From Girardia tigrina (lineage: Eukaryota), in NCBI GenBank assembly GCA_001938485.1, contig MQRK01246925.1, forward strand, positions 1-51,964: DNA of 51,964 nt, read 5' to 3'. Position numbers and translations under genes: made by a program. Each line of letters starts with the position of its first letter. Position 1 is the stretch's first letter. Below are positions 1 through 51,964 of this stretch, piece by piece. The notes below the pieces were generated by a model. That model did not search any database. It worked only from the letters and a program-made list of their open reading frames with translations, and was not told the DNA's origin.

Positions 1-109
1 AAGATTTCAAATAATATCTAACACTAATGCATTTAAACTTATATACATATCAAAGTAGATAAACAAAGTATAAAGCTCAAAAACCGCCATTATTTTTCGA
101 CCAACCTAA
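1..109 (-). mobile_element. 5' end (TIR) of a cecropia/Hsmar1-type mariner, continuing off the left edge
   Basis: Near-identical to 40158-40266; ends ...ccgccattatttttcgaccaacctaa followed by TA (110-111). Confidence 0.85.
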
Positions 110-291
110 TATATGTAATAAATTTGAATTATTTAAAAATATGACCAAGACTCAAATTCAAATTCAGCTCTTCAGTCACATATGAAGGGTCTTTTTCTAG
201 TTGTATATTATAAAGATATTATTGAAGGTTATTACATTTAAAATTTAGAGTATAAATAATGAATAATTTTCTTTTTCGTGATGATTCTTAC

Positions 292-466
292 CAGTGAATA
301 ATATTTATATGCTTCTTCACAATGCATCTTCACCCCCAATCCCAAATGTAAGCAACGAGCAAATATAAAACATGCTACGGAAATACCTTTCCGAAGATAT
401 TCTTCAATTATAATGCTTGAATGTTTTGCTAATTTGATTATATCACTTTCATTTATTTGAGAAACT
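292..466 (-). CDS. LRP2BP: LRP2-binding protein (Sel1 repeats), coding exon 6; the final exon is outside the window
   Basis: ttcag acceptor and gtaag donor; 175 nt, phase fits exon 5. Encodes (K)VSQINESDIIKLAKHSSIIIEEYLRKGISVACFIFARCLHLGLGVKMHCEEAYKYYSL, matching the LRP2BP C-terminal ARCLxLGLG segment. Confidence 0.9.
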
Positions 467-1112
467 CTGAATCAAAATATATAAAAGTAAAACAATGTAA
501 GAATCAATAAAATATTAATTATTTTTAATAGTTCTGACGAAAGAAATAAAATGACAATAAAAGATAATTAATTACAATGCAGGTAAAAATTGATCTATAC
601 TAATAACAATTTACAATTATATTTTTGCTCACAAATTATCAATCCATTGACTCTTGAAACTTTTCATTTCGTCCCCATCAAACTTATTTAATATTTACAA
701 AATGATGATAAAATGATGATAAATCAGAAAGATAGATCAATTATACAAATCATCGCTCATATTTGCGATATGTTTAAATAATGTAGAATACGACATGACA
801 TTCATAAGAAGCGTTTGGAAAAACCATCTTCATCAACAAACATTACAAAAAGCAAAAAACTGTTAAAAACCCTAAACTCATCCACACGGAAATCTAAACG
901 GTAATCCTCTTGTTCCACCCGATCTCCCAGTTGACAATGGTGATAGTATAGGTGCATAGTTCTGGAAAAAGAGCTCAGACTCAATGTACTAGGCCCATTG
1001 TAATTTAGATTTATTCAAGGAGATTATTTTTTTAATTAAAGTCAAAAATTTTTGAGTCAAAAACTTGAGTCAGAATTTCAAAAAATGTATTGGTTTCAAA
1101 ATTATTCGTCAC

Positions 1113-1202
1113 TGTTAGGAGCTTTGTTGAGGTCATAAACTTTCAAATTTAAAATCGTTGTTAGGAGCTTTGTTGAGGTCATAAACTTTCAAATTTAAAA
1201 TC
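1113..1202 (+). repeat. Tandem duplication, 46-bp unit x2
   Basis: tgttaggagctttgttgaggtcataaactttcaaatttaaaatc occurs at 1113 and 1159. Confidence 0.85.
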
Positions 1203-3004
1203 TGATCAATTTAATAATGAAATAATTACATTTCGAAAAGTAGATTATGGTAAAATAAAATTTTTATAAATAGTGTAAAAAATCAATTTATATCATACTA
1301 ATTTTTAATGGTTTTACACAAAATCCATAAACAGATTTCTTAATAAAGTAAATTTTAATTCTATATGAAATATAAATTTAATATTTGGGAAATAAACTAA
1401 AAAATTATTTTGTAACTTTTATTTAAACATAAAACAAATCCAAATCATATGAATTCATAAATTTTAAATTAAAATATAATTGTTTTAAGACAAAATGAAA
1501 ATATAACTTTCATTAAAAAAGCATTAAATGAAAACAACTGAAATTATAATTTTATTTTATTTTAAAAGGCAAATTTAAAAGTTGTTTAATTAAACTAAAA
1601 TTGTGATTTTTTTATTGTAAAACGTTATTTTATCAAAATCTAAATATAATTTTCGAATGATTACATTGAAGTAAATGCGATTTTAATTTTTTTTAATTAT
1701 GATTCTATAGAAAGGGAAATGCAATTGAGAAACAGTTAAATTTAAATGTAAAATAAAATAGAAATTTAATAAAAGATGCAACAAAATCTTTGTGACAAAA
1801 TTTTAATAAAATACCTTTGTAATTTTAACAAAAAAACGAGTATTTATATCAAACAAACAATATACTTGTTGTCATTAAAAGAATACCTCAAAATTTTTGT
1901 ATCACAAAGCATATTAAAATAAGTTAATAAATCATTATCATTTTTAAAGAACAAAATTAATGATAAAAAATGAGTCAAGTATAAAAATCCCTAGAGAATA
2001 AGATCTCTAATAGCGATAAAATCTTTTTTTATCAATGAGAGTATAATTAATAAAAATAATAATAATTATTAACAACACAAACAAGATCATCATTACAAAT
2101 ACTCTATGTCGTTTTTAAGAGAATTAACAAACAAAAATTGTCTGTGAACTTTCTTAAACAACAAAATGACAAAAATATCATTTATGTAATCGTTTAATAA
2201 ATAATATATTAAAATATATAAACTAACAAAGAAGAGTGATGGACAGATAATCACAAAAAAACAGCTAGGTCGCACAGAAAAATGTAAACTTTGAACCGGA
2301 AAACAAAGAAAAATAAATAACTTTGGTTCGGTTGAGGAGTGAGATTAAATTGAAGGTGCTCAAATGACTCGAGGTTAAATATAAAACTTGTATTTGTCTT
2401 TACGATACCAAAGTGTATATTGTGGTATTGAATGCGATTTGAATGAATTTTCCGAATGGTTTTGAGCAAGGAACAATTTTGTACATTTTGCAGTGCGAGT
2501 TTTAATTTTATTTTTATAGGCGATATTTATTTGAATATTTAATTTTTCTATCGATGCTAAGAGCCTTCCAGGGGGAGTGGATGAGTGAATACCTTGAATT
2601 TTATCATAAATATAAATATCGTGTAATGAATATTTTATCATTCAATCTGAATTATTAAAATTTCTTAATTGATAAGTTTTTTTTGAATAATTATTTCACC
2701 TACAAACAATAATGGAAAAAAAATAAAATAATTATATTCAGTTTTCTGAAACCCAATTGTTTAAAATTAATAAAATATCTTTTTTAAATTTAATTAAATA
2801 AAATTGATATTAAGATTTTAAATTAAATTACAAAATTTTAGATTTTGAAATTTTATATTAGATGGTTTTTAATTTAATTCTTATTTAAACTTCGAACTTT
2901 TAGAATTACTTTCCAATAATTAATTAAATGATATCAATAAATCATCTGAAGAGGAGACTCAACAATTTAAAATAAATAATATTTAGTAAAAAAAATTTTA
3001 AAAA

Positions 3005-3065
3005 CCTTGCCTTCATTTTCCATTGTGTTTGCAAATGATTTTGGTGTATATTGACAACATGTTTT
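3005..3065 (+). mobile_element. Terminus of an unclassified TIR-type repeat (CCTTGCCTTCAT family)
   Basis: ccttgccttcattttccattgtgtttgcaaatgattttggtgtatattgacaacat recurs at ~8558-8612, with an inverted counterpart at ~9285-9316. Confidence 0.55.
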
Positions 3066-3357
3066 CATTTTCGATTTTATTTACATATTTGTGTACATAT
3101 TGATACTTTACCTGTTCCCATTTCATGAGAACTTGGTATTGACATTTGAGACTTACCCTTTCAATGTTGCGATGAATTTTTCCCTCGATTTCATCACTAG
3201 ATCCAAATGATAGCGATGAATCCCAAATCAGCATCAATCAATTAAAATATTTTTCTTTATAATTTATTTTGGCCTTGAGAAAGACCATTTATTGTGGTCT
3301 TATGAAAGACCGTTGACGTTCCATATGCTTAAAAGTTCGGTATATTCTCAATATTAT

Positions 3358-3710
3358 TGTGAGGGATAATTTGGAATGTTGTATGTTTGTTGTTTGTATG
3401 CTGTTTAGATTTGTGACTCTCCTACTCAGATGGGATTGACATGTTTAATGATTGATTATTTGAATCTAATGAAATTAATTTAATGATATTAATTTTAAGT
3501 ACTAATATAATAATATTTTAATAATATTTTCAGTAAACGATTTTAATTTATTAAATTTAATGTATTTTAAAAATTAATGTTTATTTAAAAAATTACATAA
3601 TGTCTTTTTATCCAATAAAATTATGAGAAATTAAAATGTAATATTAAAATTTCCCATTCATTGATTTTTTTTATATTTGAAGATGTAATCATAAACTATA
3701 TTAATCAAAG
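3358..3710 (+). repeat. Dispersed TGTGAGG...CCCAGATGGA repeat, copy 1
   Basis: tgtgagggataatttggaatgttgtatg...ctcctactcagatggga aligns by eye with the other seven copies. Confidence 0.75.
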
Positions 3711-5157
3711 AAAGATGACCAATGAAAATTGTTGTGAAGAATCTGTTTGTGTGTCAATAAATGTTTGCATTAAAATTGTATTGTTGTTAATAATTATTAT
3801 GTAAAGGACCACATGTAATTATTTAATGGACCATTCTTCTTTGCTGAACATATAAATTGTGAGTCTTATATTCCCATTCAAAGAAATGGGTCTCATTACA
3901 ACTTGAAATTTTTGATGAAAGACACATTGTACGATTCCAATAGGATGACGTGTCTGTCCATTTCGTCCCAGTGGTAATAGTGAGCCGAAGGATATTTTCC
4001 TAATTTGATTTAGGACTTGGTAATAAAGGAATGTTTTCCTCGTTTACTAAACATTAGCCTCCTTGAATTCTTTTTCTGGTGTATACTAAAAAAAGGTGTT
4101 CCAAATGTAAATCCTGCAATGAATACAAAATGATTGAACAAACTAAAATTTACAGCTTTGTGAATTTACAGCATCCAGTGAACGGAAAGCTTGGACATCA
4201 CATCACAAATGACAGAAATCGCGTTTCAAGATTTTTTGTAATATTCCAGTTGAATAAGTTGTTGTTAGTAAATTTTATTTTTGCATATTTATTCAGACTT
4301 TAGGGAAACACTACATAAAATTACATTGATAAATATATTTCAGGAAACGTTAAAGATAAATTTAGGAAAACTTTCTACGTAAACAAGATTTTTTTGTTAA
4401 CTAATAAGTTAGAAAGAAACCAAAATAATACATTAAAAAGAACAAAAAAATAATAAAATCATGTTTAAATAAATAAATTTTCCAGTTTTAAAATATAATT
4501 TTTGTTTAACATATAATGACCATTTAAATTTGTTTAAAAAAGCTTTCTAATTCAGTGACTTGAAAAATAATTAGAAATAACAATTAAAAAATGAGTCCTC
4601 GTTAATCCTGGAATGTGTATCTGCTTAGAATAAATTACATGAAACGAATGAAGATACTTTCAGACGCAATTTATACGTTGGTCGTATGCTTGAGAATATA
4701 AATAGAGTAATGCATCAACTCAAAATCCTGTAGAAAGTAATACTGATAGAACAAGAAAGACGTATTGCACATTGAACGTTAGTTTTAGAAAAAATGGGTG
4801 CCAAGGATTTTTTTCTGCGAGACTTTTTATAAAAGAAGTAAATAATTACCGAAAATTCCTGTACATAATTCTAGAACTGAAACGCCCTAATCTATTAAAA
4901 TCAGTCAAGGAACATTGAGAATGGTATTTTATTTTATAGAAAAAAAATATTAGTGAATAATTTTAATATAAATTAAAAAATGTACAGGTAAATAAAATAT
5001 TTGTATATTCTGAGTCGAAAAAGGATTACATTAAAATTGACTTGAAATATGTTTACCTAAAATAACTTTGCCCTCAAATTTTTATAACTGATTTTTTAAA
5101 AATATTTAATATTTAAAAAAATTTTTTTACTAAAATTCTAAATTTTAAAAATAAATA

Positions 5158-5311
5158 CCCTAATTTCTTGTGTATAACCCGCGGGTTATACGAGAAAAAA
5201 AGTAAGTTTTCCCGAAAATTCGAGGATGTGGGTTATACTTTTCATATAAATTTTTGATATTTTTAATGTGCGGGTTATACATTGGTGCGGGTTATATGCA
5301 AGAAATTAGGG
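5158..5311. mobile_element. pogo/Tc2-type MITE (154 bp)
   Basis: 25-bp TIRs ccctaatttcttgtgtataacccgc / gcgggttatatgcaagaaattaggg with 2 mismatches; TA on both flanks; internal gcgggttata repeats. Confidence 0.85.
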
Positions 5312-6353
5312 TAATTAAAAAAAATAAAATTTCACTAAATGAACAAAAAAATTAATTAAAATTCAAAACATCAGCCCATCATAATTAATAATAAAAATCC
5401 AATTAATTTAACATAAAAATATTTTTTATTTTGGAAAATATAAAGTGTTATTTTGTTTTTCAGATTCAAGTCAAACGAATTATTGTTTTAATTAAAATTT
5501 AAAAATAATATTTTTATTTCAATTCTTAAATTAATTTCGATTTTTAATTATTAAACAATCCCACGTGATATTTAATTGAAACTCTAGAAATTAGTAAATA
5601 ATTTATATTTGACGTAGAAACTCTAAATATTCAATAAAAAACTTAATTTATTTAGGAATATTAAAAAATTCCATATAGTTATCTCAAAAAATAAACAAAC
5701 TTCGCGATTATTGAGTAAATTTTATCATAAATAAATTATTTCAAGACAATATTAGAAAATTTACGACTGAGAAATCTGTGATTTTTAATTATAAAAAAAA
5801 ACAATCAAATTGTTTTTAATGAATAAATAAATAAGAGTAACAATAATTTTTAATTATTTATAGCAAAAAAAGTAAGTCATTAACAATCAAAACAAGAAAG
5901 TACCGATTATAAAGAGAAAAAAGAAATGAAAATAATAATTAAAAAGATAACTGGTATAAAAATAACAATATAAATAATTATAAACTTTATGTAAGTTTTT
6001 CCCTTTTTGTTTGTTTTATTTTATGTTTACAAAATAAATAGAAATCTTAGAAAATTACTATTATTATTACAATTATAATAATAATTATTACTATTGTATC
6101 GAAGTATATTTTTTTATATTAAAATAATATATCATCATTTTTTATTTATCTGTTTTAAAAAAAGGCAAGCAATTTTAGAAGTTGGGTTTACTATCAATGT
6201 TATATCAAGATATCCAAGATCTTGATATCCAAATAAAAAAAAACAATATTGTCAATCTCGTAAAAATTCCCTATTCTAAACGAAAATTTTGTCTAATTCA
6301 ACTGTACTATCAAACAGAATCTCAGATAATTATATATATATATATATATATGT

Positions 6354-6583
6354 ATTGGGTTGAGGAATAAATTCCCGCCGTTTTTTGAAAAATTAAAATT
6401 TTATTTTTTAACAAAAAAGTTACTACAAATTAATCACAAATATAATTTCCGCCATTGTTCACGACTTCTTCCCAATGTTCAACGAGTTTTTCAATGCCTC
6501 TTTGGTAGAAATCGCCCGTCTTGACTCGAAAAATTCAGCCAACCAATTGATTAAAAATTGATTAAAAATTCAAAAAACGGCGG
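6354..6583 (-). mobile_element. Internally deleted mariner; the right end runs into an N-gap
   Basis: TIR ttgggttgaggaataaattcccgccgtttttt after TA, with the inverse aaaaaacggcgg before the gap. The minus strand reads DFYQRGIEKLVEHWEEVVNNGGNYICD*, a mariner C-terminus. Confidence 0.8.
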
Positions 6584-6688
6584 NNNNNNNNNNNNNNNNN
6601 NNNNNNNNNNNNNNNNNNNNNNNNNNNNNNNNNNNNNNNNNNNNNNNNNNNNNNNNNNNNNNNNNNNNNNNNNNNNNNNNNNNNNNNN

Positions 6689-6719
<31 letters not shown>

Positions 6720-7356
6720 GTTTTGAACATTTATTTTCAATACAATTTGAATTGTCCTTTGAAGCTTTTATTATCCTTTATTATTATTATCCTTTAAAGC
6801 CAAGCTTTTTTAGAATTTGAAATCGTTCTAAATTGATAAATTTTTGTTTTTTTAATAAACAATTATTCGAATAAATTTTCATTATTTTCATATTTTATTT
6901 TAATTTTAAAATTTTAGTAATAATTTCATCTACATATTAACTTTATTTTAAAAATGATTTTATTTAATAAAAAAAACATTTAATTAATCAATTTGAAAAT
7001 TAGTTAAAAGTTATTTACTCTATGGAATTTAGAAATCTATTTTAGTAGGCCTTTTATTCAATCAATTTTCTCCAATCTTCACACTCACTCATTCTCGATG
7101 ACAATAAATGATCATGTGAAAATTTGATCGAAAAAAAACTTTTTAAGGTCCAAGAATGGGGAAAAAACGGAAATTTCGGAGTTCCAGAACAATATTAAAT
7201 GAAAAATATCTACTTATAGATTATAAGTAGTTTATATTATTCAAATAAATAAAATAAAAAATACATTTTCAAAAAAACAATAAATAATTAAACAATTCTG
7301 TTAGTCAAGTAGAGTTCTTTAGAGGAAAAAAGAATGGATCCCACAATTTAATTAGT

Positions 7357-7632
7357 GACAGGACAAAACATCACTGTACAAAATATCACAAATAGGATTA
7401 GGGTTAGGCGTTATGGTTATAATTATGGTGCTGAAACGTATGGAATCTACATTTAAAATTGAATTAGTTTCAGATAATAAGAAATAAAATATCTGGGTAG
7501 GAAAGACACATTCCGAAAATTCCTCACAATTAACATTTAGATTTTAAATGTCTAAAATATATTGCAATAATTTCAATAATTTTAATGCTTCTAATTGTGA
7601 TATTTCGTCCTAGTGACGTTTGTCCTAGAACC
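7357..7632. mobile_element. Degenerate TIR element (MULE-like MITE) containing a short copy of the TGTGAGG repeat (7491-7528, minus)
   Basis: aggacaaaacatcactgtacaaaatatcacaa is the imperfect inverse of ttgtgatatttcgtcctagtgacgtttgtcct. Confidence 0.5.
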
Positions 7633-8616
7633 ATTAGTTCAAAATTGTTGATTTATTTGATTAGTTATAAAAATAAAAAAGCGAATCCTATAAATTACAA
7701 TCTTAATTTATCAAATCCATTGTGGGTATAGTTAAAATTATAAACAATTATTATTATTATTATTATTAATATTATTATTATACATTTTCATTCATGTAAA
7801 TTTAATTGAAAAAGCAAATGCTTTAAAATCTTTATTGAATATTACATTTGTAACATTTATATCATTTTATTTCATAATTTAATCTTTAATAACTTAAACG
7901 ATTTATTTCAATTTTATTTTCAAATATTAAATCATAGGAAAATTAATGCAATAAATTGTAAGGAAAATGATCCGTTTACAATTACATTTATAAAGTATTA
8001 CGTATCTATAAATAATAATTATAATTTCGGAAAGGAATTTTAAATTGAAATTTTTATATGGAATTTATATAGTTATAAAATGTTTAAATATCACAAAGTA
8101 ATTTTTATTTAATTTTTAAATAATAAATACACTAAAATATAAGCTTCCCTAAGTACCGTTAATTGTCGTTTTTATAATTTTATAATCATATAATTACTAG
8201 ATAATGAGATAAGTTATTTCCGCTTTGCAAAGGTAAAATTTTAAAGGACTGTATTTTATCGAAAAAAAAATTTATTCATTAAAGTATGATTTCCACATTC
8301 TATTACTTTCTCCAAACAGTTTTTTAACACTTACAGATTCACCTTTGATAAAAAATCCAATGTTTAGCTTAGAAAGCTTTCCACGGTCTGCATTATTAAA
8401 TGATAAATGAGTGATAATCGGAAAGAGAAATGTCCAGCAAAAAGGTAGACGTGACTTACCAGTTAAATAATTTTACATTTGGTAGTTTTTGTATTATGAG
8501 GTTTAGTGCTATACTGGTGAAAGAAACAAGTATTTTCATATAAAAATTTTTTTAGAACATTGCCTTCCTTTTTCATGGTGTTTGCAAATGATTTTGGTGT
8601 ATATAGACAACATTTT

Positions 8617-9122
8617 TACCACGTTTTTCTTAGCTTGGTTTCTTGTCTGTCTGTCTGTTTGTCTGTCTGGAACAAATCTTGCGATTGATTTTTCGACCAC
8701 TTTCAGTCATCCAATTGAGCTGATTTTTATACAGGCTTGCTTCCGATGACAATACAATATTTTAAAACATTTACTTTACGGATGTACGAAAAAAATTAAT
8801 AAATTGAACAAATATTGTGAAAATCATGTGATAATTAAGTGTAGAAGTATTAAAATTAGGTTTAAAAATTATTTTGAAATAAAACTTGCTTTTATTAAAA
8901 TAAAACTTNNNNNNNNNNNNNNNNNNNNNNNNNNNNNNNNNNNNNNNNNNNNNNNNNNNNNNNNNNNNNNNNNNNNNNNNNNNNNNNNNNNNNNNNNNNN
9001 NNNNNNNNNNNNNNNNNNNNNNNNNNNNNNNNNNNNNNNTAGGTATAAAATTTCGCACATGTCTAGAAAAAAAATTATTTTCCTCTTTTTAGTGCATTGG
9101 TAATGCTTGAAAAACGTGGTTG
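8617..9122 (+). mobile_element. HINE/DINE-1-like (Helentron-associated) non-autonomous element nested in the CCTTGCCTTCAT element
   Basis: Subterminal inverted repeats accacgttttt / aaaaacgtggt, a (GTCT)n microsatellite near the 5' end, a small gcatt-ggt-aatgc hairpin and T-rich flanks; spans an N-gap. Confidence 0.55.
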
Positions 9123-12100
9123 TTTTTATAAAAAATTATTTTTATTAATAATATTATTGATTTATTTTTATTTCACTGAATTTTAATTAATTCCGCTTTT
9201 GAATAATTATTTTGTGCACTTGCCTTCGATTTGAAAACATTCGTGTATCTTCGTGTTTTGCATCAAGATAACAAGAAAGAAAGATCATTCGTTTGCAAAG
9301 GAAGATGAAGGCAAGGAAAAATTGTCAGTTAAGCGTTATGTTTCATGTGCAATTTATTTTACAATATAGAAAGTTTGGCACCGTAGATACCAGTTGTAAT
9401 GGTTTCTCTTACATTCATGTGTATTCGTAATGAATAATTCTGACAGAGGTTGATCACATATACCATGATGTTTTTAGGTTTATAACTTTATGTTATTGGT
9501 TCCTTTAACCCTAACCCGTGATGAGACTTCGTCAAATTCGAGTACTTTAACCATTGTTCATCGTCACTTAAAATTCGATTAAAAAGACTAACCTTTGAAT
9601 TTGGAAATAAGCGAGTTGAATATTAGTCTGTCATTGTATGAGATTTATTTGGTGGATCAATTCATTTTGTGTACATCATTGAAGCTTCCATTTTTCGCGA
9701 ATTTTCGAATAAGAAAAAAAGTCTCTATTTTATTTAGTTTGACGGTATATGCATGTGCGTGTATGTTTATCCCATCTCTTTATTTTAGTTATTTAATTTA
9801 TTTACTTATTTAATTTATTAAATCTTTCCTAACTGCCAAAATGTTCAGTTAAATATTTAATTTTCCGCCCTACAAGGTCAAATGCCTAATTTTCGCAGTT
9901 TTACTCTTGTAAACTTAAATATAGCGATGGATTTTAATTACTGATGCATGTCTAAGGTCAATCAAGGTTGCACAAGAACAGTAAATGCCTGCCCAAGTAA
10001 ATCCAAGATTCAACACCTAAAATTTGAATTAAGACTAAGTCGATGGAGAAATTCATGTCATCCTTGATTTTGAGTCAAATAGTCGTGATATTAGCTAAAG
10101 ATCATTTAACATCATCCATGGTCATTTTAGAACATAGATTATATCTCGATATTAACGCTTTATTTTTCTATTGAATAATCAAAGAAAATATAATTTAGTT
10201 TTTAAAAATATTCACTGTAGAATATTGATGTTTTTATAACACTATTTAATAGGTAAATCTCAGCATTACATACTAATAGTAGTATAATATGATATTCGCA
10301 GTAAAAAAAGGTGATCTATAAAAGAGGAAATTGACTGAACGTCACTTACTGCTGGAATTACAAATTTATATTATTTTTAGATTATTATGACGTAAAAATT
10401 GATTTCGTCACTTACATTAAATGTTGTTTGATGGACCTCTATCCCCCTTCCCCTACAGTTGAAGTAAACTCCCAATATCTTTTTTTTGTTACTGACCGGT
10501 GTTTTAGTAAAGAAAGTTTTAGGTTATTTTAGCCTGAAGACGGAATTTCATCAAACCGAGTTTCCCGGAAACACTGCGTGGAAGTAAGCCCGACTGGCTT
10601 ACTCAGCAGACCCCGAAATGTTGTGGGGTAACTTCGTAACATGAATTTGTTTAAAATTATTTTCAAATGCTAATATTATATTAAATCATCTTTTTGGAGT
10701 CACTTGTTTTCAAAGTACGTGAGATATCGTTTGTGATTTTATTTCTAAATTTTTTTTTATAAATTACAAGCAATTATATCGAAATTTGCGTTCTTTCAAA
10801 ACACTACGTTTTTTGACAAAACTTCTATTGTATTAGAGTAGACTTTAAATTACCAAACCAAGAACGAATTATGCTGTTTTGGACGTACATTTCAATGGCG
10901 TAAAAGCAATAACTAAAGTAAGAATAAATGTTTCTGAAGAGTATTTTAACTGATAACAGCAGCATTAAATATGAAACAGGTCATTACAATTCGATTCCTA
11001 TCGATAAACTGTTGAAGGGGATAATAATATTTATAAAATGGGAAACGTAAAGAAAGTACTTATTTTTTACATGATATTTTCAACCGTTATTTTTTCTTAT
11101 TCTTTCTTGTTATGAAAATCTTTTTAATAAGTATAATTGAACAATTTATATAGGTTTCTCATAGGTTTATGTATGATAATCTCAGGCATAAATCCCGAAG
11201 CCGGAAAAAAATATCTACAACTTTCCGAACTTTGGTTACATGTTTTCTGTATATATTTGAGAAGGATGTCCCATAATCTCAGTCACAAAATCCAAGACAA
11301 ATCTTGTTTGGGGAAATTTAATTTCTCTTTAGAAAAACTTCTCAAAGAGGATCTTTTCTTTTTATCAACATTGATATTGTAATAGTGGAATTAATTTTGA
11401 AAAAAATATTTTGCTATTTTTCACAAGAAAACAGTGATTTCTGTCAGTATTGTCAACTAATAATATCGAATATGGGAGAGAATTCGACTCATGGTTAATT
11501 CCTTTTCTCTATCTAAATATTTATTAATTGATCACATGAAAGGAAATGTCATTTCCACTCTACATTCACTTGAAATAATAATTATTAATGAACATTAAAA
11601 CTGATTTTATACAATATTTATGAAATGAATTGCCGCCTAATAATATTTTTTCTTAAATAATAATAATAATTATTATTATTATTATAGAAATTCTTTATAT
11701 ATTAATAATATTATAATTATAATTTTTATTGTTTTTATTTATTGTTTTTAATTTATTGTTTTAATCGATGAAATTAATTTAAATATCGATAAATCAAAAT
11801 TTTTAAAACTTATAATTTATTAAATAACTTTGTTACTGTTCATTTTAAGAAATATGTTTACTTCAAAAAAGTTGTTTAAAATAGAATAATCTATAAAATG
11901 AGTCATTATTTGAATTGTTTTTCCAAAATTTTTTGAAAACTTTGTTACGTGATTTGTTATATGATGCTAGATTTTTAAAAAAATTTTATTGGTCAATATT
12001 CAATATATAGACCCTAAACTTCAATTTAACATCAAAATTAGTGAAGGCATACCCTGTGGGACACCTTGTATTTTCAATATAGTGAATAGTCATATCTTAA

Positions 12101-13309
12101 ATGAAGTCATTCATTCCATTCTAAAATAGCCAAGTAATGAAATGTCTCTGTAAGTTGTGTCGAAATCATTTTCGATATTTGAATTAGGCTTCATAGTTTT
12201 CAAAATTTGTTATTAGCACAAATTAATAACTTTAATAAAAAATTTTCAATTTTCTTTTAATTATTAATTCGCCGGGATTTATCTTAACAATCAAATTCTG
12301 ATTAAACTTCACTAAACTGAAACTTAAAAAATAATATCTAAATCGATTAAAATTTTGTCTAAAATAATACACATTTTTAAAGAGAAATAAACATGTAAAT
12401 GATCATGTTTTCAAAAATTATTTAACTACGCGAATGTATATAATATATATAATTGTTAGTTAGATTATATATGCATAGTATAATGAACAATAATTTGAAA
12501 TTTTTAGAATAAACATTTGTTAAAGCATTTTTCAAAAAATCAACATTGAACATGTTTGATCATCTTCAGCAACCTTATTTGTGTTTTAATTTATTTTGTT
12601 TTATTATTATTTGTTTTTTTTATAAAATAAATAGTAAAAACTAGTTTTCCAATAATATTCAAGTACAATTTTCTTGGTTAAAATTTAATTTATTTTAAAT
12701 TTTATTTAATTTTATTTATTTAAAGATATTTAATATCGAGGCGGCTTTGCTTTTCCTATTTCGGATGTTAATGTGTTATCTTGTCATCTATCGATGAAGT
12801 TCGATTTTTGCAAACATCTGCAGTGATCATGAACCTTACTCGATCTACTCGATTGGGAGTGGTCTATAATCCATTTATATTATAAAAAGTAAATAGATTA
12901 TTTAAACAAAAAGAAACAAATAAATAAAAAGCACAATGAAAATTAGTGAAGATAGTAAAAATTGTGATATAAACACACATATATAATTTGAATAATCATT
13001 TATTAATTCTTAACAGTACATCATCAGATGGTTCATCCATTGTATTAGGTTCGTGATTAAAATTGGAAGTCATAATTTTGTAAACTTTATTTCTACTTCA
13101 ATTTTCATTATTGAAACAAATTTATGAGGAACATAATCCATTTATGATTACATAATCCAGATCTCAAAATTCTAAATATAAATAATATCGATAAATATAC
13201 AAATATGTTATTTTATTCAATTTTGTATAAATCATACGTTGTTTTTTGCTTTATTAATTTTTTACAATGTTTATTAATTGAAATCTAAATTTAGATTTTT
13301 AAAAAAATA

Positions 13310-13409
13310 TTAGGTGTACAACTAATTAATTTCGTATTTTTTTCACTTTTATACTTAAATAAATGGTTTTTTAACAAAAAAATATGAAATTAATTAGTTG
13401 TACACCAAA
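13310..13409. mobile_element. Mariner-derived MITE (100 bp)
   Basis: ~30-bp TIRs ttaggtgtacaactaattaatttcgtattttt / aaaaatatgaaattaattagttgtacaccaaa; TA on both flanks. Confidence 0.85.
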
Positions 13410-14305
13410 TATTTTTTAAAAATTCAATTCTTCAATGTTTTTTTGATTTTTAATCATTCGATGAAAAATTATTTTTAATAAAAATCTTTTATTTGTTTTT
13501 AATAAAATTGCATTCTTTTTAAAATTTATTTTACTTAATATTGATTTTATACATTAAAAAGTATTATGATTTTATTTTAAATAGTGTTACAAAATATATC
13601 AAAATCTTCTTTACAATATTCTTTAACTTCGAAGATGATATTTAATTGTAAATTTTTTTAAAACTTCATTTTTATAAAAATTTGTCCCAATTTAATTAAA
13701 ATATTATCATTACTCTAAAATTTTTTAAAAACTTATTTCATTTTAATTAGTAATATACTATCTGTGAAATATAATTTTTACAAAAATTATATCGATTTAA
13801 TTAGTAGAAATGTTACTATAAAATATATTTTTTTAAAAATCTTATTTATTTTAATTAAAAATATATTATCTATAACTTAAATTTTTATTTTAAAGAATTA
13901 TTTCATTTTAATTAATCGACATTATTTTGACTTTATCTAAAATATAAATATGATTTTTTTAAAAATATAAAAATATCAAAAATTTAAAGTTCACCAAAAG
14001 TAGTCGCAACACATTGAAAGAACAAAATTAAATGATTTCTTTCCCTAATTTACAAGTAATTTGCTTTCATACCACCTTGTGATTTAGTTTTATTAATTAA
14101 ATAGTTAAAATTTTGATCAATTAAAAATACAATTGTAGTTGCAACACCTACTAGAACTACTTTACAATCGTTAGCTCTTTTCAAACACTATAAATTTCTA
14201 TTAAGACATCACTGAATTGGTATTTATTTCAATATTTTGCTTCACATTGAATTTATAAATAATATTAATAATGATTAATAATGACACAAATGTCATAAAG
14301 CACTC

Positions 14306-14306
<1 letters not shown>

Positions 14307-14357
<51 letters not shown>
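14307..14357. repeat. (ATT)n microsatellite
   Basis: Uninterrupted run of about 17 tta units; shorter runs at ~7748-7780 and ~18902-18933. Confidence 0.95.
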
Positions 14358-14358
<1 letters not shown>

Positions 14359-15528
14359 GGTTCTAGTGATAATTGGAAAAATTAAATAATTTTCACTGTC
14401 AAAAATAGAAATTTGTTTCTTATTGGTTATGTTCATATAATAATAAATAATTTCAACAATCAATTTAATTGTACGGTAAACATATTGGCATTCATAGGGA
14501 CAGTTTTGTTTAGATAACGTCCGCGACTGTGAGCCAAATCTCTATCAGAGAGAATAAGCAGTTCAGCTTTCAGGGTTGGTTTTTTTCAATAGACTTAACG
14601 AGAATATTATTGTTTTAAAATAAATAAAATAAATATATATTAATCAACCTGATAACAAAATTTATTGAAAATTTTGTTTAATTTGATCTTTTTTTAATTT
14701 TTAAAATTAATATTTTATTTATTAAAAAAATTCTTTTTTTTAATAAATCATCAATCGTTTCTTTTCAAAAGAACGAGAATAACACATCATAAAAAAGTTA
14801 ATGTTTATAATTAATAAAAATACGCTAAATTAGAATGTTTTAAAGAATTATTGAATGCAATAAAACAGAAAATTTATTGGAAATTCTTATTTATTACCAA
14901 ATAACCAGAAAGACCCTTAAAATTTTATTACATTATTTAAGTAATGAAAACATGATTGATCTTTGAAACGGTTTCGTTTTCAAATTTTATATATTTTTCT
15001 TTATATTCTAAGATTTTTATGGTTTTATAAGATATTTTAACAGATCAATTGAACTTACAAGCTGTTACATTGACAAGTCCGATTATATTTTAAAGGAAAA
15101 AGCTCTAGGAATAGATTAATTAAACTATTAAAATGATCAATCTGGTAAAACATTTAAAACGTACATTATAATTTATATATCCAAAATTTCACTTTTTACT
15201 ATGAAAATAACTCAATGATTTCTAAGAAGCTTTTATTACGATTTATTATCAAATAAGACTTGACGAATTCCAGGATATAATGTCGGAAATTATCTTTGTA
15301 TTGACATAATTAATAGACTTTATGTGAAATTCTTTTTTATTAGATTTGCAAATTGTCACCGAAACGAACAACCTCCGTCCCATAAAAATCTCGTCAATAG
15401 ACAAGATTGTGGATTGCCTTCAAAAAAGTAAAAAGAAATAAGGATCCATGTAAATGAATATTGAAAGGTGTTTCCTGGAAGAAACCAGTGTGATGAGATT
15501 GGTTGGACAGAAGCGGGAAATCATCGCC

Positions 15529-15970
15529 GTGAGGAATATTTGGAATGTTTGATGTTTTGTGTTTGAATGTTGTATGTTGATTTGGAAATGTGTCTCTCCT
15601 ACCCAGATGGAAGATTAATATTTTAATTCTTATAATCTGAAAATATGTAATGTTGAAATTTACTTCGAATTTAAAATATTTGTAAAATTTTAAAAAGGTT
15701 GATTAATTTTATTTACAATTTTTTATATAAATAAATCGAATTAATATTTTTTTAAATAATTAATAATCATTTCTATTTTTAACCAATAAAATTTAGAATA
15801 AGAATTTTAACAATTTATGTAAATCTCCATTTACTCAGATAGTAAGAATAAAGTTATTAATTAATTAGACAGATACAATTGTACGAAAAGTTTGACAAAG
15901 ATTGAACTGAGGACCATTGAAATTGTATTATTAATAAAAATATTAAAGGTAATATTAGTGCTCTTAATAA
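15529..15970 (+). repeat. Dispersed TGTGAGG repeat, long copy
   Basis: Collinear with 38229-38700 for ~450 bp, including the gtacgaaaagtttgacaaagattg...ctcttaataa segment. Confidence 0.8.
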
Positions 15971-16321
15971 TCGCAATAGTTTTTTTTGGTGAAGTGGTAA
16001 CGGACAAAAACAGATAGTGGATAATAAATTTGGATCAAATTGTTAGAGTTTACACTGCAACCAAGACGAAATGGCCGCATAAAAATGCTTATCGTCTTTC
16101 ATCATGATAATGGACGTCTATGTCTAAAGTGTTTTGTCATAATCATCATCAATAATAATGATTATGAAATTTTTTTCAACCCCATATTCTCTCACAGTAG
16201 CGTCTATGAACTATCAAGTCAATAGGTCGATAAAAAATTGGCTTACGTAAATCGACAGGCTGTTAAGCAAATCCGAAGCAGTAAATAAAATCGGTGAATA
16301 ATATGCTCCAAAACAATTATT

Positions 16322-16855
16322 TACGTGGTGCGCCCAATAAGTAGTGAGCCTAATATAAAAATCTGAATTAAAATTAAATTTTATTTTAAAGAAGTAAAGT
16401 ACAATATATAGGTGGATTTTGTCAATTTTGTTTTACTTTCTCATTGTTTCTTATTAGATCTATTCCATTATTTTAAAAATGACATTAGAAAGTGTTCAAT
16501 ACCGCAGTGTTATTCGCTTCCTGTTTTTGAAAGGTAAAATTTGTGATCAAATCCAGAAAGAACTGAATTGTTTTAATGGTAATTGAAGTCCTTCAACAGC
16601 TACAATTAAACGCAGGTGCAATGCATTTAAAGCTGGAAGAACTAGTGTGGTAGACCTGGAAAATTCTGGAACGCCTAGTGAAATCAATGAAAAAATAACT
16701 GGGAAATTGTGGAAAATCATCCAAAATGAAAAAAGAAAATTACTAGAGAAATGTCAGGCGTCTAAATATCAGCAAAGTTACTATTCAGATACTGCTGACA
16801 GAAGTTGGCATCAGAAAATTGTGTTCACGTTTTGTGCCACGTCTACTAATTACTG
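16322..16855 (+). mobile_element. 5' half of a decayed mariner (irritans/Himar-like N-terminus)
   Basis: From ATG 16479 reads MTLESVQYRSVIRFLFLKGKICDQIQKELN...SPSTATIKRRCNAFKAGRTSVVDLENSGTP, and later RKLCSRFVPRLL (WVPxxL motif); has stops and frameshifts. Confidence 0.8.
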
Positions 16856-16949
16856 ATATGTAAGCTCACCGATCGTAAAAGAAATCACTAAGAATATCAA
16901 TGCCTTTTGATGATCATTGCAGTGTCAATAAATAAAATTAAGCATTAAT

Positions 16950-17050
16950 CTCACGATTTCAGTCTTGAAAACAAAGAAGATTGCAACCTCCATTCTGTTG
17001 TAAATGATGACCAGTTGATGTCAACCATCAACGAACACCCTTGATACTCA
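16950..17050 (+). mobile_element. Second short mariner transposase fragment
   Basis: DFSLENKEDCNLHSVVNDDQLMSTINEHP resembles the mariner linker GDFSLEDxxRSGRPSxxDDDxL. Confidence 0.45.
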
Positions 17051-18901
17051 TCCTATCTTTTTTAACTTCTTTCTAGTGATTCAAGGAATGCTTTGCGGTA
17101 TTTTGTTGCATGCGGATATCAAATTTGTTAAACTACGGGTATTAAACAATTTTTTACGCTGTAATAGTTAATTATTCGAATAAAATATCTTTAATGTATT
17201 AACCTACGGAATACATTGAATAAATAGAGAATTTTCATTTCTCTTTGAACCGACGATGGGTATAGGTATAATTAATAAGAAACATCAGAGTTTCGAAAAA
17301 TTTGAACCAGTTATAAGATAAAATATAATATATAATTATTTTAACATTTCACGATTGAAGCAGTGGTTTTTTCTAATAATATGAATGTCAAATATTATTT
17401 CTTGCCAATACATCCATTTAGGGAAACAATATATTTCCTGTACCTTTTCAGGATTGACTATGCTGTGAAGGAAAACAGAATTTCAATGATTTAATTATAC
17501 ATTTCTTTTTTACTTTTCTTATTGAATGAAGAAAGAAGATATTCTGTTCTGAAATATATATAATATTTTTTTTATTACTGATATCTTTTAATAGATTTTT
17601 CTTGGTTGAGAAACACATAAATGCGAGTTTGCCAATATTTTCGTTCTATCAACTTGTTACAAGTAATACAATTATTTTCTCTTTAAGTCAAGATTAAAAG
17701 AAAAACTACAGTCAAAAAGAACTAAACTCTTGCTGCAATAACTCAGTAGAGGCACATGTACTAACCAAAAAGAAGGACAACCTTTTTGGTATGTCTGAAT
17801 TTGAAAGGATAGCAATATTTTTTATAAAGAAACCACTTTAATTAATTCACATAAGTTTACATGTACAGCTTTTTTGGAACTGAAATTTCTAGATCACGTA
17901 AAAAAATCCGAAGCAAAGATATAACGAAATTATGTAGTCGTAAGTATAACATGATTTATGGACATTTTGAATCTAGCAATCAGTTTAGAAATGGTATTAA
18001 TAATTAGAAATTATAGATATGTTATTATTATTATTATTAATATTTTGATGATTTTCAAACCGTTTTTAAAATTTTTTTCGTAGTTTTCGAAGATGAGATT
18101 ATATCTTATGTAATATGTTAATAAGAATATAATATATTACGCGGGTCGAACAGGTTTCAGATGAACGAACGCGGGATGAATGAATGTGGGATGAACAAAC
18201 GGAATACATAAAAATATAATTATTTTTTTAAAAATCTGAGCCTAGAAACGTTTTACGAAACCCCTGAAAATAGCCTGCAACCACAAAGAATCCAAGGAAT
18301 AAAAGCTGAAGAACTCTTAGACTGACGAAAGACTAGAAAAGTACTTGAAAGTTTATAATTTAATTGGACATTTTACCATCTATGGATCTAAAAGAAAATT
18401 AAAGAATTTTTTTTATTTGATAAACTATTGAACCAATTATTTGAATATTGACGTAAAGAAAAAATGTGTATTATTTTAATTAGAAATTTACCAATATAAC
18501 AGACTTAGTTAAAAATTGTAATTATTTTCTTCAAAATTAATTAAATGTTAATTAATATATTTCTAGATAAACATTTGTTTCTTTTCTATGATTTATTTTT
18601 GAAATTTACTTCTCATTTACAATTATTTTATTTTTATTTTTTAGAAAAATCAAAATATTAATTAATAAACAAATTATGTCCCCAAACTGATAAAAAAGAA
18701 ATAGTTGAGAATTTCTGTTATTTATAATTGGTTAATAATTTTTGAGCAACATGACGGTCATGAATCCTTAGAAAAAAAGAAGAAGAATACTTTTTTCACA
18801 GACCAAAATGACACAAAAATATTTTTTACATTTCTAAAAAAAACAGATAATTAATAATTAATATTACATAGATTATTTTGAAAGAAAAAGAAAAAAATAA
18901 A

Positions 18902-18932
<31 letters not shown>

Positions 18933-20275
18933 TAAATGAAAATATGTTTCAAGGCAGTTTTTAAAATGTGTTTAAAACTGTTAATTAAATCAAAATGACA
19001 GTCTAATAATTTATTAAATATTTAATAATATTTATAATTTATTTTTCTTTATTTATCTAATTGAAAATGAAAGTTTAGAATGAATTGGTTTAATCCTATC
19101 TGAATTATTCATGTCGAAGATTATAATTAAGTTTGATCGGTTTTTTGTTTGAAATTCGAGAGGATGTAAAAATGGGAGACTTGTTTTCATTTGAAAATAA
19201 AAATTAATTTTTAAATAATATATTTTTATAATGTAATTATTTGTGAAACATTTTGGCCAAAACTGTCAAATTAAAATATTAATTGACAAATTGGAATTAA
19301 ATCGTATTATTAATAAAATACTTTGATTATATATAATTCATAATCACAAATAAAATGGGAATTAGTCTCAGAAATTTATGTACCTTAGATCAAAATTTTT
19401 TAGGAAAGTTGAAAATATTATTATTATAGTATTATATTTTCGAAATGTATAATAAATTTTTCGTTTAACTATAACCATTAAAATGTGTTGAGAATTATCG
19501 AGGGATATAATCATATAAACTTTAAAATAAACTGAATTTATAACATTAAAATTATTAATAATAATGCTTGTTCCAGAATTTAAATTAAATTTATTTGCAC
19601 CTATATTTTTTTGTTAGTTTTTATTTATACTTAAAACATCTCCTTTCCAATTCAGATTCAAATCGTTTATCTTTCTTGAAAGCAATTGCTGATGTGTTCA
19701 TCACTTTTGTTCTATCTTGTATACATAAAAACATGATAAATAATTGATATGTTAGAAAATAGTAAATGAATTTTGAAAAATTATTATAATTAATTTGAAA
19801 ATTTGTTCGGGTTATTACGTTATCGGGTTGTTGTTGAATGAAAGTTGAGGAATGAAGGCAGCTGCTAGCGCAACAAGAGTCAAGTGCCCAATTCTATATT
19901 TATGTACAAGAAAAGAGAAAACAACGCTGTTTAAGATCTGCGACCATTTGAAGAGATCGAGGAATAACAAAGAAGCGAATCAAGAGTGTAGTGTTCACTA
20001 AATCGCATCAGCAGTAGCAACCAATTAAGAGTTTTTTTAAGTGATATGTAATTTAATTTTTTTGATTTTTAATTTTGAAAAAATTTCTTAATTGGATTTG
20101 CGACCCCTGAAATTTTTAAAATTGGAAAAATTCAGACGTACATTAAAAAATTGTAAAACAATAAACAATAAAAAAATTATTATCCAAAACTGTGTAGAAA
20201 TTAATGTAAAAATTGTTTGAATAATTGGCATTGTAAACAACATTTTTGAATTTAATAAATATTTTGATTAAAAAA

Positions 20276-21503
20276 TGAATTCCAATTTCTTTATTCAAAT
20301 CTGATGAACGACAAACGTCTCAATCACGTCACCGCGAACAATTTGCATTGGTTCGAGATCTGTTTGTTCAGTGATTTCTCGATCGTGGTGAACGAAGAGG
20401 GAATTCGCTGTCACAAATTCGTTCTTTACGCCGGTTCCGAATATTTCAAGGCATTCTTGAATTTCAATCCGAATGCGGAGCAAACGCAGCTGAGTGAAAT
20501 CGTGTCGGCGGTGGGAATCAGGAACTGTCTGCTGTTCCTATACAGCGCGAGTCGTGGCTCTAGCATGTTCAATTAGCACTGCATCGACAAGTTCGTGTGC
20601 GCCGACTATCTGCAGATCAGCGCGCTCAAGTCAGCGAGCGAAGAGGAAATTGCTGCCAACATCAACTTATGCAACGCGTTTGATGCAGAACCGAAATCGA
20701 TCGATTATTCGAGTGAAGAATCGACCAAACGCTCGAGTTAAATCGATGGGTCAAATGACCTGCTTCAATTCGCCGCAAATTCCGCGAAAAGTTTTGCGTA
20801 TTTAACGAACGGCGGTCTGATAGTCGGGATGGAGTTGTTGTCCGATTGCTGCTCGTCGACATCGATCGCTTCTTCCTCGGTCGATAGCGCCAATAATTCC
20901 AATAACAATCGAAAAACAATCACCGCCGGATCGAATTCGAAATATTTGATATCGAAAAAGCGAAGAGCCGAAGAACTATCGGAATTGTCGTCGATCCCGG
21001 TGAATTGCTATGGGAATATCGGAGCGGTGGATTTGTCGAGTTTCTCGGGGCCGCTACAAATCGCTCCGATCAACACCGATAACCACAGCAACAACAACAA
21101 TCAGAATCCCGTGAAATTCGTGTCCAATAACATCAACAACTCTATAATCGCCGCCAATAATCATTCGCTCATTCAAAACTCGTCAAATAACAACAGTGAC
21201 AAACAGAACAACAATCACCATCAAAACGGATTCTGTCACGCGGGTGGCAAATAGAACGTGACCGGGGCGGACACGACCGATATCGGTGACCCTGGTCACA
21301 TCAACGAGAAACAACGGTTTAAGCCTCAATAAGATGACAAAAGTTTCAGAATTTCTCGATCGAATCTTCAATCAATTGTGCACAATGATTACAACTCAAA
21401 AGCTTTCGACTTTCCAACGGACAACAACTAAAATATTAAGCATCAGAAAAATGTATCGAAAAATTCCACGAATCGCAGAAAGTTTTTTGAATGCGCCAAC
21501 TAG
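20276..21503 (+). pseudogene. BTB/POZ-domain protein pseudogene, antisense within LRP2BP intron 5
   Basis: GC-richer island. One frame from 20304 reads LFSDFSIVVNEEGIRCHKFVLYAGSEYFKAFL...LLFLYS...CADYLQISALKSA (BTB fold motifs), then an Asn/Ser-rich linker. In-frame stops at 20574, 20739, 21252, 21330, 21429 and 21501. Confidence 0.8.
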
Positions 21504-21714
21504 AGGAAGTCTTATGGTAGAAAAAAGGTTTCTCAATTGAAATTCTAAAAAACACTAAAAACCACCGAAAATTCTAGTCATGAGCTCTAAGAAACAACCA
21601 CAGAAGAAAAGTTGCAACAAAAGACGTTATTCAATTTAGAAAATTAATTATTTGCAAGAGAATTGCTAAAAACATGAGCTAATTTGTATCTGGTCTGATA
21701 TACAATATCAATGA

Positions 21715-21800
21715 CATATCAATCCCATCTGAGTAGGAGAGTCACCAATATAAACAGCATACAAACAACAAACTTACAACATTCAGAATTTCCTCTTATA
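21715..21800 (-). repeat. Dispersed TGTGAGG repeat copy
   Basis: tcccatctgagtaggagagtcacc...acagcatacaaacaacaaacttacaacattc is the inverse of copy 1. Confidence 0.75.
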
Positions 21801-22941
21801 ATCTTCATTAATAATTGTTAAATGTGTTTAAATTTTTATAATTATACTGTCTATTTATGAAACTTTTATCTGAGAAGTTTATTAGACGTAAATCTTCGGT
21901 TAATATGATTACTAGAACGAAACCTGTGATAATAGTTCGCTTGACAAAATTTTCAAATTCGTGTTACATTTCGTATTACTTACGACTGCTTCTTGAAAAA
22001 CAAAATAATCTTACTTCAGGCCAAATTTATGGAGCTTCTTAATATTTAAATAATAAAAGATTAGTCGAGATACGTTATAATTAATTTTTGAATCTATTTT
22101 GTATTATTTCTTAATTTCTTGTTAACTTATGAAACTAAATCTAAATTTTGGAAGGTATTTTTACTAACTACAGAATGTGTTATATTCCGGAGTTAGTTTT
22201 AAATCTTTACTTCCTATCTTTATCAATATTACTTACTCCCAACAACCTTTATTCACAAACCGTTAATATAATATAGATATAATAATATTTAAATTTTCAG
22301 TTCATTATTTCTGATATTAAATTTGATTCTCGAAGATTTGATAAATCTACCGTATGTAATTTTAATATTATTGAATAGCAAAATTATTAACAATTTTTGT
22401 CTAAAATGTGTTTTTACATCTTCTGATTATACTGCGATTGAATAAATCAACTGTGCCAATATATTTGAATATATTTATATAAGAGAGGGCAAAGATCCAT
22501 GCTGGATCCAAACAACCATGGAAGAATAAAAAGGCATATATGCGATGGTATAGTGACTTGAGCGCTACCTTTATTTTCACCAACAGTATGGTATGTATAT
22601 GATTTCTTTCAACAGGGATGTTGTTGAAGTGTGGCATCAAAGATAATTTATTATTGAACAATTACAAGTTGGATCTTACAGAATCACTAAAGAATTTCAG
22701 AAAGAACAATATTCAAGCACTAAATTCGCCACAAATGCTGGTTGGTCATTGATGTACATGGAATTACATTAACGAGATACTGTCTGGTCCGTCAATGAAC
22801 AAGGCGACCATTCAAATTGTCGACACTTCAGGATAAATTACAAGAACATCGACAGAACTAAGGAAATCTGAGGCAAATAACTTTATAATATGTCTTCTTG
22901 TAACAATGCAAGTTACAAGTCGGTATCCAACTGCTTTAATA

Positions 22942-23900
22942 AGGTGTGTCCACTAAAAAAGTGCACAAGTTTTAAAACCATCATAACTTTTTAATTAGAC
23001 GTTCAAATTGACGGAAATTTGAAAAAAGACTATATCATAATAACACAATAATTATTTTATTATATCAAACTATTAAGGCCATAAGAGTTAGCAAGCATTA
23101 TTCTTTGTCTAAAAATTGCAAATAATGTCTTAAAATATAAATTGTTAAACTGCTTTGCTTTAGTTTTGATTCTGCGAATCAACTGGTCTTCAGAATCGGC
23201 AGTTCAACCCTTTTCATACACCTTCTCCTTTAAATGAGCCCAAAACTTTTGAATTTGGTGTATTTGGGGAGCACAAGGTGGATACGACTCATCATCAAGT
23301 ACAAAGTCGGTTTTGGTCTTTTCCACAACAATTTTAGCGAGATTTTGCAACCTGGCTTTCTGGCGAATAATCTGTGTCGGAGTAACCTTTGGGGCTTCTT
23401 TCCTCTTTCGAAACACTATGTTATTAGTCTTGAGCATCTTATGCACGTAAGACTTTGAAACATTCATTTCTCTACCTACCTTTCTCACACTTTGTCCAAC
23501 AGTCAAAGTTGCACGTTGAAGAAGTCTCTTCCTTTTGCCTGACGTCATTTTAACAGGTTTCCTTCCACATCCTACTTTTCTTTCAATGCTGCCGGTCGTC
23601 TCATAGCGTTGTATTATTGCATATATACCTCTTCTGGAAAAATGAATGCCAGTAAACTTTGTCACAGTCTCACTTTTACTGTGATTTTTGAAAAAATTGA
23701 TTATATCTTCATGTCGTTTTGAAATCATTATAATTGTCTCTAAAATAAAATATATTAAACCAAAAATTTTACATACCTGCTTTACTATTTCTAACCTATT
23801 AAAACAAATATTTAAATTCCAAATTTACGAAATTAAATAATATTACATTAAAAAGTTATGATGGTTTTAAAACTTGTGCACTTTTTTAGTGGACACACCT
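22942..23900 (-). mobile_element. Tc1/ITm-family DNA transposon, internally deleted (959 bp)
   Basis: Perfect ~54-bp TIRs aggtgtgtccactaaaaaagtgcacaagttttaaaaccatcataactttttaat; TA duplication at 22940-41 and 23901-02. Confidence 0.92.
23204..23728 (-). pseudogene. Truncated Tc1-like transposase (HTH intact, DDE core deleted in frame)
   Basis: Paired-like HTH and GxGRK linker; FVLDDESY joins directly to PPCAPQIHQIQKFWAHLKEKVY; premature TGA after EKG. Confidence 0.85.
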
Positions 23901-24333
23901 TAATACTGATGCTTGAATTATCATATATAAAGCTGACATAGGCCACTAAGGACCCACCTATTTTCAGGCTAATTATGCAAGAAAGTTTTCAGCGGATTAA
24001 TAAAAATTATTAATCAATTTAGTTGATTACATTTTATTTTTATTTTTTTAATTTTCCTTATTGTTTTTCGTAGAAAATGTTGAAAAAATACCAAAATTTC
24101 AATTAATTTATTAAAGCATATAAAAATTCTAAAATTTAAATTGAAAAGAAATTTATTAAAGTGAAATAACTTTTTACTAATATACTTGTTGAAAAAATAA
24201 TAAAAAAAGATGTCCTTTATTCCCTTTATTTCTTTCATTGGATTTTCAATACAGAGAAAATAATACAATTTATTGATGGAAATATAAAATAAATGTATAA
24301 ATTATATTAAATTGAAAACTAGGAAAAACTAAC

Positions 24334-24505
24334 TTTGATGCTAAATCTGCCGCTTTTGTGAATAATTTTCTTTTGTAAAAGTAAAAACAAAGATTTCCTT
24401 TTGCATAAATACTGCCGCGTTCGGCTGCATTGTCTAAGCAAATGAGTGCAGCCTCCCAATCCACATTGACCCCTATACCATATAAATATAGTACACCTAG
24501 ACAAG
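24334..24505 (-). CDS. LRP2BP: LRP2BP coding exon 5
   Basis: aacag acceptor and gttagt donor; 172 nt. Encodes (A)CLGVLYLYGIGVNVDWEAALICLDNAAERGSIYAKGNLCFYFYKRKLFTKAADLAS(K), a Sel1 repeat. Confidence 0.92.
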
Positions 24506-24512
24506 CTGTTCA

Positions 24513-24788
<276 letters not shown>

Positions 24789-24968
24789 TTAACCCCGTGT
24801 TTCGACACCAGGAAACCTTATAGATATAAAAGAGAGCTGCAATCTAGAATTGCTAAAATTCAGTAGTTATACTTTCTTGTTCTCTATCAGATTTGTGAAT
24901 GACTTCTTTTCCATGGTTAACATTGTTATAGTATTAGATCAACTATTTTGAAAAGTTATTTTTATTAA

Positions 24969-25260
24969 TGTGAGGAATATTTTTGAATGATGTATATTGT
25001 ATGTTGTTTTTTAGGATTGTGTTTCTCCCACCCAGATGGAAGATTGATATATTAAATGTTCTAAAACGTCGGATTATTTAATCAATTTAAAAATTTTAAA
25101 AAACAACTTTAATATTAAATTTATATATTCAAAATATTTTTTTGATTACATAAATATGATTACATAATCATTCATTTCTAATATAAAAGCAATAAAAAAG
25201 AACATAATCACTGATCTGATGATGACGGTTAAACCGTTGAAATATATTATCACAAAATAG
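24969..25260 (+). repeat. Dispersed TGTGAGG repeat copy followed by a hammerhead ribozyme
   Basis: tgtgaggaatatttttgaatg...tctcccacccagatggaaga; hammerhead core ~240 nt downstream. Confidence 0.75.
25212..25252 (+). ncRNA. Minimal type I hammerhead ribozyme (PLE-type)
   Basis: Stem I UGAU/AUCA; core CUGAUGA plus one U; stem II GACGGU-uaa-ACCGUU; GAAA; palindromic stem III AUAUAU; cleavage triplet AUU. Confidence 0.7.
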
Positions 25261-25847
25261 CCCAACTTAAATTAAAATTTTAAACAAATTAAAATTAAAT
25301 AAAGAAAAGAAAACTTTAAATTAAATATAAAATAGCAAATAATTAAATTAAATAAAGTAAGAAAATTAAATTAAATTAATATATATATTTGTGTGTATAT
25401 ATCTACATAAATATTATGATAAACCATCATTTTCATCTGGTTTCATGATGGTAGTTTCAATAATCCATCCATTTTGTAATCGATAATTCGTTCTTAGTCC
25501 GCATAATAATGTCGAGTCTCTATAACGACGTTATTTTCAAAATTTTGAACAATTTTGGTGAAATTAATTTGAATGATCCAATCGAAATTGATTATCGAAA
25601 CTTGTGCATGTTTTGAGTGTGTGTGTGGAGAATTGCCATTGGAGAGGAGTATCGATGCGTGTGTGTGAGTTAATTGATTGGGTATTGTTGTGTTTGTGTG
25701 TCCATGGTTTAATTTATAAAAAAAATCAATATCCAATATTAAAAAGAAAAATAAAATCATTGTTTAAACCAGTTAATGTTAATGGTTTTTAAAAAAAATA
25801 AAACTTTGCAAATCTTCGAATTTTTTTTGATGATTAATAAATTCAAA

Positions 25848-26036
25848 ATGAATTGCAAATATTGTATTCTCTTGACTTATAACGAAAAAGAAAACCTGCT
25901 GATCGTTATCAATTTATTCGATAAATACTTAACCGAAAATAAAATTGCCTATGAATTAATTATCGTCGATGATAACAGTTCCGATGGAACAAACGATGCT
26001 ACGATTAATTTGCTGAAGATTTACGAAAATCAACCT
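25848..26036 (+). pseudogene. DPM1: N-terminal fragment of dolichol-phosphate mannosyltransferase subunit 1 (GT2), read through into unrelated sequence to 26414
   Basis: MNCKYCILLTYNEKENLLIVINLFDKYLTENKIAYELIIVDDNSSDGTNDATINLLKIY matches DPM1 KYSxLLPTYNExENL...YEIIIIDDxSPDGT. The conserved Pro is missing and the rest of the GT2 domain is absent. Confidence 0.8.
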
Positions 26037-26572
26037 TTATTTGACACTCTTAGCAGACATTGCAATTTGAATGTGCACCAGCATTTGATGGAGGGGTCTT
26101 ATAATTCGTCCGAGACGTCAAATTTAATCCCTGATTATTGTCTCGTTCACTTTGGCATTATTCTCAAAATGATTCTGAGCTCGGTGATTGATGAAAGTCT
26201 CCTCTCCTTGATGCCGGTTTTAAAATGCTGTTTTAGAATTGAAACAGAGAATTACAGAGTTTCGAAATCAAAATTTTGGATAGAAGAAATATCTTTATGG
26301 TACATCGATTCGAGTCTTTTCGAGTATTCAGCAGAAAAACAATTTCTTGGACAGTTTTGTAATCTGGCAGATATGAGCGCCGATCCGACGACTTGCAAAA
26401 CGAAAGCCAACTAACAAAAAGACTCTCTCTGAGATACAACAAATGTGAATATAAGAAAGTGAATTTCAAATCAAACTGTGAAAAAAATAATGTACCAAAA
26501 ATCAGGAATTATTTTAATCTTTAATTTCTATAATTTAAAGTTCAAAGTTAAAATCTCATGTATTAGTTTTAC

Positions 26573-26718
26573 CTCTCAGCCTCTGAATCTGATTGTTTAA
26601 TCCCAAACCCTTGGTAAGCAGCCCTACCGAGATTATAGGCTGCACTGTAAATCAAATGTCCAACACGTGGATCATCTTTAGCATCAAGGATTCTTTTCAT
26701 ATGGGCACATCCCAAAGG
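26573..26718 (-). CDS. LRP2BP: LRP2BP coding exon 3
   Basis: tgtag acceptor and gtaaaa donor; 146 nt. Encodes PLGCAHMKRILDAKDDPRVGHLIYSAAYNLGRAAYQGFGIKQSDSEAE(R). Confidence 0.93.
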
Positions 26719-27489
26719 CTACAAGAATTTAAATAAACATTTGATTTCACTTCATAAAAAAACTTAATATATAAAAAAAACTATTCAAAAAATATTATAA
26801 AAAAAATAATTATTACTATATTTTACAAAAAATTATTTTATAAATATTATATTTAATTTATTAATTAAGAATAAATTAAAAAAGGTAATTAATAATTAAA
26901 GCGAAAATAGTTTAAAAAATATTATAAATAATTATTAATAAAATGAAAAACAATTTTAGAATTATTTAAACTTTGATTTTGTTTTTCAATCACTAATTTG
27001 AAAAATAATTTCATGAATTTAAAAACTTTGAAGAATAAAAAATTTTATAATTATAAAGGACAATAAAAATGAGTTTTTGATTTATTGTTTAAATGAAATT
27101 TCATCAATCATAATTTTTTTAACAAAAACATTAAAAAAACTTTATATTTACTCCGTGGAGACTTTATGGATTTTTGATAGTAAATTAAAATCATTTCATT
27201 AACAATTTCGTGGCATTTTTTATATTAATATTGTCAAAACAAATCATTTTTCATTAAATAAATAATATAATAATCAAATCTTAGTTAAATGTCTGATATG
27301 CTAAGCTGAAGCTATTTTAATTTGCTATATTTATTTTAAAAAAATGACCTTTTTCATAAAAAAAAGACTGAGAAAAGTATGAGTGTACAGCTTAGTTAAC
27401 TAAAAAGCAAGAAAACGTTATCTATGGATTTTAAAATTTAATTTTAATTTCAATTTCAACTTAAAAGGTTACAAGGACAAGATTTAATA

Positions 27490-28600
27490 TTGGCCGTCAA
27501 GTATGAAATTTGTAGATCTAAAGTTCATTTTTTGATAATTTACTAATACAAACATTTATGTCATTCATCAAACTATGCACCAATATTATCGATACACTTT
27601 TGCCATTTCAAAGGCACCTGGTTGAGGCTATTTGAATAATAATTTGGAGGGTGAGAATTTATAAATTCTTAAATGCCATTTTTATGGTATCTTCAGATTT
27701 TAATTTCTTTCCTATCCAAATGTTGTTCGAATTGAGGAAGGAATGGTAGTCAGCTAGGGTTAGGTAAGGTGAGTATGGAGGATGATGCGGAAGAATTCAA
27801 GTTCCTGTAGTTTTATCACTGTGTTAAGTGCAGTATGTGATTTTGAATTGTTGTGGAGCAAGATGTGAGTCGCCCTGTTTACAAAAGGCGGCTGTTTTTC
27901 TTTTAGTATCCTCTTCCAATTGGCTGCAGTAGACATCTGCTGTGATCGAGGAATCAGGTTACAAGAAGTCATAATGGATAAGTCATAATAATTGGACAAC
28001 CAAACACTCACTATCATATTCCTAAGATGAGTGTAGTACTTTGGATTGTGTTTTAATGCTTGGTTCGTGTTCATCCAGCTTGCTGAACGTTTGCGATTAT
28101 CATATTGGATTCAATTTTCATCACAGAGGACGATTAGACTCAAAAAGTTATCACATGTATAAGGAGAAAGCATAATCAAACAAACATCTATATGCTTTTG
28201 TTTCTTCTTTTCATTCAACTTATGTGGAATACAATTATACAACTTTCTTACTTAGCGATAAATCATAAGCATTTAGTGATGGATCCCTCTCCTGGTTTAC
28301 TTTCAGTTCGTCATTTTCTGAACCAATATGAGACTACCTACTGCAAAGTAGCATTGTATTCATTACACTATTGATGTTTTGGATGGTTTCTGATGCTGAG
28401 GTTTCACGTAGGAACTCGTCTTTCATTATAGTTTGAACTTCTGCATTTTTCATTTTTTAAAATATTGATTATTAAAACAAGTTATTAATATTTTACTTAA
28501 TTTTTATTGATGTGATTGATATGCAAAATATGCAGTGATCAAAATGTTAAGTCATTGTCAAACTATAGTTATTTGAATCTATTGTAATCATGTCTATTAA
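27490..28600 (-). mobile_element. Decayed near-full-length mariner
   Basis: The minus strand shows an MKNAEVQTIMKDEF start (~28453), IQYDNRKRSASW, ILLHNNSKSH and PYSPYLxxADYH motifs in shifting frames; TIR remnant ttggccgtcaagtatgaaatttgtag. Confidence 0.85.
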
Positions 28601-28854
28601 GAACATTTAAACAAGTCTCGTTTGAATTTTTATTACAATCACATTTAGAGTGATTATGACTCTCAGAAAGTCTTTCATCGTTTGCCATCGTTCTAATTGG
28701 TTTTCTTATTTCTGTTTTTAATCATGATTATTTGAACAATTTTTCTAAGTCATTTTTTAAAATATTTAACTTCTAAAAATTATTAATTAAAAATAATATT
28801 TTTTATCATTTCTCAATAAATCCCAAAATAATAAAACTGTCATCAAATTATTAA

Positions 28855-28928
28855 CACTTTGAGTGCGACATGACGCAGACTTCTGCGTCATATGAGTATT
28901 ACATATGAATATCACCGCACTCAAGGTG
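28855..28928. mobile_element. 74-bp piggyBac-type MITE
   Basis: TTAA on both sides (28851-54, 28929-32); 13-bp TIR cactttgagtgcg / cgcactcaaggtg; internal palindrome atgacgcaga-ct-tctgcgtcat. Confidence 0.8.
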
Positions 28929-29072
28929 TTAAAAATGCATTTAATTTAAATTTTACTAGAAAAATATCAAACTTAATTTTAGTTGTTAAATTAAAAAAAT
29001 ATGAACTTATAAAATAATTATTTTAATTATGTTCGAATAATCAATCACTTTAAATTTTAATAAAAAAACACC

Positions 29073-29178
29073 AATTTCCATCTGGGTGGGAGAATCACCA
29101 TTCTAAGTTCAACATACTTAAATCAACATACAGCATAAATACATTTACACATTCAAACAATTTAAAATATTCCTCACA
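29073..29178 (-). repeat. Dispersed TGTGAGG repeat copy
   Basis: ttccatctgggtgggagaatcacc...aaatattcctcaca; closest to the 51156 copy. Confidence 0.8.
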
Positions 29179-30534
29179 ATGTCTACAAATTTCATACTTG
29201 AAAAACTAATAAAATGAAAAAATAGAAAGAATTTACACAATAATGAATTGATAATCAAACCTGAAGAAACATCTTTTGACCAAAGCCTTGTGTCGCCAGA
29301 ATTATCACTTAACTTTATTATTAGATAAGAGCTCAACTGGCGATGAACATTTATTTATAATGGAACATTCATCAAAATGGTGAAAAATACAATAAATTAA
29401 ATTAGATTTTTTGTTAATGGTTTTGTAAACAAATTTGATCTGCGATAATTATTAAGAAAAGGATTATCCAAAACTGTAATAAATCAAGTAAATCGAAACC
29501 ATGCATGTGATTTCTTTGAGCATAATCTCAAACCTAAAAAGTTCGAGCAAGTCTACAGTTGGATATTAGCTGTAGCAGCCCACAAAACATATGAAAATAT
29601 TGTAGCTAAATATCTAGCTTTTGTATTTGATGAATGAATTAAATGATTTTAACAAAAAGGTCAAGTTTAGTTTAAGGCTTATAAATTGATTTAAAATAAT
29701 AAAAAGTTTAAATATTTAACCCTAGGAACTGATGAGGAAACATTGAAAAACTATGTAAAAGTAAATATTTGTACAAAAATATATATTATATTACATGATA
29801 TTATATTATTATATATATAATGTTTGTCTTAAGTGTCTGTCTATCTGCACGTCATACTCAAAGATCTACTACTTGCAATTGTAAGTAGACTATGATTTAT
29901 ATATTATATTATTATTAAAATTAAATAAATGTATTGAAAGATAAAATGTCAAACGTCACAAATGAAAATAAAGAATGTAACAATTTATAGTTTTAAATTG
30001 AAAATTATTAAATACTATTAATTATTAATTATTTGACCAAAATGTTTGTTTGTTGGTTTGTCTATCACTCTTAAGGTTTACTGTAATCAACTTCATTTTC
30101 ACTCTCAAACAATAAATTTTTCTGTACTGCCAATGCATTCATTCATGATTGCATCAGCTTCATTTATTGTTACAGGGCAAAGGCACTTCCTATGCTTGAA
30201 GTTAGTGCTTCCTTTTAGAAACAAAATTTACCTATAAATGAAAAGTTATTGATGCAGGTAGCTCAAGTGTACTAATGTACGAAATCCAATTTGACAATTT
30301 CTTAATGAAAACAAGCAAAATCAAGTGAATTTTTTCAGAATTTTTTTCATGTGTAGCTTGCTACCTATAAACTTTCTAGTGTCAAAACTAACCCGAAACT
30401 GTTAATTTATAATCAAGTATTGGTGGACTAAACATCTGATAATGAGAACTCAGTTAAATAGAGATCAAATATGGATACAGAATGTGACAGTTTATTATGA
30501 ACTCGATTTGCTTGTGTTCCAGAATGTAACATAT

Positions 30535-30640
30535 GGCAAGTGGATAGATAGATAAGAAACGATTGAATGTTCCTCAAGACCCCTGAACCTAACCCCGTAC
30601 GATTTCTTCACGTGGAGTAAACTAGAAGAAGATGTACATA
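30535..30640 (+). mobile_element. Short ITm (rosa/maT-like) transposase remnant
   Basis: gattgaatgttcctcaagacccctgaacctaaccccgtacgatttcttcacgtgg resembles IEWPPRSPDLTPxDFFxW with frameshifts. Confidence 0.5.
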
Positions 30641-31774
30641 CATTTAACATTTAAATAAGAATTTCAGAGATTAAAAAATAACAATGACCAATTGATTTTT
30701 CAATCTTAAAGAGATATAAAAAGTATAAGAAGAATATTTCAAAGATTATTTTAGTTAATTTTTTTGTTTTCATCATTTCCTTTTTTTAAATAGCAATAAT
30801 GTTTATTATTTTTTAGTTAATATTTTTCTAGGTTATTTCTAACAACGCTGTATATCAAAGAAAGGATCACACAATCACAAACTCTGGTACAATAGGACCA
30901 TGGTGGGTTGGGTTAAAATTTGATGTCAAGATCTACACCATATTATTTAAGTAAACAATAATAAATACATGTAGTTAAAGTTGATATAACTTTATTAAAA
31001 CGATAAAATATTCTACACAAGTTTAAGAGTATGTATGAACGTATATAAGTTTAAAAGTATGTAAGAAAATCTAAATCAAAAGAAAGTAAAAATATAAGTT
31101 AAAAGAGGATTAAAAAGATAATTACCAAAATACATAATTTTAAATATTTTAATGAAAAAAAAAGAAATTTTACTCTATTAAATTATCCATAATATAAAAA
31201 TATGAATGTGGCAAATATTGTATTAATGAATGACGACGAAAAATTAAACAATTTATTTTTCAATAAGGCTGGATTGAAATATGAGAACGATAAATAAATA
31301 GAGCTTTCTTTAGAGATCAAAATCTCAGTTTTTTTGTAAATATTATCATTTTCTCAAAATTATTAATTATATATTTTTAAGAGAATTTTTTGAATAACAA
31401 TAATTCTTTGGAATAAAAAGATTGATTTTAAACTACTGTTTTTATTTATTTTAAGATTATTTTCTAATCCTCGTAATTATAAAAAGTCTTATAAAATTGG
31501 AGAAAATAAATTCAACAATTTATTTGAAAATAAAGAATATTTTTAAAAATATTTTGATGCTTTGAAAAAAATAGTTTTAATAATATAATCTTTAATTTTA
31601 TTGATAATATTGTAACGACAAATAATTTAATATAAATAAAATTTATTTAACTTAATCATTTCAAGGTATTATCTTATTTAATTTTAGATAAATTCATCTC
31701 ATTCAGTAACTGACGTGTTTTTAAATTTTCGTGAAGACCTCTAAATAATATTTAATTTATAATAATTACATATT

Positions 31775-32212
31775 TAAAAAGTGAATGCCATTTTTCAAAA
31801 TTTATTTTTGTAATTAATTTTGGCGGATTACCCGCCATCTTCAGACTAAATTAACACTGGCTTTTTGCAGCTTATATATGAGAAAGATTATGTAATCAAT
31901 CATGTAATAAAGGCTCTATTTGAAAATGTTTAACAGAGAAGTTGAGTGTGAAGCTTGAATATTAATTTTCGGAACAATAGATCTTAAGGCCTCACACGTT
32001 ACTCTCTCTCGATTACTTTAAATTGATTACACAGAATTTGAAAATCATTTTCACCGATTTTCTTTTACATTTTAAATTATGTTCGGCAATATTGCTTCCA
32101 TTATCCAACCGACTATGTTCTTTGATCCGTTTTCAGAGATGACGAGATGCCTCTCCAATGTATGTGGCGTTACACCCATTACATGTTTAATGGAAAACAA
32201 ATTAATATTATA
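31775..32212 (-). mobile_element. Penelope-like element 3' end: GIY-YIG remnant plus pLTR with a degenerate hammerhead
   Basis: The minus strand reads TCNGCNATYIGEASRHL and is homologous to 35700-36110. The motif ctgaaga-t-ggcgg-gtaat-ccgcc-aaaa lies at 31808-31848 (GAAA mutated to AAAA). Confidence 0.8.
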
Positions 32213-32220
32213 AACCACTT

Positions 32221-32432
32221 GTATATAAAAGATATGTAGATGATGTATGTTTGATTTCTGATAATAAAGATCATGTAAAACCATTTCTAAATTATATGAA
32301 TTCGATCCATTCTAATATCAAATTCACAGTAGAGGAAGAAGTGCAGAGTACTCTACCATTTTTAGACCCATTGATCAACAGGAAATCTAATTGCTATGAA
32401 ACTGGGATTTACAGAAAGAAAACTGACACGGG
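32221..32432 (+). mobile_element. Penelope-like reverse transcriptase fragment
   Basis: VYKRYVDDVCLISDNKDHVKPFLNYMNSIHSNIKFTVEEEVQSTLPFLDPLINRKSNCYETGIYRKKTDTG contains the YVDD, IKFTxE, LPFLD and YRKxT motifs of PLE RTs. Confidence 0.88.
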
Positions 32433-32934
32433 TTGTACATCACTCCGGGTAGTTTCTGTGAAACTAGGTAAAATATTAAATTTTAACGAAGTTTAATAAA
32501 ATGATTATTCAAAAGAAAATACAATATTTAAAAACAATATATATAATTAAATACAAAAATTAATATAGAATATGTGAAAATAGTTTATGTTTATAATAGG
32601 TTTTAAATTAAAAAAAAATAAATACAATATAACCTTTCAAAAATAATAAATTAACATATGTTTATATTTAAAATTATTTTGATATTATTGGTTTGTGCAA
32701 GGAAAATTAAAAATCGTTCCTCAGAAATTTAATTAGGTAAATCCTATTTAAATAAGTGAGGCACTTTACCTCGGAAAATTTACAACAATATTGGTAAATT
32801 ATTGTATTGCTCAACGACACGTTCAATCCTCTCAAATACTTTGGCATAAATGTGCGATGAGAATTGTGGGAATTCTTCACCTGCTCGAATGCGCTGCGGG
32901 TAAAATCAAAAACGAATTAAAAATATATTTAAAA

Positions 32935-33148
32935 AATATATGCACTTCAACGGTATGACTGTAATCATTAGATCACTGCTTATGTGTAAGTCTAGACTTT
33001 TTATTAAACTCATGTGGAATATACTTATCCAAATTTTTCACTTTATCAATTTGAGTGATTCAATATTTTTGCTTTGTAAGACCAAAAGTTAGCGATAAAT
33101 CATGAGCACTTTGTGATGGATCCTCCACGGTTATCTTCAGTTCGTTAT
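32935..33148 (-). mobile_element. Mariner internal fragment; the matching 5' end/TIR is at ~34840-34988
   Basis: Similar to 28220-28315 (ttagcgataaatcat...gatggatcc...ttcagttcgt); 34918-34988 matches 28551-28596 and the family TIR. Confidence 0.65.
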
Positions 33149-33790
33149 TGGGTACGTCGACTTTACCGCGGTGACTTTACCGCGGACGACTTTATCGCGG
33201 GCGACTTTACCGCGGAAAATTTACAACAAAATTGTCAATAAGTGAACAATGTCATATAAAATATGAATAACATTTTTTAATTATGTAATGATAAAACAAT
33301 AAATCATACAAAGGTTTTAATTTTAAAACATAAATGGATAAAAAATTTCAGATTGACATGACATTTAATTATTCTTTTTATTAAAAAAATAAACAAACAA
33401 CATATGAAAAATTAGTAAATTCCAAATTTAAAAAATTCAAATAATATTTTAGAACAAATGAATAACACACGAAAAAAATGTAATGTATAAATAGAAGAAA
33501 GATAAAAAAACATTAAACTTGATACATTAAATTAATGGAATAGTAAATATATACTTTCATCAAAAAAGTTTAAATTATGAGCAACGCCTCTAAGATAATT
33601 CAATATTGGTAAATTATTGTATTGTTCAACGACACATTCAATCCTCTCACTTACTTTGGCATAAATTTGCGATGAGAATTGTGGGAATTCTCCACCTGCT
33701 CTAATGCGCTGCAAATTTAGTTCAACAAAATCTTGTTCATTACGAAATTGATTTATCGAATTATAAACAGTTGGGTGATTGCAAGTGATA
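33149..33790 (-). mobile_element. MULE/MuDR 3' end: TIR with tandem subrepeats and transposase C-terminus
   Basis: gggtacgtc followed by four gactttaccgcgg-type units (33159-33215). The minus strand reads ITCNHPTVYNSINQFRNEQDFVELNLQRIRAG...LNYLRGVAHNL, a typical animal MULE C-terminus; a partial second copy lies at 32787-32897. Confidence 0.75.
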
Positions 33791-35689
33791 GAATTTTAAG
33801 AAAAAGGCGGTGCTCATAATTTAAACTTTTTGGATTAAAGTATATATTTACTATTCCATTAATTTAATATATCAGTTTAATGTTTTTTGTATCTTTCTTC
33901 TATTTACACATTACATTTTTTTCATGTTATTCATTTGTTCTTAAATGTTATTTGAATTTTTTAAATTTGGAATTTACTAATTTTTCATATGTTGTTTGTT
34001 TATTTTTTTAATAAAAAGAATAATTAAATGTCATGTCAATCTGAAATTTTTTATCCATTTATGTTTTAAAATTAAAACCTTTGTATGATTCATTGTTTTA
34101 TCATTACATAATTAACAAATGTTATTCATATTTTATATGACATTGTTCACTTATTGACAATTTTGTTGTAAATTTTCCGAGGTAAAGTGCCTCACCTATT
34201 TAAACAGGATTTACCTAATTAAATTTCTGAGGAACGATTTTTAATTTTCCTTGCACAATCCAATAATATCAAAATAATTTTAAATATAAACATATGTTAA
34301 ATTATTATTATTTTTGAAATGTTATATTGTATTTAATTTTCTTAATTTAAAACCTATTATAAACATAAACTATTTTCACATATTCTATATTAATTTTTGT
34401 ATTTAATTATATATATTGTTTTTAAATATTGTATTTTCTTTTGAATAATCATTTTATTAAACTTCGTTAAAATTTAATATTTATTGTGATATTTAGTTTT
34501 TTTTCTAATTTGTAATTACTTTTAAAGTTTCATAAATTCTGTTAAAATATTTTTCGGATCTTATATTTCATTCGTTTTCTAATCTATTTTATTTATTAAT
34601 TTTATTAGTTTAAATTTCATTCGTTTTTTAAATCTATTTATTTAAAAATTTCATTATTTCAAATTTTATCTAAAAATTTTTTAAAAATTATTAATATTGA
34701 AACTTTATACCGCATTTTATTGTCTTTACTTATTTAACAATACATTTCTATTTTTACTCTCATAATTAAATATTTATTTAAAATGTTTTTTTATCTTTAG
34801 TTCAAAAATTTAAATGAGACTTGAAAATCCTCACGTGGTTGATTAATTTTTATTGATATATTCAATAGTCAAGATATGTATCAATAAAACAAAGAAAACT
34901 GAACAACAAAATTTTAAGTCATTGTAAAATTATATTTATTTTAATCAATTGTAATCATGCCTACAAATTTCATACTCAACAACCTAATATTATGTGATTT
35001 TATAAATATTCAATTATTTGATGGCAAAACGATTTGTTTGTATATCCATCAAAATAGTAACTTTATCCAAAAAGCTTCTGAAAATTTATATTATTGCGTG
35101 ATTCTCTAGTTTGAGAGAATTTGTCAATATTTTGTCAAGTGTCTCTCCAAAGACAATTATTGAATCTAAGGATTCTCAACTATTTCACAACCACTTCAAA
35201 ACTACTTACACCATAAAATGTGTGAGTATACTGTAATGGGTACATTAAAATTACATTAGAATTAATATAATTGAAAAAAAAACAGAAGTGGAAAAAATTG
35301 TGACAGAAATAAACGAAACGCTTATTTAATTCGCAGTAGGTTTTTTTCGATTTTTTAAATTCGAGAATTTTTACTGGTATAATTGATCAATCTGAAACAT
35401 TTAGAGGTTGTAATACCATTTTCCTAAAAATTAAATTCATCATCGTCAGATGTACCATTTGCGAGGATGTCGTAGTAAAGGGTGCACGACCATATGATTT
35501 CACATTATTTGATTTTGAATGCAGAGTATAAATTAGCTACCCAACTTAGAATTATGACTACGAATTACACATTTCGTTAAGGAGGTGATATAACTTTCAA
35601 ATCAGTATTCCAAGTACGATGAATATGAAAATTATTTCTCAATCATATTAAATTTCGGATATGTTAAGAAATAAATCCCCAACACTTCT

Positions 35690-36115
35690 CGGTATATGTT
35701 TTGATCTCGTTTATAAATATACTTGTAATGAGTGTAAGGTCACATACATTGGAGAGATTTCGCGTCATCTCTGGAGAGAGAGACTAAAGATGAAAGTCGA
35801 TTGGATGACCGCAGCAATGTTGGTGAACATAACTGAAATTGTTAAGAGAATGTAGAGGACAGTTATTTTAAATTGTTTTGTAATCGATTTAAAGATTATA
35901 AAAAGAGTGACGTTTGAGGCTTTATTGATAAACTCAATAGATCCAGAAATTAATTTTCAAGGTTCCTATTCAATTTCGTTGATCATTCTCAAAGAAAACC
36001 TGATGGCATTATTGGTTACATAACCATTGCTTCCTTATTTAAGCAACAGAATTCTTGTTAATTGTAGTCTGAAGAAATTAATACAAAAAGTGAAATTTAA
36101 AAAGGGCACCAGACT
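35690..36115 (+). mobile_element. Penelope-like element GIY-YIG endonuclease remnant and 3' end
   Basis: LVYKYTCNECKVTYIGEISRHL...RVTFEALLINSIDPEIN; the pLTR keeps agtctgaaga but has lost hammerhead stem II. Confidence 0.82.
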
Positions 36116-37339
36116 TTTACATATAAATCGTGTTTGCTTCAATACTTAACTCATATTTAAATTAAAGTAAAATAAATGCAAAAGATCTAAACATGTTTCT
36201 TTTTGGATATCTCTTCAAAATATTGAAAAAAAATAATTATATAGAAGTTTTATTTTTTTAAAAAAATGTTTTGTACTTCAAAAGAGGAATTAATTTATTA
36301 TTTAACTGTTAAATACTTATTTTTAATACATTTCAACATATTTTAAAAATAAAATTTTGAAACTTGTGTAGTATATAAGAATATAAATATTTATTAAACT
36401 AATTAACAATGATTCACATGACACTCTTTCCCAGTAACTATTAAATACATAAACCAAAATGTTTAATATAAATTAAATTTTACATAAGTTTATCAAATTT
36501 TAGTAAAATAAGAAATTTGATTTTAAAGAAAATTTAATTAATTTATTTTGGCGAAACGATTAATTAACGAGAATAAATTTGATCAAATATGTGTATTATT
36601 TTCATTAATTAATTTATTGTGATATTATGATTATGATATATATTAGGGAAAGAGAGAAGTTCTATAGAATTATATAGTAATTTTTACATTTTTTGAGGAA
36701 TTAGGTCACTTGAATGGTTTGATCATCAACACCAAATTTTACTAAGATATAAAACAAACATTCCTCTATCATGTTAATTTTAAAATTTTTTCTTTCAGGA
36801 AATGTTGACAGGAAATTGTTTACAATTTTTTAATAGTTTATCAAAAATATAAGGGGTTAGTTTAAATTTAAGTTTCGCCAAAATAGTTTATTATTGTTTA
36901 ATTTGAAAATTAAAAGAAATAAATTAAAAAACTAAAATGCAGAGTAAAAATATGATAAATAAATACTTATTTAAAATATGCTTACAGTACTAACAATTGA
37001 TATATTGTAATAAAAGTTATGAAATAAGTTTAAATAAATTTTAAAATAAATAATTAATGGATTAATATTTTAAGAAATAATTTTTTTAATAAAAGGGTTT
37101 GAAATTTAAATTAATTAGTTTATATGATAAAGTTTCGTAAAATGTTTGAATTAATTTAAAGTTTAAATTTCGTAAATTTTCAAAATTTAATCGAAAAAAA
37201 TTAATGAATTAATTTTGGGCGAAATAATTGAATTAACAAGAAATTTGTTTAAATATGTGAATTGTTGATATTAATAAATTTTGTGGTGTTAAATTATGAT
37301 TTCGGAATTTGATAATACTGAAAGTGGCATAAACGCTAC

Positions 37340-37950
37340 TTACAAAAAGTACATGTCAAAGACTCAAAGAATAAGTCAAAGAATAAGTACTTATTTTTTT
37401 CAAAACAAATTTTTTCACGTTATTCTACTCCAAATTATGGTCTAAAGAAGCCACTTTTCGATATTTTAATAAAAGAAGTAGTTCCTCGATAATTCTTAAA
37501 AGACACACCTTGATTGGAAAACATAAAAATTCAAGAGATTTGTAAAGCGATTTATCGTCAACAAGAAGTTTAGTTTTTATTTTTTCCATCTACAACGTCT
37601 TAAAATGTCGATTCTAAGGGACAAATAGCATTCAAAATGCAAAACAAATCAATATTTCAGCGTCTCTTTCTCCGTAAATGAAATTATCACTATATAAAAC
37701 GTAATTATCGATCAAATCGAGACTCACGGATCGACGTCAACTCCTAAACCGTCGAAATAAATGATTCCCATTTGAAAAATACATTGAAAGTCCAACATTT
37801 TTTCAATTCCTTCTTTAAAATAGTGAATACTTTCTCCATATTCCTCCTAAAACACATTTAATTCATTCTTAAATCAGTTTTTTAGTAAAACTCTTTAAAA
37901 AACAGTTATGCCACGTGGAAATAGACTTGATATTGGGTACATTTATTGCA
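37340..37950 (-). pseudogene. Intronic duplicate of the LRP2BP exon 1 end, intron 1, exon 2 and the start of intron 2
   Basis: Collinear with ~40370-40960. The exon 2 copy (37728-37846) is 119 nt because of a 1-nt deletion at its 3' end. Confidence 0.88.
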
Positions 37951-38228
37951 TACACCAAGTTCATAATATCAGAATTTCTTTTTATATGCTTATAGATTGG
38001 CTTTAGTGCCACTCCTTTAAGTGATATGATTATTTTAGAATAATGAATACTAAATATTTATTAGGTCCTCAAGTAATAAATTTACATAACTAAATTCAAA
38101 ATTTATTGATAATTTACCTATACAAATGAAAGTATAATATATCAATATGTTCCTCAGTATGTATTATATATAATTATTTTATTAAAATCTCAATCAGACA
38201 AAATAAATTAAAAATTTTATTTTACAGT

Positions 38229-38510
38229 TGTGAGGAATATTTGAATGTTTGATGTTTTGTGTTTGAATGTGTATGTTGATTTGGAATTGTGTCTCTCCTA
38301 CCCAGATGGATGATTAATATTTTCATTCTTATTATCTAAATATATGTAATGTTTAAATTTATTTTTAATTTCAAATAATTTTACAATTTTAAATAAGTTA
38401 ATTAATTTTTATAATATTTAATAAATAAATCAAATTAATATTTTTTAAATAATTAATAATNNNNNNNNNNNNNNNNNNNNNNNNNNNNNNNNNNNNNNNN
38501 NNNNNNNNNN

Positions 38511-38550
<40 letters not shown>

Positions 38551-38700
38551 CATTTGCTAAAAAAAATAATGAGAATTAATTCATTAATCAATTTCGTTTA
38601 GAATGCAAATGTACGAAAGTTTTGACAAAGATTGTCTTAAGAACAATCAAAATTGTTGTTTAAATAAAAATATAAAAAGTCAAATTGGTGTTCTTAATAA
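38229..38700 (+). repeat. Dispersed TGTGAGG repeat, long copy (spans an N-gap and an (AT)n run)
   Basis: Highly similar to 15529-15970. Confidence 0.8.
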
Positions 38701-39132
38701 CAGTTTTTTTTAAAAAAACTGACAAAACATTCGTTTTAACTTAATATTTATTTGTGTTGCCTCTTTTTGTAATTGATTTTCATAATATCGATTAAGGAAA
38801 AAAGAACGTTTTATAGAATTCTATTGCAATTTTTATATATTTTGCTGAAGTAGATTAATCGAATGGTTTAACTCATCAATTCCAAATTTTATTGAGACAT
38901 AAGACGAATCACCCTATAACCCAAATCTAAAACTTTTTTTCTTTAAAAAAATGTTTACCGAAAATTGCTTACAGTTTTTTGAAATAGTTTATCAAAAGTA
39001 TATACCAAAGATTACCAGTTTTAGGAAAAATTGTTTATTTTAATGTTCAAGTTGCTCTCAAAATTAAGGTCTAGAGAAACAAATTTTCGATATTTTAAGA
39101 AAGGAGTTAGTTCATGGATAATTTAACTAATA

Positions 39133-40266
39133 TTAGGTTGGTCGAAACATAATGGCGGTTTTGGGACACAAACTTCAAAGACGTGCAAATTCACAGAAAC
39201 AAAAGTTTATTAATCAAAGTATGAACCGTTGGCATCAATACATTTTTGCCAACGAGAAACAAGTTGTTTTATTCCATCAGCATAAAATGCATCGGTTCTC
39301 GAAGCGACGAATTCTTAGAAGGCATTTTGTGCATCATTTTGGTTTTTACAAATGCCTGAAAAAGTAGAAGTCCGTTGGCGAGAGGTCTGGTGAATATGGT
39401 GGACGAAGCAGGGTTTCATAGCCCAACTTATTAAGCTTTTGAAGAGTCACTTTTGAAATATGAGGTCTAGCGTTATCATGAAGAAGGATGGGACTTTTTC
39501 GATTGACCAATCCCGGACAAAGGGTTTTGAATTTTTTAGGCATTTCATCAATTCCATAACAGTACCTCTCCGCTGTGATTGTTTCACCTGGATTCAAGAA
39601 ACTATAGTGGATGATTCCAGCATCACACCACCAAACTGTCACCATAATCTTACGGGGTGTTAGTTTCGGTTTTGNNNNNNNNNNNNNNNNNNNNNNNNNN
39701 NNNNNNNNNNNNNNNNNNNNNNNNNNNNNNNNNNNNNNNNNNNNNNNNNNNNNNNNNNNNNNNNNNNNNNNNNNNNNNNNNNNNNNNNNNNNNNNNNNNN
39801 NNNNNNNNNNNNNNNNNNNNNNNNNNNNNNNNNNNNNNNNNNNNNNNNNNNNNNNNNNNNNNNNNNNNNNNNNNNNNNNNNNNNNNNNNNNNNNNNNNNN
39901 NNNNNNNNNNNNNNNNNNNNNNNNNNNNNNNNNNNNNNNNNNNNNNNNNNNNNNNNNNNNNNNNNNNNNNNNNNNNNNNNNNNNNNNNNNNNNNNNNNNN
40001 NNNNNNNNNNNNNNNNNNNNNNNNNNNNNNNNNNNNNNNNNNNNNNNGAAAATTGCTCGAATTTTAATTTTTTTCCATTATTAATTTAGCACCGTAAATA
40101 TTCTAAAAAATAACAGCAATATGTTAATAATGGCTATAGGAATATACAGGTAGGCATAAGATTTCAGATAATATCTAACACTAATGCATTTAAACTTATA
40201 TACATATCAAAGTAGATAAACAAAGTATAAAGCTCAAAAACCGCCATTATTTTTCGACCAACCTAA
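39133..40266 (-). mobile_element. Cecropia/Hsmar1-type mariner (middle in N-gap)
   Basis: TIRs ttaggttggtcgaaa(c/a)ataatggcggtttt with TA duplication. Transposase 39346-39645 reads MVTVWW...ILLHDNARPH...PPYSPDLSPTDFYFFRHL (DD34D), with a premature stop. Confidence 0.93.
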
Positions 40267-40739
40267 TACATAAAACAAACCTTCTTCTTTCACGTAAATT
40301 TAAATTTTTTTCTTTCAAAAAATTTTTCCAGGAAATCTTTTTGTTTTTTTCAAATAGCTTGTGAAAAGCACATGCCAAAGACTGCAAGTTTTTAAAAAGT
40401 ATTTTACTCAAAAACAAATATTTACAAGTTATTCTACTCAAACTTATGGTCTAAATAAGCAACTTTTCGATATTTTAAGAAACGAAGCAGTTCCCGGATA
40501 ATTCTTGAAAGACACAACTTGATTGGGAAACTGTTTTTGTGGAAAACATCAGTTTTCTTTACCAATTTCTATTTTTCCAATCTATAACGTCTTATAATTT
40601 TGGTTTTCATGGACAAGTAGCATTCCAAAATGTAAAAAAATAAAAAATTCATTAAAAAAATCAATATTTCGGCGTCTTTCTCTCCGTAAATGAAATTATC
40701 ACTTTATAAAACGTAATTATCGATCAAATCGAAACTCAC

Positions 40740-40859
40740 AGGATCGACTTCCACTCCTAAACCGTCGTAATAAATGATTCCCATTTGAAAAATACATTGA
40801 AAGTCCGACATTTTGTCAATTCCTCCTTTAAAATAGTAAATACTTTCTCCATATTCCTC
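40740..40859 (-). CDS. LRP2BP: LRP2BP coding exon 2
   Basis: ttttag acceptor and gtgagt donor; 120 nt. Encodes EEYGESIYYFKGGIDKMSDFQCIFQMGIIYYDGLGVEVDP (QxGxxYYDGLG). Confidence 0.93.
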
Positions 40860-40909
40860 CTAAAACACATTTAATTCATTCTTAATTCAATGTTTTTCGG
40901 TAAAAAAAC

Positions 40910-41128
40910 TCTTTCGAAAAACAGTTGTCCCAGCTGGAAATAGGCCTCGTATTGGCCGGCATAGATCTGACTGATGAGATATGTTTCCAATTTACTATTT
41001 AACAATTGCGGATTTAATTTATCACACGAATCTATTATTCCCGCAGCGATGAGATTTTCGATGAGTTTCGGTTGATAGTTGCAACGTTCCAATTTGAGTG
41101 ACGCTCGTTTTTTGGAATACGTCGACAT
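40910..41128 (-). CDS. LRP2BP: LRP2BP coding exon 1
   Basis: ATG at 41128; 73 codons ending AYFQLGQLFFER; a 50-nt GT-AG intron follows. Confidence 0.88.
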
Positions 41129-42565
41129 TTATTACTAACGGATTTTTGTAATAAATTGAAAGTTGTCACTAGTTGTTATGGAAATGACCTCGATGTGATT
41201 ATTATAACAAAAGTCGATAAATAGGATTAATTAATCTGTGATATTTATTTTTAATAAATATTTCAAAATCGGTTTTTTTATTATAAAAATCTTAATTTTT
41301 TTCGAATTTATTATTTATTTTTATTTTTTAATTCGAATTGAATGAAAGAAATATTTTTTTAAATTGAAATTTCTTAAGAAATTTATTTCTCGAATTATAT
41401 GTCATTATAAAAACTGTTTAATTTCAGTTGGAAATTTTTCTGTCATAATTATTGAAGATTTTGATTTATTGGATAATGAAATGTACAAATTTTTTCAGAT
41501 AGATTGTAAAATTATGATTTTATAAGCATTTATTTTCAACCATGGTTAAATGTTTTTACTTTGCTATTAATAGTAAATATAAATTACTAAAAAATCAATT
41601 AAAATATGATCAATTTTAATAATTTTTAATTGTTAATTATCTATTTGAATTTTATTACATTATGTAACTATAAAATCTAATAAAATATGATAACAAAATC
41701 GTAACAAAATATCAAAATATAATTATAATCATAGCTTAAAATAATAGTCAGCAAAGATTTTGTCAGCGAAATTGTTCGTACAATAAATGAAACATAATTC
41801 AAAATAAAATTACATTGCTATTTATGCTCTAACCATCCTAAAGCGAAATATCTTTTAAACTTAAAATTCTTCAGCAAAAGCAAGACTTGTTAATTTTTTT
41901 TCAATGCAATCGCTTATCGATTATAATAAATCTTGTGAATTTGTAGCCAGCGAGATAATAAATTACGATTTCAAACTGATAAAACATGACGAAGCATTTC
42001 ATTATTAACTTCTTGTTTCAGAAAAGAGATCAAAGTTCAGGTTTACGGAAAACAGTGTGATAAGCAAATAGTTAAAAGATTTGAAAATGCATAACTTACA
42101 TTGAAGATTTACACGAATCAGAATACTTATATACATATTTACGAAAGAAACTTGATTTTGAGTCAGCAATTTAGTCAAAAGGGAATACTAACTCTACAAA
42201 GTTAGAATTTGCGAATATAAAATTTAAGATTGATAAAAAATGGCAGCTATAAATATACTTAATAAATATCATAAATGTAATTAATTTTTATAATTAGTTT
42301 TATTTTGAGTAAATATGTTAAATATTGGTTTTGTATTAAGTGAAACTTGTTAAAATTAATTTCCTTAAGGTTATTTTATCAAAAACAAATATAAATTTAA
42401 TTATTGATAAATTATAGAGATTTATTTTCTTTTGTTTTCTAAAATTCAAATGACTTTTTGTAACACGCAAAAAGTTTATTTTCAAAAACAATGTTTAATT
42501 GATAATATTTAAACAAAATATTTATCAAAAAAGCATATATTAAATATTTGAAATAATCAAAATAT

Positions 42566-45466
42566 CTAATATCCAACACTCCCATCAGATTCGTCCACAG
42601 AAGAATCTGAATCCACAATGTAATCATTTAGATAAGACGGTCTTTGTCTTTCTCTTCTAGGCCTATTGTTCAATGATTGTTCCTCTTGTGTTTGATTGTC
42701 TGGTAATGATGCAGTTTCCTCCATATTCATATAGTATGACTTGGAATTTTCAAACAAGTCAGGCTGTCTAGGTCGAATGTCTGCTATATGTCTTGGACCG
42801 CAAAAGCCGTTGCAATTTACTAGATATTTCCTTTGATCTATTCTCTTCACGACAACAACCTTGGCCCATTGCTGTGTACATGGTGTACTGTTTTCCGGTT
42901 TTACCCACACTAATTGATTCTCTACATAATCTGGATTTCCACAAAACGGTTCCTTTTCACTTCTTTCAATTATATCTAACCCTATGGGCAAATAGCTATA
43001 CAGCGCCGAGCTTGGTGTTTCTTTTCCTTCAGATGGTGTGTTATTATACCACCATAAGGCTTCCAATATGCTGATATTTGATCTGGACGCAATTCTTTTG
43101 ATTGTTCTAAGATTCCTTTCTATTATTCCGTTGCAGTTAGGTCGATTGATGGCACGATACATGACTCGAACGTTCCACTTTTCCATTAACTTGTTGAATT
43201 CTAATGAATGAAACGTGGTATAATTATCAATAATTAGTTCCTTGGGAGACCCGCGTTCATAGAACAAACTTGAAAATTCTGAGACAATTGACTTGATGTC
43301 TTCAGCCTTAATTAATTTACATATCGCAAAGCAAGAAGGACCACAATCGATTTTACTTAAAATTTTTTGTTGATTGTACTTTGTAACATCCGCAGCAAGT
43401 CTTGTCCAGTTTTCGTTGACACTCAGCCTACCGGTTTTCCATTTTACGGGTGCCGGATCGATAGATTGACATTTTTGACATCTTGAAATCAGATCCTTGA
43501 TATCCGCGTTTGACACACCTATTCCTTGCTTCGCACATAGATATCGCATTCTGTTTGCGCCTAAATGACACTTATCATGAAGTTACTGCAGCTTGAGTAG
43601 ATCGTCCGTAACCGATAAAAAACAATTGCTTCTTTTTAATTGTCTTGGGATTCTTGTCAACTCGTCCGCCTTGTTATCTTCGCTATTAACAAACTCGATC
43701 TTCAACTCGATTTCATACTCCTGACACAGTTCCTTGATCATCGACAGTCTTCGTTTTATTAAAAGCTCAGATGAAGCCTTGGTATTTAATTTTTCGCGAT
43801 CTGAGATTGTTGTGGTTACCCACGAAACTACTGACTTATTATCCGATTTTACTATCACGCTCCTTAAACCCCATTTCACACATAAGTTTAAACCATTTAC
43901 AACTGCTTCTAGTTCTGCTACAACAATATGTCTAGAATCATCAGTTTTTCTCAACTATGATGCGTCCTCGATTATGTTCCCTTGACTTCTAACACCACAC
44001 CAATGGCTATTGAATTTGCTTCGCACCATATAATACCTTCCCTGCAGACATCAATGGCCCATAAACCTCTGCAAGGATCACTCTCCCTCACTATCTTTAA
44101 AACACATTTAATCTTCTCGAATAATTCTTCGTTTATCTTCTCATCCCACTTTCCCTCACTAAGTCGGTTAAGATATGAACATGATGGACGTAGTCAATTA
44201 GCTACCGGATGTATTCCTACTAATTGTCCACATAACGAATATATCTCACGACGTGAAATTGATTCCACATCCAACTCTTCCCTTACCTGATTGTCCCTTT
44301 TGAATCTCGCTACATGTTGGTCCTTAAAGACTTTCATTCCTAAAACTCGAACTTCGTTGGCTTGTGACAGATTTTCCGGTTTCTTACATTTGAGACCGAA
44401 GTTATTGAACACTTTTTCTACTTCTTCAACAGAAATGAAACTTTCATTTACATAAATATCATCAATATAATTGTCTGTATTTTCACTCATCCTGGTGTCA
44501 GAGTTCAGAATCCACCTGACGATTTCGGTCATTATAGTTGGTGCAATGTTTAAACCAAAACCCATTCTAGTTAAAGCATATTTCTTGTTATTAATGAAAC
44601 AAGATTGGTAACGCCACATGTCCTTATGAACATGAATCTGCATGTACGCCTCTGACAAATCAAGCATTGAAAAAGTCGAACCCCTACGTCGCCAATCACG
44701 GAGCTTTTCTAAACATATGTCCGCAGAACCACTATAAACGTCCACGTAATTGTTTAATTTTCTAAAATCAAAAATGGGTCTTATCTTGGACTTATTAACC
44801 TGTAATATTCAAAATATCGGTATGGATCCTATCGATTTACCCATTTCCTTCTCATTGTACTCGATTAGATAACCCTTTTCTACTCAACCGTCTAAAATTT
44901 TCAATGTTGCAGCATCTTTTAATTTGTTGTCCTTAAAAACTGACTGACGATTCGGAAGATGACTCGGAGCCTCACTTTTCCAATTCCATTTAATCGACCA
45001 ACTTTCCTTAACTCAATTTCAAAATTATGCTTTTTTATACCAACAAGAGGCGCATCCGATGCAGTACAACTCAAGCTACTATCTATCCCTATAATTTCTT
45101 CTTCGCCGAACTCAATAACACCCTTATTAATTCTCACACCGCCCAATTTAGCTATGATATCCATGCCTATTAAGATCCCTAGACCATACGACAAATGTTC
45201 CATGACCGGACATTCCACCCTAATGATCCTACCATTTATATTCAGCCGCACTTCACCAGAACCCACTCTAACACCCTTTCCATGTGCGAAAACCATACTT
45301 TCTCCGTCAGAAAACAACATACAATCACTAACTAACCTTTTTAAAACAACCGTTTTCGAACAACCAGAATCAATCAACGCTGTTGCTGACCTGTCATTTA
45401 CTGTGACGATCATCGTCGGCAACGCCTGTAACTCTGAAGGGAGAGAGCCGGCGCCTACAAACTGTC
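42566..45466 (-). mobile_element. LTR retrotransposon pol in PR-RT-RH-IN (Ty3/Gypsy) order, disrupted
   Basis: Protease ALIDSGC (44919-45422); RT LDLSEAYMQ, RMGFGLNIAP, YIDDI (44194-44745); RNase H HIVVAELEA, SDNKS, NKADELTR; integrase HDKCH..CQKC, D..DNY..NGIIER. gggag followed by TGTTGG at 42578 may be the PPT and 3' LTR start. Confidence 0.92.
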
Positions 45467-46571
45467 ATATTTACTATTTCATTTTCTGTTGTTTTATTTG
45501 TGTTTGTATTGTCTGTTTGTATTGATTGTGATTCTGTTTTTGTTGTTGTTTGGGTTATTTTATTTACTGATGAAGGGTTTGCTTGGATTGATTTTTCGAT
45601 CGTAAATACGGTGGTGATTGCTTTCGTCTGCGTTGTTTGTGATTTGAGTAACTTAGTCTTGTCTTCGGTTTGTGTTCGGTCATCTTTTGAAATTCTGATT
45701 GTATCGTTTGATTGTGTGTAGTTATCTACTAATTGTTTTGTAAGTGTGTGTTCTGTTTGTGACTGTACGTCTTTATTCGCTGATTTCTTACAAAGATCAA
45801 ATTGATTTTTTGATTGTAAAAATTTTTCTTCTGTTTTTGTATATTTGATTGAAGAGAGTGGTTTTTTTGGATAAGATTNNNNNTTTGTAGAATTTCTGTT
45901 GTATTCTTTTGTATTTGTTACATTTGTTTTTGTAAACATATAATTGTTTGCATTTTTCTTTAGTTTTGAATTGTAAAATGTTCGTATTCTAGGTTGGTTT
46001 CTCATCAATTCTTTTCTTGATTTGAATGAGCACGGATTTACGCAATTGAATGCCTTTTCATTGAACTTTTTATGATACCAGCATAAATTAGTCTCTCTCT
46101 CAATTGNNNNNNNNNNNNNNNNNNNNNNNNNNNNNNNNNNNNNNNNNNNNNNNNNNCTCTCTCAATTGGTTTGTTCGGATTGTGATATTTGTGATTTTCA
46201 CGTGACTCGATGAAGTACTTTGATTTAATTTCGTAATTTTCTTTTCTTAGTTCTGTAATTTCTAATTTAAGTCTTTTATTTTCCATCTCCATGTTTTCTA
46301 ATTTGGTGATTATTTGCTTAAGTAGATGTACATTGGAATTTTTTATTGTGTTGTTGACGTCTGGTTTGTTATGATGAGTTTTTTCTTCGTGTTTGTACTG
46401 TGGTATGTGTGTATTGTTGAAATTAATAGTTAGGTTATTTATATGATTTGAATATTTGTTTGTTTGTGTTTGGATTGTATTTTTTATTGTAAAAATAAGT
46501 TCTTTGTATGAATGAGAGTTTATTTTGTGTGGAGGCATTAAGGTATTTTTGTGAAAGTGAATATAATGCAA
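45467..46571 (-). CDS. Gag-like ORF of a second LTR element (coiled coil, CWYH zinc motif, tandem TQT motifs), 3'-truncated
   Basis: Merging the ctctctcaattg overlap across the 46107-46156 gap joins ORFs 46038-46571 and 45394-46008: ...PIERETNLCWYHKKFNEKAFNCVNPCSFKSRKELMRNQ... Confidence 0.65.
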
Positions 46572-46634
46572 GGTCGTAAATGTTTCTTGTGATGTAGTGT
46601 TATGTGATAGAGGTCGTACGTGGGTACAATTGTA

Positions 46635-46695
46635 ACTTCTGACACCAATTTGTAAAAATAGAGATTTGAAAGGGTTGGCAAATCTCTATTTTTAC
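46635..46695 (-). promoter_or_regulatory. LTR 3' end (...TTTTACA), primer-binding site TGGTGTCAGAAGT and a U5 hairpin
   Basis: The minus strand reads ctctatttttaca-aat-tggtgtcagaagt; a perfect 17-bp inverted repeat lies at 46652-46668 / 46679-46695. Confidence 0.7.
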
Positions 46696-47378
46696 CAATA
46701 AATAAAAGAATACTTATCAAAGTCGTAAACGTATTAATAAAAAAAACAATCAGTGAACAAAAATATTAAAATAATTAATAAAATAAAAAATAAAAATAAC
46801 CTCATTTAATAAGAATTTATTAACATTAATAAATACATCCAACTAATAATAAGATTATTATCACTCGATTATTTCTTTGATAATCTCTATGCTAACGATT
46901 ATTCAAATTAATTGTTTGATTACATATTTTCTGTTGAATTGCATTTTTTCCAAATTTTACAAAATAAAAGGAATGAAAGTGGTTTTATTAGATTCGTTTT
47001 AATTCGTAAATAAGGCGCTAATATTGAGCTCTAATTTTTGTGATAAAATTNNNNNNNNNNNNNNNNNNNNNNNNNNNNNNNNNNNNNNNNNNNNNNNNNN
47101 NNNNNNNNNNNNNNNNNNNNNNNNNNNNNNNNNNNNNNNNNNNNNNNNNNNNNNNNNNNNNNNNNNNNNNNNNNNNNNNNNNNNNNNNNNAACTGTTTTC
47201 TAAATAATCTCTGATTACACAAATCGTTGCCAAAAGATTCAAAATTTCCTTTCGATTCGCTGAGCAATTATTCTTTGATCTTATGATAAAACTGCATTCA
47301 ATAATTTTATGAGAAGAATAAAAAACATATCTCCAGCTAATATTTGTGTTTCATACACTGAATGGAAAACGTGAACGA

Positions 47379-47838
47379 TGTAGTAAGAGACTACACATAT
47401 ACATATACATACAGATTATTGATCAAGTAAAAAAAAGTAAAAATATCGTTGTTGTTGCCGCGGTCTGTGTCGCTCTGTTAACGCCTCTTTTCTTTTCACT
47501 GACATTATTGAGGTAATAACAGTAATCATTGATGTTGCATTCACAAAAGCGCGATTGGATAAAATAAACAANACAAATTCCACAAAATATAGCCAAATAC
47601 CCTCTTCTTTCAGCCGCAAATCACCAATGACAGTTTCAATAATTTTAGACTTTTCATGTTGCACCTGTCATCGTTCACGTCCTAAAATCGCAGTCTCTCT
47701 CTTGGGAGATAGAGAGCTCGAAAAACAACGAACATAACGACAAGCAAATCACACACCATGAACCAGCACAATCACACACAAACAAAAATGTAAACTGATA
47801 TGAGACACTGTGGTGTCTGAAGTAGTGGGTGCACTACA
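47379..47838. mobile_element. Probable solo LTR (460 bp)
   Basis: Termini TGTAGT...ACTACA, GC-richer than the flanks, with an internal PBS-like tggtgtctgaagt; no target-site duplication visible. Confidence 0.45.
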
Positions 47839-48060
47839 ATTATCAATAAACTTTGACTTTAGTTATACAAATTTCAAAGTTGAAGACCTAATGAATATTT
47901 ATAAATCGAAAAACTGAATCAGTCTTTATTGATCTAACATAACCATAGTACTTTAAATTGTGTATTTGGTTATGGGTTCCCATCGGTTTGAGAGTGTTAT
48001 CAGCATTGATATTATCTTCGATAATGTTTGATTCTAGATTAGAAATCATAATATCACAAT

Positions 48061-48787
48061 AAATTCGGACACTGATTCGTAATGTGGTTTCCATTATTAC
48101 AAATGAAACACTTTTAGCGCTCGGCTCTACAGAATCAGGCTATGTACTCCGGATTGTTACACCTGAAACGCTTTCCATCTGTCCGACGATCCGTAAATCG
48201 TATCCTATTGCCCGGTTCCCCATCATTAATCGCCCTTATTTCCAGAATAGAAACGATGACCCCGAAACTGATCATACCACACCATACACGGCTTTAATTT
48301 GATTATAGACTGTGCCATCACGATTATATTGGCTAACGGCAGATCATCCAGCAAACAGGCTGACATTGTTTGCTGCTGTACCGAGATTGGCAGCCCAAAT
48401 ATAACCGCATTCTTTACTCATTCTTCACAAGCATTAGAATCATTTACATGTACTAACCTTTATCAGTCAGCCACGAGCCCGTCCACCGGCTCGATCAATG
48501 AGCCTCGTTGTGCGCTAACCTCCTATGGCATAATTCACCAAACGCTGCAACTCGATCAATACAAAATGTCTTCTTCAGTGCGCGTTTTAGCTCCGAATAC
48601 TCTCGTTTCACGCTCTCTAATAGCCCGTCATACACAATGAACGTTCCTCCAGATAAAAACAGCAGTATAAGCGATTTTATTTTTTCTCCAACTTCTGGAA
48701 ACGGGCCATCAGCTCAAATTTGGAGATACATTCTGCAAAATCGTCTGTACCGTCGTATCGGCTGATCACATACCCTGACTTAATCAT
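48061..48787 (-). pseudogene. Decayed retrotransposon gag with two CCHC knuckles
   Basis: MIKSGYVISRYDGTDDFAECISKFELMARFQK...LLFLSGGTFIVYDGL...LKKTFCIDRVAAFGELCHRRL...EPVDGLVAD...AVIFGLP, ending CFICNNGNHITNQCP. Upstream, ...cataaca-agctatcgcgacgag looks like an LTR end plus PBS. Confidence 0.8.
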
Positions 48788-49610
48788 TATACTCGTCGCG
48801 ATAGCTTGTTATGATATACATCAAAATATAAATGCCAACGATGCGAAAAAGATATATTTAATTGCACTACAGGACAAAACACTCGATTTCAAAATCACGC
48901 ACTTTTACACTTCAGTTAAACAGTTAAACAAATAATCTCAGTATATTTAGTTAATCATTTTCTTCATCCCATATACTAAGCATGATTTAATGGTGATATA
49001 ATAATTAATTTGTAATGGTCAATCTATTATTTTCTTTTTTCTTTTGATTAAATTGTTATTTAAAGTGTTATTGTACTAACTTAATTTTTAAACTTTAAAT
49101 ATAATTTTTAATATTTTCGGTAAAAGCTTAACGAAAAGAAATAATTTTTATTTAATTTTATTTAAATATTTATAACACAACCTTCCACAATAGAATTGTG
49201 GGTGACACTATTCATAGCTTTTGTCTAATGTAAACGAATAAAGAATTAGTAATTTAGTACCTGAAAAGTAACATTTATATTTAATTAGAGTTGAATAAAA
49301 ATAGAATTTAATAGGTGGACTTTAATAAAGACATTTTCTAACCAGACATCTTTTCATCCAAATTAATTTTTAAAGTATAAAGAATTTTTTGTAACTTGAG
49401 GTATACGAAATTTTAATAGTTTACCATTTTTAAAAATTCAAGCCTTAGAAAGATGTATTGAAAACGTCAATTTTCTACATCTCTACACTTGTTACGAGTA
49501 GTTTACAAAAAGAAAGTACTTATAAAGTAAAATATATAAATAAAATCTAATTAATATATAAATATATAATGAAAATAACGGCTATTTTTGAATATTAAAT
49601 TTATTCGCAA

Positions 49611-49647
49611 TACATACGCGTTTCACCATTTCGGCATCTTCAGTGCA
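49611..49647 (-). ncRNA. Minimal type I hammerhead ribozyme (PLE-type)
   Basis: UGCA CUGAAGA U GCC-gaaau-GGU GAAACGC GUA/UGUA: intact core, palindromic ACGCGU stem III, GUA triplet. Confidence 0.75.
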
Positions 49648-50499
49648 ATGAAATAAAGTGATTAATTACTATTTATTTAGTTGAAAAACTATTACATGAT
49701 ACGTCTCAAAAACATGCTTTTTTTCCTTTTTTTTAAGAAAAAAAGAAGAAAAGTATTTTAATGATATTTAAAACAAGTTAATAAAAAGTCTAGTGACAAT
49801 TTAAGCGCAATTTCCTTATGTTATTCGGTGCCCAAATATTAAAACGTTTATATCAGTATTTGACTATGATTAATTTTTTGTGACCGAACGAAAGGATATT
49901 TTTGAAAACTTTCTTCGGCAAATTGTTCTAAATTATTGCAGGAATCGATTGGTAAATGTTTCAAGTCGCTATATAAAATTAATTAATTAATCCATATGAA
50001 ATTAATAGTTGTCTATTAATTATTAAAACGTTTATATCAGTATTTGACTATGATTAATTTTTTGTGACCGAACGAAAGGATATTTTTGAAAACTTTCTTC
50101 TGCAATATTGTTTTAAATTATTGCAGGAATCGATTGGTAAATGTTTCAAGTCGCTATGTGATCTGGTTGCCGAGATATAGGCCAAAAACTGCATTTTTTC
50201 GAGGTTTTTTGGATTTTCCGGGAAATCCAGGAAGGAATTCCGGGAATTTTTTTGCCCACAATCATCCTCCGAACTTGCTTAACATATTTGCTTTTGGAAC
50301 TAGCCCTCGATATTACTTCGTTGAGGAGGAGATACGACTTAAAGCTGCGGACACACATCCATCCACACAGAAATAACCAATTAATAATCGCAATTGTCAG
50401 TATGGAAATTGCGCTAAAAAGGAAAAAAAAGCATGTTTTTGAGACGTATGATGTAATAGTTTTCAACTATATAAATAGTAATTAATCACTTTATTTCAT

Positions 50500-50536
50500 T
50501 GCACTGAAGATGCCGAAATGGTGAAACGCGTTTGTA
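50500..50536 (+). ncRNA. Minimal type I hammerhead ribozyme (PLE-type)
   Basis: Same fold as 49611-49647, with a GUU triplet. Confidence 0.72.
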
Positions 50537-51155
50537 TTGTGAATAAATTTAATATTCAAAAATGGCCTTTGTTTTCATTATTAATTAAAATGCCATTATC
50601 AGTTCTATATATATATATATATTAAAATATATAAATATTATATTAATTAAAAATATAATTTTTAAGTAAATATTATATTGAGTGAGGAAAATATAACCGC
50701 TGTTTTGAATTAGTGTTTATTGTAAATTCTGCTTCGAAGAATCATTCGAATTAAAATTTTCAATTATATCAAAAAACCAATTTTTAATTCCAAGAAAATG
50801 TATTCATACACCAAATCAAAATTATTAAAACAAAATTAATTGTTTTTATTTTTTTATATTAGTTTTTAAATTTCTGGAAAAAATATTATTTAGATTACCA
50901 AACCCATATAATATAAACATTTTAATAAATGTCACTATTTTAATTTTTTTAACTAGGTTTTTTTTAATTTTCTATGAAACTTTTACGCTAATTTAATAAA
51001 AATTTAATTATAATAAAATCATTTTAAATATCAAAAATTTCAGTTTAACTTTTAATCCCTATCAGTAATGTTGCTTGTCAACGGTTATTTATTCCTTAAC
51101 ATTATATAATTATTATTAATAAGAAGAAATTTTTAAGTGTATTTTATAAATAAAC

Positions 51156-51248
51156 TGTGAGGAATATTTTAATTTGTTTGAATGTGTAAATGTATGGATG
51201 CTGTATGTTGATTTGAGTATGTTGAACTTAGAATGGTGATTCTTCCAC
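51156..51248 (+). repeat. Dispersed TGTGAGG repeat copy
   Basis: tgtgaggaatattttaatttgtttgaatgtgtaaatg...gaatggtgattcttccac; inverse of 29085-29178. Confidence 0.8.
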
Positions 51249-51901
51249 GCTTAACTGTGTTTAGGATTTTTAAATTTGTCCATGATGGACAGTAATAAGA
51301 ACTTAAATAATTTAATTAGATTTTATTTCCCCATTGCTTTTTTATTATAGTTCTGAGATAAATAAATAGTAACAGAAATTTTTTGAGTAAAAATAACTGT
51401 TCATTGTGTTTGTAACATCATATTGCGTCTTCGATTTTTGGTAAGAATTTTGTGTCGTTGGTAAATCGATCTTTCTTTTCTATTTCCTTTCCCACCTAGA
51501 GTTTAAATCTAACTAATACGAAAATGTTAGATTCAAATTATTATTTTGCTTGTTCAATAGTATTATATTTATATAATTATTTTGTACTGTTCTTGCACTC
51601 CATCCCAAAAATTATTTGAATCTATTATTTATGCCTTTCGACATTTCAAGCTAATTTATAAAATTTTAAAAGGATCCTCAAATATTTTCAGTTATTGGAG
51701 AAGTGCTGTATATTATTTATTTTAAAGAGATTCTTTTTATTATTTTAGGCAATAATCTGTACCAGGGTTATCTTATATCTTTTTTACCCTTTACATTGTC
51801 TTTTTAAACTCACAATACTAATCAGTTGTTCTCAAAATACATCATATTAATATTTTCATTTCCTTAAGGGTCAATTAGAAGGGTAATAACATTCAAAAAC
51901 G

Positions 51902-51902
<1 letters not shown>

Positions 51903-51964
<62 letters not shown>
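51903..51964. repeat. Compound (AT)n(GT)n microsatellite
   Basis: Directly visible at the window end. Confidence 0.95.

Follow-up and report, generated by a model that had tools for sequence, protein, structure and literature searches.

The stretch of DNA analysed here (the window: 51,964 nucleotides of contig MQRK01246925.1 from Girardia tigrina) carries on its minus strand the 5' half, and only that half, of a copy of an LTR retrotransposon family that we call family A, joined to a broken pol of an unrelated Gypsy family (Table 1). A first-pass annotation had proposed that an LTR end and a PBS precede an ORF on this strand, and they do: the LTR ends in ...TTTTTACA at 46651 (window, minus strand, direct reading), the PBS follows at 46647-46635 and the first Met of the ORF lies at 46538. 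Both ends of the window LTR match the full copy L160, which has paired LTRs and a 5-bp target duplication; alignment of the LTR middle to fetched copies was tried and none aligned. The complement pattern of the PBS is found at the 3' end of two tRNA-Leu(cag) genes predicted by ARAGORN in L254. An apparent antisense PBS near 47830 was rejected, being the start of the element's own LTR; such a start, resembling the 3' end of tRNA-Leu and forming an inverted copy of the element's own primer site, is seen in some LTRs of the superfamily described below (window 47838-47810, L156:2854-2877).

Table 1. Features of the truncated family-A copy and its neighbour in the window.
Feature	Position	Strand	Basis
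Family-A 5' LTR (TG...CA), ~1.19 kb with a 140-N gap inside it	46651..47838	-	ends are the LTR ends of L160
PBS, complementary to host tRNA-Leu(CAG)	46635..46647	-	two ARAGORN tRNA-Leu(cag) genes
First part of the ORF, with an N/H-rich head and a stretch resembling a coiled coil (46325-46224)	46157..46538	-	translation
Assembly gap (50 N), overlap of two contig ends	46107..46156		family copies and public-run contigs
CHCC zinc knuckle, CX2HX9CX3C	46030..46083	-	CsRn1 signature; likeness to autonomous gag knuckle
PRIRTFYNS motif	45967..45993	-	kept across lineages; possible helper-protease site
Assembly gap (5 N), undersized	45879..45883		length in subfamily copies
Seven Gln-anchored LC8-type motifs (96 aa), 5/7 passing the rule set	45505..45792	-	translation, shuffles, flanks
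Junction, family A cut and joined to unrelated Gypsy family	45463..45466		match ends of both families
Broken protease-RT-RNase H-integrase with a short terminal repeat, from an unrelated Gypsy family of high copy number	42458..45463	-	Pfam

The 5' part of the ORF (shared-variant dN/dS 0.34 and 0.42) contains a putative coiled coil at 46325-46224, recognised from its residue pattern, for which Pfam returns sub-threshold hits only. Further on, the frame is interrupted by two assembly gaps, and the continuous ORF that had been foreseen across them holds at one and is uncertain at the other. The same 12-mer flanks the 50-N gap on both sides and is present once in 26 of the 29 measurable copies, and contigs of the public runs X1, X2 and X6 skip 62 bases there, meaning that this gap merges as predicted. 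The 5-N gap is undersized, standing for 92 bases in five of seven subfamily copies and for 93 and 96 in the remaining two, so that the frame of the window copy across 45879-45883 is only putative. Between these gaps lies the knuckle, rightly compared at the outset with those that end certain Gypsy Gags: it follows the CX2HX9CX3C signature of CsRn1-type elements (as excerpted from PMC2582038). An N/K-rich linker then separates PRIRTFYNS from the seven-motif array.

In the window, family A breaks off at about 45464. Family-A copies that reach this point cease matching at 45463-45465, where copies of the unrelated pol family begin to match; the junction 22-mer has a single occurrence in the host genome (G000), and no contig among those listed from public runs bridges the junction at 45464. 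Recombination, deletion or misassembly, occurring once, produced the junction. The neighbouring pol family numbers 1760 candidates in the host genome and has its own gag upstream in the copies fetched; 120 bp at 42578-42458 correspond to the region 5' of that gag. The downstream pol was therefore rejected as family A's own.

What the window lacks can be read from other copies. A DNA search of the host genome gives 813 candidates for family A, 40 of which were scored, mostly at 85-100% identity. Natural whole copies encode ~460 aa (P0001), in the order coiled coil, CHCC knuckle, TQT array, integrase-CTD-like domain. The array had been taken for the tail of the protein; whole copies instead run ~130 aa beyond the cut point of the window, up to the integrase-CTD-like domain with its GPY motif, and the PPT and then the 3' LTR lie downstream of this domain. 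Among the 24 best-scoring copies that include knuckle as well as tail (chosen by score, with N gaps read as X), 14 keep the frame open from one to the other. L160 is a complete 3.9-kb element; at the three loci considered for target duplications, it has 5 bp, L123 keeps 4 of 5 bases and L118 is unclear. At 14 of the 15 listed loci, the two LTRs share 90-100% identity, while the repeats of L235 are no clear LTR pair. Paired LTRs, PBS, PPT and target duplication (L160 and others) bear out the retroelement origin first proposed and are the marks of a non-autonomous LTR retrotransposon, to which are added the lack of RT and integrase core and the existence of an autonomous relative with matching termini.

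No capsid, protease, RT, RNase H or integrase core is found in family A, in line with the first-pass annotation, which saw no capsid-like domain. Pfam gives no significant match on the whole protein or on the proteins of the related lineages B', C, E, F and G, and an atlas search with P0001 no usable match. The ORF is not a plain Gag, as first supposed, and is better called a Gag-remnant/LC8-array/integrase-CTD protein of a non-autonomous superfamily, the array having replaced RT, RNase H and the integrase core. Two RNA metatranscriptomes carry family sequence as contigs; the unrelated pol is covered too, and with no silent control these contigs are no evidence of expression. An extra TQT site stands outside the array, in the N-terminal head, in several lineages (P0001 residues 14-21; N-terminus of lineage F).

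The tail is the most constrained part of this protein. Its dN/dS is 0.12 within A for shared variants versus 0.58 for singletons, and 0.10-0.25 between lineages, showing that the C-terminal domain is under strong purifying selection. A profile comparison matches it to the C-terminus of the presumed helper's integrase (E 9.5e-5, probability 59%), and AlphaFold models it as a beta barrel (pLDDT 77, with one of five models confident) whose ten best Foldseek matches are, without exception, chains of HIV/SIV integrase (lowest E 3e-3, no hit reaching 0.001). The GPY/F motif and a beta barrel, here a predicted one, are the features of the integrase C-terminal (SH3-like) domain, and the tail is predicted to adopt this fold. 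Pfam has no hit on the tail domain; the sole PDB sequence match of the tail profile, DnaK (E 0.06), was taken as chance.

An autonomous family in the host genome, with a DUF7041-like gag, protease, RT, RNase H and integrase, has the PBS, the PPT and the TGTAGTGCCCTACT LTR start in common with family A, and its gag knuckle is identical to that of the window at 13 of 26 residues (E 2e-8). From the shared termini only, we infer that this family is the likely helper of family A and would mobilise it. None of the fetched loci is an autonomous element whose integrase contains the array (best 150 of about 1550-1690 candidates per search). The PRIRTFYNS motif is common to lineages A, B, B', C, E, F and G, recurs between protease and RT in the autonomous relative, and may resemble a retroviral cleavage site.

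Searches with tail and knuckle uncover at least ten lineages in this one genome that share termini, with tails 32-79% identical from one lineage to another. Lineages B, B', E, F and G have the layout of A. C1 and C2 keep the gag and protease of the helper and then pass to array and tail just after TFYNS, the very point at which the helper continues into RT; it follows that the array takes the position of RT, RNase H and the integrase core. D1 and D2 have termini and tail in common with the rest and carry in their single ORF an RRM (Pfam E 2e-15) and a Q/P/Y-rich stretch. The nearest atlas clusters of this RRM are DAZ-like (score 0.90-0.91), and DAZL is its top single-RRM match in the PDB, multi-RRM proteins ranking ahead. 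Lineage D (L166-L169, L185-L189, L197-L203) yields 152 matches in the best 150 scored of 604 candidates. In the tail tree the grouping of A with C alone is resolved and the deeper order is unsure. B' and F (L107 versus L236) have an array block in common, at 61% identity, so modules have been swapped between lineages. Most G copies (L238-L251 versus L168) have a D-type head with a knuckle in place of the RRM, and fragments of a further lineage, H (L221:1213-1644), show three TQT sites ahead of a related tail. Protein searches return four proteins (P0002-P0005), similar to lineages A, B and B' of the host genome; neither these searches nor a metagenome scan (266 pattern matches) confirmed relatives beyond the known lineages.

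The seven motifs named in the first-pass annotation are all present, their Gln anchors at 45759, 45714, 45672, 45630, 45585, 45552 and 45519 spaced by 15, 14, 14, 15, 11 and 11 aa, with linkers of 3-7 aa beyond the 8-residue motif; their composition suggests that the array lies in a disordered region. As is expected of a multivalent LC8 client, five of the seven combine a Gln anchor with T/I/V/S and favoured residues at -3/-4, judged by our own coding of the preferences at -4, -3 and +2 in PMC6607443, which we applied in place of LC8Pred. Motif 2 (VDNYTQS) violates the LC8 rules and has His at its anchor in 8 of 34 copies, motif 3 fails the -3 rule as coded, and motifs 5 and 6 decay in lineage C. 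The array is more than the A/C-rich codon bias that had been feared. In 5000 residue shuffles, its 10 anchor-type sites compare with 2.1 expected and its 6 rule-passing sites with 0.8 (both p 0.0002), and residue shuffling gives 0.47 expected for the 3 strict TQT (p 0.01); among 5000 codon-position base shuffles, none reaches the anchor or the rule counts.

The pattern extends to the other lineages. With one representative per lineage, all eight knuckle- or gag-type lineages have 3-7 [TIVS]QT sites (36 in total) against 0.5-1.2 expected, each with p < 0.03. Residues flanking the sites played no part in choosing them, and they are enriched: D/E stands at -4 in 17 of the 36 (background 0.14) and K/R at -3 in 18 (0.15), a small residue at -3 occurs in none and a hydrophobic one at -4 in a single site, with no enrichment at +2. 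This pattern at -4 and -3 agrees with the flank preferences published for LC8 (PMC6607443, in excerpt). The sites are non-independent across lineages, as the linkers of A-C align with each other and so do those of B-B'-F-G; when homologous sites are grouped by eye, D/E at -4 (9/22, p 0.002) and K/R at -3 (11/22, p 0.0001) remain enriched. Strand bias contributes some sites, given that 16 off-frames hold 11 [TIVS]QT sites, three of them in one off-frame of the A linker. For some members the array is dispensable, as judged from the L122 piece, which shows no site enrichment, and from the RRM lineages, whose two representatives have no site (other copies of D1 contain one or two; D2 has none).

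Whether the anchors are selectively conserved, the check that had been asked of family copies, has a mixed answer, and one that is only suggestive. Six of the seven anchors show no shared change in 36-38 copies, and five to six are still Gln in lineage C, where identity elsewhere is about 40-45%. The constraint on motif cores relative to spacers is not significant, however (p 0.14 within A, 0.085-0.19 against C), and the dN/dS of the array, 0.51, is near the 0.58 of singleton changes, that of the spacers being near 1.

Canonical LC8 genes are present in the host, whose AT-rich genome of 1.43 Gb holds 66 matches to the LC8 family (PF01221), some canonical and others highly divergent; a host LC8 lies at L043:1489-1755. 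A co-fold of motifs 3-4 and four host LC8 chains scores 0.42 versus 0.01 for the best control, with contact agreement of at least 47% and partner pLDDT of at least 38; by the tool's own account, 51 of 78 solved pairs attain the mark applied, as do 2 of 108 mismatched ones, and it grades the pass as weak. The score may also reflect likeness to solved LC8-TQT complexes; Q-to-A changes were not among the controls. LC8 fails to bind many TQT peptides (PMC6607443, in excerpt). We consider it quite probable that the array binds host LC8.

On balance we favour the following reading. The ORF of the window would be what truncation has left of the only gene of a CsRn1-related, non-autonomous element, in which an array of LC8 motifs joins a coil and knuckle to an integrase-CTD-like tail, the whole being likely zipped by LC8 and aiding the use of a helper. 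The element would be transcribed and primed as its helper is; its protein would pair via the coiled coil, and the knuckle would hold the element RNA. LC8 dimers could then zip two chains into a stiff duplex, so that a pair of integrase-like tails faces nucleic acid or the helper integrase, and packaging or integration of the element's own RNA might thereby be favoured, with a benefit to transposition. The helper protease may cut at TF/YN, freeing the part made of array and tail. More speculatively, and with clearly less confidence, the protein could be a new accessory of a parasitic LTR superfamily, composed of an exchangeable RNA-binding head, an LC8-zipped rod and a decoy integrase CTD that captures the helper particle or intasome. 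That the head would then be, by turns, a Gag knuckle, a whole Gag-protease or a captured germline DAZ/Boule RRM is an equally tentative extension of this idea.

LC8 binding could also serve transport, the array linking element RNA to dynein and directing it towards the centrosome, the nucleus or germline granules. Every lineage does have a putative RNA-binding head, including the DAZ/Boule-like RRM of D, yet the RRM lineages are those with the fewest sites, and motifs that occupy both LC8 grooves would leave none for dynein. Foamy virus Gag reaches the centrosome via dynein complexes (PMC7828637, in excerpt); LC8, in contrast, is described as duplexing its clients (in the available part of PMC12057147), and this, together with short linkers like those of the Nup159 and KANK1 rods, favours dimerisation or a rod, leaving transport unlikely in our view. 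We are far more sceptical of an LC8 sponge, that is a counter-defence factor weakening LC8-dependent transposon silencing. Such silencing is known in Drosophila, where PICTS/SFiNX requires LC8/Cut-up (PMC7861614, in excerpt), and both the high copy number and the up to about nine sites per chain that the superfamily attains would suit a sponge; against this, many LC8-family genes, if the 66 host matches are a guide, would make titration hard, and selection is strongest on the tail rather than on the array.

The array might owe nothing to LC8 and be a low-complexity spacer, left by A/C-rich strand bias and old internal duplications between coil, knuckle and tail as the selected parts. We judge this improbable. 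In its favour are the base bias (146 A and 69 C among the 288 bases of array DNA), the three sites in one off-frame, spacers with dN/dS near 1, cores without significant constraint and the absence of sites from D2; against it stand the residue and codon-position shuffles and the enrichment at -4 and -3, and pieces of the autonomous family with equal base bias (gag and two pol pieces, 1788 aa) contain no rule-passing site. Core codons are mixed, e.g. ACG CAG ACG, and units are only 9-17/24 bases alike; an origin of the array by tandem repetition was rejected, TRF finding no repeat over it. Finally, the ORF leads directly, in the window, into protease-RT-RNase H-integrase, as it would if it were the true gag of the adjoining pol. 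To this, or to a domesticated host gene, we assign next to no chance, considering the separate gag of the pol family in the copies fetched and the junction unique in the host genome, as well as the 813 first-look candidates, paired LTRs and own PPT of family A.

How does family A relate to known systems? In knuckle, GPY/F and LTR-PBS-PPT layout, it is like CsRn1, PwRn1 and AgCR (Ty3/Gypsy), whose clade is defined by the CX2HX9CX3C knuckle, GPY/F at the integrase C-terminus, a tRNA-Trp primer and a 4-bp duplication (PMC2582038, in excerpt). Family A has tRNA-Leu and 5 bp instead (L160; 4/5 bases in L123), possesses a TQT array and is devoid of capsid, protease, RT, RNase H and integrase core; the full-length helical Gag and PR/RT/RH/IN pol of the clade are absent from it and present in its autonomous relative. 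With knuckle and GPY shared, and primer, duplication and pol differing, it is CsRn1-related and not a member. The interaction of a retroelement with LC8 has precedents: in the Sirevirus study the LC8 partner is reportedly an extension of Gag. Sireviruses (Ty1/copia) are LTR retroelements reported to interact with LC8-related proteins (Havecker, Gao and Voytas 2005), as predicted for family A, the former being autonomous plant Copia elements and the latter a non-autonomous Gypsy element. Likewise, the Gag of prototype foamy virus binds LC8 or dynein (Petit 2003, as cited in PMC7828637), docking through the coiled coil CC3 on a full capsid protein, whereas family A would dock via a Gln-anchored array. 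Nup159, ASCIZ and KANK1 similarly combine several motifs of mixed strength, short linkers and a low-complexity region, and a rod or duplex is expected (10.1101/2025.07.16.665182, in excerpt); these are host genes for which binding is measured, that of family A being predicted, and no homology is shown. A literature search on LC8, TQT and LTR retrotransposons, with subscription journals and repeat databases outside its scope, listed no description of the family-A architecture, and the available parts of PMC11410931 and PMC4858218 contain nothing on family A.

The usual reading of non-autonomous LTR elements is that they are passive deletion products. LARD, TRIM and gag-only elements keep LTR, PBS and PPT and depend on a helper; here, by contrast, the ORF is a selected Gag-remnant/integrase-CTD fusion with exchangeable modules, and at least ten lineages keep this selected protein, which is neither Gag nor Pol. 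Eight of the at least ten carry the predicted docking array for a host hub, and lineage D carries a probably captured germline RNA-binding domain, amplified to at least 150 copies. If LC8 binding holds true, the superfamily would offer a testable case of a retrotransposon parasite competing for the machinery of its helper, and a natural series of LC8 arrays, from 0 to about 9 sites, for the study of multivalency.

Other features lie elsewhere in the window. At 20268-21254 (+), an exon with a BTB domain (Pfam E 3e-9) leads into open frames rich in N/S and is likely a host gene, and a fragment of glycosyltransferase family 2 is fused to unrelated sequence at 25755-26414 (+). Remnants of Tc1/mariner-like transposases are found at 22937-23905 (with 59-bp terminal inverted repeats), 27760-28110 and 39346-40077, and long nested inverted repeats with arms of up to 306 bp, probably foldback or MITE-like, at 32471-34482 and 49556-50591.
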